The notes beneath the pieces are model-generated. The model had not been told where the DNA came from and did no database searches. It worked only from the letters and a program-made list of their open reading frames with translations. 64,000 bases of DNA. Origin: Candidatus Rokuibacteriota bacterium (lineage in GTDB: Bacteria > Methylomirabilota > Methylomirabilia > Rokubacteriales > CSP1-6). The stretch's first letter is position 1. The number at the start of each line of letters is the position of its first letter. This document shows positions 1-64,000 of the stretch, in pieces. The stretch is from the NCBI GenBank assembly GCA_044869815.1, contig JBIOXS010000156.1, positions 3,092-67,091 of the forward strand. Direction: 5' to 3'. A program made the translations under genes and the position numbers.

Positions 1-236
1 ACGATATCGCGACGGAACCGGAATCCACGCCCGCCCCGGATGTCGCGCACGGGCTGGATGATGTGCCGCGGCTCGACCATCGACGACGCCACTTGCGGCA
101 GCAAGGGCGTGAAGAGGAGGTAATTCCGGTCGCTGACGAGCAGGATCTCGACGTCGCTTTGGCCACGCAACCGGCGCTCCAGGACGCGCACGGCCTCCAT
201 GCCCGCGAATCCGCCCCCGAGCACGACGATGCGCAT
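1..236 (-). CDS. NAD(P)/FAD-dependent oxidoreductase, type II NADH dehydrogenase-like (5' part only, runs off window)
   Basis: Manual translation from ATG at 236 (overlaps purM stop): MRIVVLGGGFAGMEAVRVLERR...NYLLFTPLLPQVASSMVEPRHI; GxGxxG Rossmann motif and FTPLL motif of NDH-2. Confidence 0.8.
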   Translation of the reverse strand, partial: MRIVVLGGGFAGMEAVRVLERRLRGQSDVEILLVSDRNYLLFTPLLPQVASSMVEPRHIIQPVRDIRGGRGFRFRRDI

Positions 237-1348
237 CACACCAGCTCGACGCCGGCGGGGCCGCCCACGACCTCGCCGATCACCCACACCGTCTCCCCCG
301 CCTCCTCGAGCGCGCGCCGCACCCCGTCCGCCGCCGCCTCGCGGACGACCACGACGTAGCCGACGCCGAGGTTGAACGTGCGCAGCATCTCCGCCTCGCT
401 GACGTGCCCGGCCTCGCGCAGCGTCTCGAAGACGCGGGGGACGCGCCAGGAGTTGCGATGCAGGACGACCCGGCAGCCGTCGGGCAGGACGCGCGGGACA
501 TTGCCGACGAGGCCGCCGCCGGTGATGTTCGCCATCGCCGTCACGCCGCCGCTCGCCAGCGCGGCGCGGACGCCCGAGACGTAGATTCGCGTCGGTTCGA
601 GCAGCTCGTCGCCGACGGTGCGCCCGGTGCCGGGAAGCATCGCGTCCACCCGCAGGCCCAAGACATGGAAGACGATACGGCGCGCGAGAGTGTAGCCGTT
701 ACTGTGGAGTCCCGACGAGGCGAGTCCGAGCACGACGTCGCCCGGCTTCACGGTGGCGCCGTCGAGAATGCGCTCGCGCTCCACCACGCCGACGGCGAAG
801 CCGGCGAGGTCGTACTCGCCGACGCTGTAGAGGTCCGGCAGCTCCGCCGTCTCGCCGCCGATCAGCGCGCACCCCGCGCGGCGGCAGCCCTCGGCCACGC
901 CGCGCACCAGCGCCTCCACGCGGGCCGGATCCAGGTGGCCGATCCCGATGTAGTCGAGGAAGTAGAGAGGCTCGGCACCGTGGACGAGGAGGTCGTTGAC
1001 GCCCATCGCCACCAGGTCGATGCCCACGGTGTCGTGGCGATCGGTCATGAAGGCGACCTTCAGCTTGCTGCCGACGCCGTCCGTCGACGACACGAGCACG
1101 GGCTCGCGATAGCCGGCCGGTACGCGCACGAAGCCGGCGAACGCCCCGATGCCGCCGATGACTTCAGGGCGATGCGTCGACTTCGCGAGCGGCGCGATTC
1201 GCCGGACTGCCTCGTCGCCCGCGTCGATGTCGACACCAGCGTCGCGATAAGTAACCTCGGAGGGAGCCTCGGTAGCCCCCTCCGATGCCTCCCCCAGAAG
1301 AGGATTGCGCCGGCGGAGCCGGCGCTCGGAATGCGGGGCGTCCATCAT
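236..1348 (-). CDS. purM: phosphoribosylformylglycinamidine cyclo-ligase (AIR synthetase)
   Basis: TYRDAGVDIDAG, STDGVGSKL, IGGETAELP, HSNGYTL, RTFNLG motifs; nearest canonical start is ATG 1348/1345, giving a ~30-aa N-terminal extension. Confidence 0.95.
   Translation of the reverse strand: MMDAPHSERRLRRRNPLLGEASEGATEAPSEVTYRDAGVDIDAGDEAVRRIAPLAKSTHRPEVIGGIGAFAGFVRVPAGYREPVLVSSTDGVGSKLKVAFMTDRHDTVGIDLVAMGVNDLLVHGAEPLYFLDYIGIGHLDPARVEALVRGVAEGCRRAGCALIGGETAELPDLYSVGEYDLAGFAVGVVERERILDGATVKPGDVVLGLASSGLHSNGYTLARRIVFHVLGLRVDAMLPGTGRTVGDELLEPTRIYVSGVRAALASGGVTAMANITGGGLVGNVPRVLPDGCRVVLHRNSWRVPRVFETLREAGHVSEAEMLRTFNLGVGYVVVVREAAADGVRRALEEAGETVWVIGEVVGGPAGVELV
1257..1325. repeat. double-hairpin palindromic (REP-like) element at the purF-purM junction
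   Basis: Stem TCGGAGGG(1257-1264)/CCCTCCGA(1278-1285) and stem GCGCCGGC(1307-1314)/GCCGGCGC(1318-1325). Confidence 0.55.
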
Positions 1349-1353
1349 CGAGC

Positions 1354-2746
<1,393 letters not shown>

Positions 2747-2766
<20 letters not shown>

Positions 2767-4966
2767 AGCCGCTCCTCCATGCGTGTGCGATACGGTCCAC
2801 CGCGACGTCGATCACCTGCGGTGTCGCGCGGATGACCACGCGCTCGCCGCCGGTGACGCCGATCCAGCGCCACGGAATCGCCGACTCCGCCATCAACGCC
2901 TCGAACTCCCGCACGCGCGCGGGCTCGACCGTCACCACCACGCGCGAGGGCCCCTCGCCGAACAGCGCGAGGTCCGCCCGCGTCGTCCCCGGCACGCTCA
3001 CATCGCACCCGACCGGCGTGGCGCCCGTCACCGCGCTCTCCGCCAGCGCCACCGCCACTCCGCCCTCGGCACAGTCGTGGGCGGCGGTGACGAGTCCCGC
3101 ACCGACGGCGGCGCGGACGGCCGACTGCACCCGGCGCTCCATCTCGAGATCGAGCGGCGCCAGCCGTCCCGCAAGTCGACCGTGCGCCGCCCACAGGTAC
3201 TCCGAGCCTCCGAGACTCACCGCGTCCGGCCCCAGCAGCGCGATGCGCTGGCCCGGAGCCTTGAACGACTGGGTCGCCAGCCGCCCTGCATCGTCCAGGA
3301 CGCCGACCACCCCGATCACGGGCGTGGGCAGGACGGCCTGACCGAGCGTCTCATTGTAGAAGGAAACGTTGCCGCCCACCACCGGCACGTCCAGCGCCCG
3401 GGACGCCTCCGCGATGCCCTCGATGGCCTCCGCGAATTGCCACAGGATTTCGGGCCTTTCGGGCGAGCCGAAGTTCATGCAGTCGGTGACACCGAGCGGG
3501 CGCGCGCCCGAGCACGCGACATTTCGTGCCGCCTCGCATACGGCCATGGCCGCCCCTCTTCGCGGATCGAGGAGGACCTGCCGGCCGTTGCCGTCGGTGG
3601 ACACGGCGATGGCGCGCCGTGTTCCCTTGATGCGCAGCACAGCGGCGTCGGAGCCGGGCAGCACGAGCGTATTGGTCCCGACCTGTTGGTCGTACTGGCG
3701 GAACACCCACTCCTTGGACGCGATCGTCGGCGAGGCGCAGAGCCCGACCAGGGCCTCGCCGTAATCGGTCGGCTCGGGCAGCGAGAGCGGATCGAACGCC
3801 TGCCGCTCGGCCAGCCACGCGGGCGGCGCCGTCGGCTTCTCGTACCGCGGGCCGTCGGCGAGCGCATCCACCGGCACCGCGGCGACGATCTCGCCGTGCT
3901 GCCGGATGGTCAGCGCGCCGTCCTTGGTCACGCGGCCGATCTCGACGGCGTCGAGCTCCCACTTCGCGAAGATCCGGCGGACTTCCTCTTCGCGGCCCCG
4001 CTCGGCGACGAGCAGCATGCGCTCCTGGCTCTCGGACAACAGGATTTCGTAGGGCGTCATGTGCGTCTCGCGCTGCGGGACTCGCGAGATCTCGACGTCC
4101 ATGCCGGTTCCGCTCCGCGCCGGCATCTCCGACGTGCAGCACGCCAGCCCGGCCGCCCCCATGTCCTGGATGCCGACGACGGCGCCTGTCTGCATCACCT
4201 CGAGACACGCCTCCAGCAGGAGCTTCTCGGTGAAGGGATCACCGACCTGGACCGTCGGCCGTTTGGCCTCCGACGCCTCGTCGAAGGTCGCGGACGCCAT
4301 GGTGGCGCCGTGGATGCCGTCGCGTCCGGTCTTGTTGCCCACGTAGAAGACCGGATTGCCCACGCCCTCGGCCTTCGCGCGAAAGATGCGGTCGGCCCGC
4401 ACGAGCCCGACGCACATCACGTTCACCAGGGGGTTCCCCGCGTACTCCGGGGCGAATGCGATCTCGCCGCCGACGGTCGGGCACCCGAAACAGTTGCCGT
4501 ACCAGGAGATGCCGGAGACGACGCCGTCGATGAGCTGCCGCGTCCTGGGCTCGGCCGGATCGCCGAAGCGCAGCGAGTCGAGGATCGCGATCGGCCGGGC
4601 GCCCATCGTGAAGATGTCGCGCAGGATGCCGCCCACGCCCGTGGCCGCGCCCTGGAAGGGCTCGATGAAGGACGGGTGGTTGTGGCTCTCGATCTTGAAG
4701 ACGACCGCCCAGCCGTCACCGATGTCGACGGCGCCGGCGTTCTCGCCCGGGCCTTGCAGCAGCTGCGGCGCGCTCGTCGGCAGGCGCGAAAGGTACATGC
4801 GCGAGTGCTTGTACGCGCAGTGCTCGGACCAGAGCGCCGAGAAGAGGCCGAGCTCCGTGTAGGACGGCTCGCGGCCGAGCCGCTGGATGATCCGATCGTA
4901 TTCTTCCGCCGTCAGGCCCAGGCCGCGCGCCAGGTCGAGAGTGACCTTCGGCTCAGCTCCGGCCAA
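2747..4966 (-). CDS. purL: phosphoribosylformylglycinamidine synthase subunit PurL
   Basis: [36 protein letters not shown] motifs; 739 aa small-form PurL. Confidence 0.97.
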
Positions 4967-4978
4967 CCGTGCCCCGGC

Positions 4979-5692
4979 TCACCGTTTGAGGAAGGTGCCG
5001 TCCTCGACCAGGATGCCGAGGAGCGACTGGAAGAGCAGCAGGCCGTCCGTCCCGCCCATGACCGTCTCGCTCGCCCGCTCGGGGTGCGGCATGAGCCCGA
5101 GGACGCCGCCGCCCTCGCTGACGACGCCGGCGATGTTCTCCACCGAGCCGTTGGGGTTCGCGGCGCGCACGACCTGCCCGTCGGCGGTGGCGTAGCGGAA
5201 GACGATCTGCCGCCGCGCCTTCAGCGCGCGGAGCGTGTCCGGCTCCGCGAAGTACTTGCCCTCGCCGTGCGAGATCGGCATGGTCAGCACCTGGCCGGGG
5301 CGCAGCCCGCGCGTGAAGGGCGTGTCGACGTTGTCGACCACGAGATGGGTCGACTGACACCGGTACTGCAAGCACTCGTTGCGCATGAGCACGCCCGGCA
5401 GCAGACCGGCTTCGCAGAGGATCTGGAAGCCGTTGCACGAGCCCAGCACGAACCCGCCGCGGGCGACGAAGTCGCCGAGCGCTTCGACCACGGGCGATTT
5501 CCCGGCCACGGCGCCGGCGCGGAGGTAGTCGCCGTACGAGAAGCCTCCGGGCAGGATGACGCAGTCGAGATCGGCGAGATTCCGATCGCGATGCCAGACG
5601 TATCTCACCGGCTGATGCAGCACTTCGGAGATCACGTAGTGGAAGTCGCAATCGCTCCACGTGCCGGGAAAGACGACGACGCCGAATCTCAT
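4979..5692 (-). CDS. purQ: phosphoribosylformylglycinamidine synthase subunit PurQ
   Basis: GGFSYGDYLR, GSCNGFQIL, HGEG, LMPHPER motifs. Confidence 0.97.
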   Translation of the reverse strand: MRFGVVVFPGTWSDCDFHYVISEVLHQPVRYVWHRDRNLADLDCVILPGGFSYGDYLRAGAVAGKSPVVEALGDFVARGGFVLGSCNGFQILCEAGLLPGVLMRNECLQYRCQSTHLVVDNVDTPFTRGLRPGQVLTMPISHGEGKYFAEPDTLRALKARRQIVFRYATADGQVVRAANPNGSVENIAGVVSEGGGVLGLMPHPERASETVMGGTDGLLLFQSLLGILVEDGTFLKR

Positions 5693-5719
5693 GAGCCGGC
5701 TGTTCTCCTCTCTGCGATC

Positions 5720-5995
5720 TTACCGGACCGGTTCGGACCGGGCAAGGCGCTCGCCCTCGATCGCCTCGATCGTGTAGTCCTCGAGGATCGTGTTCGCCAG
5801 CAACTTGCGGCACATCTCCTCGACGCGCTGGCGGGCGGCCGCCGGCGTGCTGGCATCGACCTCCACCTCGATGAGCTTGCCCACGCGCAGATCGCGCACG
5901 TCGCCGAACCCCAGGCCCACCAGCGCACGCTGCACGGCCGCCCCCTGGACGTCCAGGATCCCTGGCTTGAGGCGAACGAGGACGCGCGCCCTCAC
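5720..5995 (-). CDS. purS: phosphoribosylformylglycinamidine synthase subunit PurS
   Basis: LKPGILDVQG...VGK...MCRKLLAN.ILEDY; GTG start overlapping purC stop. Confidence 0.92.
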   Translation of the reverse strand: MRARVLVRLKPGILDVQGAAVQRALVGLGFGDVRDLRVGKLIEVEVDASTPAAARQRVEEMCRKLLANTILEDYTIEAIEGERLARSEPVR

Positions 5996-6725
5996 GCGCC
6001 CACCAGGCGGCGGTAGACCTCCTGATAGGCGTCCTCGACGCCGCCGAGGTCGCGGCGGAAGCGATCCTTGTCGAGCTTCTCGCGCGTCGCGCGATCCCAG
6101 AGCCGGCACGTGTCCGGCGAGATCTCGTCGCCGAGGTAGAGCTTGCCGCCGGCGCGGCCGAACTCGAGCTTGAAGTCAACGAGCAGGAGATCGCGCTTGA
6201 GGAGGTGCGGTTTCAGGATCGAGTCGATCTTGAGCGCCATGCGCCTCATCCACGCCAGCTCGGCCGGCTTCGCGAGGGCCATCATGCGGACGTGATCGTC
6301 GTTGATCATGGGGTCGCCGAGCGGATCCGATTTCAGATAGAGCTCCACGACCGGCTTCGCGATCGGCGTGCCTTCCTCGAGCCCGGTACGCTTGGCGAGG
6401 CTGCCCGCCACCACGTTGCGCACGATGGTCTCGATCTTGATGATGTCCAGCCGCCGGCAGAGCATCTCCCGGTCCGACAGCGTCCCGAGATAGTGCGTGG
6501 GCACGCGGGCCTTGCCCAGCCGCTCGAACAGCGCCGCCGACATGCGGTTGTTCACGACGCCCTTGCCGAGAATGGTCCCTTTCTTGAGGGCATTGAAGGC
6601 CGTGGCGTCGTCCTTGAAGTACTGGATGACGACGCCCGGCTTCGACGTCGCGTAGACGATCTTCGCCTTGCCCTCGTAAAGCTTGTCGCCTTGCTCGATG
6701 CGCTCGGCAGTCGCGGCGGCACGAC

Positions 6726-6729
<4 letters not shown>
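5992..6729 (-). CDS. purC: SAICAR synthase
   Basis: LYEGKAK, FKDDATAFN, RNVVAGS, VDFKLEFG, DEISPDTCRLWD, LDKDRFR; GTG start at 6729. Confidence 0.96.
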
Positions 6730-8039
<1,310 letters not shown>

Positions 8040-8181
8040 GAGGATCTCACCTTAACGAAAAACGCGACGGATTGGTAGGGCCTGCCCGGGCGACCACAAT
8101 ATAGCGGGTCTTCGGGTCCCCGGCTGGCGCCGGGCGCGTATACTTTCAGGCGCTGGCCATCCTTCACCGGAGGAGTCGACG

Positions 8182-9645
8182 ATGACGGCTCTCAATCCTT
8201 ACGCCTTCCGTCCGCATCGAGGTTTGCGTCGAGGCCTCCGCACCGAGGTGCCGTTACCGACGCGCCTCGTGTCGAACGAGGAGTTCCCGCCGCTGGCCCA
8301 AACGTCCGCCCAGCGAGCGGTCGAGGCTCGGATCCTGGCCGAGGCGGGTCGCCTCGCGCCGCGCCTCGGCGTCAGCCGCCGGCAGTTACTCCGGACGACC
8401 GGCGGCATGGCCACCTCGCTCCTCGCGATGAACGCGGTCTTCGGCCATTTCTTCGACGTCCTGCCCGTGGAGGCCGCCGAGCCGGCGGCCTTCCAGGCGC
8501 GCTCGGGAGAGGCGCCCTTCATCTTCGACGTCCAGCTGCACTACGTCGGGGCCGCCTACGATCCTGCCGACGAGGAAGTGGCGCGTCGCGGTGTCTCGAA
8601 GCAGGCGCTGCTGGGATTGCGCAAGTCGGCGCGCCGCCTGAACCCGAAGCTCGCGTCCGACGCGGGCACACTGGCGGACCTCTCGTGGGCGAACATGGTC
8701 AAGGAGGTCTTCCTCGACAGCGAGACGGCGATGGGGCTCATCTCGACGCCGCCGGGTCCGTACCCCGAGCAGGCGGTGGTGCCGCCGAAGGAGATGACGC
8801 ACTTCCGCGACGAGATCAATCGCGTCACCCAGTCCCGCCGGATGCTCGCCCACGGCCTGATCACGCCGCAGCTCGGCCAGCGCGACCTCGACTTCATGGA
8901 TCAGCAGGCGCAGACCCTCAACGTCGACGCCTGGAAGGGCTACACCGGCGCCGCGCCGAAGGGCTTCGATCGCGGCTGGTTCGTGGACGACGAGAAGCTC
9001 GCGCATCCGATGCTGGAGCGCGCGCGCAAGCTGGGCGTCACGCGGATCTGCCTGCACAAGGGGCTGCCGCTCGGTCCGGTCGCCGACTACAACCATCCGC
9101 GCGACCTGATCAAGGCGGCGAAGGACTTCCCGGACCTCGACTTCATCGCCTACCACGCGGGCCTGCTGCGCGTGGCGTCCACGGAGGCCTCGCCCGAGGT
9201 CCCGTGGACCAGCGAGTTCTGCCGCATGAAGAAGGCGACCACCCTCGCGAACATCTACATGGAGCTCGGCTCGACGTTCGGACAGCTCGTTACCACGAAT
9301 CCCACCGCGTGCGCGCACCTGCTCGGACAGGTCGTCGACGCCTTCGGCGCCGATCACGTGCTGTGGGGCACCGACTCCATCTGGTACGGCACACCGCAAT
9401 GGCAGATCGACGCGTTCCGTCGCTTCGAGATTCCCAAGGCGCTCGTCGACCGCCACGGGTACGCGCCGCTGACGCGCGCGGTGAAGGAGCAGATCTTCGG
9501 GCTCAACGCCGCCCGCCTCTTTCGCGTCGACGTCAACGCCAAGCGCAACGAGATCCCCGCCGATTACCTGACGCGCATGAAGATGGCGTACCTCGACGAC
9601 CGCCCCACCCCCAGCCACCGCTGGTACGGCTGGGTGGCCGGCTAA
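8182..9645 (+). CDS. amidohydrolase family 2 (metal-dependent TIM barrel) protein with internal twin-arginine-like segment
   Basis: FDVQLH, CLHKG, AYHAG, LWGTDSIW, IFGLNAARLF metal-hydrolase motifs; SRRQLLR plus hydrophobic stretch near residue 65; GGAGGAG RBS. Confidence 0.75.
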   Translation: MTALNPYAFRPHRGLRRGLRTEVPLPTRLVSNEEFPPLAQTSAQRAVEARILAEAGRLAPRLGVSRRQLLRTTGGMATSLLAMNAVFGHFFDVLPVEAAEPAAFQARSGEAPFIFDVQLHYVGAAYDPADEEVARRGVSKQALLGLRKSARRLNPKLASDAGTLADLSWANMVKEVFLDSETAMGLISTPPGPYPEQAVVPPKEMTHFRDEINRVTQSRRMLAHGLITPQLGQRDLDFMDQQAQTLNVDAWKGYTGAAPKGFDRGWFVDDEKLAHPMLERARKLGVTRICLHKGLPLGPVADYNHPRDLIKAAKDFPDLDFIAYHAGLLRVASTEASPEVPWTSEFCRMKKATTLANIYMELGSTFGQLVTTNPTACAHLLGQVVDAFGADHVLWGTDSIWYGTPQWQIDAFRRFEIPKALVDRHGYAPLTRAVKEQIFGLNAARLFRVDVNAKRNEIPADYLTRMKMAYLDDRPTPSHRWYGWVAG

Positions 9646-10901
9646 CGCAGCTCCGCAGGAAGGTTCCGGCGGTCGAGCGGGCCGAGTGTGGTGAGGGCGA
9701 TCTGGGCCTCGTCGAGCAGCTCGGCGACGAGGGCCTGCACCTCGTCGTGCTTGACGGTGTCGATGGCCCGCAGCATCTCGTCGAGGGTCAGGAACGAGCC
9801 GAAGTGGAGCTCGTGCTTGGCGAGGCGGTTCATGCGACTCGAGGTCGACTCGAGCGACAGCATGAGGCTTCCCTTCAGGTGATCCTTGGCGCGCTTGAGC
9901 TCGTCCTGCGTCACACCCTGCTTCTTGACCTCGCGCAGCTCCTTGAGCGTCGACTTCAGCACCTTGGAGAAGTTCGTCGCGTCGGTGGCGGCGTAGACGT
10001 AGAGCGTGCCCGTGTCGGCGTAGGACTGCACGCCGGAGTGGATCGAGTACACGAGGCCCTGCCGCTCGCGCACCTCCTGGAACAGGCGCGAGGACATGCT
10101 GCCGCCGACGATATCGTTGAGCAGGAACAGCGCGTAGCGCTCGGGGGCGGCGTGGTGCAGGCCCGGAAAGCCGATGACGAGATGCACCTGCTCCAGCGTC
10201 TTCTGCACGATGTTGACGCCCGGGATGATGCGCGCGGGCTGCGAAACGCGATGCGCGGGCTCGTGAGTGAAGCCGTTGAAGCCGCGGCCGAAGAGCTCGA
10301 TGACCTGGCCGTGGGTGACGTTGCCCGCCACCGCGATCACGATCCGCGGCGGCACATACTCCTCGCCGAAGTGGGTGGCGATGATGTCGCGCCCGAAGCT
10401 CTCCACGAGCTCGCGGCTGCCCAGGATGGGCTTGCCCAGCGGATGGTTGGCCCAGATCTGGGCCGCGAAGAGGTCGTGGATCACGTCGTCCGGCGTGTCC
10501 TCGACCATCTTGATCTCCTGGAGCACGACCGACTTCTCCCGCTCGAGCTCTTCGGCGTCGAAGAGAGGATGAAGAAGAATATCGGTCAGGAGATCGACGG
10601 CCATCGGGAGATGTTCGTCGAGGACCTGGACGTAGAAGCACGTATGCTCTTTCGTCGTGAAGGCGTCCATCTGTCCGCCGACGGAGTCCATCTCGCGCGC
10701 GATGGCCTCCGCCGAGCGGCTGGCCGTGCCCTTGAAGACGAGGTGCTCGATGAGGTGCGAGATGCCGCCGCGGCCGTCGGCCTCGTTGCGCGAGCCGGTC
10801 TCGACCCAGACTCCAACCGCCACTGACCGGACATGCGGCATGCGCTCGGTGATGACGCGGATACCGTTGGGCAGCACGCTCTTCCGGTAGTCTTCGGTCA
10901 C
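9642..10901 (-). CDS. M16 family zinc peptidase (pitrilysin/MPP-like)
   Basis: Inverted zincin HLIEH, AFTTKE, RLFQEVRE.GLVYS; typical position after pnp. Confidence 0.93.
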   Translation of the reverse strand: MTEDYRKSVLPNGIRVITERMPHVRSVAVGVWVETGSRNEADGRGGISHLIEHLVFKGTASRSAEAIAREMDSVGGQMDAFTTKEHTCFYVQVLDEHLPMAVDLLTDILLHPLFDAEELEREKSVVLQEIKMVEDTPDDVIHDLFAAQIWANHPLGKPILGSRELVESFGRDIIATHFGEEYVPPRIVIAVAGNVTHGQVIELFGRGFNGFTHEPAHRVSQPARIIPGVNIVQKTLEQVHLVIGFPGLHHAAPERYALFLLNDIVGGSMSSRLFQEVRERQGLVYSIHSGVQSYADTGTLYVYAATDATNFSKVLKSTLKELREVKKQGVTQDELKRAKDHLKGSLMLSLESTSSRMNRLAKHELHFGSFLTLDEMLRAIDTVKHDEVQALVAELLDEAQIALTTLGPLDRRNLPAELR

Positions 10902-10905
10902 GCGG

Positions 10906-13047
10906 TTATGCCCTCGGTGGATTCGCCGCCTGCGGGTTTTTCAGCCGCTCCTTGTCGGCGAGCGCGGGCTGGTCCCGCAGGGCCATCTTCCTCGACAGCC
11001 GCATCTTGCCGTTGCCGTCGATCTCGATGACCTTTACCAGCACCTCGTCGCCCTCGGTCAGCACGTCCTGCACGGACCGGATGCGCGACTCCGCGATCTG
11101 CGAGATGTGCAGCAACCCCTCGGTGTTGGGGATGACTTCCACGAACGCGCCGAACTCGACGATCTTCTTCACCTTGCCGAGATAGATCCGGTCCAGCTCC
11201 ACCTCGCGGCAGATGTCCTGCACGATGGAGAGCGCCTTCTGGACCGAGTCTGCATCGGGCGAGAAGATGGTGACGCGCCCGTCGTCCTCGACGTCGATCT
11301 TCGTCCCCGTCTGCTCCTGGATGCCGCGAATGACCTTGCCGCCGGGGCCGATGATCTCGCGGATCTTCTCGGTCCGGATCTTGATGGTGACGAACCGCGG
11401 CGCGTACGGCGACAGCTCCGGGCGCGGCTTGTCGAGGGTGTCGCGCATCTTGCCGAGCACGACCATCCTCGCGTCGCGCGCCTTCGCCAGCGCCTCCCGC
11501 ATGATTTCAATCGACACGCCGGCGATCTTGATGTCCATCTGGAGCGCGGTCACGCCCTTGTCGGTGCCCGCCACCTTGAAGTCCATGTCACCGTAGTGAT
11601 CCTCGGTGCCCATGATGTCGGTGAGGATGCCGAACCGCTCGCCTTCCTTGACCAGGCCCATGGCGATGCCCGCCACGTGGGACTTGAGCGGCACGCCCGC
11701 GTCCATGAGCGCCAGCGACGCACCGCACACGGTGGCCATCGACGAGGAGCCGTTCGACTCGAGGATGTCGGACACCACCCGGATCGTGTAGGGGAACTCC
11801 TCCTTGGCCGGAAGCACGGCCTCCACCGCCCGTTCGGCGAGGGCCCCGTGGCCGATGTCGCGGCGCGACGGCGAGCCGAAGCGCCGGACCTCGCCGACGG
11901 AGAACGACGGGAAGTTGTAGTGCAGCATGAAGTGGCGATACGACTCGCCCTCGAGCGCCTCGATCTTCTGCTCGTCCGACTTCGTGCCGAGCGTGGCCGC
12001 CACCACCGCCTGGGTCTCGCCGCGCGTGAACAGCGACGAGCCGTGGGCGCGGGGCAGATAGGCCGTCTCGATGGCGATCGGCCGGATCTCGTTCACCTTG
12101 CGGCCGTCGACTCGGATACCTTCCTCGACGATGAGCCGCCGGATCTCGGCGGAGGCAACCAGCTCGAAGGCGTCGCGGACGGCGGCCTTCTTCGCCTCGT
12201 CGCCGCCGAACGCGGCGAAGACCTCGTCGAACACCCGGTTGATCGCGTCGGCGCGAGGGTGCTTTTCGTGGGTGCCGAGGGCCGCCGCGAGCTTCGCCTT
12301 GGCGAGCTCCCGGACACGCGCCTCCAGCGCCGGGTCCTTGCCGGCGCTCGGATCGAACGCCCAGCGCGGCTTCGCGGCGCGCGCCACGAGCTCCTTCTGC
12401 AGGCGCGCCAGCTTCTTGCACTCGGCGTGGCCGAACGCGATGGCCTCGAGCATGGCTTCCTCGAGTACTTCGCGGGCGCCCGCCTCCACCATCAGCACGG
12501 CTTCCTCGGTGCCCGCGATGACGAGCTCGAGGGTCGAGACCTTCTGCTGCTCGGTGGTCGGGTTCACGACGAAGCGGCCGTCGACCTGGCCGACGCGCAC
12601 GGCGCCGACAGGGCCGTCGAACGGCATGCCCGACAGGCAGAGGGCGGTGGAGGCGCCGTTCATGGCGAGCACGTCGGGGTCGTTCTCCTGGTCGCCCGAG
12701 ATGACCAGGCAGATCACCTGGACCTCGTTCTTGAAGCCTTCGGGGAACAGCGGGCGGACGGGACGATCGATCAAGCGCGAGGTGAGGACCTCCTTCTTGA
12801 CAGGCGCGCCCTCACGCTTGAAGTAGCCACCGGGAATGCGGCCGCCGGCGTAGGCGCGCTCGCGATACTCCACGGTCAGCGGGAAGAAATCCTGTCCCTC
12901 CCTCGCCGTCTTCGCCGCCACGCAGGTTGCCAGCACCATGGTGCCGCCGTAGCGCACCATCACGGCGCCATCGGCCTGCTTGGCGACTTTGCCGGTCTCG
13001 AGCGAAAAGGGTTGTCCGTTGATGTCGAGCTGTACGGTATGACTCAT
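10906..13047 (-). CDS. pnp: polyribonucleotide nucleotidyltransferase
   Basis: RLIDRPVRP, FTRGETQ, ESNGSSSMA, GDMDFKVAG, KH (IIGPGGK) and S1 domains. Confidence 0.98.
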   Translation of the reverse strand: MSHTVQLDINGQPFSLETGKVAKQADGAVMVRYGGTMVLATCVAAKTAREGQDFFPLTVEYRERAYAGGRIPGGYFKREGAPVKKEVLTSRLIDRPVRPLFPEGFKNEVQVICLVISGDQENDPDVLAMNGASTALCLSGMPFDGPVGAVRVGQVDGRFVVNPTTEQQKVSTLELVIAGTEEAVLMVEAGAREVLEEAMLEAIAFGHAECKKLARLQKELVARAAKPRWAFDPSAGKDPALEARVRELAKAKLAAALGTHEKHPRADAINRVFDEVFAAFGGDEAKKAAVRDAFELVASAEIRRLIVEEGIRVDGRKVNEIRPIAIETAYLPRAHGSSLFTRGETQAVVAATLGTKSDEQKIEALEGESYRHFMLHYNFPSFSVGEVRRFGSPSRRDIGHGALAERAVEAVLPAKEEFPYTIRVVSDILESNGSSSMATVCGASLALMDAGVPLKSHVAGIAMGLVKEGERFGILTDIMGTEDHYGDMDFKVAGTDKGVTALQMDIKIAGVSIEIMREALAKARDARMVVLGKMRDTLDKPRPELSPYAPRFVTIKIRTEKIREIIGPGGKVIRGIQEQTGTKIDVEDDGRVTIFSPDADSVQKALSIVQDICREVELDRIYLGKVKKIVEFGAFVEVIPNTEGLLHISQIAESRIRSVQDVLTEGDEVLVKVIEIDGNGKMRLSRKMALRDQPALADKERLKNPQAANPPRA

Positions 13048-13183
13048 CTGGGTACGTGTCCTCGGGGTTCGACGGTGTCCCGGCGAACGCCTGATATGGC
13101 AGGCGGCACGCTGGCCGGCCTGCGGTGGGCCCCCGGGTTCTCATCCGTCCGAGGACCAGCCTGTTTCACTGCACGACGTCCTG

Positions 13184-13453
13184 TTAGCGTCGGATCCCGA
13201 GCTTCTCGATGATGACGCGGTACCGCTCGGATTCCTTGTTCCGGAGATATTCCAGCAACCCGCGCCGCTTGCCGATGAGCATCAGCAGGCCGCGGCGCGA
13301 GTGATGATCCTTCGCGTGGCTCTTGAAATGCTCGGTCAGACTATTGATGCGCTCGGTGAGAAGCGCGATCTGCACCTCGGGCGAACCGGTGTCGCCCTCA
13401 TGGGTACGGAACTGCTCGATCAAGCTCTTCTTGCGGTCAAGCGCCAGCGGCAT
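13184..13453 (-). CDS. rpsO: 30S ribosomal protein S15
   Basis: [28 protein letters not shown]; GGAGG RBS before ATG 13453. Confidence 0.97.
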
Positions 13454-13537
13454 CGGGGCCTCCAATCGCCACGTCCCAGAGATCGATTCCCCGGGGCGGG
13501 TTCCAAAAAACCTTTTTTTGCCAGCAGATACGCGAAG

Positions 13538-13566
13538 AGGGTACCACGTGGACCCTGCCAAGTAAA
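13538..13566 (-). promoter_or_regulatory. candidate sigma70 promoter for rpsO-pnp
   Basis: TTTACT-N17-TACCCT with extended -10 TG on the minus strand. Confidence 0.45.
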
Positions 13567-13574
13567 GGAACGGG

Positions 13575-14492
13575 TCAGAGGCGGCGCCGCGCCTCCGCCG
13601 CATCGGCCTCGATCTGTGCCTTGAGCGCATCCACCGAGGGAAAACGTCGTTCCTCGCGGATCCGCGAGGCGAACGTGAGAGTCATGGTCTGACCATAGAT
13701 GTCGCCCGAGAAATCGAGAAGATATGCCTCGACCGCTAGCGTGGTCTCGCCAAACGTCGGGCGCACCCCGACATTGACCACCGCGCGCTCCTTTCGTTCC
13801 CCCACCTCCGCCGTGCACGCGTAGACGCCCGGGGCCAGGAGCACCGGGCGCGCGGAAAGGACGTTGGCCGTCGGGAATCCGAGCGTCCGGCCGCGGCCGG
13901 CCCCGTGGCCGATGGTGCCGGACAGCGTGTAGGCGCGGCCCAGCAGTCGCGAGGCGACGGCCAGGTCGCCGCGCTGCAACGCGGCGCGGATCTCCGTCGA
14001 CGACACCGCGACGCCGTCGACCATCAACGGCTCGGCCACGTGAGTCCGAAAGCCAAGACGCTCGCCGAGATTGCGAAGCATCGTCGCGTCGCCGCGGGCA
14101 CCGCGGCCGAAGCGGTGATTGAAGCCGACCACCACGTCCCGTGCCCCGAGCCGGCTCACCAGCACGTCCTTCACGAACGCCTCCGGCTCCATGCTCGCCA
14201 GCTCGCGCGTGAAGGGCAGCACGACCGCGGCATCGAGGCCGCAGCCCTCGATCAGCGCGAGTCGCTCCTCCAGCGTGGTGATCGGCAACGGCGCGCGCCC
14301 TGGCTGGAGGATCTCCATCGGATGAGGATCGAACGTGCAGGCGACCGACCGCATGTCGGCGGCGCCCGCATGGGAGACGGCGAGGCCGAGGATCGCGCGG
14401 TGGCCCAGGTGCACGCCGTCGAAAACGCCGAGCGCGACCGCGGAGGGCGGCGCCTCAGGCGGGACGGGCGGAAGTCCCCGGACGATCCACAT
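13575..14492 (-). CDS. ribF: bifunctional riboflavin kinase/FAD synthetase
   Basis: [41 protein letters not shown] motifs. Confidence 0.96.
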
Positions 14493-15378
14493 GCAGCATC
14501 CTCACCGGCTTCACGCTGCGCCCGCCCCCATCGGTCTCGCCCACGCCGAGCAACGTCGCGCGCGCGTCGTAGACGCGGACCAGGCGCTCGGCGGCCACGG
14601 GCTCGGCCAGCTCGGCGGGCTGGCCGTGGCAGAAGCGGCGCGCCCGGTCGACGTCGAGCCGCGTCGCCGGCCAGTCAGCCAGCGCGGCGTCCATCGGCAG
14701 GAGCCGCGCTCGCAGCGCCTCGAGCGGGGCGTCGACGAGATCGCTCCAGCTGACGGCCGAGCGCAGCGTGAACGGGCCGACGCGGGTGCGGATGAGCCGC
14801 TCGAGAGCGGCGCCACAGCCGAGGGCTGTGCCGAGATCAGCTGCCAGAATACGGATATACGTCCCCTTGCCGCAGACGATACGTAAGGTCGCCGTCGCTT
14901 CTCCGACGTCTTCGACGACGATCGACGTGACCACGACCTCGCGCGGTGTCCGCTCGACCTCGACGCCCCGCCGGGCGAGCTCGCAGAGGCGCTGTCCCTC
15001 ATGATGCACGGCGGAATACATCGGCGGCACCTGAAGGATGCGGCCGACGAACGGGCGACAGGCGGCGTCGACGCGTTCGCGCGACAGGCCGTTGACGGGA
15101 GCGGTCGTCAAGACCTGGCCGCTGAGATCGTGAGTGTCCGTGGTCAGGCCGAACCGGAGAGTCGCCACATATTCCTTGTCGTGGTCCATGAGGTACGGCG
15201 TCAGCTTGGTCGCCTCACCGATGAGGAGGGGCAGGACACCGGTGGCCGGCGGATCGAGCGTCCCCGCGTGGCCAACGCGGCGCATGCCGAAGGCGCGGCG
15301 CGCCAGCGCGACGGCGTCGAACGAAGTCACGCCGGCCGCCTTGTCGACGACGAGGATGCCCGCGTCGGGCTCGATCAT
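14455..15378 (-). CDS. truB: tRNA pseudouridine(55) synthase
   Basis: VDKAAGVTS, GHAGTLDP, PPMYSA, CGKGTYIR motifs. Confidence 0.96.
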   Translation of the reverse strand: MIEPDAGILVVDKAAGVTSFDAVALARRAFGMRRVGHAGTLDPPATGVLPLLIGEATKLTPYLMDHDKEYVATLRFGLTTDTHDLSGQVLTTAPVNGLSRERVDAACRPFVGRILQVPPMYSAVHHEGQRLCELARRGVEVERTPREVVVTSIVVEDVGEATATLRIVCGKGTYIRILAADLGTALGCGAALERLIRTRVGPFTLRSAVSWSDLVDAPLEALRARLLPMDAALADWPATRLDVDRARRFCHGQPAELAEPVAAERLVRVYDARATLLGVGETDGGGRSVKPVRMLHVDRPGTSARPA

Positions 15379-16355
15379 CGAGGCGCCGCGATCGCGGCGC
15401 GAACGGCCTCGAGCACCTGCTGCGTCACCGCATCGAGCGTGCCGTGGATCGTGCAGCCGGCGGCATTGGCGTGGCCGCCGCCGCCGAAGCGCGCCGCCAC
15501 CCGGTTCACGTCCACCTCACCCTTGGCGCGGAGGCTGACCTTCACCCGCCCGCCGCCGAGCTCCCGCAGCAGACAGCCCACCTTCACCGTGCGGATGGAG
15601 CGCGGATAGTTGACGAGCTCCTCGCCTTCGATGAACCGCTCGGGAACGAGCCCGGCCGGCAGCGCCAGCCACGCGATCCGCCCGTCGTCGGACACCCGGA
15701 CGCGGGAGAGCGACTCGCCGAGCCAGCGCAGCGCGTCCGGCGCCCGTCGCTCGTAGAGCGCCGACGAGACGGCGGCCGGGTCCGCGCCGGCTTCGGTGAG
15801 GGCCGAGGCGATGCGAAATGTCTCCGGCGTCACGTTCGAGTAGCGGAACGAGCCGGTATCGGTGTGGATGGCGGTGAACAGATTCGAGGCCATGGACGGC
15901 GTCAGGACCACACCGAGGGCCACGAGCAGGCGGTAGAGCATCTCGCCGGTGGCGGCGGCGCCGACGTCGATCCAGTTCACGGTGCCGTAGCGGCGGTTGT
16001 CGGGATGATGGTCGATGTTGACGATCGCGCTCGCCACCCCGCGGGCGGCGTCGATGAGGCCCTCGGTCCGGTCCGGATTCGGGCAGTCGGTCAAGACCAC
16101 GACGTCGAAGCGCCCGTCGAGGCTCTTGAGCGCCTGGTAGCGATCCGCGCCGGGCAGGAAATCGAGGGCGCCCGGCGCCGGATGCGGGCCGCCGGCAATC
16201 ACGCTCCAGCCCCGCCCCTCGAGGGCCTCGCCGAGCGCGAGGAGGGTTCCCAGGACGTCGGCGTCGGGATGGACGTGACCGAGCATCAGCGCCCGCCCCG
16301 ACGGCCGCGCGAGCGCGGTCAGGACGTCGCCGGGCACGCGGTCGGTGACGCTCAC
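15375..16355 (-). CDS. nrnA: DHH family phosphoesterase (nanoRNase/pAp phosphatase)
   Basis: HVHPDAD, NIDHHPDN, TDTGSF, GGGHANAAG; GTG start overlapping rbfA stop. Confidence 0.9.
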   Translation of the reverse strand: MSVTDRVPGDVLTALARPSGRALMLGHVHPDADVLGTLLALGEALEGRGWSVIAGGPHPAPGALDFLPGADRYQALKSLDGRFDVVVLTDCPNPDRTEGLIDAARGVASAIVNIDHHPDNRRYGTVNWIDVGAAATGEMLYRLLVALGVVLTPSMASNLFTAIHTDTGSFRYSNVTPETFRIASALTEAGADPAAVSSALYERRAPDALRWLGESLSRVRVSDDGRIAWLALPAGLVPERFIEGEELVNYPRSIRTVKVGCLLRELGGGRVKVSLRAKGEVDVNRVAARFGGGGHANAAGCTIHGTLDAVTQQVLEAVRAAIAAPR

Positions 16356-16702
16356 GAGTTCGGTTGCACCTGCTTGAGCAGCGACTGGATGCGCGCGGCG
16401 TGCTCGAGCGAGTGGTCCGCGCGGAAGTCGAGCTCCGGCGTCACGCGCAGGTCGAGATGCTGCCGCAGCCAGTTCCGGACGAAGCCCTTGGCGCTCTCGA
16501 GGGCGGCCATCGAGGCCTTCCACTGCGCGTCGTCGCCGAGCACGGACACGAAGATCTTCGCCTTCCGGAGATCCTTGGAGGTCTCCACCTCGGTCACCGT
16601 CACGAAGCCGAGCCGCGGATCCTTGAGCTCGCGCTGGAGCAGTGTCGAGATCTCCTCCCGGATGAGCTGATTGACGCGGTCGAGCCGTTTGCCCTGCATC
16701 AC
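16352..16702 (-). CDS. rbfA: 30S ribosome-binding factor A
   Basis: RLDRVNQLIREEIS, KDPRLGFVTVT, LRVTPEL.F..D. Confidence 0.95.
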   Translation of the reverse strand: MMQGKRLDRVNQLIREEISTLLQRELKDPRLGFVTVTEVETSKDLRKAKIFVSVLGDDAQWKASMAALESAKGFVRNWLRQHLDLRVTPELDFRADHSLEHAARIQSLLKQVQPNS

Positions 16703-16989
16703 AGTATCTCCACGGACGAGTCGAGCACGCGACCCTCGACGTGGTCCTCGATAAAATCCATCGCCTTCGACACGACCTCGTTGGCGTGGCGAGCGTCGGC
16801 GGAGACGTACGCGAGCGCCAGCGTGGCGCGCTGCCAGAGGTCCTGATGCCCGACCTCGGCCACCGACACCTCGAAGCGCGCGCGCACGCGCTCCTTGAGG
16901 CCCTTCAGGACGTGGCGCTTGCCCTTGAGCGAATCGACGTCCGGCAGGTGCAACTCCACCATCCCCAGCGCGACGCGCGCGGCGGACAC
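16699..16989 (-). CDS. DUF503 (YlxP-like) protein
   Basis: SLKGKR..LK.LKERVRARFEVSVAEVGHQD.WQR; conserved position between infB and rbfA. Confidence 0.88.
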   Translation of the reverse strand: MSAARVALGMVELHLPDVDSLKGKRHVLKGLKERVRARFEVSVAEVGHQDLWQRATLALAYVSADARHANEVVSKAMDFIEDHVEGRVLDSSVEIL

Positions 16990-17005
16990 TCGTCGGCCCC
17001 GCGCG

Positions 17006-19516
17006 CTACAGCGTGCGCGCGACCTCTTCGGTGCTGAAGACCTCGATGATGTCGCCGGCCTGGATCCCGGGCACCGCCTCGACGCCGATTCCGCACTCCT
17101 GGCCGTTCAGCACCTCGCGGACGTCGTCCTTGAAGCGCTTGAGCGAGGTCACCGTCCCCTCCCCGAGCACGGCGTCGCCGCGCCGCACGCGCGCCTTGGC
17201 GCCGCGCACGATCTTGCCCTCCGCCACGTAGGAGCCGGCGATCGGGCCCAGCTTCGAGATCACGAAGATCTGCCGGACCTGGGCGCGGCCGTGGATCGTC
17301 TCGCGGATCTCGGGCGCCAGCAGACCGGCCAGCGCCGCCTTGAGGTCGTTGATCGCCTCGTAGATCACGTTGTACGAGCGCAGGTCGACACCGTTGGCCT
17401 GCGCTTGCGTGGTCGCCTTGGGCTCGGCCTTCACGTTGAAGCCGAGGACGATCGCCCCCGAGGCCGAGGCCAGCATCACGTCGCTCTCGTTGATGGCGCC
17501 CACCGATGAGTGGATGACCTTCAGCTTCACCTCGTCCGTGGACAGCTGCTCGAGCGACTGGGCGAGGGCCTCCACCGAGCCCTGCACGTCGCCCTTGAGA
17601 ATCAGGCGCAGCTCCTTGACCTCGCCGCTCACGATCTGCTTCTGCAGTCCCTCGAGCGTGATGCGCGTGGCCGCCTTGCCCTTGCCCTTGTCGCGGTCGG
17701 CCCGCATGTTGGCGATCTGTCGGGCCTTGCGCTCGTCCGAGACGGAGACGATCACGTCTCCGGCCGAGGGCACCCCCGACAGACCGAGGATCTCGACGGG
17801 ATCCGACGGCCCCGCGCTCTTCACCTTCTTGCCGGTGGGATCGATCAGCGCGCGGATACGGCCGGAGTGCGAGCCCACCACCACCGCGTCGCCCTCCTTG
17901 AGCGTGCCGTTCTGGATCAGTGCGGTCGCCACCGGACCGCGGCCGCGGTCGAGCCGGCTCTCGATGATGACGCCCTTGGCCGCGCGGTTCGGGTTGGCCT
18001 TCAGCTCGAGGATCTCCGACTGGAGCGCGGTCATCTCGAGCAGCTGATCGATGCCGGTGCCGCGCTTGGCCGAGGTCGGCACGAAGATCGTCTGACCGCC
18101 CCAGTCCTCGGGCACCAGCTCCAGGTTCGCCAGCTCGCGCTTCACGCGATCGGCGTCGGCCTCCGGCTTGTCGATCTTGTTCACGGCCACGATGATCGGC
18201 ACGTTGGCGGCGCGGGCGTGGTTGATGGCCTCTTGCGTCTGCGGCATCACGCCGTCGTCGGCGGCCACCACCAGGATGACGATGTCGGTCGCCTGGGCGC
18301 CGCGGGCGCGCATGGCCGTGAACGCCTCGTGGCCCGGCGTATCGAGGAAGGTGACCTTGCCATGCGAGGTCACGACCTGGTAGGCGCCGATATGCTGCGT
18401 GATCCCGCCGAACTCCTTCTCGGCGACCTTCGATTTGCGGATCGCGTCGAGCAGCGAGGTCTTGCCGTGGTCGACATGACCCATGACGGTGACGACGGGC
18501 GGCCGCAGCGCCTGCGCGCCGCCGTCGGTGTCTTCCTCCTCGAGCACCTCGCCCTCGACGGAGCGGATCTCCAGGTCGAAGCCGAACTTGTCGGCGACGA
18601 GCTTGGCCTCCGTGGGATCGAGCAGGTCGTTCACCATCCGCATCACACCCAGCTCGATGAGCGCCTTGATCACCTCGCCCGACTTGCGTCGCATCTTCTC
18701 GGCCAGCTCGGCCACCGTGACCGACTCGGGCACCCGGATGAGCTCGCGGCGCACCTCGGCCGGCGGCGAAGGCATCTCGACGGCGGCTGGCGCGACGGGG
18801 CGCTGGAGCTCGAGCGGCGGAGCGGGCCGGGCGGGCGGCGTCGTCGCCGCGGGTGCGGCCGGGCGCTGGGGGGCGGCCGGACGCGGTGGCGGCGCGGGCG
18901 CCGCCGGCCGCGACGGCGAAACGGTCACGCGCGGCTGGCCGAACGGTCCTGCCGGCTGTCGGGGCGACGGCCGCGCCGGCGGTGGCGACGCCGGGCGCTC
19001 GAGCGGCCGGAACGGAACGATCTTCGGCTCGACCTTCGGCGGCGCGGGCGCGGCCGGTGGAGCGGCGGCGGCCGCTGGCTTGAGCGGCTCGACGGGCGCC
19101 GGCGTCGCCGGGGCGACGCGCGGCGGCTCGGGCGCGATCTCCGGCGGGCGCGGCGCGATCGCGGGCGGCTCGGCGGTGATCTCGGCGGGCTTGGGCTTGA
19201 CGATGGTGGCGGCCGGCGTGACCTCGGGCGTCTCCTCGACGACATCCGCCTTGGCCTTCTTTGCGCGGGGCTTCTTCGGCGCGGCCTCGGCGCCCTCGAC
19301 CTTCGGCTTCGCGACCCGCTTGGGCTTGACCGGCTCTTCCGGGAGCTCACGGCCCTTGCCGAGCTTCGTGCGCAGCTCGTTGGCGAGCTTCGAATCGAGC
19401 GGGGTCATGGCCCGCACGCCCTTGTGCCCCATCTCCTCGGCCGCGAGCATCAGATCCTTGCTCGTGACGCCGAGCTCCTTCGCCAGCTCGATGACTTTTA
19501 CTTTAGCCGCTGCCAC
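17006..19516 (-). CDS. infB: translation initiation factor IF-2
   Basis: [41 protein letters not shown]; Pro/Ala-rich N-terminal linker. Confidence 0.98.
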
Positions 19517-19523
19517 CGTCGCA

Positions 19524-19774
19524 TCACCTCCGCGTGACCACCATGTCGATCAAGTTCGCCCGTGCTTCGCTCGGCTTCCGGAACGCGTGCGCCAGCCGTC
19601 CCGGCTTGAGCGCACGGTCGAGACATTCCACGTCCTCGCACACGTACGCGCCGCGGCCGCTCGCGGCGACGTCGGTATCCACATGCCCATCGGCCCGCCG
19701 GACCAGGCGCAGCATCTCGCGCTTCGGCCGCCGGCGGCGACAGCCGAGGCACGTCCGCATGGGCACGTGTGGCG

Positions 19775-19778
<4 letters not shown>
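19524..19778 (-). CDS. ylxR: YlxR/RnpM family RNA-binding protein (DUF448)
   Basis: PMRTCLGCRR, LRLVR, GRGAYVC...C. Confidence 0.9.
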
Positions 19779-21103
<1,325 letters not shown>

Positions 21104-21105
21104 GT

Positions 21106-21576
21106 CTACGCTGACCGCTTCTCCCACGGTACATCCGCGTCCAGCTTCGCCTTCGTGATGCTCGCGCGCGTGAGCCGCACCTCGGCGCCGTCCCGCTCGA
21201 TGACGACCTGATCGTCGTCCACGCCGACGAGACGGCCGCGGATCTCCTCTCCGCCCGCGAGCCAGCAGCGCACCCACTTGCCGGCCGCCCAGCGAAACTC
21301 CCGATCCTTGCGGAGCTGGCGATCCAGCCCCGGCGACGAGACCTCGAGATCGTACGCCTCCTCGATCAACCCCGACGCGTCGACGACGTCGCCAAGCTCG
21401 CGACTGACGCGCTGGCAGTCGTCGATCCCAACTCCCCCCGGCTTGTCGACGAACAGGCGCAACACGCCCCGGGGTCGGCGCGGCCTGAACTCCAGATCCA
21501 CGAGCGTCAGCCCGTGATCCAGGAGCACCGGCTGCACAACCTCCTCGATCTGGAGCTGCCGTTCGTCTTCTTGCAT
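21106..21576 (-). CDS. rimP: ribosome maturation factor RimP
   Basis: LRLFVDKPGGVGIDDC, YDLEVSSPGLDR; start at ATG 21576 just downstream of the leader hairpin. Confidence 0.95.
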   Translation of the reverse strand: MQEDERQLQIEEVVQPVLLDHGLTLVDLEFRPRRPRGVLRLFVDKPGGVGIDDCQRVSRELGDVVDASGLIEEAYDLEVSSPGLDRQLRKDREFRWAAGKWVRCWLAGGEEIRGRLVGVDDDQVVIERDGAEVRLTRASITKAKLDADVPWEKRSA

Positions 21577-21592
21577 CACTTCAACGCAAAGT

Positions 21593-21618
21593 AAAAAAGT
21601 GGGCAACGCCCACTTTTT
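21593..21618 (-). terminator. rimP-leader attenuator hairpin
   Basis: Minus strand AAAAAGTGGGC-GTT-GCCCACTTTTTT then ACTTT, between promoter and rimP start; resembles the conserved rimP leader. Confidence 0.75.
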
Positions 21619-21622
21619 CAGG

Positions 21623-21651
21623 ACTTTAGCACGTGGATACACCTGTGGCAA
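21623..21651 (-). promoter_or_regulatory. sigma70 promoter of the rimP-nusA-infB operon
   Basis: TTGCCA-N17-TAAAGT with extended -10 TG. Confidence 0.7.
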
Positions 21652-21675
21652 GCACTGTGACGCGGACATCGCGGC

Positions 21676-23379
<1,704 letters not shown>

Positions 23380-23451
23380 CTTTTTATACTTGCCGTCGGG
23401 GCGCCTGCGCAGGGCTCCGACGCCCGACGGTCGGCGAATCACGACGATCTT

Positions 23452-23793
23452 TCATTTCGGCTGGGCGTCCTTCTTCTTGTTGGCGCCTCGCACGCCCGGC
23501 GCATACACCAGGCGCTCCACTGGCTTGCCACCGAGGATGTGCGAGTGGACGATCTCGTCGAGGTCGCCCTGCTGCACGCCGGCGTACCAGACGTTCTCCG
23601 GATAGACGACGATCATCGGGCCGTGCCCGCACTGCGAGAAGCAGCCCGACTTGTTGATCCGGATGTCCTGATGACGGCCGGCCTTGGCCACCTCGCCCCG
23701 CAGGTACTTGACGAAGCCCTCGACGTCGCCCTGGTGCGGGCACTCGTCGCCGGTCGTGCAGACGAACACGTGCGTCTCGTACTGGCCCATCAC
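23452..23793 (-). CDS. thioredoxin-like [2Fe-2S] ferredoxin
   Basis: FVC-x5-C and GC-x3-C-GHGP...VVYP...WY pattern; start overlaps ispG stop. Confidence 0.88.
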   Translation of the reverse strand: MMGQYETHVFVCTTGDECPHQGDVEGFVKYLRGEVAKAGRHQDIRINKSGCFSQCGHGPMIVVYPENVWYAGVQQGDLDEIVHSHILGGKPVERLVYAPGVRGANKKKDAQPK

Positions 23794-25997
23794 CGGGCCG
23801 CCGCGCCGGCGAGCTTTTCCTTCCGCTCGGCGATGAACTTGTCGACTTCCTCGCGCATGGCCGTCACGATCTCCGCCTCCGGCACCTTCCTGATCACCTG
23901 GCCACCCTTGAAGATGAGCCCGATCCCCCGACCGCCGGCCACGCCGATGTCCGCCGCGCGCGCCTCACCCGGGCCGTTGACCTCGCAGTTGTGGAGCATG
24001 ACCCCGGGCGCGGCGAAGGAATGGACACCCTCGACCTCGAGATTGTGAACATGCCCGCGCCATGCGACGCGGCGAACCGCGCGTACGCCGACGTAGAGCG
24101 CCCGATCAGTCAAAACGACCTGACCGTCGGCCGCGCCGCGGCGTCCTGGTAGCGCGCCAAGCTGGAGAACCTCCGCAAGGCGGGCGAGCCCAACGCGTGA
24201 CGTCACGGACACCACCCAGTTGCGCGCCCGCCGGGGTTGATCACGGTGGTGGAGGAACGCCGGCACCCCGAGCCGCAGCAGCAACTGCTGGACTTGCGTG
24301 CCGAGCGCCTGCGATGACGTGCAATACGTCGCGCGCCAATAGCCGCGAACGCGACCGAGATAGCCGTCGCCTTCCCAGAGGGCTTTCACAAGCGCACGCT
24401 GCTTCTCGTGCGGCAGACGCTCCATCCACTGGGGGATTCGCTTTGCCGTCGCGCCGTGGCCAAACTGTGACTTCAAGAATTGTCCGAGCGCCAGGGAATG
24501 AGCGATGACTTCGGCTGTGTGCCGGCGGCACCGAACCTGCGAATTGAGCCCCACGCCGCGAAGGATTGCCTGCAGCCGGTCCACATCGGAACGCTGATCC
24601 TCGTGGAAATAGAAAGATTGCTCGTATGGCTTGCCGCCCTTTCCGGACATCGTGCCTTCGGACAGGTAGTAGCCCGCGAGGGTCATGAAGTCGTCGTCGA
24701 TCGGCAACTCTCCGAGCCCGGGTGCGTCGATGGTTGCGCGGTCTTCCTTCTCTTGCAGAACCGGATATGCCAGCACCCAGCCTGCTCGAACATCGCCGGC
24801 TCGGACCCAGCGCGGCTCGGCGCCAGCATCGAGCGCCGCACGCACGTCCGGTCGTCGTGTCCGGGCTGCCTTCAGTCGCTCGGGACGCGGAAATGCCCAC
24901 ACCGGATGATTGTCGGTGAGACGGACCGGCGCGAAACCGGTGGGCTGGAGCTCCACCAGCTCGCCCTCGAACGCGTGTCTGCTTGCCCATTGGACCTGTC
25001 GGTACTCGCCGGCATGCGTCAGCACTTCGTCGACTTCCGAAATCGACTCGATCGGCTTGGGGCCTTGCCGCGTCACGACGACCTGCCCTTCCGGCACGCA
25101 CCCCATCACCGCGATGTGGATCTCCTCGTTGAGGCCGCGGAACTCGTCCTCGACCTGCTTGGCGAGCTTGACGAGATCGACATCGGCGCGGCCGCAGGAG
25201 GGGCACGACACGAACGTGAGGCCGCCCTTTCGCAAGCCGAGTGATTTCAGGATGTCGATGCCGACGCGGACCTCCTCGGTCGGATCCGCGGAGAGCGACA
25301 CGCGGATGGTATCGCCGATGCCCTGCGAGAGCACGGCGCCGAGGCCCACGGCGGACTTGATGGTGCCGACGCCGGGCGTTCCGGCCTCGGTGACGCCGAG
25401 GTGGAACGGGTAATCGACACGCTCGGCCAGCATCCGGTACGCTTCGATCATCATGAGCGGATCCGACGCCTTCAGCGAGATCTTCATCTCGGGATAGTTG
25501 CAGTCCTCGAGAATCCCGATGTGCCGGAGCGCGGACTCGACCATGCCGTGCGCCGTCGGGCCCCCGTACTTCTCGAGCAGGTCCTTCTCGAGGGAGCCCG
25601 CGTTGACGCCGATGCGGATGGGGATGCGCTTGTCCTTGGCCATCGCGACGACGTCCATGACGAACTTCTTGCCGCCTATGTTGCCGGGATTGAGCCGCAG
25701 GCCATCGACGCCCTGCTGGAGCGCGATGAGGGCCAGCTTGTAGTTGAAGTGGATGTCGGCGACGAGCGGGATCCGGATCTGACGCTTGATCTCGCCCAGC
25801 TTCTCGGCCGCTTCCCGCACCGGCACCGCGCAGCGAACGATGTCGCAGCCGGCGGCTTCGAGCGACCAGATCTCGAGCAGCGTGGCCTGCACGTCGCGCG
25901 TGTCCGTCTTCGTCATCGACTGGACGGTGATGGGCGCGCCGCCACCCACCTTCACGTTGCCGACCTGGATCTGCCGCGTCGTCCGCCGCGTGATCAT
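23790..25997 (-). CDS. ispG: 4-hydroxy-3-methylbut-2-en-1-yl diphosphate synthase, intein-containing precursor (about 364 aa after splicing)
   Basis: VQSMT, PLVADIHF, RLNPGNIG, RIGVNAGSL, GDTIRVSL, SCPSCGR, AVMG|...|CEVNGPGEA with a 371-aa insert. Confidence 0.97.
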   Translation of the reverse strand: MITRRTTRQIQVGNVKVGGGAPITVQSMTKTDTRDVQATLLEIWSLEAAGCDIVRCAVPVREAAEKLGEIKRQIRIPLVADIHFNYKLALIALQQGVDGLRLNPGNIGGKKFVMDVVAMAKDKRIPIRIGVNAGSLEKDLLEKYGGPTAHGMVESALRHIGILEDCNYPEMKISLKASDPLMMIEAYRMLAERVDYPFHLGVTEAGTPGVGTIKSAVGLGAVLSQGIGDTIRVSLSADPTEEVRVGIDILKSLGLRKGGLTFVSCPSCGRADVDLVKLAKQVEDEFRGLNEEIHIAVMGCVPEGQVVVTRQGPKPIESISEVDEVLTHAGEYRQVQWASRHAFEGELVELQPTGFAPVRLTDNHPVWAFPRPERLKAARTRRPDVRAALDAGAEPRWVRAGDVRAGWVLAYPVLQEKEDRATIDAPGLGELPIDDDFMTLAGYYLSEGTMSGKGGKPYEQSFYFHEDQRSDVDRLQAILRGVGLNSQVRCRRHTAEVIAHSLALGQFLKSQFGHGATAKRIPQWMERLPHEKQRALVKALWEGDGYLGRVRGYWRATYCTSSQALGTQVQQLLLRLGVPAFLHHRDQPRRARNWVVSVTSRVGLARLAEVLQLGALPGRRGAADGQVVLTDRALYVGVRAVRRVAWRGHVHNLEVEGVHSFAAPGVMLHNCEVNGPGEARAADIGVAGGRGIGLIFKGGQVIRKVPEAEIVTAMREEVDKFIAERKEKLAGAAAR
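23988..25100 (-). mobile_element. intein (HINT) with LAGLIDADG homing endonuclease, in ispG
   Basis: Cys1 (CVPEGQVV), block B LTDNHP (TxxH), LAGLIDADG motifs LAGYYLSEG and KALWEGDG, block F VHNLEVEGVHSF, terminal His-Asn followed by Cys+1; visibly more A/T-ending codons than flanks. Confidence 0.95.
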
Positions 25998-26004
25998 TCG
26001 CCGT

Positions 26005-27402
26005 CTACCCTCCGAAGAGCTTGAATGCGCCGAGACGATTCAAGTCGTTCCAGAGCGCGTACACCATCAAGAGCATGAGCAGGACGAAGCCGAGCTGCTG
26101 CGCGGCCTCGCGCTTCTTGAGCGAGAGCGGACGACCGAGGATCGCCTCGATGACGAAGAAGAAGAGATGGCCGCCGTCGAGCATGGGCACGGGTAGCAGG
26201 TTCAGCACCGCCAGATTCACGCTGATGACGGCCGTGAAGAGGGCGAGCGAGCCCACGCCTTCCTTCGCCTGGCGTCCGGCCTCGGTGGCGATCTGGATCG
26301 GGCCGCCGATGTTCGACGAGTCCATCTGGCGCGACACGAGCTTCCAGAGACCCTTGACGGTGAGCGTGGTCATGTCCCACGTCCGCTGCACGCCGTAGAC
26401 GACGGCGTACACCGGGTTGTACGCCTCGAAGCGGACCGCCTTGGTGGCGATGCCGGCCTGGATCTTGCCGACCACGATCTCCTCGCCGGTCGCCGTCTTG
26501 TCCTTGGCCGCGTCGGGGGTGACCTTCAGCACGAGCCGCTTGCCCTCACGCTCGACGGCGATGTCGAACGGCTGGCCGGGTCGGGTGCGGATGGCCTCCA
26601 CCAGATCCTCCGGCGTGTAGACCGGCTGTCCGGCCACCGCCACCGCGACGTCGCCGGGCTGAAGGCCCGCCCGTGCCGCCGGCGAGTCGCTCGCCACGGA
26701 GCTGATCTGCGGAATCAGCTGGGGACCGGCGCCGATGTCCCAGACCTCGCGCGCCTCCTTGAAGATCGGATCGGTGACGGCCTTGCGACGCGGCGACATC
26801 GTGAGCGCCTGCTCGGCGCCTTCGCGGCGGACGCGGAGCGTCAGCGGGCGGCCATTCGAGTCGGCCACCGCGCGCTCGAGGTCCTCCCAGTAGGCGATGG
26901 GCTTGCTATTGACCACGGTGATGACGTCGCCGGTGCGCAGACCGGCGGCGGCCGCCGGGCTGGCCTCGGCGACTTTTCCGACCGCCGGCGGCCAGACCGG
27001 ACGACCGACCGTGCCGAGCACCGCGGCGAAGACGGCCGCCGCCAAGACGAAGTTCATGCCGGGTCCCGCGAAGACGATCAGAAAGCGCGCCCACAGCGGC
27101 TTGAGCGCGAACGCCTTCTGCGCGTCGAACGGCAAGGCGGCGCCGCCTTCGAGCGGATTCTCCTCGCCCATCATCTTGACGTAGCCGCCCATCGGAATGG
27201 CCGACAGGACGTACTCCGTCTCCTTTCCGCGCCAGCGTAGGAGGACGGGCCCGAAGCCGATGGAGAAGCGCTCGACGCCGACGCCGCACCAGCGCGCGAC
27301 GAAGAAATGGCCGAGCTCGTGAATGAGGATCAGGATGCCGATGACGACGACGAACGACACAATCATCTCGATCGGCCCACCGCGCGACAGGATATTACCC
27401 AC
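26005..27402 (-). CDS. rseP: RIP metalloprotease RseP with PDZ domains
   Basis: IHELGH, GGYVKM, FAGPGMN, two PDZ repeats, NLLPVPMLDGG. Confidence 0.95.
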   Translation of the reverse strand: MGNILSRGGPIEMIVSFVVVIGILILIHELGHFFVARWCGVGVERFSIGFGPVLLRWRGKETEYVLSAIPMGGYVKMMGEENPLEGGAALPFDAQKAFALKPLWARFLIVFAGPGMNFVLAAAVFAAVLGTVGRPVWPPAVGKVAEASPAAAAGLRTGDVITVVNSKPIAYWEDLERAVADSNGRPLTLRVRREGAEQALTMSPRRKAVTDPIFKEAREVWDIGAGPQLIPQISSVASDSPAARAGLQPGDVAVAVAGQPVYTPEDLVEAIRTRPGQPFDIAVEREGKRLVLKVTPDAAKDKTATGEEIVVGKIQAGIATKAVRFEAYNPVYAVVYGVQRTWDMTTLTVKGLWKLVSRQMDSSNIGGPIQIATEAGRQAKEGVGSLALFTAVISVNLAVLNLLPVPMLDGGHLFFFVIEAILGRPLSLKKREAAQQLGFVLLMLLMVYALWNDLNRLGAFKLFGG

Positions 27403-27405
27403 GGT

Positions 27406-28572
27406 TCACCCCTTGGCCCGCATGTCGACCCAGCCGCCGACGCGACGGCGCGTGCGCGCATCGACGTCGACGCAGGCCTCGATGGAGGCGAGCGCGGCGG
27501 CCGGCTCGGCGCCGAGCGCGCGCTCGATGAGTTCAGTGATCTCGGTGAAGGCGATGCGACGCTCCAGGAATGCCGCCACGGCGACCTCGTTGGCCGCGTT
27601 GAGCACGACGGGCGAGGCGCCCCCGGCCTCCAGGGCCGCGCGCGCGAGCCGCAACGCCGGAAAGCGCTCGGTATCCGGCTCCTCGAACGTGAGCGACCCC
27701 GTCCGCGTGAGGTCCAGGCGCGCGGCCGGCGTCGGCCGCCGCTCCGGATAGGTGAGCGCGTAGAGGATCGGGATGCCCATGTCGGCCACGCCCAGCTGGG
27801 CGAGGACGGAGCCATCGATGTACTCGACCATGGAGTGCACGATCGATTGCGGATGCACGATCACCTGCACCTGACTGGGCGCCAGATCGAAGAGCCAGCG
27901 CGCCTCGATGATCTCGAGGCCCTTGTTCATCAGCGTGGCGGAGTCGATGGTGATCTTCGCGCCCATCTTCCACGTCGGGTGCCGCAGCGCGTCCTCCACC
28001 GTGACCGTCGCGAACTTCTCCTTCGGCAGCTCCCGGAACGGCCCGCCCGAGGCGGTCAGGAGCACGCGATGCACGTCACCCCGATTGTGCCCCACCAGAC
28101 ACTGGAAGACGGCGCTGTGCTCGGAGTCGACGGGCAGCAGCGCGACGCCGCGTGCGCGCGCTTCGGCGGTCATCAAGGCGCCCGCCATCACCAGCGTCTC
28201 CTTGTTGGCGAGCGCCATCGTGCGGCCGGCCTTGATGGCGGCCATCGTTGGCAGCAGCCCGACGCCGCCGACCAGCGCCGAGAGGACGACGTCGGCCTCG
28301 ACGTCGCGCGCCAGAGCCACCAGCCCGTCGATGCCGCTCAGGAGCTCCGGACGCGGCGGCGGCAGCAGGCGCGCGAGGGCGTCGACGGCGGCCGGCTCCA
28401 GGAGCGCGACCGCCGCCGGCGCGTACTTGCGGCACAGGTCCGCGATCAGCTCCGGATTCGAGCCGCGCGCCGCCATGCCCGCCACGCCGAGCTCCTCCGG
28501 AAACGCCGAAACGATCTCCAGCGTTCTGAGGCCGATCGAGCCGGTCGCGCCGAGCAGGGTGACGCGCTTCAT
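27406..28572 (-). CDS. dxr: 1-deoxy-D-xylulose-5-phosphate reductoisomerase
   Basis: LLGATGSIG, LANKE, PVDSEHSA, HPTWKMG.KITIDSAT.MNKG; ATG 28572. Confidence 0.97.
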   Translation of the reverse strand: MKRVTLLGATGSIGLRTLEIVSAFPEELGVAGMAARGSNPELIADLCRKYAPAAVALLEPAAVDALARLLPPPRPELLSGIDGLVALARDVEADVVLSALVGGVGLLPTMAAIKAGRTMALANKETLVMAGALMTAEARARGVALLPVDSEHSAVFQCLVGHNRGDVHRVLLTASGGPFRELPKEKFATVTVEDALRHPTWKMGAKITIDSATLMNKGLEIIEARWLFDLAPSQVQVIVHPQSIVHSMVEYIDGSVLAQLGVADMGIPILYALTYPERRPTPAARLDLTRTGSLTFEEPDTERFPALRLARAALEAGGASPVVLNAANEVAVAAFLERRIAFTEITELIERALGAEPAAALASIEACVDVDARTRRRVGGWVDMRAKG

Positions 28573-29378
28573 GCGCAGCCCACCAGACGCGAGAAGTAGT
28601 AGAACGCCGGCAGGTTGAAGAGCAGGCTGTCGATGCGGTCGAGCACGCCGCCATGGCCGGGGATGATGCCGCCGGTATCCTTGGTGCCGACGCTGCGCTT
28701 GATGACCGACTCCGTGAGATCGCCCACCTGCCCGACGACGCCCAGCAGCGCGCCGCCGGCGAGGGCGGTCGCCACGCCGCAAGCTGGCAGCAGCCAGGCG
28801 CCCAGGGCGGCCCCGGTCAGCACCGAGGCGGCGACCTGCGCGATGGCGCCCTCGACGGTCTTGCGAGGGCTGATGACCGGCGCGAGCTTGCGGCGACCGA
28901 GCGTCGACCCGACCACGTAGGCCATGGTCTCGCCGATCCACGTCACCCCGACAACAAAAAGGATGAGCTCGTCGCCGCGCGGGACGCTCCGCTGGAGCAG
29001 AATGCCGTAGCCGAGCAGCCAGCCGATATAGAGCACGGCCAGGAGCGTGTTGGCGGCCGGCTCCGTCGCCGGCGGCGCGCCGCGCCAGAGCGGCGCCGCC
29101 AGCGCGGCCGCCACCGCGACGGCCAGGACGAAGGCCGGCACCGCGAACGGATCGCCCGTTCGAGAGGCGCCGAAGGCGGCGGTCACGGCCGTTCCCGCCG
29201 CCACGGCGATCGCGCGGTGCACGGGCCGGCCACCGGCCTGCAGCATCCGCGTCAGCTCCCACAGCGCCGTCGCGCTGGCCACGGCCACGAGCGCGTCGAA
29301 CAGGTAGTTCGGAGCCTGGATCACGATCAGCAGGAACACCGGCAAGAGCACGATCGCGCTCGCCAGACGTCTCACCAT
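28569..29378 (-). CDS. cdsA: phosphatidate cytidylyltransferase
   Basis: ISPRKTVEG, GDL.ES..KRS.G.KD.G.IIPGHGG.LDRIDS; start ATG 29378 or GTG 29432. Confidence 0.94.
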   Translation of the reverse strand: MVRRLASAIVLLPVFLLIVIQAPNYLFDALVAVASATALWELTRMLQAGGRPVHRAIAVAAGTAVTAAFGASRTGDPFAVPAFVLAVAVAAALAAPLWRGAPPATEPAANTLLAVLYIGWLLGYGILLQRSVPRGDELILFVVGVTWIGETMAYVVGSTLGRRKLAPVISPRKTVEGAIAQVAASVLTGAALGAWLLPACGVATALAGGALLGVVGQVGDLTESVIKRSVGTKDTGGIIPGHGGVLDRIDSLLFNLPAFYYFSRLVGCA

Positions 29379-29433
29379 GCCGTGGCCTCCGAGTGCGCCG
29401 AGCGTCGCACGAGACTGGAGCGCGGTGACCACG

Positions 29434-30183
29434 TCACACTCCACCGAAGCGACGGTTGCGGCCCTGGAAGTCGGCCACCGCACGATAGAGGTCGGCCGGC
29501 CCGAAGTCCGGCCACAGCGTCGGCGTGATCCAGAGCTCCGTGTAGGCGATCTGCCACAGCAGGAAGTTCGACACGCGCATCTCGCCGCTGGTGCGGATGA
29601 GGAGGTCGGGGTCCGGTACGCCGTCGGTGTAGAGGGCGCCGCTCACGTCGGCCTCCGAGATCCTCTCGGGCTCCAGGTCGCCCGTTTGCACGCGCCGCGC
29701 CAGCGCCCGGAAGGCGTCGAGCAGCTCGTCGCGGCCGCCGTAGTTGAATGCCACCAGCAGCGTCAGCCCGGTGTTCTTCTCCGTCTCGGCCACCACGTGC
29801 TCGAGGCCGCGCCGCACGGGCAGCGGCACGCCGGCAGTGCGCCCGATGACGCGTAGCCGCACGTTGTTGTCCATCAGCGCGGGGAGCTCGCGGTAGATCG
29901 ACTCCTCGAGCAGCCGCATGAGCATGGTGACCTCGTCCTCGGGGCGGTTCCAGTTCTCCGTCGAGAACGCGTACAGGGTCAGGTAGCGGAGGCCGATGGT
30001 GTCGGCGGCGCGCACGATCGCGCGGGCGGCCTTGACGCCCTCGCGATGCCCGGCCACCCGCGGCAGCCCGCGCGCGGTCGCCCAGCGGCCGTTGCCGTCC
30101 ATGATGATGGCGACGTGCGCCGGCCGCGGCTGGGCGCGCACCTCCTCCAGGAGCTTCGTCTCGCCGGACGCGGTGACCGACAT
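29434..30183 (-). CDS. uppS: isoprenyl transferase (undecaprenyl diphosphate synthase)
   Basis: HVAIIMDGNGRW, YAFSTENWNRP, NYGGR.E, PDLLIRTSGE.RVSNFLLWQ. Confidence 0.97.
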   Translation of the reverse strand: MSVTASGETKLLEEVRAQPRPAHVAIIMDGNGRWATARGLPRVAGHREGVKAARAIVRAADTIGLRYLTLYAFSTENWNRPEDEVTMLMRLLEESIYRELPALMDNNVRLRVIGRTAGVPLPVRRGLEHVVAETEKNTGLTLLVAFNYGGRDELLDAFRALARRVQTGDLEPERISEADVSGALYTDGVPDPDLLIRTSGEMRVSNFLLWQIAYTELWITPTLWPDFGPADLYRAVADFQGRNRRFGGV

Positions 30184-30749
30184 CAGATCGACATGATCTC
30201 CTGCTCCTTCTTCTTCAGGAGCTCCTCGATCCGCGCGATGAACTTGTCGGTCGTCTTCTGGATCTGATCGTGGCCGCGACGCTCGTCGTCCTCCGTGATC
30301 GGCGCCTTCTTGTCCTTCACCATCGCCTTGAGCTTGTCGTTGGCCTCGCGGCGAACGTTGCGCACGGCCACCCGGGCATCCTCGGCCATCTTGCCGACCT
30401 GCTTGACGAGCTGCTTGCGTCGCTCCTCGGTCGGCGTCGGCATGGTGAGCCGGATGAGCTTGCCGTCGTTGACGGGCTGGATGCCGAGATCGGCCTTGGT
30501 GATGGCCTTCTCGATCTCCTTCAGCTGCGAGGCCTCCCACGGCTGGATGACGAGCGTGCGCGCATCGGGTGTGGACACCGAGGCCATCTGGTTGATGGGC
30601 GTCGGGTTGCCGTAGTAGTCGACGCGGATCGGGTCGAGCAGCGCCGTCGATGCCCGTCCGGTGCGGACGGAGGCGAAGTCCTTGCCGAGGGCGTCGATGG
30701 CGCTGGTCATCCGCGCTTCCATGTCCTTGAGGACCGTCTGCGTCTGCAT
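30183..30749 (-). CDS. frr: ribosome recycling factor
   Basis: VRTGRAS, VDYYG, PTEERRK.L.K, RNVRR. Confidence 0.97.
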   Translation of the reverse strand: MQTQTVLKDMEARMTSAIDALGKDFASVRTGRASTALLDPIRVDYYGNPTPINQMASVSTPDARTLVIQPWEASQLKEIEKAITKADLGIQPVNDGKLIRLTMPTPTEERRKQLVKQVGKMAEDARVAVRNVRREANDKLKAMVKDKKAPITEDDERRGHDQIQKTTDKFIARIEELLKKKEQEIMSI

Positions 30750-30758
30750 GTGTCCTCC

Positions 30759-32871
<2,113 letters not shown>

Positions 32872-32883
32872 GCATCCTCCTTC

Positions 32884-32950
32884 GGTTGGCCTCCGCCGCG
32901 CAACGACGCCCCCATGGGCGTCGACCTCAGGCGCGCGGCGTGTGTAGTGG
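32884..32950 (-). ncRNA. rpsB (S2/t44-type) leader RNA
   Basis: Minus strand ACACAC at the 5' end, stem CGCCGCGC...GCGCGGCG with inner GACGCCC hairpin, then GGAGGCCAACC, as in S2 autoregulatory leaders. Confidence 0.7.
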
Positions 32951-32956
32951 GAACGA

Positions 32957-34195
32957 TTACGTCGTGTACTTCCCGTTGATCCGGACGTACTCCTCGCTCA
33001 GGTCGCAGGTCCAGACACGCTCCTCGGCGCGGCCGATGCCGAGGTCGATGACGATCTCGAGGGCCTGTCGTCCCATGATCTCGCGAACGCGGTCCAGGCG
33101 CACGCCCTCGCGCAGCATCCCCCGCTCGACGAGCCGCTCGCTCTGCCCGTCCTCCCCGCCGAACGCGATCGAGACCTTGTCCTGCTCCACGCGGGCGGCC
33201 GCCTTGCCGAGCGCCATCATGATGCGGCCCCAGTTGGGATCGGCACCGTTGATGGCCGTCTTCACGAGCGGCGAGTTGGCGACGCTGCGGGCGGCCACCA
33301 GCGCGTCGCGGCGGCTGGCGGCGCCGCGCACGGTCACCGAGACGAGCTTGGTCGCGCCTTCCCCGTCCTGCACGAGCATGCGCGCCAGGCGCGCCACCAG
33401 CGTGTCGAGGGCCACCGCGAAGTCGCGCATTCCGCGGGCGCCCTTGTCGAGCGGCGCGTTCTCGGCGAGCCCGTTGGCGATGACGGCCACCGTGTCGCTC
33501 GTGGACTGATCGCTGTCCACGGTGATCCGGTTGAACGAGCGGTCGACGGAGCGCTTGAGGATCGGATCGAGGGCGCCGCGGGCGACGGCCGCATCGGTGG
33601 TGACGAAGCAGAACATCGTGGCCAGGTGGGGCTCGATCATCCCCACGCCCTTGGCCATTCCGCCGAGGGTGACCGTGCGGCCCCCGATCTCGCAGCGCAG
33701 CGCCGCTTCCTTGAGCCGCGTGTCGGTCGTCATGATCGCCTCGGCCGCCTCGCGCCCGCCCTTGGGCGACAGCGATTTGACGAGCTTCGGGATGGCCGCG
33801 CGGATCTTGTCCATCGGCAGCATCTGCCCGATGACGCCGGTCGCCGCGATCAGCACGTGGGAGGGCGGGATGCGCAGCAGCTCGGCTGCCTGCTTGACCA
33901 TCTCGCGCGCGTCCTTCATGCCACGCTCGCCGGTGCAGACGTTGGCGCAGCCGCTCGATGCCACGATCGCCTGCAGCGCGCCGGTGCGAGCGTGCTCCAT
34001 GGAGACGAGCACGGGCGCGCCCTTCACCTGATTGGTCGTGAACACAGCCGCCGAGCGCGCCGGCGAGGGCGAATGAATCAGCGCCAGGTCCTTCTTGCCG
34101 CTCGGCTTGATCCCGGCCGCCACCCCGCCGGCGAGGAACCCGGGCACGGCGGTGACGCCGCCGTCGAGCCAGTCCAGATCGCCGGCCGTCCTCAT
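32957..34195 (-). CDS. argJ: glutamate N-acetyltransferase/amino-acid acetyltransferase
   Basis: [27 protein letters not shown] (autocleavage Thr), DGEGATK, DPNWGRI. Confidence 0.95.
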
Positions 34196-35256
34196 GGATA
34201 CACGGGAGGCGCGGCCAGTCCGGTCCGCTCGTGCCAGCCGAGCAGCACGTTCAGGTTCTGCACACCGTTCCCGGAGCCGCCCTTGCCGAGATTGTCGATG
34301 GCCGACAGACACGTCGCCCGGCCGGTCCGCGGATCGGCGACGACGCTCACGTCGCAGAAGTTGGAGCCGACCACGGCGCGCGTGGTGGGTCGCTCGCCCT
34401 CGCCGAGAAGGCGCACGAACGGCTCGCCGGCGTAGAACTCGCGGTACACGTCGAGGAGATCGGCCGTGCGCATCGAGGTCGCCAGCGGCACGGACGCCGT
34501 CGTGAACAGCCCGCGGTTGAGCGGAACCAGGTGCGGCGTGAACGCCAGGCGCACCGTTTCGCCGGCCAGCGCCGAGAGCTCCTGCTCCATCTCGGCCGTG
34601 TGCCGATGGCCGGCGATCGCGTACGCCTGAACGTTCTCGTTGGCCTCCGTGTAGAGATACATCGGGTCGATGCTGCGGCCCTGCGCGCCGGCCCCGGTCA
34701 CGCCGGACTTGCCGTCGATCACGATCCCGTCCAGCCTCGCGAGGCCCTGCTTGACGAGCGGCGCCGTCGCCAGGATCGCACCGGCCGCATAGCAGCCGGG
34801 CGAGGCGACCAGCGACGCCTTCTCGATCGCCTTGCGATGGAGCTCGGGCAGCCCGTAGACCGCCTCCGCCAGGCCCGCGGCATCGACGTGCGGCGTCTTG
34901 TACCAGGTCGCGTAGTCCCGGGCGTCGTGGAGACGATAGTCGGCGGAAAGGTCGATGACCTTGCGGCCTCGCGCGCGTAGCACCGGCACCGCCTTCTGCG
35001 ACTCCATGTGCGGCAGCGCCATGAAGGCCACGTCGCAGACCGACGCCAGCCGTTCGGGATCGAGCTCGTGGAAGACGACGTCGGCGAGTCCGCGCAGATG
35101 CGGGTAGACCTTGGCCAGCGGTTGGCCCGCCAGGCGCTCGGAGGTGATCGCCGTCAGCGTGACGTGCGGGTGTACGAGCAGGAGCCGCAGCAGCTCGGCG
35201 CCCATGTAGCCACTGGCGCCGGCCACGGCGACCCGGATGGTGCTCAGCCCCCCCAC
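34192..35256 (-). CDS. argC: N-acetyl-gamma-glutamyl-phosphate reductase
   Basis: GASGYMG, DLSADYRL, YGLPEL, PGCY, SGVTGAG, IDNLGKG; exact start uncertain. Confidence 0.95.
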   Translation of the reverse strand: MGGLSTIRVAVAGASGYMGAELLRLLLVHPHVTLTAITSERLAGQPLAKVYPHLRGLADVVFHELDPERLASVCDVAFMALPHMESQKAVPVLRARGRKVIDLSADYRLHDARDYATWYKTPHVDAAGLAEAVYGLPELHRKAIEKASLVASPGCYAAGAILATAPLVKQGLARLDGIVIDGKSGVTGAGAQGRSIDPMYLYTEANENVQAYAIAGHRHTAEMEQELSALAGETVRLAFTPHLVPLNRGLFTTASVPLATSMRTADLLDVYREFYAGEPFVRLLGEGERPTTRAVVGSNFCDVSVVADPRTGRATCLSAIDNLGKGGSGNGVQNLNVLLGWHERTGLAAPPVYP

Positions 35257-35257
35257 G

Positions 35258-35656
35258 CTAGCGCTTGCTGTACTGGAACTTCTGCCGCGCACCCGGCTGG
35301 CCGTACTTCTTCCGCTCACGCGCGCGCGGGTCGCGAGTCAGCAGTCCGGCCTTCTTGAGCGGCTGGCGCAGCTTCTCGTCGAAGCGGGCGAGGGCGCGGG
35401 CCAGCCCGTGGCGCACGGCGCCGGCCTGCCCGGTGGGCCCGCCGCCCTTCACGGTGACGAGCAGGTCGAATTGACCGACCGTGTTCGTGATCGCGAGCGG
35501 CTGGGCGATGATCATCCGCAGCGTCTCGCGCGGGAAATAATCCTCGAACGCGCGCCTGTTGATCAGGATGCGCCCGGCGCCGGGCTTGATCCACACCCGC
35601 GCGATCGACGTCTTGCGCCGCCCGGTGCCGTAGAAGCGATCGAGCACCGCCGCCAT
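35258..35656 (-). CDS. rpsI: 30S ribosomal protein S9
   Basis: [31 protein letters not shown]...AR..FQYSKR. Confidence 0.98.
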
Positions 35657-36108
35657 CACCGGGCCTCCGCGGACGACTTGCGCAGGGTGAGCGGGGTTGG
35701 CTGCTGCGCGCTGTGCGGATGCGAGGCGCCGCGGTACACCTTCAGCTTCTTCACCATGGCCCGGCCCAGGCGGTTCTTCGGCAGCATGCCCTGCACGGCC
35801 CATTCGATGACGCGCTCGGGATGCTTTCGCAGCATCTCTTCGGCCGAGACATCCCGCAGACCGCCGATGTAGCCGGTGTGCCAGCGATAGCGCTTGTCCT
35901 TCAGCTTGCGGCCGGTGAGGTGCACCTTCTCGGCGTTGAGGACGACGACGTGGTCACCGACGTCGAGGTGTGGAGCGAAGCTCGGCTTGTGCTTGCCCCG
36001 GAGGATTGTCGCCACCCGCGTGGCCAGCCGACCGAGCACCTGCCCGTCAGCATCCACCACGAACCATTTCCGTTCGACTTCGCTCTCCTTCGGCATCAGC
36101 GTCGGCAT
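35656..36108 (-). CDS. rplM: 50S ribosomal protein L13
   Basis: WFVVDA.G..LGRLA, GKHKP.F.PH.D.GD, GMLPKN.LGR. Confidence 0.98.
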
Positions 36109-36169
36109 CGTGATTTTCTCGACTCCTCAACGTAAGTGGGCGTCCACACAGAAGAATTTGCAACGTCAT

Positions 36170-36198
36170 ACGGTAAAGGAAAAGGCGAGCCGTGTCAA
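36170..36198 (-). promoter_or_regulatory. sigma70 promoter of rplM-rpsI
   Basis: TTGACA-N17-TACCGT; the -35 box overlaps the nth stop codon. Confidence 0.7.
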
Positions 36199-36854
36199 CC
36201 GCGCGTCTTGTCCGTGAAGGGGCAGAGCGGCCGCACCGGACACACGGGACAGAGCGGCTTGCGGGCCACGCAGACCCGGCGGCCGTGGAAGATCAGCAGG
36301 TGCGAGGCCTGCGTGAGCCGGTCGGCCGGCAAGACCTGCACGAGCTGGTCGTGGATGTCGTCGGGATTCTCAGCCCGGGCCAGACCGAGGCGCTGGGAGA
36401 CCCGAAAGACGTGAGTATCGACGGTCACCGCCTGGCGCCCGAAGGCATTGCCCAGCACGACGTTCGCCGTCTTGAGCCCGATGCCCGGCAGCGCCATGAG
36501 GGCCTCGCGGTCCTCGGGCACCTGTCCGCCGTGGTGGTCGACCAGGCCCCGGGCCATGCCGAGCAGCGCGCGGGACTTCGCCCGAAAGAACCCGGTCGAG
36601 CGGATGTCCTTCTCGAGCGACGGCGTCCGCGCGCGAGCGAGCTCGCGCGCGCTCGGATACTTCTTGAACAGCGACGGGGTGACCATGTTGACGCGCTCGT
36701 CGGTGCATTGCGCCGACAGGATGGTCGCCACCAGCAGCTGATACGGGTCGGCGAAGTTCAGTGCGCACTTGGCGTCGGGGTACGCGCGCGCCAGGAGGTC
36801 GAGAATCTTGCGGGCGCGGGCCTGCCTTCCCGCTCGCGACTCGGGCATGGTCAT
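36195..36854 (-). CDS. nth: endonuclease III
   Basis: LVATILSAQCTD, HhH LPGIG.KTAN, VDTH, C-x6-C-x2-C-x5-C [4Fe-4S] motif. Confidence 0.96.
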   Translation of the reverse strand: MTMPESRAGRQARARKILDLLARAYPDAKCALNFADPYQLLVATILSAQCTDERVNMVTPSLFKKYPSARELARARTPSLEKDIRSTGFFRAKSRALLGMARGLVDHHGGQVPEDREALMALPGIGLKTANVVLGNAFGRQAVTVDTHVFRVSQRLGLARAENPDDIHDQLVQVLPADRLTQASHLLIFHGRRVCVARKPLCPVCPVRPLCPFTDKTRG

Positions 36855-38968
36855 TCTCCGATGCGCAATGCCTGCTCGCTCACGGCGAGGGCGGCGATCT
36901 CGACCGGGAACGGCAGGCCGCTCGTCAGGCGTTGCCCCGGGTCGTAGTCGCGCACGATCCAGTTCACGAGGCTCGTCGGTAGCGGCACCCAGCCGACCGA
37001 CGCCCGCTGGACCTGCAGCGTCATCCGCCGGTCCGCCGCGCCAACGACCCGGACGAGCGCCGATACGTCGGCGCCGGGCAGCCGCGCCGTGACGTAGACC
37101 CCGTCGGCCGTCAATCGCACCCGGGTGCGACGAAACGACTTCAGCTGACCGAGGGTGGCCTGCGCGTCGTCGCCGCTCACCTCCGCCCGCGTCACCCGAA
37201 GTCGACCGACGTCGAGGAGCTCGGCGCGGCCGTCGGCGTCGAGACTGAACGGATTGACGAGGACATCGTCCGCCACCAGCGCCAGGCGGCGGACGCGCAG
37301 TCGCACGGCATCCGGCCGCCGATAGTCGCCAATGACGGCGGAGTCGGCCGACAGCTCGATGCGCTTGACGCGCCCACGGACGATCTCGGCGTCGTGCTCG
37401 ATGCGTAGCGCGAGGTTGTCGACCTCTCGAGCGACACTGCCGAGCCGCCGCCGGATGGCGGCGTCGAGCGCAGCGGCCAGCGCCTCGGGTGGCGTGGCGA
37501 CGCCTCCCGCCAGGCGCCGCACGCGCACCGACGCCGTGGACCCGTCGGGCAGCGGGAACTCTGCGATGATCGGGTACACGCGCGCCAGGGCCGGGTCGCG
37601 CGCGAGTTCCGCCGTCGCGCGCCGACCCGGCTCCGCGGTCCGGCGGGAACCGAGGTCGCCACTCGTCGCGATCACATAGTCGATGCCGATCGGGTCCGTA
37701 TCCCACGCTGAGACGACTCTGAACGGCAGCCGGTCGCGCCGCGCGTAGTACCGGAAATTGTCGGCGGAGAACGACGCGTGGTCGGGCAGCACGCTGAGCG
37801 TGAGGGCCCGGGTGCCGCTGTCGGTCGCGATCGCGCGGAGCACGTCGCGGTGACGCCAGTCGGCGCGACTCGGCGTCGACGGAACGACCCATGGCACCTC
37901 CAGCGCGGGAAGAGCGAACGCGGCCGGCACGCCCCACGCCACCGCGCTGACCTGCACGGCGCCGACGAGGCCGACGCCCACGACGCCGGCCATGCGCGCC
38001 GGCCCCGGCAACGCCGCGACGCTCATGGCGGCGAGCACAGCGGCGGCGGGGAGCAACGGCAGCGTCGCGCGTGTGCGGTCGGTGCGGGCCAGCGCGAGGA
38101 GCGCGAGCGGCACGACGAACGCGACGATGGCGAAGCCGCGGCGGCGCAGGACCGCGACGACGAGGCCGACGAGGAGCAGGACGACGGCCAGCGGTCCCAG
38201 CTGTTGCACGAGGCCGGCGGCATACGGGCTCGACGTCGAGCGCACGCCCTCGGGCGCGCCCTGCATCGGCAGCAGCATCCGCGGTACGTACCACGCCAGG
38301 CTCAGCGCCGCCGCGATGACCACAGCGAGTACGACGTTCCAGAAGGCGCGCCAGTTCCGCGAGAGCACCAGCAGCCACACGACGGGGGCTGCGACGTAGA
38401 GAATGAACAACGGCTTCACCAGCACGCCGATTGCCAGCACGAGGCCCGCCAGCGCCGACATTCCGCTGCGGGTGAAGCGGTCGGTGCGGGACAGGACGAG
38501 GAGCGCCAGCGCCACCATGGCCGCCAGCGGCAGGTCCAGCTGGAACCGCAAGGCGCCGGAGATCACGAGCGGCGAGGCGCCGAAGATCCAGGCGGCGGGA
38601 ACCCCGGCCGCGGCGCCCCCGAGATCCCGAGCCAGGAGATACGTCGCCGCCATGCCGAGGCCGAGCGCGAAGAGGATGATCGCTTGCGCGGCAGCAACGT
38701 CGGAGGGGTAGAGCCGATAGACGGCGCCGGCGGCGCACGAAACGAGAGGCGGCTCGACAACCACGCGGTCGAGGATCGTCGCCCAGCGCCCGCCACCCAG
38801 ACCTTCGGCGCACCGGACTGCGCGCTCGAGCCGCCGTGCGCTGTCCCACGCCGGGGGCCGCCGGTCGATCGCCAGCCATACGGACAGCGTCAGCACGAGC
38901 GCCAGCCAGGCGCCGCCGACGAGCGCCCACTCACGGCGCGCCCCGTCGTTGCCGTTGCGGAGCGTCAT
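36851..38968 (-). CDS. multi-pass membrane protein, probable ArnT/PMT (GT-C) glycosyltransferase with soluble C-terminal domain
   Basis: About 10-12 hydrophobic helices, RRPPAWD loop, LDLPLAAM, LVKPLF; ATG 38968 overlapping HIT stop. Confidence 0.55.
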   Translation of the reverse strand: MTLRNGNDGARREWALVGGAWLALVLTLSVWLAIDRRPPAWDSARRLERAVRCAEGLGGGRWATILDRVVVEPPLVSCAAGAVYRLYPSDVAAAQAIILFALGLGMAATYLLARDLGGAAAGVPAAWIFGASPLVISGALRFQLDLPLAAMVALALLVLSRTDRFTRSGMSALAGLVLAIGVLVKPLFILYVAAPVVWLLVLSRNWRAFWNVVLAVVIAAALSLAWYVPRMLLPMQGAPEGVRSTSSPYAAGLVQQLGPLAVVLLLVGLVVAVLRRRGFAIVAFVVPLALLALARTDRTRATLPLLPAAAVLAAMSVAALPGPARMAGVVGVGLVGAVQVSAVAWGVPAAFALPALEVPWVVPSTPSRADWRHRDVLRAIATDSGTRALTLSVLPDHASFSADNFRYYARRDRLPFRVVSAWDTDPIGIDYVIATSGDLGSRRTAEPGRRATAELARDPALARVYPIIAEFPLPDGSTASVRVRRLAGGVATPPEALAAALDAAIRRRLGSVAREVDNLALRIEHDAEIVRGRVKRIELSADSAVIGDYRRPDAVRLRVRRLALVADDVLVNPFSLDADGRAELLDVGRLRVTRAEVSGDDAQATLGQLKSFRRTRVRLTADGVYVTARLPGADVSALVRVVGAADRRMTLQVQRASVGWVPLPTSLVNWIVRDYDPGQRLTSGLPFPVEIAALAVSEQALRIGE

Positions 38969-39387
38969 CGCCGGAGCCGGGCTCGGATGGCCTCGACGCG
39001 TGTCCGCTGCTCGCCGGGCGACAGCGTCCGGGGCTGGTGCGGATACGTCCATGCGGGCTCGCGTGGGTTCGGGTCCGTGGCGGTCCGCGGGATGAGATGC
39101 CAGTGGATGTGCGGCAGCTGGTTGCCCAGCAAGGCGTAGTTCATCTTGACGGCGGCGTAGACGGCGGCCAGCGCGCGCGCGACCTCGCTCACCGCGTCCA
39201 TCAGCGCGCTGCGCTCGTCCCCATCGAGATCGTAGAGCTCCGTGACGTGACGGTTGAGGACGAGTACGGTCCAGCCGGCGAAGAACTGGTCGTCGTGCAG
39301 GTACGCTTTGGCCGGACCGCAGTCGGCGATGAACGCGGCCGCCGCCGGCCAGTCACCGCGGCAGGCGCGGCATTCCGACGCGCTCAC
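38965..39387 (-). CDS. HIT family hydrolase
   Basis: N-terminal CxxC, MNYALLGNQLPHIHWHLIPR histidine triad; GTG 39387. Confidence 0.9.
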   Translation of the reverse strand: MSASECRACRGDWPAAAAFIADCGPAKAYLHDDQFFAGWTVLVLNRHVTELYDLDGDERSALMDAVSEVARALAAVYAAVKMNYALLGNQLPHIHWHLIPRTATDPNPREPAWTYPHQPRTLSPGEQRTRVEAIRARLRR

Positions 39388-40538
39388 CGCCGCGCCAGGT
39401 ACGCGCCCAGGCGGCGCAGGCCTTCCTGGATGCGCTCCACCGACGAGGCGTAGGAAAAGCGCAGGTAGCCTTCGGCATTCGAACCGAACGCGGCGCCGGG
39501 CGTCACCGCCACGTGAGCCTGCTCGAGGACCTCGTACGCGAACGCGACGGAGTCGCGCGTGAAGCGCTGCGCGTTGGCGAGCACGTAGAATGCGCCCTCC
39601 GGCTCGAAGCCCACGCCGAGCCCGATCGCGCGCAGCCCCTGGACCATGGCCCGGCGCCGCTCGGCGAAAATACGACGAAAGCGCGCCGTCTCGTCGGTCG
39701 CGTCGCGTAGCGCGGCGACGCCGGCCCACTGCACGAACTCGTTGGTGGAGATGAAGAAGTTGCCGTAGAGCCGCTGGAGCGCCCGCGTGTGCTCGCGGGG
39801 CGCGATCATCCAGCCGAGACGCCAGCCCGTCATCGCGAACGCCTTCGAGAAGCCGTTCAGCACGAACGCGCGGTCCGTGAACTCCAGCATCGAGCGGTCG
39901 CGACCGCCCTCGGTGAGGCCGTGATAGATCTCGTCCGAGACGATGAACGGCCCGCTGTCGCGCGCCAGCGCCGCGATCGCTTCCATGCGGTCGGCCGGCA
40001 GTACGCTGCCGGTCGGATTGGCGGGAGAGTTCACGAGGATCGCGCGCGTGCGCATGGTCAGCCGGCCACGGATGGCGTCCGGCCGGTACTGGAAGCGCTC
40101 CGCCTCGCTGACGTCCACCTCCACCGGCACGCCGTCGGCGTAGCGGATGAAATTCGGGTAGCACGCGTAGTACGGGTTGGAGAGGATCACCTCGTCGCCC
40201 GGGTCGAGCAGATGTCCGAAGAGCAGCAGCATGGCCGGCGACGTGCCGGGCGTCACCAGCACCTGCTCGCGCTCGATGGCCACGCCGTACGTCCGCGCGT
40301 AGTGCTCGACGATGGCGTCGCGGAGCTCCACGATGCCGAGACTGTGGGTGTAGCGCGCGCGGCCGTCCTTGATGGCCTTCTCGAGCGCCTCGCGCACCAC
40401 CAGCGGCGCCTCGAAGTCGGGCTCACCGAACTCCAGGTGCACGACGTCGATGCCCTGCCGTTCCAGCGCGCCCGCGCGCTCGCCGACCTCGACGGCGAGG
40501 AAGGGCTCGATCTCCGCGATGCGCTTGGCGAAGCCTAC
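39384..40538 (-). CDS. class I/II PLP-dependent (aspartate-type) aminotransferase; start uncertain
   Basis: GEPDF, YT.SLGI.ELR, NSPANPTG, SDEIY, NGFSKAFAMTGWRLG; frame open and family-like upstream of the first canonical start (GTG 40442) to about 40538. Confidence 0.88.
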   Translation of the reverse strand, partial: VGFAKRIAEIEPFLAVEVGERAGALERQGIDVVHLEFGEPDFEAPLVVREALEKAIKDGRARYTHSLGIVELRDAIVEHYARTYGVAIEREQVLVTPGTSPAMLLLFGHLLDPGDEVILSNPYYACYPNFIRYADGVPVEVDVSEAERFQYRPDAIRGRLTMRTRAILVNSPANPTGSVLPADRMEAIAALARDSGPFIVSDEIYHGLTEGGRDRSMLEFTDRAFVLNGFSKAFAMTGWRLGWMIAPREHTRALQRLYGNFFISTNEFVQWAGVAALRDATDETARFRRIFAERRRAMVQGLRAIGLGVGFEPEGAFYVLANAQRFTRDSVAFAYEVLEQAHVAVTPGAAFGSNAEGYLRFSYASSVERIQEGLRRLGAYLARR

Positions 40539-41974
40539 CGGACCGATGACAGATCCAGACGCCGGCGACGCCGGGCGACACCGGTGGCGTGGGCGGCCTG
40601 CGCCACCGCCTGCGCCACCGCCGGGGCGACGTTCTTGTTGAACACGCTGGGAATGATGTACTCCTCGCCGAGCTCCGCCCGGCCGACGCAGCCGGCGATG
40701 GCGCGCGCGGCCGCCACCTTCATCTCATCGTTGACGGTACGCGCCCGGGAGTCGAGCAGGCCGCGGAAGAATCCGGGAAAGCAGAGCACGTTGTTGATCT
40801 GGTTCGGATAATCCGAGCGGCCCGTCGCCATCACGCGGACGTGTCGCTCCGCCTCCTCGGGCCGGATCTCGGGATCGGGATTCGCCATCGCGAAGACGAT
40901 CGGGTCGCGGGCCATGCGCTTGACGTCACGCACGGCGAGGATGCGCGGCACCGAGAGCCCGATGAAGACGTCGGCGCGCTGGACCACCTCCGACAGCTTG
41001 CCGGTCAGCTGGCGCGGGTTGGTGGCGGTGGCCACCCAGCGCTTCATGAAATCCATCCCCTGCGTCCGGCGCTTGTGAATGGCGCCGAACTCGTCGACGC
41101 CGACGATGTCCTTCACGCCGCTCGACAGCAAGATCTTGATGGTGGCGGTTCCGGCGGCGCCGACCCCGGTGACGACCACGCGCAGCTTTCTGAGATCCTT
41201 CTTCACGATGCGCAGCGCGTTCAGCAGGGCGGCCAGTACGACCACCGCGGTCCCGTGCTGATCGTCGTGAAAGACGGGCACGTCGAGCTCCTTCCGCAGT
41301 CGGTCCTCGATCTCGAAGCAGCGCGGCGCCGCGATGTCCTCGAGGTTGATGCCGCCGAACGCGGGCGCGATGTACTTCACGGTCTCCACGATCTTGTCGG
41401 CGTCCTTGGTGGCCAGGCACAGGGGGAAGGCGTCCACGTTGGCGAACTCCTTGAACAGCATCGCCTTGCCTTCCATCACCGGCAGGGCTGCTTCCGGCCC
41501 GATGTCGCCGAGGCCGAGCACGGCGGTGCCATCGGTGACGACGGCCACCATGTTCTGCTTCATCGTCAGCGAGAACGCGCGCTGACGGTCGTCGGCGATG
41601 GCGAGACACACGCGCGCCACTCCCGGCGTGTACGCCATCGAGAGATCGTCGCGCGTGCGGATCGGCACCTTGCCGCGCACCTCGAGCTTCCCACCGAGGT
41701 GCATCAGGAAGGTGCGGTCGGAGATATTGATCACGCGGACCCCGGGCACGTGCCGCAGGCGGTTCACGACCTGCGTGCCATGCTCGCTGTCGCGCGCGTC
41801 GATGGTGATGTCGCGGACGATGTGCTGGCGCTGCGACTCGACGAGGTCGACGGCGCCGATGTCGCCGCCGGCGGCGCCAATGGCGGAAGCCACCTTGCCG
41901 AGCATCCCGGGCCGGTTCCGGATGGCCACGCGGACGGTGAGACTGTAGCTCGCGCTCGGCGCGACCACCGACAT
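40535..41974 (-). CDS. NAD-dependent malic enzyme with N-terminal ACT domain
   Basis: ACT (NRPGMLGKV), [39 protein letters not shown]-like motif, [13 protein letters not shown]. Confidence 0.92.
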
Positions 41975-42006
41975 TCCTCGCTTCTACCCTCCCGCGTGGA
42001 GCACTG

Positions 42007-43221
42007 TCAACGGGCGACCGGAAGGGCGCGTCGGATCTCGTCGAGCAGCAGCGTGGCGGCGCGGATCCGCTGCGAGGCGGCATCGCCGCCCATTGTGTGC
42101 TCGTGCCCCGTGAGGCGTCCGCGCACGGCGACGCCGAGCGCCGCGCGCGCCAACGGCGGCGACGACTCCGCCACCGCCTCCACGTAGCTGGCCGCGCCGA
42201 CCTCCACGCCGGCCCACCGCATCGCCGCCCGCGCGAGCGCCTGGGCGCGGCCGAGCGGCGTGGCGTCCCGGCCGGCGTCCACCCGCAGCGGTCCATCGGA
42301 GTTCACGTGGCTCATCACCATGGACCCCGCGAACAATCCCGGGATCGCCGCCGCCAGACGCTCCGTGGCCGCGCCAGCGGTGCCGACCTCCACCACGGCC
42401 ACCTTCGTGTCCATCGCCGCGAGTCGGCGGCCGATCTCCCCCTCGAGGGTGTCGTCATCGGCCCCGAACACGGCCTCCCCGAGGCGCTCGCGGATCGCGG
42501 CCTCGACCGGCGCGATGAGCCGGCCGGCCTCCTCGGCATCGGCGGCCTTCGCGGCGATCCGGACGTCGACCTGCCCCAGATGCGCCAGCGTGCCGACGGT
42601 GGGATTCGCCGCTTTCTCCATGAAGTCCGCCAGCCGCTCGCCGATACGGCTCTCGCCGAGGCCCACGCACTTGAGCACGCGCATCCGGATCTCGCCGCGA
42701 ATCCCGTAACGGTCGCGGAGGTATGGCAGCGCTCGGTTGACGAGCAGGTATTCCATCTCGCGGGGAACCCCGGGCAGGGTGATCAGCGTTTTCCCTTCCT
42801 GACCGACGATGAACGCGGGCGCCGTGCCCACCGGGTTCTCCACGGCGATGGCCCCGGCCGGAATGTAGGCCTGGCGTCGGTTCGAGGGAGAGAGCCGGAA
42901 GCCGCGCGAGGCGAAATAGGTCTCGATCTGGCGCAGAAGCTCCTCGGAGAAGACGAGCTCACGCCCGGTGGCCGCCGCAACCGCCTCCCGTGTGATATCG
43001 TCCGCTGTCGGTCCGATCCCTCCGGTGGTCACCACGACGTCTGAACGGTCCAGGGCCTGACGGATGACGGCGGTCGTCCGGGCGAGATTGTCCCCGACGG
43101 TCGTTTTGTAGAACAGGTTCAGGCCGATCGAGGCGAAATGGCGGGCAATGACGGCCGAGTTGGTGTCGATGATCTGGCCCAGCAGCAGCTCGGACCCGAC
43201 TGCGACGACTTCCGCCTGCAC
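42007..43221 (-). CDS. cinA: CinA family competence/damage-inducible protein (MoCF-like plus degenerate PncC domain)
   Basis: VAVGSELL.GQI.DTN, VGDN, TGG.GPT.DDITRE, LPGVP.EM; GTG 43221. Confidence 0.85.
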   Translation of the reverse strand: MQAEVVAVGSELLLGQIIDTNSAVIARHFASIGLNLFYKTTVGDNLARTTAVIRQALDRSDVVVTTGGIGPTADDITREAVAAATGRELVFSEELLRQIETYFASRGFRLSPSNRRQAYIPAGAIAVENPVGTAPAFIVGQEGKTLITLPGVPREMEYLLVNRALPYLRDRYGIRGEIRMRVLKCVGLGESRIGERLADFMEKAANPTVGTLAHLGQVDVRIAAKAADAEEAGRLIAPVEAAIRERLGEAVFGADDDTLEGEIGRRLAAMDTKVAVVEVGTAGAATERLAAAIPGLFAGSMVMSHVNSDGPLRVDAGRDATPLGRAQALARAAMRWAGVEVGAASYVEAVAESSPPLARAALGVAVRGRLTGHEHTMGGDAASQRIRAATLLLDEIRRALPVAR

Positions 43222-43497
43222 GGGAAAGCCCTCCGGGGGGAACAAGGATAGCAGAGGAATCAAGACCTGAATACGTGAAGAACATTTCCCATCCCCGATG
43301 GGGCGGACAAGTCCGCGTCGCGCCGGCGCCGTAGTTGTTACAACCGGTTAGCAAAAACCGGGAGGCGCTGGCGTGTTTCTTGAACCATTCCCGGGCATTA
43401 CTGAAACGATCGGGGCCCCAAAAGCGTCATACAGGTAAACGAAAAATCGGCCGGTGACATCATGACATTTCGAGAGAGCAACGTACAAGAGGGCAGC

Positions 43498-44964
43498 ATG
43501 GAAGCCGCTGAGCTCGTTCCGACGGCCGCTCTCGGCGCCACCGAGGAAGAGCAGCGGCCGACCGTGCTCGCCGACGAAGACGAGATCCAGCCGGTCCCCG
43601 AGGAGGCGCTGACCCCACTGCCGGCGAAGGGGGAGGACCCTGTCCGCCTCTATCTCAAGGAGATCGGCAAGGTGCCGCTGCTGACAGCCCAGCAGGAGGT
43701 CCACATCGGTCGCCGGATCGAGGTCGGCCAGATCGCGCTGCGCCGCGCGCTGTCGGGAATTCCATACGCCGTTCGCGCGCTGCTCGAGGTCGGCGACCGC
43801 CTGCGGCACAACGACATCGCCGCCGACGACGTGATTGTGCTGCCCGAGGGCGGTGAGCTCGAGGCCAAGGAGATCCGTCCCGTCGTCCTGGCCTTTGCCC
43901 GCATCCGACGGCTGGAGCGGAAGATCGCGCGGCTGGAGGAGGCGCTCGACGACAAGCGCCGGTCGGCCACCGGCCGGGCCAACGTCCAGAAACACATTCA
44001 GACCTGTCGCGAGGGGATCCAGAAGATCGTCGCCGAGATGCCACTCAAGCCGGCGCTCATCGACGACCTCGTGGCCAAGGTGCGTCGCCTCTGCCAGCGC
44101 ATCGACGCCCTGGCGAGCGAGGCCCGGAAGAACCGCACGGCCGCCGTCACGCGTGAGCTGAAGCAGGCGGAGACCGATGCGGGGCTGCCGCGCAAGCACC
44201 TGGCCGCCCTGCTCAAGGAGATCGAGACGAGCGACCGGACTGTCCGACAGGCGAAGCGGGAGCTGATGGAGGCCAATCTCCGCCTGGTCGTCTCCGTCGC
44301 CAAGCGTTACCTCGGCAGCGACCTGTCTCTGCTCGATCTCGTGCAGGAGGGCAACATCGGTCTGATGAAGGCCGTGGATCGCTTCCAGTACCGTCGCGGG
44401 TTCAAGTTCTCGACGTACGCGACCTGGTGGATCCGACAGGCGATCACGCGCGCCATCGCCGACCACTCGCGCACCATCCGGATCCCGGTGCACATGGTCG
44501 AGACGCTCAACCGCATCTCGCGGGTCAACCGTAACATGATCAACGAGATGGGCCGCGAGCCGACTCCCGAGGAGCTGGCGCAGCGGACGGGCGTCCCGGC
44601 CAAGAAGGTACGGCTGATCCTGGAGTCCTCGCGGAAGCCGCTGTCGCTGGAGACGCCGATCGGCGAAGACTCCGAGCTCGGCGATTTCCTCGAGGACAAG
44701 AGCGCGGGGTCGCCCAACGACTCCCTGCTCAATCAGGACCTCACCACCCAGGTCGAGCGTGCCCTCGCGACGCTGTCGCCGAAGGAGAAGGAGATCCTTC
44801 GTCTGCGGTTCGGTATCGGCGAGGAGGGCGAGCACACCCTGGAAGAGGTCGGCAAGCGCTTCGCGGTCACCCGCGAGCGCATCCGTCAGATCGAGGCCAA
44901 GGCCCTCCGCAAGCTGCGCCACCCGCTGCGAGGGCGCAACCTCAAGGCCTTCATCGAGAATTAG
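43498..44964 (+). CDS. RpoD-like sigma70 factor (regions 1.2, NCR, 2, 3, 4)
   Basis: [59 protein letters not shown]; start ATG 43498 preferred over 43462. Confidence 0.92.
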
Positions 44965-44968
44965 GAGA

Positions 44969-44996
44969 GCGCGGGGGGCGATCGCGGCCCCCGCGC
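44969..44996. terminator. GC-rich hairpin between convergent sigma and CMD genes
   Basis: GCGCGGGGG-N10-CCCCCGCGC, 9-bp stem, no U-tract. Confidence 0.45.
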
Positions 44997-45002
44997 GACG
45001 CG

Positions 45003-45545
45003 CTACCGCACCGCCGCAAACCCCTGCGGCTCGAGCCGGAACGCCTTGGCGAACTTGCTCGCGAAGACCTGGTAGCCGATCACGAACACGAGCTCCACCG
45101 CGTCGGCCTCCGAGAAGTGCTCTCGCACGCCGGCGAAGCAGTCGTCGGAGACCTCGAGATCGTCGCGTACCATCGCCTCGCAGAGAGCCATCGCCGCTCG
45201 CTCCCGCGGGGTGAACCGGTCGCTCTCGCGCCAGCGCGGCAGCGCCTCGAGCGTCTCGGCGTCGATTCCTTCCTTCACGCCGACGGCGTGACGGATGTCC
45301 ATTCAGTACGCGGCGTCGTAGAGGGTGGCCACCTGCAGCTGCAGCAGCGCGCGCAGCCGGCCATCGAGAGCGCCGAAGCGCTCGATCGACGTCCACAGGG
45401 CGCCGATGCCCAGCATCAGTGCCGGCCGGTGGGCCATGAGCTTCTGCGGGGTCGGCACGTCGCCGAAGAGGCGGCGGCCGATGGCGTAGGTGCCGCGAAC
45501 GACGAGCCCCGGATTCTCGACGGGAGCGATGCGATGAGCGTGCAT
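45003..45545 (-). CDS. carboxymuconolactone decarboxylase/AhpD-like protein, probable selenoprotein (Sec at in-frame TGA 45303-45305)
   Basis: One frame: MHAHRIAP...LQVATLYDAAY-TGA-MDIRHAVG...RERAAMAL; TGA sits at the second Cys of the family CxxCxDxH motif; SECIS-like hairpin follows. Confidence 0.75.
45271..45295 (-). promoter_or_regulatory. candidate bacterial SECIS element
   Basis: TCC-G-TCACGCC-GTC-GGCGTGA-A-GGA; the apical loop G lies 18 nt after the UGA. Confidence 0.6.
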
Positions 45546-45592
45546 GAGACCCTCCTCGTTGGTGTGGGTCGCCCCTCCCTTGACTGCCGAGC

Positions 45593-46096
45593 TCATTGCC
45601 GGAGCTGGCCGGTGACCGTCCGATGCCACGTGACGAGCCCGGTGTCCGGCGGTGACCCGCTGACCATCGTCAGCATGGTCGCGATCTCGCTTCGATGATG
45701 ATTGCCGTGGGCGACGACGTGCGTCAAGAGGATGCCGAGCGGCGTGTGATAGGCGTTGCCCGCGGTGTCCTTGTAGTGTATCTCGCGACCGAGGTCCACC
45801 GGCCCCAGGGCCTCCACCCACGCCTGCTGCTCGGTCACCAGCGCGTCCCAGTCCTTGCGCAGCGCGGCCATCGACCCGATGTCCGCGCCCGGCAGCGCGC
45901 TCGTGGAGTATCCCTTCCAGCGCGCCAGCCACAGGGCGTCGGCCCCGTAGACGTGCGCGAACATCCGCCGCAGCGTGGGGAAGCTGAATTGCTGGCCGAT
46001 CTCGCGGCCGCAGGTCTCCTCGCCGAGCGCGCTGGCCACGTCGAACAAGCGGCGGTTCGCCCACCGGTGATACGCGTGGAGCTCGCTGGGGGTCAT
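45593..46096 (-). CDS. DinB/YfiT-like family protein
   Basis: YHRWANRRL, AHVYGAD..WL, HVVAHGNHHRSEIATML His triad. Confidence 0.85.
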   Translation of the reverse strand: MTPSELHAYHRWANRRLFDVASALGEETCGREIGQQFSFPTLRRMFAHVYGADALWLARWKGYSTSALPGADIGSMAALRKDWDALVTEQQAWVEALGPVDLGREIHYKDTAGNAYHTPLGILLTHVVAHGNHHRSEIATMLTMVSGSPPDTGLVTWHRTVTGQLRQ

Positions 46097-46602
46097 GGCT
46101 GCTCCTGACCGCTGCGGATGGCGATGAAGCGCGCGAGCCCCGTCCCGGGCGGCGAGCCGCTCACCATCGTCAGCATCGTGGCGATCTCGCTGCGGTGATG
46201 CGTCCCGTGGTCGGGCACGTGGTGCAGCAGCAGTCCCAGCGGCTGCCGGAACGCCTTGCCGGACAGCAAGCGATAGTTGATGACGCGGTCGACGTCGGCC
46301 TCGCGCAGGCCGTCGAGAAACGTCTTCTGCTCGCGCTCGAGCGTCACCCAGCGCTCGCCCAGCTCGGCGAGCGTGGCCGGCTCGTCGGGGACCGAGGTCG
46401 GGGACACGCCCTGCCAGCGGGCGAGCCAGAGGCCGTCGACGCCGAAGATGTGGAAGAACATCCGCTTGAGTGAGGGCTCGCTGAACTGGGTGCCGATCGG
46501 ATGCGCGGCCTTCGCCTCTCCCAGCTTGGCCGCGGTGTCGAGGAGCGTGCGGTTCGCCCACCAGTGGTGCTCGTACAGCGTCCGAATCGCGGTCAAGCTC
46601 AT
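46093..46602 (-). CDS. DinB/YfiT-like family protein
   Basis: HHWWANRTL, FHIFGVD..WL, HVPDHGTHHRSEIATML. Confidence 0.85.
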   Translation of the reverse strand: MSLTAIRTLYEHHWWANRTLLDTAAKLGEAKAAHPIGTQFSEPSLKRMFFHIFGVDGLWLARWQGVSPTSVPDEPATLAELGERWVTLEREQKTFLDGLREADVDRVINYRLLSGKAFRQPLGLLLHHVPDHGTHHRSEIATMLTMVSGSPPGTGLARFIAIRSGQEQP

Positions 46603-46606
46603 CGCC

Positions 46607-46822
46607 TCACTCCAGCAGGGCGACCGTCTCGCCCTCCTGCACCGTCTGGCCTTCGCGCACGCGGATCTCCTTGACGGCCCCGGCCCGTGGCGCTTCCACC
46701 GGGATCTCCATCTTCATCGATTCCAGCACGATCACCGGATCGCCCGCGGCCACCCTGTCGCCGGGCTTGGCGGTCACCTGAAACACGATGCCGGTGATGT
46801 GCGCCTTGATCTCCTCAGCCAT
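46607..46822 (-). CDS. stand-alone biotin carboxyl carrier (biotin/lipoyl) protein
   Basis: LESMKMEIPV biotinylation motif, 71 aa. Confidence 0.9.
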   Translation of the reverse strand: MAEEIKAHITGIVFQVTAKPGDRVAAGDPVIVLESMKMEIPVEAPRAGAVKEIRVREGQTVQEGETVALLE

Positions 46823-48158
46823 TGAACGCTCCTTGTTCCACCATCTGGGTGTGCACGACGCCGCGGCGAAACTCCGGATGGCCGGCGATCATTCGTAGCA
46901 GCGGCAGCGTGGTCTTCACGCCCTCCACCACGCAGTCATCGAGCGCGCCGGCCAGGCGCTCGAGGGCCTGCGACCGGTCTCGCCCGCTGGCGATGAGCTT
47001 GAAGAGCAGCGGGTCGTAGTGAACGGACACGACGCTGCCCTCGACCACGCCGGACTCGATGCGGAGCCCCTCGCCGCGCGGCAGCGACAGTCGGGTGAGC
47101 GCTCCGGGTGACGGCAGGAAGTTCTTGGCAGGGTCCTCGGCGTACACGCGCACCTCGATGGCGGCGCCGCGCTGGACGATGGCCTCCTGCGGCCACGGCA
47201 GCGGCGCGCCGGCGGCGACGTCGAGCTGGGCGACGACGAGGTCCGCCCCCGTCACCTCTTCCGTCACCGGATGCTCGACCTGTAACCGCGTGTTCATCTC
47301 GAGGAAGTAGAATTTCTCCCCGTCGACGAGGAACTCCAGGGTGCCGGCGTTGACGTAGCCGATCGCCCGCGCCCCGGCCACGGCGGCCTCCGTGAGCCCC
47401 TGCTTGATCTCGGGACGGAGATTCGGCGCCGGCGACTCCTCGACCAGCTTTTGATGCCGGCGCTGGATCGAGCACTCACGCTCGTGCAGGTGCACCACCG
47501 TGCCCTTGGCGTCGCCGAACACCTGCACCTCGACGTGGCGCCCGCGCTCCACGTACCGCTCGACGTAGACCTCCGCCCGGCCGAACGCCGCCTGCGCGCG
47601 CCGTGTCGCGGTCGCCCACGCGCCCGCCAGATCGCTCTCCTGCGCCACCTTCGCCATGCCGATGCCGCCTCCGCCGGCGGCCGCCTTGAGGATCACGGGG
47701 TAGCCGACGTTCGCGGCGCACCGCTGGGCGGCAGCGGCGTCCGCCACCGGCTCCGGACTGCCGGGCACGATCGGCACGCCGGCGGCGGCCATGCGCCGGC
47801 GCGCTTCCGTCTTGTCCCCCATCACCCGGATGGCCTCGGGCGTCGGGCCGATGAACGTCAGCCCCGCCTGCGCGCACGCCTCGGCGAAGCCCCAGTTCTC
47901 GGAGAGGAATCCATAGCCCGGATGGACGGCGTCGGCCTCGCTCTCCCGGGCGGCCGCGATGATGCGCGGGATGTCGAGATAGCTCTCGCGCGCGGGGGCC
48001 GGCCCGATGGCGATCGCGCGGTCCGCGTCCTTGACGTATGGCGCGTCGCGATCGGCCTCGGAATAGACGGCGACGGTCCGAAGCCGGCGCGTCCGGCAGG
48101 CGCGGAAGACGCGGCGTGCGATCTCTCCGCGATTGGCGACGAGCACGGTGCGGAACAC
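46815..48158 (-). CDS. biotin carboxylase (AccC-like)
   Basis: VLVANRGEIA, HPGYGFLSEN, AAGGGG.GM, RECSIQRRHQK, EMNTRLQVEHPVTE. Confidence 0.93.
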   Translation of the reverse strand: MFRTVLVANRGEIARRVFRACRTRRLRTVAVYSEADRDAPYVKDADRAIAIGPAPARESYLDIPRIIAAARESEADAVHPGYGFLSENWGFAEACAQAGLTFIGPTPEAIRVMGDKTEARRRMAAAGVPIVPGSPEPVADAAAAQRCAANVGYPVILKAAAGGGGIGMAKVAQESDLAGAWATATRRAQAAFGRAEVYVERYVERGRHVEVQVFGDAKGTVVHLHERECSIQRRHQKLVEESPAPNLRPEIKQGLTEAAVAGARAIGYVNAGTLEFLVDGEKFYFLEMNTRLQVEHPVTEEVTGADLVVAQLDVAAGAPLPWPQEAIVQRGAAIEVRVYAEDPAKNFLPSPGALTRLSLPRGEGLRIESGVVEGSVVSVHYDPLLFKLIASGRDRSQALERLAGALDDCVVEGVKTTLPLLRMIAGHPEFRRGVVHTQMVEQGAFNG

Positions 48159-48161
48159 GGC

Positions 48162-49151
48162 TCAGAAAGCCGGGCCGACGTCGACCGGCTCGACGCGCAC
48201 CAGGTCGGCGGCGGTGACACGCCAGCCGGCCTTCGACGGCGTCCACCGCAGCTGCAGGTAGCCGATCACGCGCGCGCCCTCGAGCCGCACCTTCACGAGC
48301 CGATGGTGACCGATCGCCGCCAGCGCCACCACGCGCGAGGTGGCGACGTGGTCGCCGAGCCGATCGTGCTCGGCGATCACGCCGGCCCGGGCCGACGGCT
48401 CCACGAGCGCGGAGGCGGCCGCGGTGTCGCCCGACTCGAGCGCATGGCGGTAGGCGTCGACGGCCACCGCCAGGTCGTGCTCGAGCACGGCAGGATCGAA
48501 CTCCGGCGGTACCTCCACGAGATCCTGCTTCACGGCGTGAGGCGACTCGGCCAGGACGGCGGCGTCGATGAGCGGCGCCGGGACGTCGCCCGTCACGCCG
48601 CCCGCTTCGGCGAGCAGCGCCAGCAGCCTCCTCTCCCACACCGTCGCGCGCTCCCGCGCCGTATCGTCACGGCTGAGGCGGGCCAGCACGATGGCGCCGG
48701 CGGCGGCGTGGCGGCGCTCCTCCTCCAGGCAGCGCTCGAGAATTCGCCGGGTCGGCGGCTCGTAGACCGGGTTGGCGTTCCCCAGGTGCCGCGCGTAGAC
48801 GGTGACCATATGCGGCTTGAGCACGCGATAGACACCGGCCACGCGCTCGAGCGTCTCGCGCGGTCCCTCGGCGGACTCGAGGAGATCGGCGAACTTGGCC
48901 ATGCGATCGTTGGCGGGCTCGGACTGCTGGGCGGGCGCCCGCAGCTCCGGCAGCCGCTTGCCCCAGAGGTCGGCGTGCTGCGCGCAGTCCCAGACGTGGC
49001 GGCCGAAGAGGAGCTTGGCGGGCAGCTCGGGCGTCAGCGCGATCCAGCCGCCCAGGGCCCGCAGCATGCGCTCCTCGGCGTAACGGTAGTTGCGGATTCG
49101 CCGCGCGGAGTCGTCGACGGAGAAGTGGCCAGCGAGGCGGTCGGAGCTCAA
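48162..49151 (-). CDS. ferritin-like four-helix-bundle protein with extra C-terminal domain, function unknown
   Basis: YAEERM, RHVWDCAQHA, LEEERRH pattern; TTG start overlapping upstream stop. Confidence 0.55.
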   Translation of the reverse strand: MSSDRLAGHFSVDDSARRIRNYRYAEERMLRALGGWIALTPELPAKLLFGRHVWDCAQHADLWGKRLPELRAPAQQSEPANDRMAKFADLLESAEGPRETLERVAGVYRVLKPHMVTVYARHLGNANPVYEPPTRRILERCLEEERRHAAAGAIVLARLSRDDTARERATVWERRLLALLAEAGGVTGDVPAPLIDAAVLAESPHAVKQDLVEVPPEFDPAVLEHDLAVAVDAYRHALESGDTAAASALVEPSARAGVIAEHDRLGDHVATSRVVALAAIGHHRLVKVRLEGARVIGYLQLRWTPSKAGWRVTAADLVRVEPVDVGPAF

Positions 49152-49903
49152 TACACCTGCGAGCGCTGCGTGCTCTTGATCAGCCGCTCGATCTCCTCGT
49201 CGGTGAAGCCGGCCAGCCGCCGCGCCTCCTTGGCGATGGAGATCGGCACGACGTCGTGCTGGCCGTCCTGGCGGGTGCCGCCGAGATTGAACCGCTCGTC
49301 GATCGTCTCCTGGAACTCGATGGCCTTGCGGCGGCGCTCGGGCTCCCCGCGCGTGAGCTCGTTGAGCCAGCGCGACCCCATGCGCACGTGAGTGATTTCG
49401 TCGGCCAGCACGTAGTCCACGGACTGCTCGACGATCGGATCGCCGATCTTCCCCGCGATGTGGATGAGCTGGTTGAAGACGTCGCACGCCAGGCCTTCCA
49501 GGCCGCGGTTGACGCCGGCCACGCGCGCGGCGGCGTCCTCGGCGCACGCGCAGCGCCAGAGAATCGTCGTCTCCGGGAACTCGCCGAGCCGACCGCCGAG
49601 ATGCTCGAGGAGGCCGAGATAGGTCTCCACGTGGCGCGACTCGTCCCACACCTGCCGCGCCATGTCCAGGGTGAACTCCCACGGCGCATCGGGGAAGTCG
49701 CAGACCGTCCGGCCGGCGCCCTCCATCGCCTGGAGCTCGCCGACGAGGATCCCGTGCACGCGCTCACGCATCGACTCGCGGCTCGACAGATCCGGGAATG
49801 GCGGGAGACCCTGGGCGACTTTCAGCTCGGCGACGTCGCGCGCGCGCATGCGGATGAAGCGGTCCTCCCGGGCAAGCTTGTCGTAAGCGATCGGCCGTTC
49901 CAT
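49148..49903 (-). CDS. DUF455-like ferritin/diiron protein
   Basis: HGILVGELQAME, RQVWDESRH, LEGLA.D, LADEITHV (E...DExRH...E...DExxH); GGAAGGAG RBS. Confidence 0.75.
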   Translation of the reverse strand: MERPIAYDKLAREDRFIRMRARDVAELKVAQGLPPFPDLSSRESMRERVHGILVGELQAMEGAGRTVCDFPDAPWEFTLDMARQVWDESRHVETYLGLLEHLGGRLGEFPETTILWRCACAEDAAARVAGVNRGLEGLACDVFNQLIHIAGKIGDPIVEQSVDYVLADEITHVRMGSRWLNELTRGEPERRRKAIEFQETIDERFNLGGTRQDGQHDVVPISIAKEARRLAGFTDEEIERLIKSTQRSQVY

Positions 49904-49940
49904 CGGGATCTCCTTCCGGACTGAACCGCTATTCAGCGCG

Positions 49941-49949
49941 AGTGTAGCA
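49941..49949 (-). promoter_or_regulatory. candidate extended -10 promoter of the ferritin-like operon
   Basis: TG-C-TACACT; CTGAA-N6-TTCAG dyad at 49921-49936 just downstream. Confidence 0.4.
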
Positions 49950-49981
49950 CGCCGACGGAACCACGAACCACCCAGGACAGC

Positions 49982-50003
49982 CCACCCACGGCTCGAGCCG
50001 CAC
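49982..50003. repeat. 22-bp inverted repeat, left copy
   Basis: CCACCCACGGCTCGAGCCGCAC; exact reverse complement at 54176-54197. Confidence 0.85.
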
Positions 50004-50015
50004 ACAGCCCCGTCG

Positions 50016-51203
50016 CTACAGCGGACGGTCGCGGCGCGGACGCGGCCGCACGAGCGCGGCCGGCCGGATCATGCCGGCACCGAAGCGGCCCGTGATCCCG
50101 TCCACCGCGCGCGCCAGCCGCTCTCGTCGCACCGCATCGGGATCGAGGAGGCCGAGCTGACCGGACGCGGGCGGTCCGAGCGTGGAGGCGGAGAGGCCGA
50201 TGAGCCGCACGCGCTGCACGAGTGGCTCGCGCCCGAAGAGAACCATCACGCGGCGGTAGAGATCGAGGCCATCCTGCGTCGGGTCGCCGGTGTGGCTGCG
50301 GGTGAGCGTGCGGAAGTCGGCGAAGCGCAGCTTCAGCGTGACGCGTGAGGCGGCGACGCCGCCCGCGCGAAGCTCACGGGCCACCCGCTCGGCCTGGCCG
50401 CGCAGCGTCGTCTCCAGCCGCGCGCGGTCGTCGGTGTCGCGCTCGAACGTGGTCTCGGCGCCCATCGACTTCGGCGCCGTCCACGGCGTGACCGCGCGCT
50501 CGTCGCGACCGAAAGCCAGCTCGTGGAGGTCCGCGCCGTGGTCGCCGAGCCGGCGGACCAGCGTTGCGCGCGAGAGCCGCTGGAGCTGGCCGATGGTGGC
50601 GATGCCGAGCGCGGCCAGCGATTTTGCCGTCGCCTTGCCCACGCCCCAGAGCCGCTCGATCGGAAGCGGCGCCAGGAACTCCGCCTCGTGGCCGGGCTCG
50701 ACGACGACCATCCCGTCGGGCTTGCGAAGGTCGGAGGCGATCTTCGCGATGAACTTGTTCGAGGCCAGCCCGGCCGACGCCGTGAGCCCCGTCTCCGCGC
50801 GAATCCGGCGCTTGATGCTCCGGACGGCCTCCGACGGCGGTCCGAACAGCGACGCCGTGCCCGTCAGGTCGACGAAGGCCTCGTCGACCGAGACGGGCTC
50901 CACCAGCGGCGAGAAGTCGGCGAGCACCGCCATGATCTCGTCCGAGACGCGCGCGTACTTGGCCATGTCGACCGGAACGAAGACCCCGTGCGGGCACAGG
51001 CGCGCGGCCTTGCCGATCGGCATCGCGGAGCGGACGCCGAAGACGCGCGCCTCGTAGGAGGCGGCCGAGACGACGCCGCGGCCCTTCGGGTCGGCGCCGA
51101 CGATGACGGGCAGGCCGTGGAGCTCGGGCCGGTCGCGCTGCTCGATCGACGCGTAGAAGGCGTCCATGTCGACATGCGCGATCGAGCGTGGCGACGCCGC
51201 CAT
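50016..51203 (-). CDS. dinB: DNA polymerase IV
   Basis: HVDMDAFYASIE, SAASYEAR.FGVRSAMP, SVDEAFVD, KIASD..KPDG, LWGVG. Confidence 0.96.
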   Translation of the reverse strand: MAASPRSIAHVDMDAFYASIEQRDRPELHGLPVIVGADPKGRGVVSAASYEARVFGVRSAMPIGKAARLCPHGVFVPVDMAKYARVSDEIMAVLADFSPLVEPVSVDEAFVDLTGTASLFGPPSEAVRSIKRRIRAETGLTASAGLASNKFIAKIASDLRKPDGMVVVEPGHEAEFLAPLPIERLWGVGKATAKSLAALGIATIGQLQRLSRATLVRRLGDHGADLHELAFGRDERAVTPWTAPKSMGAETTFERDTDDRARLETTLRGQAERVARELRAGGVAASRVTLKLRFADFRTLTRSHTGDPTQDGLDLYRRVMVLFGREPLVQRVRLIGLSASTLGPPASGQLGLLDPDAVRRERLARAVDGITGRFGAGMIRPAALVRPRPRRDRPL

Positions 51204-51204
51204 T

Positions 51205-51765
51205 TCAGGCCCTGGCGAGCCCGACCTCGGGAGCGACACCGGCGAGCGCGTCGACGACGAAGGCGATGTGGGCGTCGAGCTCCACGCCGAGCTCCGCGGC
51301 GCCGCGATAGACGTCGTCGCGATTGACGGTGCGCGCGAACGCCTTGTCCTTCAGCTTCTTGCGAACAGAGGCCGGCTCGAGGCCGGTCACGACTTTCCCC
51401 GGGCGCACCAGCGCGCACGCGTGAACGAAGCCCGTCAGCTCGTCGCACGCGTAGAGCGCCCGGTCGAGCAGACCGACGCGCGGCATGCCCGAGTAATCGG
51501 CATGGGCGAGAATCGCGTAGACGATGTCGGCCGGGAGACCGCGGGCGGTGAGGATCTCGGCGCCCTTCATCGGATGATGGGGCGCGCGCGGATGCATCTC
51601 GTAGTCGAAATCGTGCAGGATGCCGGCGATGCCCCAGCGCTCGGGATCTTCCCCGAAACGCGCGGCATAGGCACGCATGGAGGCTTCGACGGCGCGGGCG
51701 TGCTTCCGGAGGCTGTCGCCCTTGGTGAACTCGGTCAGGATCGACCAGGCGACGTCGCGGTTCAC
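51205..51765 (-). CDS. HD-domain (HDIG) phosphohydrolase
   Basis: LRKH...VE..M, GILHDFDYE, ILAH, LYACDEL.G. Confidence 0.88.
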   Translation of the reverse strand: MNRDVAWSILTEFTKGDSLRKHARAVEASMRAYAARFGEDPERWGIAGILHDFDYEMHPRAPHHPMKGAEILTARGLPADIVYAILAHADYSGMPRVGLLDRALYACDELTGFVHACALVRPGKVVTGLEPASVRKKLKDKAFARTVNRDDVYRGAAELGVELDAHIAFVVDALAGVAPEVGLARA

Positions 51766-51772
51766 GAGTCGC

Positions 51773-51958
51773 TCAGGCGCGTCGGCTCTGCTGGCTCCGC
51801 CACTTGTCGATGGATTTCTTGGAGAACACCCAGCCGCTCTCGAGCTGCAGGCACGGGATCCGCCGCTCGGTGGCGAGGGCGGTCAGCGCGTTCTTGTCGA
51901 TGGCCAGGTACGTCGAAGCCTCGTCGATGCTCAGCGCGTCCTTTGGCGTCGGAGTCAC
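51773..51958 (-). CDS. small MerR-like/excisionase-type HTH (HTH_17) protein
   Basis: [10 protein letters not shown]...LATERRIP...[10 protein letters not shown]; GAGGAG RBS; overlaps cysE stop. Confidence 0.7.
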
Positions 51959-52617
51959 GGGCGCTCCTCCTTGTCGAGCGTTTTGCGCAGCGTCTCAAGC
52001 TCCGCCTCGAGCGTCCGGATCCGGTCGACGAGCTGCTCGAGCGCCTTCGTCACCGGATCGGGAAGATCGGTCTGGTTGAGATCGATGTCCCCGACCCGCT
52101 GACCGTCCTTGTATGTTACTCGCCCCGGCACGCCGACGACAACGGAGTTCGGCGGAACCTCGCGAACGACCACCGAGCCGGCGCCGATCCGGCTGTTGTC
52201 TCCGATGGTGAAGGCGCCGATGACCTTGGCGCCGGCGCCGACCACGACGTTGTTGCCGAGCGTCGGGTGACGCTTCTCGCGCCGCAGGCTGGTGCCGCCC
52301 AGGGTCACGCCCTGCAGCAGCGTGACGTTCTCGCCGATCTCCGTCGTCTCCCCGATGACGACGCCCATCCCGTGATCGATGAAGAGTCCGGGACCCAGCC
52401 GCGCCGCCGGATGGATCTCGATCCCGGTCATGAAGCGGCCGACGTGCGAGACTCCGCGAGCGAGCGTGGTCCAGCCCGCGCGCCAGAGCCGGTGCGCCAC
52501 GCGGTGGAAGGCGAGGGCGTGCACGCCGGGGTAGAAGAGGAGGACTTCGAAGGCCGAACGCGCCGCCGGATCGCGTTCGAGCACGGTGCGGATGTCGCGG
52601 CGGAGCGCGGCGAACAT
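51955..52617 (-). CDS. cysE: serine O-acetyltransferase
   Basis: [38 protein letters not shown]. Confidence 0.95.
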
Positions 52618-52991
52618 CACGCGCCTCGCCGGCGGAGAGCGTCGAGAGCGGCTGCACGCACGGCGCCGGCCACCACCTCCGCCGCATGCTTGCGGTCGTC
52701 GGGAAGCCCGTCGAGGGCGTCCTCGATTTCGCGCGCCTTCAAGTTCACGAGATCCTCCACTGCGCGGCCGGCGATCAGCTCGCTCGCCGCGCTGGCGGCC
52801 GCGATCGTCGGGCCGCACCCGTAGCTCTGGAAGCGCACCTCCGTCGCGCGGCCGTCCCGCACGCGGAGGAACATGCGCGCGAGGTCGCCGCAGCCCTCGA
52901 ACTCATCCTCCCCCGCGCCGTCGGGGTTGCGCATCAGCCCGGCGTTGCGCGGGTTGAGGAAGTGCTCGACCAGCGTCGCGCTATATCTCAC
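52617..52991 (-). CDS. IscU/NifU-N-like scaffold homologue lacking the third Cys
   Basis: [31 protein letters not shown] instead of K.HC. Confidence 0.85.
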
Positions 52992-54145
52992 ACCGCCCCG
53001 ACCGGGAGGGCCGTCCGCAGCTTGCGGACGATCGGCTCCACCGATTCGACGACGTAGTCGAGGTCCTCGGCCGTGGTCGACCGGCCGAGCGACGTCCGCA
53101 CCGCACCCATCGCCCACTCGATGGGCACGCCCATGGCGACCAGCACGTACGACGGCTCGACGCTGCCCGAGGTGCAGGCCGAGCCGGCGGAGACGGCGAT
53201 GCCCTTGAGATCCAGACCGAGCACGATCGATTCCGACTCGACGTTCTTGTAGGCGATGTTGGCCGTCCCCGGCACGCGCTCGGTGGGGTGTCCGTTGAGG
53301 CGCACGTCCGGCACGCGGTCCCGGATCCCCTGCCACAACCGGTCGCGCAAGGCGGTGAGGCGCACGGCCTCATCCTTCATCTCGCGCGCGCGGACCTCGA
53401 CGGCCTTGCCGAGACCCACGATCCCCGGCACGTTCTCGGTGCCGGCGCGGCGGCGCCGCTCGTGCTCGCCGCCATGCTGCACGGAGACCAGCTTGGTGCC
53501 CTTGCGGATGTAGAGCCCGGCCACGCCCTTCGGCCCGTAGATCTTGTGACCGGAGAACGACAGCAGATCGATGTTGAACGCGTCCACGTCGATCTCCACC
53601 TTGCCGAACGTCTGTACGGCGTCGACGTGGAACGGGATCCCGCGCTCGCGCGCGATGGCGCCGACGGCGCGCACCGGCTGGATCGTGCCGACCTCGCTGT
53701 TGGCGTGCATGATCGAGATCCCGATGGTGTCGGCACGCAGCGCGCGCCGTACGTCATCGGGATCGATCATCCCCGTCTCGTCGACGGGCAGATAGGTCAC
53801 GGCGAAGCCCTGGGCCTCCAGCGCCTGGCACGTCCGCAGCACGGCGTGGTGCTCGACCCTGGAGGTGATCAGGTGGCCGCGCCCGCGGGCCCAGGCCAGC
53901 CCCTTCACCCCGAAGTTGTCGGACTCCGTACCGCCGGAGGTGAACACGATCTCCTCCGGCCGGGCGTGCAGGAAGGCGGCCACGCGATCGCGAGCGACGT
54001 CCACCGCCTCGCGCGCGGCTCGTCCGAAGCCGTGCACGCTCGACGGATTGCCGAACACTTCGCCGAAGTACGGCACCATCTCGGCGACGACCTCCGGATG
54101 GACGGGCGTCGACGCGTTGTGATCGAGATAGACACGACGGCTCAT
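52988..54145 (-). CDS. cysteine desulfurase (group I, NifS/IscS-like), second copy
   Basis: YLDHNAST, GNPSS.H, SGGTESDN, SGHKIYGPKG, SAGSACTSG. Confidence 0.95.
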   Translation of the reverse strand: MSRRVYLDHNASTPVHPEVVAEMVPYFGEVFGNPSSVHGFGRAAREAVDVARDRVAAFLHARPEEIVFTSGGTESDNFGVKGLAWARGRGHLITSRVEHHAVLRTCQALEAQGFAVTYLPVDETGMIDPDDVRRALRADTIGISIMHANSEVGTIQPVRAVGAIARERGIPFHVDAVQTFGKVEIDVDAFNIDLLSFSGHKIYGPKGVAGLYIRKGTKLVSVQHGGEHERRRRAGTENVPGIVGLGKAVEVRAREMKDEAVRLTALRDRLWQGIRDRVPDVRLNGHPTERVPGTANIAYKNVESESIVLGLDLKGIAVSAGSACTSGSVEPSYVLVAMGVPIEWAMGAVRTSLGRSTTAEDLDYVVESVEPIVRKLRTALPVGAV

Positions 54146-54175
54146 CTGGCCGCTCCTTTGTAGTGAGGGCTGGTC

Positions 54176-54197
54176 GTGCGGCTCGAGCCGTGGGTGG
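54176..54197. repeat. 22-bp inverted repeat, right copy
   Basis: GTGCGGCTCGAGCCGTGGGTGG; adjoins a 12-nt tandem repeat GTGGGTGGCCTG x2 (54190-54213). Confidence 0.85.
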
Positions 54198-54275
54198 CCT
54201 GGTGGGTGGCCTGATCGAGATGGTTGCTGGCCGTCATTTGCTCTCCCGTGACGCCGATGCTACGCTCCGCTGGCG

Positions 54276-54602
54276 ATGGATCTTGCGAAGAAAAAGCTCG
54301 GCCTCTTGCTGTCCACGGGCCCCGAGCGGCCCGAGAATCTCGACACCGCGGTTGGTCTCTCCGAGGCCGCGCTCGCGCGCGGCGCCGGTCTGTACCTCTA
54401 TCTGATCGACGACGGCGTCCGCGCCCTCGACGATCCACGCGTGCGGGCGCTGCCGCCCCGCGGCGCCAAGCTGTTCGTCTGCGCCTACGGCTGCCAGAAG
54501 CGGCGCATTCCGCTCGGCCACGCGGACACCGTGACCTACTGTGGACTGGTGGTGCTCACGGATCTGATCAACGGCACCGATCGCTTCGTCGCGCTGAACT
54601 GA
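54276..54602 (+). CDS. DsrE/TusD-like sulfur relay protein
   Basis: LYLIDDGV, FVCAYGCQKR (Cys at the persulfide position), INGTDRFVAL. Confidence 0.75.
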   Translation: MDLAKKKLGLLLSTGPERPENLDTAVGLSEAALARGAGLYLYLIDDGVRALDDPRVRALPPRGAKLFVCAYGCQKRRIPLGHADTVTYCGLVVLTDLINGTDRFVALN

Positions 54603-54615
54603 GCGCGCGCCTGCC

Positions 54616-54969
54616 GTGAGCGACGAGCCCGTTCTGGTCCTGATCTCCGCCGACCCGCGCCGGTCCGGGCGCGCCTTCGAGGCCATGCGCATCGGCGTCG
54701 GCGTCGTGGCCGGCGAGAACGCGGTGACGTTCGTGCTCACCGGGCCCGGCGCCCATCTGCTCGACGCCGACACCGACGACCTCGTCGACGGCGACGACAT
54801 CGCCAAGTTCCGCGAGAACCTCAAGCGGCTCGGCGTGCCGTTCCACGTCGAGTCGGCATCCGTCCCCGACGATCCCGACTGGAACGCCGACGGCCATCCC
54901 GTCGTCCGGGTGACGCGCGAGGAGATCACCGACCTCGTGCGCGCGGCCCGCCGCTTCCTCGTCTTCTGA
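54616..54969 (+). CDS. DsrF/TusC-like protein
   Basis: DsrE-fold pattern LISADP...EAMRIG.G, VPFHVE, no Cys; middle gene of the triplet. Confidence 0.6.
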   Translation: MSDEPVLVLISADPRRSGRAFEAMRIGVGVVAGENAVTFVLTGPGAHLLDADTDDLVDGDDIAKFRENLKRLGVPFHVESASVPDDPDWNADGHPVVRVTREEITDLVRAARRFLVF

Positions 54970-55193
54970 TGGGCAAGGCGCTGCATCTGATCAAGAGCGA
55001 GGACGGCGGCCTGGCCGCGGCCACCGTCGCGCGGCAGCTGTCCGCCGGCGACACGGTGACCGTGGTCGCCCTGCACGGCGCCGCCGTGCCGGCCCTGCCG
55101 CCGGGCATCGTCGTGCGGCGGGTTCCCGACGAGCTCTCGTGGGAGCAGCTGCTGGAGGCGATGTTCGAGGCGGATCAAGTCATCGCCTGGTGA
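54969..55193 (+). CDS. DsrH/TusB-like protein
   Basis: ALHLIK...GD.V....HGA...SWEQLLEAMFEADQVIAW, 74 aa. Confidence 0.55.
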   Translation: MGKALHLIKSEDGGLAAATVARQLSAGDTVTVVALHGAAVPALPPGIVVRRVPDELSWEQLLEAMFEADQVIAW

Positions 55194-55212
55194 CCGGCCG
55201 ACCGCGGTGGCG

Positions 55213-55416
55213 CTAGCGGTTTCGGTACTCATCGAACCACGCCATCTGGATGGCCTCGAGAATCTTCTCGTTCGACGCTTTCGGATCGTCGACAAAGCCC
55301 GGCAGCTCCGTCACGTAGCGGTGAAGGTCGGTGAAGCGCACCGTCAGCGGATCGACATCCGGAAGCTTCTCGCTGAGCGCGATGCCGATCGCCTCCGAGT
55401 CCCGCCACTGCATCAC
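55213..55416 (-). CDS. iscX: Fe-S assembly protein IscX
   Basis: QWRDSEAI.I.L, VRFTDL, EKILEAIQ.AW. Confidence 0.93.
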   Translation of the reverse strand: MMQWRDSEAIGIALSEKLPDVDPLTVRFTDLHRYVTELPGFVDDPKASNEKILEAIQMAWFDEYRNR

Positions 55417-55736
55417 CGCGGAATCTCCACCACCACGTCACCCCGCACGACCGCCTGGCACCCGAGCCGGGAGTGGATGGTGAGACCCTCCGCCATGTCG
55501 AGCCTATCCTCCTCGTCCTCCGCCATCTCGGACAAGTTCTCGGCGCCCTCGCGCACAATCACATGGCAGGTGGTACAGGCACAGGAGCCACCGCAGTTAT
55601 GTTCGAGTTCAATGCCGTTGGCCAACGCAATATCCAGCAGTGATCCTGGTTTCCCGTGATCGGCCAGCGGATACGTGTCGTCGTCCACTTCGATCGTCTT
55701 GTTCAAGGGCAGAAACGTCACCCGGTGCATCGCCAT
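55413..55736 (-). CDS. fdx: ISC-type [2Fe-2S] ferredoxin
   Basis: HNCGGSCACTTCHV, SRLGCQ. Confidence 0.93.
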   Translation of the reverse strand: MAMHRVTFLPLNKTIEVDDDTYPLADHGKPGSLLDIALANGIELEHNCGGSCACTTCHVIVREGAENLSEMAEDEEDRLDMAEGLTIHSRLGCQAVVRGDVVVEIPR

Positions 55737-57589
55737 CACTGCGGCTCCTGCAGGATCTCGGCGGCGCGCCGGCTGCCGAGCGCGCCCTTGAGGGCCGCGT
55801 CCATCATGACCTCGGCGAGGTGCTCGGTGGCGCGGTTCACGGCCGTGGTGGCCGCGTGGATCCGGTCCCGATCGTCGCTGCCGCGGGCGGCGCGCAGGGC
55901 CGCCACCGCCTCGTCGATCGACTCGCGCTCCGCCGGCGTCACGAGGTCGGCGCCCTGCCGCAACGCCCGACCGGCGTGGGTGAGCACCGTGTCCGCCTCG
56001 TTGCGCGCCTCGATGAGCATGCGGGTCTCGACGTCCGCCTCGGCGTAGGTGAACGAGTCCTCGATCATCCGCTCGATCTCGGCCTCGTTGAGCCCGTACG
56101 TCGGTTTGACCTCGATCGACGCCGCCTTGCCGCTGCGCTGCTCCCGGGCGTCGACGTGCAGGATTCCGTTGGCGTCGATCAGGAACGTCACCTCGATCTT
56201 CGGCATGCCGGCCGGCATCGGATCGATGCGCAGCTCGAAGCGCCCGAGCGAGCGGCAGTCCTTGACCAGCTCGCGCTCGCCCTGCACGACGTGGAGGTCG
56301 ACGACCGTCTGGCCGTCGACGGAGGTCGTGAACATCTCGCGCGCGCTGGTGGGCACGGTGATGTTGCGCGGGATCAGCACGTTCACGATGCCGCCCAGCG
56401 ACTCGATGCCGAGCGACAGCGGCGTGACGTCCAGCAGCAGCATGTCGGTGATGCCGCCGGCCAGGATGCGCGCCTGCACGGCGGCGCCGAGGGCCACGAC
56501 CTCGTCGGGATTCAGCTGGCTGTGCGGCGACCGGCCGAAGAGCTCCTGCACCCGGCGGCGCACCAGCGGGACCCGCGTCGAGCCGCCCACCAGGACGACC
56601 TGCTCGATGGCGGCCGCGCTCAGCCCGGCGTCCGCGAGGGCGCGCCGGCAGGGCCCGAGCGTCTTGGCCACCAGCGGCTCGATCAGCCGCTCGACCTCCG
56701 TTCGCGTGATGTCGCGGCGGTAGGTGAACCCCGGCAGGGGCAGCGTCAGCGTCGTGCGCTCGTCGGCCGACAGGCGAATCTTCGCGGCTTCCGCCGCCAG
56801 CCGCAGCTCCTGCATCAGCTCGGGATCGCGCGCGAGATCGACGCAGTCGCGCGCGAGCTCGGCGTGGTGTCGCGACTGGATGTCCTCGAGCAGCCACAGC
56901 AGGAGCACGCGATCGAAGTCGTCGCCGCCGAGATGCGTGTCGCCATTGGTGGCGAGCACCTCGAATACGCCGTCCTTCACCTTCAGAATCGACACGTCGA
57001 AAGTGCCGCCGCCGAGATCGTAGACGGCGATCACGCCCTCCTGCAGACGCTGCAGCCCGTACGCGAGCGAGGCGGCGGTCGGCTCGTTGACGATGCGGAC
57101 CACGTCGAGCCCGGCGATGCGGCCGGCGTCGCGCGTGGCCTGCCGCTGGGCGTCGTTGAAGTAGGCCGGGACCGTGATGACAGCCTTGTCCACCGGCTCG
57201 CCGAAATGCCGTTCGGCGCGGTCCTTGAGCGCCTTCAGCACGGCCGCCGAGACCTCCGGCGGCGTCACGTCGCGCCCGCCGACGCGGAGCTTCAGGGTCC
57301 CCTCGGCCGGCAGGACGCGGAACGGCAGGTACGCGAGCTCGCCCTTCACGTCCTCGTAGTCGCGGCCCATCAGGCGCTTGACCGAATAGACCGTGTCCGC
57401 CGGCCGGCGGGCGAGCTGGCGCCGCGCCGCCTCGCCGACGATCAAGCCGTCGGGCGTGAACCCCACGATCGAGGGCAGCAGCGCGCGGCCTTCGGCATCC
57501 GGGATGACGCGGGGCAGCCCCGACGTCTCATCGACGTACGCGACGAGACTGTTGGTGGTGCCGAGGTCAATGCCGATGATGCGCGACAC
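55736..57589 (-). CDS. hscA: Fe-S chaperone HscA (Hsp70)
   Basis: [47 protein letters not shown]; position within isc operon. Confidence 0.92.
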
Positions 57590-58154
57590 CGGTTTCCTCC
57601 TCTCCGAGCGCTTCGGCCAGGTCCGTGATCACCGTCCGGAGGTAGGCACGCGTGGCCAGCGCCTCCTTCAGCGCCGACAGCGCCGCCGGCCGCTCCGGCT
57701 CGGATGCGCCGTCCCAGCGCTCGGCCAGCGGTCCCCGCAGAAGCGCCTCCTCGGCGGCATGGCGCTCGAGCAGGCGGTCGCGCTGCTCGACGAGCGTGGC
57801 GCGTGTGCCCTCGTCGAGCGGCCCGGCCTTGGCCTCGGCCAGCGCCTCCTGGATCTCGAACATCTCCGCCAGCAGGGCGGGCGGCGCCTGCGGCCGGCTC
57901 TCCGAGCCCTCCTTGGTCGAGCGACCCTCCTCGAGCCGCACCAGGTAGTCGGCGCGGGCGATCGGATCGCGCAGCGTCCGGTAGGCGGCGTTCACGAGGG
58001 CGGCTCGCGATTCGACCGCCGCCCGCTCCGCCGGCGGCGCGGCCTGGTGGAAGTCAGGGTGGGTCCGGCGCGCGAGCGCGTAGAATCGCCGCTGCAGCTC
58101 ATCGCCGTCGATGGCCAGCCGCCGCGGCAGCTCGAATACCTCGAAGTAGTTCAG
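57567..58154 (-). CDS. hscB: co-chaperone HscB (J-domain), CTG start
   Basis: Frame extends upstream of the ORF-finder start to (CTG)NYFEVFELP...THPDF...VNAAYRTLRDP..RA.YL; GGAGG 4 nt before CTG. Confidence 0.88.
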   Translation of the reverse strand: MNYFEVFELPRRLAIDGDELQRRFYALARRTHPDFHQAAPPAERAAVESRAALVNAAYRTLRDPIARADYLVRLEEGRSTKEGSESRPQAPPALLAEMFEIQEALAEAKAGPLDEGTRATLVEQRDRLLERHAAEEALLRGPLAERWDGASEPERPAALSALKEALATRAYLRTVITDLAEALGEEETGVAHHRH

Positions 58155-58170
58155 CGGTCCTCCAAAACCA

Positions 58171-58196
58171 GAACGGGCCCTCGCCCGGGCCCGTTC
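58171..58196 (-). terminator. 10-bp hairpin between iscA and hscB
   Basis: Minus strand GAACGGGCCC-GGGCGA-GGGCCCGTTC followed by TGGTTTT. Confidence 0.6.
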
Positions 58197-58220
58197 ACGT
58201 GGTGAGCATGGGACCCCGGC

Positions 58221-58550
58221 TTACGCCGAGAACGACGTCCCGCAGCCACAGCTGGACTTCGCCTGGGGGTTGACGAACGTGAAGCCGCCCGTCAATCCCT
58301 GGGTGACGTAGTCGAGGGTGGTGCCGTTGAGATAGAGGTAGCTCTTCTTGTCCACGACGACCTTGACGCCGTCGAGGTCGAACTCCTTGTCATGCGGCCC
58401 CTTCTCGCTGTCGAACTCCAGCACGTACGACATGCCGGAGCAGCCGCCACCCTTGACGCCCATGCGCAGGAAGACGGTGTCCGGCAGGTTCTGTGCCTGC
58501 TTGAGCTGCTTGACCTGCTTGGCCGCCGCCTCCGAGAGAGTGAGTGCCAT
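58221..58550 (-). CDS. iscA: A-type Fe-S carrier IscA
   Basis: LRMGVKGGGCSGMSY, VDKKS..YL.G, NPQAKSSCGCG.SF. Confidence 0.94.
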   Translation of the reverse strand: MALTLSEAAAKQVKQLKQAQNLPDTVFLRMGVKGGGCSGMSYVLEFDSEKGPHDKEFDLDGVKVVVDKKSYLYLNGTTLDYVTQGLTGGFTFVNPQAKSSCGCGTSFSA

Positions 58551-58566
58551 CCCCTGATTCCTCCCG

Positions 58567-58977
58567 CTATTTCGATGCTGCCGCGACCATCGTGGTCGCG
58601 GTCTTCTCTTTGTAGTCCGCGAGCGCCGCCTTGATGGCGTCCTCCGCCAGCACCGAGCAGTGGATCTTCACGGGCGGCAGCTTGAGCTCGTTGACGATGT
58701 CGGTGTTCTTGATCTTGGCCGCCTCGTCGACCGTCTTGCCCTTGAGCCATTCGGTGGCGAGGCTCGAGGAGGCGATGGCGCTGCCGCAGCCGAAGGTCTT
58801 GAACTTCGCATCCTCGATGACACCGGTCTCGAGATTGACCTTGATCTGCAGCTTCATGACGTCACCACACTCCGGCGCGCCCACGAGGCCGGTCCCCACG
58901 CCCGGCGTGTCCTTGCCGAACGAGCCGACGTTGCGCGGGTTGTTGTAGTGGTCGACGACCTTGTCGCTGTATGCCAT
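58567..58977 (-). CDS. iscU: Fe-S scaffold IscU
   Basis: APECGDVMKL, KTFGCGSAIASS, LPPVKIHCSVLAEDA. Confidence 0.97.
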   Translation of the reverse strand: MAYSDKVVDHYNNPRNVGSFGKDTPGVGTGLVGAPECGDVMKLQIKVNLETGVIEDAKFKTFGCGSAIASSSLATEWLKGKTVDEAAKIKNTDIVNELKLPPVKIHCSVLAEDAIKAALADYKEKTATTMVAAASK

Positions 58978-58990
58978 TGCGATCTCCCCC

Positions 58991-60217
58991 TTACCCGGCC
59001 TTCCACTTGATGGACTTCAGATCCACGCCCTCTTTCGCCAGCTCGTAGAGCGGCGACATGTCACGCAGCCGCTTGATCACTTCCACCGTCCGCTGCCCGA
59101 CGTACTCGACCTCTTCGGGCGTGGTGAAGCGATGGAGGCTGAACCGGATTGACGAGTGCGCCAGCTCGGCGGAGGCGCCCAGGGCGGCGATCACGTAGGA
59201 GGGCTCGAGCGTCGCCGACGTGCAGGCCGAGCCGGACGACAGCGCGGTCTCCTTGTTGAGCCCCATCAGCACCGACTCTCCCTCCACGTACGCGAAGGAG
59301 ATGTTCAGGTTCTGCGGCAGCCGTCGATCCGCGCGCCCGTTCAGGAACGCCTCGTCGACACCGGACAGGATGACGTCCTGGAGCCGGTCGCGAAGCTTCG
59401 CCAATCGCTCCGCTTCCGCACCCATTTCGGCGCGGGCGATCTCAGCCGCCCTGCCGAAGCCGACGATCAGCGGCACCGGGAGCGTGCCCGAGCGCATGCC
59501 GCGCTCGTGACCGCCGCCGTCCATCATCGGCGCCAGCCGCACACGCGGCCCCTTGCGCCGCACGTAGAGGGCGCCCACGCCCTTGGGACCGTAGATGAGG
59601 TGCCCCGTGCAGGACAGCAGATCGATCCCCATGGCCTCGACGTCGACCGGGATCTTGCCGACCGCCTGCGTCGCATCGGTGTGGAACAGGATTCCCTTCT
59701 CCTTGGCCAGCTTGCCGATGGCGGCAATGTCCTGGATCGTGCCGATCTCGTTGTTGGCGAACATCACCGAGATCAGGATCGTCTTGTCCGTGACGGCATT
59801 GCGAATCGCCTCGACGTCGATCAGGCCGTCGGGCTGCACGGGCACATACGAGACGCTGAACCCCTGACGCTCGAGCCGCTTGCAGACGTCGAGCCCGGCC
59901 CGCTGCTCGATCACGGTGGTGACGATGTGGTTGCCCTTCTCGCGGTACATCTCGGCCACGCCCTTCAGCGCGAGATTGATCGACTCGGTGCCGCCCGACG
60001 TGAACACGAGCTCCTTCGGATCGCGCGCGCCGATCAGCGTGGCCAGACGCTGTCGCGCGAGGTCGACGGCGGCCTCCGCCTCCCACCCGAACGGATGGTT
60101 GCGGCTGGCCGGGTGGCCGAACTTCTCGGTGAAGTACGGCAGCATCGCCTCCACGACCCGTGGATCGGCGGGTGTCGTCGACTGCGCATCCATGAAGATC
60201 GGAAACTTCAGCGCCAT
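58991..60217 (-). CDS. iscS: cysteine desulfurase IscS
   Basis: HPASRNH.FGW, GPKGVGAL, RSGTL, SSGSACTSA.LEPSYV, LRDMSPL. Confidence 0.95.
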   Translation of the reverse strand: MALKFPIFMDAQSTTPADPRVVEAMLPYFTEKFGHPASRNHPFGWEAEAAVDLARQRLATLIGARDPKELVFTSGGTESINLALKGVAEMYREKGNHIVTTVIEQRAGLDVCKRLERQGFSVSYVPVQPDGLIDVEAIRNAVTDKTILISVMFANNEIGTIQDIAAIGKLAKEKGILFHTDATQAVGKIPVDVEAMGIDLLSCTGHLIYGPKGVGALYVRRKGPRVRLAPMMDGGGHERGMRSGTLPVPLIVGFGRAAEIARAEMGAEAERLAKLRDRLQDVILSGVDEAFLNGRADRRLPQNLNISFAYVEGESVLMGLNKETALSSGSACTSATLEPSYVIAALGASAELAHSSIRFSLHRFTTPEEVEYVGQRTVEVIKRLRDMSPLYELAKEGVDLKSIKWKAG

Positions 60218-60224
60218 ATCCTCT

Positions 60225-60656
60225 TCACCCCTTGATCGACAGCAGCTCGGGAACGTCGTCGCTCGTCAGCTCGGCAAGGCTCATCGTGTCGAGCACCTGG
60301 CTGATCGCGGCCTGGAGCTTGTGCACCGGGCGGCGCAGGTTACAGCGCTCGATCTGCGCGCAGTCACCGCTGTCGAGGCAGCTCACGATGTTGATCGGCC
60401 CCTCCAGCGCGCGAATCACCTCGCCCACGGTGATCTCCACGGGCCGCCGCGACAGCGTGTAGCCACCCTTCGGACCGTTCTGGCTCTCGATCAACCCCTG
60501 CTTGGCCAACCGCTGGAGGATCTTGGCCATCAATTCGGGCGGGATGGAGAACTCCTCGGCGATCCGCTTGGCGCTGACCGACCCGACGGCGTCGTGAACG
60601 GCGATATAATGGATCGCCATCAACCCGTAATCGGCGCGCTTGGTGAATCGAAGCAT
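60225..60656 (-). CDS. iscR: Rrf2-family regulator IscR
   Basis: KILQRL.K.GLI.S..GP.GGY, three Cys (SC-x5-C-x5-C); first gene of the isc operon. Confidence 0.85.
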   Translation of the reverse strand: MLRFTKRADYGLMAIHYIAVHDAVGSVSAKRIAEEFSIPPELMAKILQRLAKQGLIESQNGPKGGYTLSRRPVEITVGEVIRALEGPINIVSCLDSGDCAQIERCNLRRPVHKLQAAISQVLDTMSLAELTSDDVPELLSIKG

Positions 60657-60691
60657 GCTCTTATCGTCCTCGCCCTTCGCCCACTCAGTCT

Positions 60692-60732
60692 ATACCCGAT
60701 GCTTTTGATCGGCGACTATTTCGGTCGGATTC
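60692..60732. promoter_or_regulatory. tandem candidate IscR type-1 operators
   Basis: ATACCCGATGCTTTTGATCGG and CGACTATTTCGGTCGGATT resemble ATASYYGACTRwwwYAGTCRRSTAT. Confidence 0.55.
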
Positions 60733-60772
60733 TGCCAGCCACCCGCGCTCCTGTCAACGGAAAGGTGCCCTG

Positions 60773-62035
60773 ATGAACGAGAAATCGGAGTTCGAGTCGG
60801 AGCTGCACCGGACGGCGGTAGCCCAGCTCGACGGGGTGGCGTCACGACTGGGCCTGGACGACGACATCCACCAGCGGCTTCGTCTTCCGCGGCGCGCGCT
60901 CGTCGTGTCGATCCCGGTTTTGATGGATTCAGGAAAGACTGAAGTTTTCACAGGTTACCGAGTGCACCATTCGACAGTACTTGGACCGACCAAGGGCGGG
61001 ATCCGATATGCGCCGGACGTCGACCTCGGCGAGGTCAGTGCCCTCGCCATGCTGATGTCCTGGAAGTGCGCGCTGATGGGGCTGCCGTATGGCGGAGCCA
61101 AGGGCGGCGTCCGGTGTACCCCGCGCGCGATGTCCATGCGCGAGAAGGAAGGGCTGACCCGTCGCTACACGGCGGAGATCATCCTGCTCATCGGTCCCGA
61201 CCTGGACATCCCCGCCCCCGACCTCGGCACCGACGAGCAGACGATGGCGTGGATGATGGACACGTACTCGATGACGCAGGGCAAGAGCGTTCCCGGCGTC
61301 GTGACCGGAAAGCCGCTGATCGTCGGCGGCTCGGCGGGCCGCCGTGAAGCCACCGGGCGCGGCATCGTCTACGCCATCTACCAGGCCGCGCGCCATCTGG
61401 GATACGAGATCCGGGGGCGAAAGGTCGTCGTGCAGGGCTTTGGCAACGTCGGCTCGGTCGCGGCCCGGCTGCTCTGGCGCGAAGGCTGCGTGATCGTGGC
61501 GGTGAGCGATATCAAAGGCGGCATTCACAATCCCGCCGGGCTCGACATCCGGCAGCTCGAGAGTCACATCGCGGAGACAGGCTCCGTGGTGGGCTTCCCC
61601 GGCACCGAGCCCGTATCCAACGATGAGCTGGTGACCCTGCCCTGCGACATCCTCGTTCCGGCGGCTGTCGGCGGCCAGATCAATCCCGGCAACGCCGACA
61701 AGATCAAGGCCAGCCTCATCGCCGAGGGCGCCAACGGGCCGACCACCCCCGAGGCCGACGTGATCCTGCGTGACCGCGGGGTCACCGTCGTCCCCGACAT
61801 CCTCGCCAATGCCGGCGGCGTGGTCGTGTCCTACTTCGAGTGGGTGCAGGGCCTCCAGTACTACTTCTGGCGCGAGAGCGAGATCACGGCGCGACTCCAG
61901 GAAATCATGACGCGCGCCTTCAACCGTGTCTGGGCGCTGGGGGCCAAGGAGGGCACCGATCTGCGCACCGCCGCGCTGATGGAAGGTGTCAAGCGCGTCG
62001 CCGAGGGCTACAAGGTCCGAGGCCTGTACCCCTGA
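60773..62035 (+). CDS. gdhA: Glu/Leu/Phe/Val dehydrogenase (glutamate dehydrogenase)
   Basis: GPTKGGIRY, GGAKGG, DIPAPD, VTGKP, QGFGNVG, AEGANGP, ILANAGGV.VSYFEW. Confidence 0.93.
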   Translation: MNEKSEFESELHRTAVAQLDGVASRLGLDDDIHQRLRLPRRALVVSIPVLMDSGKTEVFTGYRVHHSTVLGPTKGGIRYAPDVDLGEVSALAMLMSWKCALMGLPYGGAKGGVRCTPRAMSMREKEGLTRRYTAEIILLIGPDLDIPAPDLGTDEQTMAWMMDTYSMTQGKSVPGVVTGKPLIVGGSAGRREATGRGIVYAIYQAARHLGYEIRGRKVVVQGFGNVGSVAARLLWREGCVIVAVSDIKGGIHNPAGLDIRQLESHIAETGSVVGFPGTEPVSNDELVTLPCDILVPAAVGGQINPGNADKIKASLIAEGANGPTTPEADVILRDRGVTVVPDILANAGGVVVSYFEWVQGLQYYFWRESEITARLQEIMTRAFNRVWALGAKEGTDLRTAALMEGVKRVAEGYKVRGLYP

Positions 62036-62047
62036 GGGCGGAGGTCG

Positions 62048-63037
62048 CTACGGCGTCTCCAGCGCGCGGCGCAGGTCCGCGGCGGTCGACTCGGGGGGCG
62101 TCTCGTTGACGTAGATCCCGCCGACGCGGTTCGTGCGCTCCGGCTCAGCCAGGATCTCCAGATGCCAGTGGTAGTCGTCGCGGATCGTCGCCCAGTCGCC
62201 CTGAAGAATGCGCGAGCGCAGATTCGGCGCGGTGTGCACGACCATCTCGTACCCCGGATCGTTGAAGCGCCGGCCCAGCGCCCGGAAGTAGTCGGCCAGC
62301 ACGGTCGCGAGATCGCGGGCGCCCCCCGCGGTGAGCGCATCCTCGTACGAGCAGGCATGCTGTCGCGGCAGCACCCAGGTCTCGAGTGGCCCTCGCGCTG
62401 CGTACGGCACCAGGGCCACGAAGCCCGGCGTCACCCGGACCAGCCGCTCTTCGGCCGCGATCTCCTGGCGCAGCATGTCGCAGTAGAGGCACCGGCGCTT
62501 GTACTGGTAGTACTCGCGCGCCTCTCTGAGCTCCCGTCGTGTCTCGTCGAACACGATCGGGATCGCCGTGACCCGCGAATACGGATGGTGATGGGCGACG
62601 CCGGGTTTCTTGTGGTGCCGCGCGATGAGGATGTCGCGGATCTGGCCGTCCCGCTTCAGGTCGACGAGGCGATCGCGGTACATCCACAGAACGGACTGGA
62701 TCTGCTCGGGGTCCATGCTGGCCAGCGTGTCGTCGTGGTTCGGCGACTCGAGGATGAGCTCGCTGGCGCCACGAGGAGTGATCATGTCGAACATGCCGAC
62801 GCCCTCGCGCACCAGCTCGTGCTCGATGCGAAAGTACGCGTCGGGTTCAGGCACGACCCGGACGGTCCATCCCGGCTCGTTGGGGAGGGAGCCGTCCTTG
62901 CGGTAGGCGGCGATCTCGCGGCCGCCGAGGTGCTCAGCACCCGGACAGTATCGGCAGCCCGATTCGGCGGTGGCCGGCCCCTTCGGCCGGATGAGCGACC
63001 ACTGGCCTCGTGTGGGGTCCTTCCGAAGCTCGTCCAC
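62048..63037 (-). CDS. GalT-like (HIT superfamily) nucleotidyltransferase homologue with altered active site
   Basis: ELRKDP..GQW, CRYCPG, RCLYCD, DYHWHLEI; HPHxQ replaced by HPYSR. Confidence 0.75.
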   Translation of the reverse strand: MDELRKDPTRGQWSLIRPKGPATAESGCRYCPGAEHLGGREIAAYRKDGSLPNEPGWTVRVVPEPDAYFRIEHELVREGVGMFDMITPRGASELILESPNHDDTLASMDPEQIQSVLWMYRDRLVDLKRDGQIRDILIARHHKKPGVAHHHPYSRVTAIPIVFDETRRELREAREYYQYKRRCLYCDMLRQEIAAEERLVRVTPGFVALVPYAARGPLETWVLPRQHACSYEDALTAGGARDLATVLADYFRALGRRFNDPGYEMVVHTAPNLRSRILQGDWATIRDDYHWHLEILAEPERTNRVGGIYVNETPPESTAADLRRALETP

Positions 63038-63038
63038 C

Positions 63039-64000
63039 CTACTCCTTGACCTGGTTTTTCAGCTTGCGCAGGTGCTGCCGGGCCACGTCGACCCAGTCCT
63101 TCTCGTTTGGCAGCTGCGAGGCCAGGGCGATGTAGCGCTCCCACTGGGCGATCGCTTCCTTCGGATCCGTCTTCTCGTAGACCATCGCCAGGTTGTACAT
63201 CGCCCCCGTGTGCTTGCCGTCGAGGTCGATGACCTTGCGATACTCCTCGACCGCCTCCTTGTAGAGGCCCTTGTCCTCGTAGACCTCGCCGAGACCCATG
63301 CGCGCCTCGACGGACTGGCCATCGAGATCGATGGCGCGCTTGTAGGCCTGGACGGACTCGTAGTAGAGCCCCTTCTCGGAGTAATAGATCTTGCCGAGGC
63401 TCATGTGCACTCGCGGATTGACGGTGTTGTACGTGAGGGCCTTCTGATAGGCCGCGATGGCCGCGTCGATGTCGCCCTTCGCGGCGCGGGCATCGCCGAG
63501 CCCCACGTGCGCATCCGCGTAGAACGGCCGCAGGTCGATGGCCTTCTGGTATGCCTCCACCGCCTGGTCGAAGAGCCGCCGCGGCGCTGCGAGGAACAGA
63601 TCCCCGAGCGCCTTGTAGGGCTCGGGGTACATGGGATCGAGCTGCGTGGAAGCGCGGAACTGCGCGGCCGCCTTCCACCGATTGCCGAGCGCCTGGTGCA
63701 CCGCCCCCAGCGTGTACTGCGCAACCACGAAGTTCGCGTCCGCCTCGATGGCGCGCGAGAGCAGATCCACGGCCGTCTCGTTGGCTTCCTGGCCGCCGCG
63801 GGCCGCCGCCACCTGCGCCCGCGAGAAGAGCTCGAAGGCCTTGAAGGACTTCGTCGGCGCGCCCGCCCTCTCGATTCGGCGGACCTCCGGCTCGGAGATC
63901 GGGACCTTGAGCGCGCGGGCGTAGGCGACGGGCAGAAACGCCAGGCGCGCGAGAACGTCTCCCTCGGCGGCCGTGATCGATTCGAGCGGGACGGCGTCAG
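63039..64000 (-). CDS. tetratricopeptide repeat protein (3' part; frame stays open to window edge)
   Basis: Multiple TPR units (YTLGAVHQALG, YKALGDLF, HVGLGDAR, HMSLGKIY, RMGLGEVY, YNLAMVYE); no stop upstream of 63812 within the window. Confidence 0.85.
   Translation of the reverse strand, partial: DAVPLESITAAEGDVLARLAFLPVAYARALKVPISEPEVRRIERAGAPTKSFKAFELFSRAQVAAARGGQEANETAVDLLSRAIEADANFVVAQYTLGAVHQALGNRWKAAAQFRASTQLDPMYPEPYKALGDLFLAAPRRLFDQAVEAYQKAIDLRPFYADAHVGLGDARAAKGDIDAAIAAYQKALTYNTVNPRVHMSLGKIYYSEKGLYYESVQAYKRAIDLDGQSVEARMGLGEVYEDKGLYKEAVEEYRKVIDLDGKHTGAMYNLAMVYEKTDPKEAIAQWERYIALASQLPNEKDWVDVARQHLRKLKNQVKE

Follow-up and report, generated by a model that had tools for sequence, protein, structure and literature searches.

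The window, a stretch of 64,000 nucleotides, comes from a soil Rokubacteria (Methylomirabilota) MAG with 70% GC that is fragmented into 190 contigs and ~80% complete. On its minus strand, a reading frame that begins MHAHRIAPVE runs to LYDAAY, meets an in-frame TGA at 45305..45303, and continues as ATG GAC ATC CGT CAC (MDIRHAVGV...). An earlier note on this DNA had described two ORFs abutting in one frame as LYDAAY-TGA-ATG, and our reading of the minus strand bears this out. The C-terminal 99 codons appear in the window's ORF list as an ORF of their own, and the N-terminal part forms the end of a longer open frame there. Translated with TGA as selenocysteine (Sec, U), the frame yields 180 residues with U at position 81. 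The features of the locus, including those assigned by prediction, are the following.

45003..45545, minus strand: predicted complete selenoprotein gene, CMD/AhpD-like, 180 codons (Met1 at 45545..45543, Sec81, stop codon TAG at 45005..45003)
45550..45557, minus strand: Shine-Dalgarno-like GAGGAGGG, 4 nt upstream of the ATG at 45545, read from the sequence
45306..45545, minus strand: N-terminal 80 codons, which gene callers treat as a separate short ORF or drop
45312..45314, minus strand: codon for Ala78 (U-3), the position of the vicinal Cys in CxxU and CxxC relatives
45303..45305, minus strand: UGA codon, predicted to be read as selenocysteine (residue 81), aligned to the second Cys of the CxxC redox motif
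45003..45302, minus strand: C-terminal 99 codons, called as an ORF of their own from the ATG right after the UGA
45271..45295, minus strand: SECIS-like hairpin within the coding sequence, from the fold, the bacterial SECIS model, and 20 orthologues
45290..45285 and 45281..45276, minus strand: core stem of the hairpin (CACGCC and GGCGUG, respectively), with the loop GUC at 45284..45282
45138..45140, minus strand: codon for Cys136, a clade-specific Cys near the start of helix 134-141 (model boundaries)

A six-frame search of 60 relatives recovered 23 orthologues with 56-85% identity, each having exactly one internal TGA, save one in which the terminal TAG was counted. The 20 orthologues that were read are collinear over residues 1-178, on both sides of the TGA, and all 20 place the TGA in the identical column, within the motif LY[DGRA][AVSM][AP]Y-TGA-[MV]DIR[HR]AVG. 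When 251 genomes of the phylum were searched, an orthologue (E <= 1e-40) was found in 61, as a single copy in each, the search reaching another family within the class. All 61 have the in-frame TGA (the terminal stop being counted in a few), and none has Cys, TAA, or TAG at this position (0/61 orthologues from the 251 phylum genomes). Nor do the two halves occur separately, an observation that the earlier note had named as one that would speak against a single gene: in 61/61 genomes they lie side by side in one frame with only the TGA between them. Differences at the first, second, and third codon positions are 0.28, 0.18, and 0.47 upstream of the TGA and 0.22, 0.22, and 0.42 downstream. As third-position substitutions are in excess on both sides, both halves are translated in this frame.

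A Cys form of the clade is absent both from the 251 phylum genomes and, above ~40% identity, from 1.84 billion representative proteins. Hits with more than 50% identity in the representative library (1.84 billion) are a half of the protein (residues 3-80 or 82-178), a call with W at the TGA, or a frameshifted artefact; one entry that seemingly spans the TGA site, P0156, was rejected as a frameshifted junk call. These data bear on the possibility that the gene is a pseudogene or the product of an assembly error, the TGA being a nonsense mutation or a miscalled base in a former Cys codon. TGA is one base away from TGC or TGT, and the MAG is fragmented (190 contigs, 80% complete), both of which are compatible with such an origin. 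However, the same TGA recurs in 61 independently assembled genomes from several families and in hundreds of metagenomic fragments, the coding substitution pattern is kept in both halves, and no Cys orthologue was found in the 251 phylum genomes or the 1.84 billion representatives. Given these comparative data, the probability of a pseudogene or an error is negligible, and this explanation appears to be effectively refuted.

The read-through protein matches the Pfam CMD family (PF02627) with 38.1 bits against a cut-off of 23. AlphaFold2, run on the read-through sequence with Cys in place of Sec and an alignment of 36 rows, predicts a single all-helical domain (pLDDT 93.5, pTM 0.88) in which helix 79-91 starts two residues before residue 81; neither half makes up a domain by itself. 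Foldseek aligns the model with AhpD-like structures over ~180 columns at a TMq of 0.84-0.89 (6k40, 2prr, 3c1l, 6ohi). A family profile searched against solved structures finds PA0269 with E = 9e-28, as well as Atu0492, Bmp8, and Deinococcus radiodurans AhpD. The debrominase Bmp8 is thus among the closest structures; a dehalogenase idea built on it is one of structural resemblance only.

The Cys-containing AhpD-like structures, namely Pseudomonas aeruginosa PA0269 (2ijc, 2o4d, 7xw1), Agrobacterium tumefaciens Atu0492 (2gmy), D. radiodurans AhpD (6k40), and the "peroxidase-related" 2prr, 3c1l, and 2oyo, share the fold with the protein studied here (profile E = 1e-27 to 1e-18; TMq 0.71-0.89) at an identity of 16-26%. 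PA0269 has the motif NGCAYC, with its second Cys aligned to U81 and a His at C+4, whereas the present protein has AxxU and a His at U+5 that is not invariant. Canonical AhpD from Mycobacterium tuberculosis (1gu9, 1lw1) is more distant, with a Foldseek TMq of 0.52-0.56 and E > 1, and its CxxCxxxH motif is absent here.

At the column of U81, Sec and Cys alternate within the wider family. Paralogues in the same genomes carry INGCPF-U-IDIN, NGCEF-U-QDIN, NGCEY-U-TRAH, or VGCGY-U-SDLN, all of which are classical CxxU sites. Homologues without the TGA have Cys in the U81 column (HCLSC; SSYCMLAHG), with one pair having Gly or Ser there, and L037, a CxxC homologue from the same taxonomic order, aligns a Cys to U81. 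The nearest full-length relatives share 34-39% identity and are CxxC proteins (GCxFC[I/L/M]D and similar) in 8/8 cases read. The alternation of Cys and TGA that the earlier note had proposed looking for is therefore found, as CxxU paralogues, CxxC and SxxC homologues, and relatives in the PDB all align with U81 in this way.

The surroundings of U81 are distinctive. Residue 78 is Ala, so the site is AxxU, as had been noticed from the sequence; the U-3 residue is Ala, Val, or Ser in 20/20 orthologues, compared with Cys in 13 and Ser in 3 of 16 other homologues. His86 lies at U+5, giving the motif AxxUxxxxH, and is replaced by Arg in 2/20 orthologues. The earlier note had compared the site with the CxxCxDxH of CMD/AhpD proteins; the canonical AhpD CxxCxxxH spacing is not kept, the His being at U+5. 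His86 is not essential, since two orthologues have Arg and the codon change is part of a compensatory change in an RNA stem (see below). A second distinctive position is Cys136, which is Cys in 19/20 orthologues (Thr in one) and in 104 of the 117 metagenomic fragments in which the motif could be located. The corresponding residue in the 16 other homologues is L, D, E, A, or T and never Cys (16/16).

A hairpin follows the UGA. The earlier note had claimed a 7+3-bp structure with a G-first loop 18 nt downstream, which is what we find: UCC-G-UCACGCC-GUC-GGCGUGA-A-GGA, with 7 bp (UCACGCC/GGCGUGA) above a 3-bp lower stem (UCC/GGA) and the loop GUC, whose G is 18 nt past the UGA, and the energy of the 7-bp stem-loop is -9.9 kcal/mol. 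The U-A pair and the 3-bp lower stem are found in this genome only. A search for a bacterial SECIS element, also proposed in that note, was run by implementing the published model (loop of 3-9 nt, at least 4 bp, G in the first two loop positions, spacing of 16-37 nt, and an energy of -7.5 kcal/mol or lower; PMC13188914), and the hairpin falls within all four constraints of this model. As a chance control, 4000 random TGA sites of this genome were treated in the same way; 15% pass the model, and at 7% the hairpin equals or exceeds the present one in stability. Shuffled versions of the 74-nt stretch fold just as well as the stretch itself (z = 0.45). The hairpin in a single sequence is, by itself, weak evidence.

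The signal emerges when genomes are compared. The 30 nt after the UGA are nearly invariant in the 20 orthologues (TGA ATG GAC ATC CGN CAC GCC GTN GGC GTG), and RNAalifold recovers the 6-bp stem CACGCC/GGCGUG with pairing in 120/120 cells. The orthologue loop is GUN and the stem has 6-7 bp. One orthologue changes CAC to CGC together with GTG to GCG, which replaces His by Arg and Val by Ala and restores pairing as G-C in place of A-U; this is the sole compensatory event, and another orthologue has one G-U pair in the stem. The shuffle control for covariation, in which 55/500 shuffles reach the observed value, has low power, with 5/6 pairs being invariant. Because the single-sequence fold gives a null result and the covariation control is of low power, we rely on synonymous sites and on the hairpins of paralogues.

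Synonymous diversity reaches its lowest value in the gene in the 10 codons from the UGA, being 0.17 there versus 0.43 upstream and 0.36 downstream. Among 32 conserved four-fold codon columns, only three have zero synonymous variation, and these are Ala87 (GCC), Gly89 (GGC), and Val90 (GTG), all within the stem. The 28 four-fold columns outside the region average 0.53, with none at zero, and Val88, in the loop, has 0.54. We take this suppression of silent change, as seen across the aligned coding sequences, to be the decisive test of a recoding signal. The paralogous Sec-CMD genes examined tell the same story independently: 14/14 have a model-compliant hairpin 18-21 nt after the UGA, with at least six unrelated stem sequences and with the loops GUC, GUG, GUU, GGA, GGUCU, CGUG, and CGGG. 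With a single-sequence chance rate of 15%, hairpins in 14/14 paralogues are not a matter of chance.

The genome has the means to decode UGA as Sec. A tRNA-Sec is present with 69.7 bits (Rfam cut-off 47), called by ARAGORN as tRNA-SeC with anticodon tca, and it shares a contig with SelA (518 bits). SelD (337 bits) has one in-frame TGA of its own. SelB was detected via its winged-helix domain 3 (65 bits) and is represented by its C-terminal 411 residues only, as the contig starts there and the GTPase domain lies beyond the contig end. All four components that the earlier note had suggested looking for (tRNA-Sec, SelA, SelB as its C-terminal part, and SelD) are hence accounted for. A 2026 review (PMC13188914) mentions a MAG of Methylomirabilota for which 63 selenoprotein genes are predicted. 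TGA is also the commonest stop codon in this genome, terminating 1256 of 1959 long, high-GC3 ORFs, with TAG and TAA ending 36%, and it is therefore not reassigned.

These results can be set against readthrough of the UGA without Sec, through near-cognate Trp or Cys or through a local or lineage-wide reassignment of the code 4/25 type. The pipelines of JGI and others do put W at this position in some orthologues (P0002, P0003, P0195), but TGA is the main terminator in the genome, and the Sec pathway is present (with SelB as a C-terminal part). The codon falls on the redox Cys column, a classical site of Sec/Cys exchange, where a Trp would inactivate the protein, and a SECIS-type hairpin lies at the canonical distance both here and in 14/14 paralogues. 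Readthrough of this kind is very improbable.

The sole serious rival is re-initiation, in which the TGA is a true stop, the adjacent ATG or GTG restarts translation by coupling, and the two resulting chains, 80 and 99 aa long, come together as a single CMD fold that lacks residue 81. The codon right after the UGA is ATG in 18 and GTG in 2 of the 20 orthologues read, so that a possible start is present in 20/20, and gene callers call the downstream ORF. However, no Shine-Dalgarno-like sequence precedes the downstream ATG; it is preceded by GACGCCGCGTACTGAATG, which has no purine-rich stretch comparable to GAGGAGGG. The supposed stop is TGA in every one of the 61 orthologues (61/61), while 36% of genes in this genome end in TAG or TAA, and it sits exactly at the catalytic Cys column. 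Sister subfamilies have codons for I, Q, S, or T after the TGA (the paralogue motifs above), which are unable to start translation, so restart is ruled out for the wider family. Cys relatives have I, L, M, V, or C in the position after the Cys, and the M or V that follows UGA81 is thus the hydrophobic residue of the family. Re-initiation would also leave the conserved hairpin after the TGA, with its suppressed synonymous change, out of account, and in the structural model the cut would break a single compact domain within its active-site helix, two residues from where that helix begins. Taken with its supporting observations, re-initiation is extremely improbable.

We therefore conclude, with high confidence, that 45545..45003 on the minus strand forms a single gene, whose product is a CMD/AhpD-like redox protein of 180 residues, and that its UGA81 is decoded as selenocysteine. 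Comparative sequence evidence supports this decoding, which we state as a prediction.

To place the protein among known selenoproteins, it is useful to note that AhpD-like selenoproteins have been known since 2005 and that these and the CMD-like ones were predicted in metagenomic data of the Sargasso Sea and the GOS (PMC1088965, PMC2398784). Table 1 of PMC13188914 lists AhpD-like 1 (COG2128/TIGR01926), AhpD-like 2/CMD-like (PF02627), NF041047, and NF041238, with CxxU only. The statement of the earlier note that Sec-containing AhpD-like families exist is hence correct and already in print (PMC1088965, PMC2398784, PMC13188914). The catalogued proteins have in common with the one described here the superfamily fold, the Sec column, the in-CDS SECIS hairpin after the UGA, and the splitting by gene callers. 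They differ in having CxxU, whereas the lone-Sec clade has A, V, or S at U-3.

Scores of family models also set the protein apart. TIGR01926 gives 17 bits against a cut-off of 81.8, the score for TIGR04169 is likewise below its cut-off, and TIGR00778 (ahpD_dom) has no match to the protein at E <= 0.1. The best NCBIfam match is NF053654, "GroundWater_YciW," a YciW-related (seleno)protein, with E = 1e-28 over residues 34-175. Its members are Sec-containing CMD proteins of similar organisms, and a paralogue type from the same taxonomic order (NGCEFU-QDIN, L053) scores 309.6 against its cut-off of 310. In contrast, the lone-Sec protein scores 100.3 bits and its orthologue L033 scores 111.3 bits, and they fall in a separate clade (99/99). 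None of the NCBIfam models scanned claims the lone-Sec clade. In the phylogenetic tree, this clade is monophyletic with 99/99 support and has a long stem, forming a polytomy with the CxxU and CxxC clades. By the rule of the review that a different Sec-related motif makes a distinct subfamily (PMC13188914), the lone-Sec [A/V/S]xxU clade is, judged from its sequences, an uncatalogued subfamily.

A site with a single nucleophile is not unprecedented in the superfamily, since SxxC forms exist. The lone-Cys "peroxidase-related enzymes" of the TIGR01926 type (SSYCMLAHG; L044, L045, and L047, from the same taxonomic order) have Ser at -3 and one nucleophile in the same column. They differ in having Cys rather than Sec and in lacking Cys136, and a branch of 2.16 substitutions per site sets them apart as a distant clade. 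New here is the combination of a lone-Sec site, [A/V/S]xxU, throughout the clade with the clade-specific Cys136, while AhpD-like selenoproteins and Sec-rich Methylomirabilota were already known. The novelty is smaller than the earlier note implied, because both AhpD/CMD-like selenoproteins and Sec-rich Methylomirabilota are published (PMC1088965, PMC2398784, PMC13188914). No principle of Sec decoding is changed, and the value of the finding is incremental, AhpD-like selenoproteins being long known.

The following mechanism would be consistent with these observations. The hairpin of 6-7 bp with its GUN loop, 18 nt downstream, would recruit SelB and tRNA-Sec, and Sec would be inserted at UGA81. 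Located at the N terminus of the active-site helix, Sec81 may then act as the redox nucleophile against a peroxide, a disulfide, or a similar oxidised substrate. As the U-3 residue is Ala, Val, or Ser throughout the clade, no vicinal CxxU selenenylsulfide is possible, and because the vicinal Cys is replaced, oxidised Sec81 would have to be recycled by another thiol. The resolving thiol could be Cys136, or it could come from outside the protein, from thioredoxin or a low-molecular-weight thiol for example, much as in 1-Cys and atypical 2-Cys peroxiredoxins. Cys136 is a candidate resolving residue on the strength of one evolutionary event, and one orthologue has Thr instead. Since CMD proteins form oligomers, Cys136 might act on the site of an adjacent subunit. 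Sec-peroxiredoxin (PxxxTxxU) and the 1-Cys and atypical 2-Cys peroxiredoxins offer a functional analogy only: they, too, rely on a single Sec or Cys nucleophile whose oxidised form is resolved by a distant Cys or by an external thiol, but their thioredoxin fold is unrelated to the all-helical CMD.

Sec-containing CMD genes have undergone a large expansion in the Rokubacteria-type Methylomirabilota, and this gene is one of them, standing alone and present in a single copy. It is possible, though we advance this tentatively, that the clade is a distinct and obligately selenium-dependent CMD subfamily, restricted in our sample to one Methylomirabilota class, in which Sec81 and a relocated Cys136 replace the CxxU couple and support a 1-Sec/atypical-2-Cys-like cycle. 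If true, such a cycle has not been described for AhpD-like proteins. A bolder version of this reading, which draws on the presence of Bmp8 among the closest structures, would have the lone selenol perform deiodinase-like reductive chemistry on a small molecule rather than peroxide reduction; we regard it as less likely. That the clade has no Cys counterpart suggests that sulfur cannot take the place of selenium in this particular active site, and the clade offers a natural experiment on the role of Sec once its partner Cys has been removed.

The expectation that standard annotation would split the gene is confirmed, as the public databases contain halves or place W at the UGA. C-terminal pieces that start from MDIRH or MDVRH number more than 100 proteins, among them P0004, which is the window's own 99-aa call. 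N-terminal pieces of ~80 aa end in ...LYDVAY (P0122), and some database calls of this gene have W at the TGA. A single selenoprotein entry would be the right annotation, and hundreds of soil-metagenome entries, which now stand as ~100-aa fragments named "alkylhydroperoxidase family enzyme," would be mended by a family model of the lone-Sec clade. The gene adds one more subfamily to the selenoproteome of Rokubacteria/Methylomirabilota, which is very large already.

An Rfam scan of 44000-47000 gave nothing relevant, and a scan of 44900-45700 for promoters and terminators found none. No gene neighbour recurs across the other 17 loci, and a function based on an operon was rejected, as the neighbours are not conserved beyond the two nearest genomes. 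The genes upstream, two encoding DinB, one a biotinyl carrier, and one a biotin carboxylase, lie beside the orthologue in the two closest genomes only.

CMD-family genes are greatly expanded in this order, with up to eight matches listed for each of the 60 related genomes searched in six frames. A single in-frame TGA is present in nearly all of these matches, which fall into several subfamilies that differ in their motifs and SECIS stems. The genome under study itself holds further CMD-family loci:

C90:9057-9590, CMD-family locus
C177:21962-22411, CMD-family locus
C186:9308-9586, CMD-family locus

Two of these three loci are Sec-containing CMD paralogues, with the motifs INGCPF-U-IDIN and NACVH-U-SLARS, each with a hairpin that complies with the published bacterial SECIS model (PMC13188914) 20-21 nt 3' of the UGA. 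The remaining one is a Cys form (NGCEYC).

Two homologues from relatives (G005:C60 and G004:C518) are full-length, lack the TGA, and have Gly or Ser at the Sec/Cys column, the alignment position of U81. One has Gly (GGC; GCPFGTDIG), while the other has Ser (GCPCSMDVG), with the Cys displaced by one position; these active sites may be decayed or re-wired. Shorter matches were also found:

G056:C51:6712-6873, C-terminal-only match
G037:C147:3597-3815, C-terminal-only match
G019:C188:7518-7739, C-terminal-only match

These cover only the C-terminal 55-75 residues at 45-76% identity, without a TGA; they could be remains of genes or pieces cut off at contig edges.

Among database proteins matching the lone-Sec clade (orthologues with A, V or S at U-3), P0002, P0003, and P0195 (JGI/ENA) are full-length solely because the TGA is translated as Trp (…PYWMDIRHAVG…), presumably through gene calling under code 4/25, which places an incorrect active-site residue in public gene calls. 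In P0006 (ENA; 128 aa on a 605-nt contig), orthologue residues ~1-50 are fused straight to ~101-178 and the entire Sec/SECIS region is missing; the protein is a deletion variant or else a chimera created during assembly.

In the genome under study, selD, which encodes selenophosphate synthetase, lies ~13 kb past the window end (C156:80508-81458, minus strand). It matches TIGR00476 at 337 bits and has a single in-frame TGA, so SelD is probably a selenoprotein too in this genome.

The selenoprotein gene under study is the last gene of a same-strand run, where it is preceded by the following (window 45593-50005, minus strand):

DUF455 (ferritin-like) protein
506-aa frame, with no Pfam match
biotin carboxylase
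biotinyl-carrier domain protein, 71 aa
two DinB-family paralogues, in tandem, ~50% identical to each other

Of this run, only the two nearest genomes retain the portion with the DinB, carrier, and carboxylase genes. On the other side, a convergent rpoD-like sigma-factor gene ends at 44964, and the 38-nt gap to the selenoprotein gene end at 45003 is occupied by:

44969-44996, GC-rich inverted repeat, GCGCGGGGG...GATC...CCCCCGCGC

As this repeat has no T-run, it was not called by the terminator scan.

Follow-up and report, generated by a model that had tools for sequence, protein, structure and literature searches.

Ferritin-fold diiron enzymes such as PaaA/PaaC, the core of the phenylacetyl-CoA 1,2-epoxidase, BoxB and aldehyde-deformylating oxygenase (ADO) act on acyl thioesters or aldehydes. 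Split-subunit acyl-CoA carboxylases combine a separate biotin carboxylase (BC), a biotinyl carrier protein (BCCP) and a PccB/AccD-type carboxyltransferase (CT). Clusters of the Atu/Liu type (geranyl-/methylcrotonyl-CoA carboxylase) bring a biotin carboxylase together with a CoA ligase, an acyl-CoA dehydrogenase (ACAD) and an enoyl-CoA hydratase, and the Ali/Bad pathway of cyclohexanecarboxylate ends in pimeloyl-CoA. To our knowledge, none of the Atu, Liu or Ali clusters includes ferritin-like or DinB proteins.

We analyzed an operon of an uncultured soil bacterium (Rokubacteria) located in the window, that is, the whole 64,000-nucleotide stretch of DNA under study. Its seven genes (g1 to g7, Table 1) encode two ferritin-like proteins, a BC, a BCCP, two DinB proteins and a selenocysteine-containing CMD protein (Sec-CMD). 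A previous sequence-only reading knew of no described pathway with this combination, and our literature searches found none either; no close solved relative was found for g1 or g2. We favor, with a probability of about 40%, a PaaAC-like diiron oxygenase coupled to the biotin-dependent carboxylation of a substrate derived from acyl-CoA.

Genomic organization and conservation

Profile searches, together with the fold of g2, confirmed the family names previously given to the seven genes, and the cluster proved to be a real operon-like unit. Its junctions from g1 to g7 are, in order, a 4-nt overlap, a 3-nt gap, an 8-nt overlap, a 4-nt gap, a 4-nt overlap and a 47-nt gap. The common minus strand and the wider gap before g7 were thus as first described, but the overlap of g3 and g4 slightly exceeds the 4 nt given as the maximum. 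No terminator-like site was found within the operon, and the single promoter-like match in it is weak and lies inside g6. The 16-nt core of the REP-like element occurs at least at seven places on six contigs of the genome, and this element is outside the specific control of the operon.

Table 1. Coordinates of the operon genes and of associated sequence elements in the window
Feature	Position	Strand	Description
g1	49148..49903	-	251 aa, DUF455 ferritin-like (PF04305), 99.7 bits vs cut-off 34.3
g2	48162..49151	-	329 aa, TTG start at 49151; ferritin-like + NTF2-like partner subunit
g3	46815..48158	-	447 aa, biotin carboxylase (ATP-grasp)
g4	46607..46822	-	71 aa biotinyl carrier protein, ESMKME motif
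g5	46093..46602	-	DinB family (PF05163), copy a, E 2.9e-13
g6	45593..46096	-	DinB family (PF05163), copy b, the commoner orthologue, E 5.3e-15
g7	45003..45545	-	180 aa CMD/AhpD-like selenoprotein (PF02627), lineage-specific add-on
Extended -10 element TG-c-TACACT	49941..49949	-	Read directly from sequence
Operator dyad CTGAATAGCGGTTCAG (TGAAY-N4-GTTCA)	49921..49936	-	Predicted YsiA/FadR-type TetR site
SECIS-like hairpin UCACGCC-GUC-GGCGUGA	45275..45291	-	RNAfold; starts 11 nt past UGA
REP-like 22-bp palindromic element	49982..50003		Between polIV and promoter

We compared 55 loci bounded by rpoD from about 50 genera of Rokubacteriales. DUF455, g2 and the 71-aa BCCP were present and always adjacent in all of them and BC in 47, while the flanking genes vary. 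Twelve loci contain DUF455-g2-BC-BCCP alone and one (L089) only DUF455-g2-BCCP; g2 was found in 172 of the 251 genomes of the phylum. Based on these gene counts, the seven genes resolve into a four-gene core, DUF455-g2-BC-BCCP, plus variable add-ons. The operon is specific to the order Rokubacteriales. Contrary to the first reading, the seven genes are not a single conserved pathway: the core recurs, but the DinB proteins (40/55 loci) and the Sec-CMD (2/55) do not belong to it.

The region from polIV to rpoD is syntenic in most loci, so the adjacency could simply be inherited. The locus would then be a mosaic in which an ordinary acetyl/propionyl-CoA-type carboxylase (BC, BCCP and a PccB-like CT), decaying in many lineages, lies beside an unrelated DUF455/g2 housekeeping enzyme with which it shares locus ancestry and no pathway. 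CT, BC and DinB were indeed lost independently by lineage, as expected of a redundant paralogous carboxylase, other genes (ligase/ACAD/hydratase, TM151, CMD) were freely inserted, and DUF455 fusions in other bacteria are not accompanied by biotin genes. However, every locus retains BCCP, and its conservation matches that of DUF455 (median identities 83 and 84%, respectively, against 77% for RpoD). Moreover, the junctions overlap or span a few nucleotides, a single conserved promoter and operator precede g1, no internal terminator was found, and the four core genes stay contiguous down to an RpoD identity of 57% while their neighbors change. We consider a mosaic origin improbable.

In one genus, genes for an AliA-like CoA ligase, an enoyl-CoA hydratase and an AliB-like ACAD are inserted between BC and BCCP, giving a set like that of the Atu/Liu clusters with a ligase and an ACAD nearest to those of the Ali/Bad clusters. 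However, this insertion is genus-specific and absent from the window, its AliA/AliB matches score below the equivalog cut-offs, the rokubacterial CT is PccB-like and not MccB/AtuC-like, and the operon has no lyase, BadH or BadI genes.

The ferritin-like pair

The predicted metal ligands of g1 are E61, E88xxH91, E136 and E169xxH172, and these six positions are invariant in 43 orthologues (mean column identity of 89%). DUF455 identity ranges from 79 to 98% across the order. The structure model of g1, of low confidence (pLDDT 59), resembles ADO and PaaAC. Thus, g1 is predicted to be a catalytic dimetal subunit with a complete E/ExxH/E/ExxH site.

The g2 product has no Pfam or NCBIfam match, and its TTG start is required because residues 6 to 28 are conserved. 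Its AF2 model (pLDDT 90) comprises a ferritin-like bundle (residues 8 to 183) and an NTF2-like domain (residues 225 to 322). Foldseek related the first to ferritin-like proteins, ADO and PaaA and the second to AtzH/KSI, with E-values that are all weak for the pair (0.003 or worse, about 0.003 to 0.2). In hhalign, the two proteins aligned in register, WDCAQH and EERRH of g2 lying opposite the g1 motifs WDESRH and DEITH. The Glu of the first ExxH is replaced by C, L or N in g2. Relatives of the g2 N-domain match DUF455, and natural g2N-DUF455 fusion proteins exist in other bacteria, where biotin genes are not nearby. The fold, the motifs in register and these relatives bear out the description of two ferritin-like proteins: g2 is a paralogue of g1 with a degenerate DUF455-like ferritin domain and an NTF2-like domain.

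The pair thus recalls PaaA/PaaC in having a ferritin-fold diiron catalytic subunit with a degenerate paralogous partner and a context of acyl-CoA metabolism, and PaaA/PaaC and ADO chains are among its best structural matches. However, membership by sequence is absent, as g1 belongs to DUF455 and g2 to no family, g2 has the additional NTF2-like domain, and the operon lacks PaaB, PaaD and PaaE (reductase). Unlike DUF455/g2, no Paa, Box or ADO system that we know of is linked to BC and BCCP.

The biotin-dependent proteins

The g3 product contains all three domains of a biotin carboxylase (Biotin_carb_N, CPSase_L_D2 and Biotin_carb_C) and the motifs GGGG-x-GM and EMNTRLQVEH, and scores 592 bits to the AccC-type model PRK08591. 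It is the third BC of the genome, besides efp-accB-accC on contig C30 and a copy on contig C162. The g4 carrier (PF00364) has the length of the mycobacterial 71-aa biotinyl protein family PRK05889 (NF004547) and scores over its cut-off (85.9 vs 75 bits). Since efp-accB-accC and a PccB gene adjoining that of methylmalonyl-CoA mutase are already present, g3 and g4 represent an extra system. Some g2-BC "fusions" in the protein library were rejected as frameshift artefacts.

A PccB/MmdA-like CT gene lies directly downstream in 21 of the 55 loci (592 bits to TIGR01117), with a median identity of 82%, above that of RpoD. This CT is a member of the ancestral set and was lost in the genome studied here. 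Neither this genome nor 11 others of 88 to 100% completeness encode the dedicated, operon-type CT, the best CT elsewhere being 47 to 50% identical; paralogous PccB-type CTs occur in every genome tested, three of them in our genome. The domains and motifs of BC and the adjoining CT of related loci are shared with split-subunit acyl-CoA carboxylases. In contrast to these, the operon in the window has no CT, BC and BCCP always lie behind two ferritin-like genes under one promoter, and the housekeeping accBC and mutase-adjoining PccB are encoded separately.

The absence of the dedicated CT and the twelve core-only loci indicate that the core works without a CT of its own, which fits DUF455/g2 as a fourth, metal-dependent carboxyltransferase or carboxybiotin-consuming module better than it fits a diiron oxygenase. 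DUF455-g2-BC-BCCP would then be a complete new biotin-dependent enzyme whose dimetal site polarizes a carbonyl or activates a C-H bond to accept the carrier CO2, and the PccB-like CT and DinB would be secondary, dispensable additions. DUF455, g2 and BCCP are the sole invariant trio, no products are more conserved than DUF455 and BCCP, and BCCP keeps 76 to 85% identity even where BC was lost (five to six lineages). The twelve core-only loci and L089 also fit this alternative. There is also a precedent for metal use, as the CT domain of pyruvate carboxylase employs a bound divalent metal in enolate formation. However, we know of no ferritin-fold carboxyltransferase, a six-ligand diiron motif as complete as this typically marks O2 activation, and the g2N-DUF455 fusions lack biotin genes nearby. 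The paralogous CTs could serve in trans, and contact between BCCP and DUF455/g2 would have to be presumed; the apparent g2-BC fusions are artefacts. On balance we consider this alternative, the main rival of the diiron oxygenase reading, rather unlikely.

DinB proteins and Sec-CMD

The g5 and g6 products are 50% identical, which makes them a tandem duplicate; g6 also matches DinB_2 (40 bits) and has the His-rich motifs FAHVYG and HGNHHR. DinB is frequent but dispensable, with two copies in only nine of the 55 loci.

The g7 gene (PF02627, 38.1 bits) has an in-frame TGA at 45305-45303, conserved in its sole orthologue (locus L044). The 7-bp hairpin downstream is retained there with the loop GUC changed to GUU, and in the Sec paralogue encoded on contig C90 a separate hairpin, whose loop is GGUCU, follows 12 nt after the UGA. 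The genome encodes tRNA-Sec and selB. The Sec-CMD assignment therefore stands. The PDB relatives of g7 are Atu0492, PA0269, the Bmp8 debrominase and AhpD. As in other Sec-containing AhpD-like/CMD proteins, g7 has a CMD fold, a SECIS-like hairpin and an in-frame UGA placed at the redox-active position, but its motif AAY-U lacks the Cys three residues upstream, whereas the C90 paralogue has CPF-U, and g7 scores 100 bits to the YciW-related (seleno)protein family NF053654, far under the cut-off of 310. The gene is missing from the same-genus loci L045 and L046, and is a genus-level add-on.

Promoter and predicted operator

Both elements of the earlier description, the extended -10 box and the dyad CTGAA-N6-TTCAG, were confirmed, in the order TG-n-TACACT, CTGAATAGCGGTTCAG, GGAAGGAG and ATG of g1. 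Among 62 orthologous loci, a -10 followed by cTGAACAGCGGTTCAtt was located upstream of the DUF455 orthologue in about 45, a recurrence that exceeds chance. TAcACT or TAgACT occupies the equivalent place in most loci, usually 17 to 18 nt after TTGCC.

Perfect TGAAC-N4-GTTCA boxes precede two YsiA-like TetR genes and an ACAD gene in the same genome, and eight of 14 boxes in four other genomes precede DUF455, the ACAD orthologue or a TetR gene. In five genomes the operator is common to YsiA-like TetR genes (PF08359) and an ACAD of two subunits that resembles PimC/PimD. The TetR orthologue was found in 7/7 genomes of family f1, six of the seven orthologues having a box 9 to 39 nt upstream of their own start, and in 0/5 of family f2, where the box is likewise missing, so that both are co-present or co-absent. 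The dyad appears to serve as operator in the regulon of a YsiA/FadR-type TetR, to which an acyl-CoA dehydrogenase also belongs, and the location of the boxes and their absence without TetR point to acyl-CoA-responsive control of the operon by an acyl-CoA-type repressor. The regulator (TetR_N plus a YsiA-like C-domain) and the TGAAY/RTTCA palindrome upstream of both its own gene and an ACAD gene are shared with the FadR (YsiA) regulons of fatty-acid degradation of Bacillus and Thermus, from which the predicted regulon differs in being small (tetR, the two-subunit ACAD and the DUF455 operon). The half-sites are similar to those of the FadR operator of Bacillus halodurans (PMC5397183), although the rokubacterial box is a single 14-bp palindrome and that of B. 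halodurans a 21-bp double site.

The ACAD under the same predicted control is similar to the pimeloyl-CoA dehydrogenase PimC, although its 257 bits fall short of the cut-off of 624. With the invariant linkage of the diiron pair to a biotinyl carrier, and the AliA/AliB-like inserts belonging to a pathway that leads to pimeloyl-CoA, this could suggest an O2-dependent biotin/pimelate route in which the pair makes or modifies a biotin precursor or carrier-bound cofactor, with carrier and BC as client proteins. Yet the locus has no bio gene or BirA-type operator, its predicted operator being of the FadR-type TetR, the PimC and AliA/AliB matches fall under the family cut-offs and the insertion is limited to one genus, which makes this route very unlikely.

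Proposed function

In our preferred reading, a diiron oxygenase coupled to carboxylation, the YsiA/FadR-type TetR would repress the operon at TGAAC-N4-GTTCA until an acyl-CoA effector accumulates. DUF455 and g2 would form a heteromeric ferritin-like dimetal enzyme, g2 bringing the NTF2-like pocket domain. BC would carboxylate the carrier biotin using ATP and bicarbonate, and the carboxyl group would pass to an acyl-CoA-derived intermediate through the PccB-like CT where the operon still encodes one; in the genome studied here one of the three paralogous CTs would act in trans. With O2, DUF455/g2 may then hydroxylate, epoxidize or desaturate the same carbon skeleton, as PaaA/PaaC do on phenylacetyl-CoA. 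Accessory roles in handling reactive intermediates or peroxide would fall to the DinB metalloproteins and, within this genus alone, to the Sec-CMD.

The nearest folds of the pair, ADO and PaaA/PaaC, act on acyl or acyl-CoA substrates. No oxygenase reductase or ferredoxin gene was found in the operon, which counts against this reading, as do the loss of BC in several lineages, the low pLDDT of the g1 model and the weak Foldseek matches. Of the functions first proposed, the catabolic option gains support from the dyad as an operator of a TetR regulon covering an ACAD and from the one-genus AliA/AliB-like ligase/dehydrogenase/hydratase insert, whereas the hypothetical scheme "oxidise, carboxylate, thiol-conjugate" rests partly on non-conserved genes. 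What is new here, and not described in the literature found, is an order-wide operon in which the genes of a predicted two-protein iron enzyme are combined with those for a biotin carboxylase and a small biotinyl carrier.

Organization of the operon

Seven genes, g1 to g7, were modelled from an ORF listing and start-codon inspection in the window, which has about 69% G+C (see table). Together with the upstream sequence, these models confirmed the sequence-only reading of seven co-directional genes behind a promoter and a dyad. From g1 to g7 the successive junctions are a 4-nt overlap, a 3-nt gap, an 8-nt overlap, a 4-nt gap, a 4-nt overlap and a 47-nt gap. The start of g2 is a TTG codon, within a TTGA that overlaps the g1 stop, and it was placed there because g2 residues 6-28 are conserved in the orthologue alignment. 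A consensus scan revealed no terminator-like sites inside the operon and a single, weak promoter-like site. Family scans agreed with the families previously named for g1 and g3 to g7.

Coordinates and products of the operon genes in the window
Gene	Coordinates	Strand	Product and features
g1	49903..49148	minus	251 aa, DUF455
g2	49151..48162	minus	329 aa, family scans without match
g3	48158..46815	minus	447 aa, biotin carboxylase
g4	46822..46607	minus	71 aa, biotinyl carrier
g5	46602..46093	minus	169 aa, DinB
g6	46096..45593	minus	167 aa, DinB
g7	45545..45003	minus	180 aa, CMD, in-frame TGA at 45305-45303

The ferritin-like pair

The product of g1 scored 99.7 bits against DUF455 (PF04305; gathering threshold 34.3). 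This family has members in bacteria and in eukaryotes, and we know of no function assigned to it and no solved structure. The six canonical metal ligands of g1 (E61, E88, H91, E136, E169 and H172) are invariant among 43 orthologues and complete the E...ExxH...E...ExxH pattern. Its AlphaFold2 (AF2) model is poor (pLDDT 59), the alignment of orthologues being too uniform, so that its best fold matches, aldehyde-deformylating oxygenase (ADO), R2lox and PaaAC, are indicative only.

The product of g2 gave no match to the DUF455 HMM, and relatives of its N-domain match it weakly. Its alignment (36 orthologues) and AF2 model (pLDDT 90) indicated two domains, a helical bundle at residues 8-183 and an alpha+beta domain at residues 225-322. 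Foldseek placed the former with ferritin-like proteins (3ez0, ADO, PaaA and T4MO) and the latter with NTF2-like proteins such as AtzH and ketosteroid isomerase, all the matches being weak (E about 0.003-0.02). In hhalign the g2 motifs WDCAQH and EERRH pair in register with the g1 motifs WDESRH and DEITH. Taken with the DUF455-matching relatives, this fold and register bear out the earlier proposal that g2 is a second ferritin-like protein. However, the first-ExxH Glu is replaced by Cys, Leu or Asn among the g2 orthologues, leaving the six-ligand pattern incomplete. Given the shared fold and register, the invariant ligands of g1 and the loss of this Glu in g2, the two proteins resemble a catalytic subunit and its degenerate partner.

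Among distant relatives of the g2 N-domain there are single-chain proteins of 420-550 aa in which a g2N-like domain is followed by DUF455. The genomic contexts of these fused proteins and of the distant g2N-like ones in other bacteria had no biotin genes nearby and were uninformative. The window's own genome also encodes two stand-alone ferritin-like proteins of about 217 aa with ExxH motifs and weak DUF455 matches (C97:18604-19257 and C12:25860-26519), with a carboxyltransferase paralogue about 0.8 kb upstream of one of them.

Searches of PDB sequences with g1, g2 and the g1 profile returned no relatives. The likeness to the phenylacetyl-CoA epoxidase subunits PaaA and PaaC is a weak fold resemblance only, since neither g1 nor g2 has a PaaA/PaaC Pfam match at E <= 0.01 and the companion genes paaB, paaD and paaE were seen in 0 of 64 loci. 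The ORF listing and family scans detected no reductase or ferredoxin gene in the operon.

A four-gene core conserved in Rokubacteriales

Close homologues of the operon proteins carry Methylomirabilota/Rokubacteria source names. Of 251 genomes from the phylum, 172 have the g2 gene (75 of the 104 high-quality ones), and these belong essentially to one order. Mapping of the window proteins by tblastn onto 60 neighbourhoods from about 50 genera revealed a syntenic order: polIV, DUF455, g2, biotin carboxylase (BC), biotinyl carrier (BCCP), up to two DinB genes, at most one PccB-like carboxyltransferase (CT) gene, then a CMD gene, a gene for a 151-aa membrane protein or nothing, and finally rpoD in the opposite orientation. 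Of the 55 loci bounded by rpoD, every one contains DUF455, g2 and BCCP, whereas BC is present in 47 (fragmented in three more and truly deleted in about five), DinB in 40 (nine with two copies), CT in 21 and CMD in two; the four core genes stand alone in 12. The seven genes therefore consist of a core of four, DUF455-g2-BC-BCCP, with lineage-specific additions, and the idea that all seven genes form one conserved unit did not survive this comparison. Median identity to the window proteins was 84% for DUF455, 83% for BCCP, 82% for CT, 77% for RpoD, 72% for BC, 58% for DinB and 55% for g2; DUF455 thus exceeds the primary sigma factor in conservation. From the operon end to rpoD the genes are heterogeneous (LLM oxidoreductase, MFS, MMPL, solute-binding protein, beta-lactamase) and contain no further conserved member.

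Several loci depart from this plan. BC is deleted in L065, L066, L081, L082, L089 and L095, which keep the 71-aa carrier at 76-85% identity; L081 retains a 38-aa BC remnant and L089 consists of DUF455-g2-BCCP only. In L090-L096, which belong to a sister family (f2), g2 is split into a ferritin-like ORF of about 200 aa and a separate NTF2-like ORF of about 100 aa. The locus L004 (GCA_035513515.1, labelled Limnocylindria) is a 3.9-kb contig with the same gene order and a DUF455 93% identical to that of the window, and is probably of rokubacterial origin and misplaced in a Chloroflexota MAG. Proteins of the representative library resembling g2-BC fusions were considered as Rosetta-stone evidence and rejected, because they are patchy partial-domain matches typical of frameshifted assemblies.

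In three loci of one genus (L076, L099 and L103) BC and BCCP are separated by an insertion of 3.7-4.5 kb that encodes a CoA ligase, an enoyl-CoA hydratase and an acyl-CoA dehydrogenase (ACAD). The ligase is AliA-like (nearest to cyclohexanecarboxylate-CoA ligase, 585 bits) and the ACAD is AliB-like (nearest to cyclohexanecarboxyl-CoA dehydrogenase, 447 bits), both below cut-off. The insertion is a further link of the module to acyl-CoA catabolism, though one in the form of a local mosaic. That the cluster as a whole is a mosaic of unrelated modules seems to us quite improbable.

The comparison shows a conserved four-gene unit behind a single promoter, in which a ferritin-like pair, one member catalytic and the other degenerate, is linked to BC and to a BCCP of minimal size.

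Full-text literature searches (DUF455, COG2833, ferritin-like with BC and DinB, Rokubacteria with BC) found nothing on this gene combination or on DUF455 function, in keeping with the sequence-only reading, which knew of no described pathway combining these families.

The carboxylase genes and the missing carboxyltransferase

The g3 protein has three domains, Biotin_carb_N, ATP-grasp and Biotin_carb_C, and contains both the glycine-rich loop and EMNTRLQVEH; its AccC-type score (592 bits) is just below the subfamily cut-off of 597. By its domain (PF00364, 70 bits; NF004547, 85.9 bits, cut-off 75) and its lysine motif, ESMKME, g4 is a biotin carboxyl carrier protein with predicted biotinylation. 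We considered g3-g4 as the housekeeping acetyl-CoA carboxylase (ACC) or a canonical propionyl-CoA carboxylase (PCC) and rejected both, because the same genome has a canonical efp-accB-accC operon on contig C30 and a PccB (820 bits) adjoining methylmalonyl-CoA mutase on contig C108.

No CT subunit is encoded in the window operon, so the CT that an acyl-CoA carboxylase holoenzyme would have alongside BC and BCCP is absent there. The operon-type CT of the relatives, L005 among them, is PccB/MmdA-like (592 bits to TIGR01117), and three other CTs in the window's genome, one of which is the PccB on C108, are 39-49% identical to it; the CT of the ancestral set has been lost from this genome. In genomes with CT in the operon this protein is 81-84% identical, whereas 11 genomes of 88-100% completeness whose operon has no CT contain, at best, a CT 47-50% identical to the operon type. 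Because it was lost without replacement in these near-complete genomes, the dedicated CT is truly dispensable.

Known modules that use carboxybiotin are of three classes, crotonase-fold, TIM-barrel and KipA/KipI-type. The true loss of CT, the minimal loci without it and the invariant DUF455-g2-BCCP trio would suit a fourth structural class, in which DUF455/g2 would be a ferritin-fold dimetal "carboxyltransferase". Yet such an enzyme lacks precedent and DUF455 fusions occur elsewhere without biotin genes, and we regard this explanation, the main rival of our preferred reading, as rather unlikely. The same doubt attaches to its corollary, that DUF455-g2-BC-BCCP would be a complete, new biotin-dependent enzyme, near-universal, highly constrained and acyl-CoA-switched in Rokubacteriales.

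Promoter, operator and a predicted TetR regulon

Upstream of g1 there are, in order, TG-c-TACACT (49949-49941), CTGAATAGCGGTTCAG (49936-49921), GGAAGGAG and the ATG. A -10 element followed by cTGAACAGCGGTTCAtt is conserved upstream of DUF455 in about 45 of the 62 loci, and other clades have TATAAT or TAGAAT instead, at 7-10 nt from the start codon of DUF455. In family f2 (L090-L096) the operon has no TGAAC-N4-GTTCA box, and a mere 7-10 nt separate the TAGAAT/TATAAT hexamer from the ATG, which suggests that the f2 transcript is leaderless.

We looked for the perfect box in the window's genome and found it four times: before two TetR genes, before one ACAD gene and in one interval (C28:2466) between divergent genes for a MoxR-type AAA ATPase and an M48-like membrane peptidase. 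The TetR proteins (C164/C166) have a YsiA-like C-domain (PF08359, 108-109 bits). Four further genomes contain 14 perfect boxes vs none for a reversed control pattern. Of these boxes, three are upstream of DUF455, one is upstream of a TetR gene, and four are upstream of the orthologous ACAD, which is a PimC/PimD-like two-subunit enzyme. Over all, the box precedes the ACAD in five genomes. A TetR orthologue is present in 7/7 genomes of family f1 and 0/5 of family f2, whose loci lack the box too (one genome, G242, has no box at all), and in 6/7 orthologues the box is 9-39 nt before the regulator's own start. The half-sites resemble those of the FadR operator published for Bacillus halodurans, GATGAATGAATACTCATTCAT (PMC5397183).

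As in FadR/YsiA-type TetR regulons, the regulator thus combines a YsiA-like C-domain with a palindrome in its own promoter and before its targets, and the FadR-type regulator, the ACAD and the DUF455 operon have this operator in common. From these sequences we infer that they form a FadR-type mini-regulon, predicted to be acyl-CoA-responsive. A biotin- or pimelate-related role for the cluster appears very remote.

The GAAC-N4-GTTC motif is similar to the Cheo box of LexA. LexA/SOS control, considered for this similarity and for the adjoining polIV gene, was rejected because perfect boxes precede TetR, ACAD and MoxR/M48 genes and none precedes SOS genes. A box in L115 (G130:C4:347328), whose flanks (CTACAAT...CTGAACGAATGTTCATTCAG) resemble those around the DUF455 operator, is upstream of a gene for a 343-aa protein without identified family and of a divergent MBL-fold gene. 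A 22-bp palindrome, CCACCCACGGCTCGAGCCGCAC, brackets the iscS2...polIV block (49982-50003 and 54176-54197). It was considered as a site of specific regulation or of recombination and rejected, since its core recurs in at least 7 places, spread over 6 contigs of the genome and with similar flanks each time, and thus behaves like a dispersed REP-type element.

The DinB and Sec-CMD genes

Both g5 and g6 are DinB proteins by PF05163 (50.5 and 56.2 bits; cut-off 23) and by DinB_2 of the thiol-transferase superfamily (26.3 and 40 bits; cut-off 24.8), and a PDB sequence search gave no close solved relatives of g6. The CMD domain of g7 scored 38.1 bits against a cut-off of 23, and its match to NF053654 (100 bits) is below the cut-off of 310; relatives with a solved structure are uncharacterised CMD proteins, the debrominase Bmp8 and AhpD. 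Its motif, A-A-Y-U, has a predicted Sec without resolving Cys at -3.

The UGA is kept in the CMD gene of the congener L044, a 7-bp hairpin with a GUC or GUU loop starts 11 nt downstream of it, and the window's genome has both tRNA-Sec and selB. With a conserved UGA, a SECIS-like hairpin, tRNA-Sec and SelB, g7 has the hallmarks of a bacterial selenoprotein and Sec insertion is predicted, as had been proposed. The gene is restricted to the window and L044, being absent from L045 and L046 (2 of 4 congeners sampled). The selB gene is split across contig ends, C40:1-699 (N-terminal 233 positions) and C101:2-1228 (positions 220-580), which is an assembly break and not a broken gene. Outside the window, the genome has a second CMD-family selenoprotein candidate (C90:9057-9590), 37% identical to g7, with a canonical C-P-F-UGA and a GGUCU-loop hairpin 12 nt after the UGA.

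Possible function and significance

Our preferred reading, to which we give a probability of about 0.4, is that a PaaAC-like diiron oxygenase and biotin-dependent carboxylation would act on one and the same acyl-CoA-derived substrate. Acyl-CoA would induce the DUF455 operon, and the DinB and Sec-CMD proteins would be accessory.

Rokubacteria are an abundant, uncultured phylum of soil. Their DUF455 is tractable, being tightly conserved in Rokubacteriales, always accompanied by a degenerate paralogue and always followed by a biotinyl carrier, and the four-protein set with its predicted acyl-CoA-type inducer offers a concrete handle on DUF455 chemistry. If the iron pair acts directly with carboxybiotin, it would be a new architecture in the small and long-closed list of biotin-dependent enzymes; if an acyl-CoA oxygenase is coupled to a carboxylase, the operon would represent a novel aerobic pathway for acids that are recalcitrant because they are branched or alicyclic.
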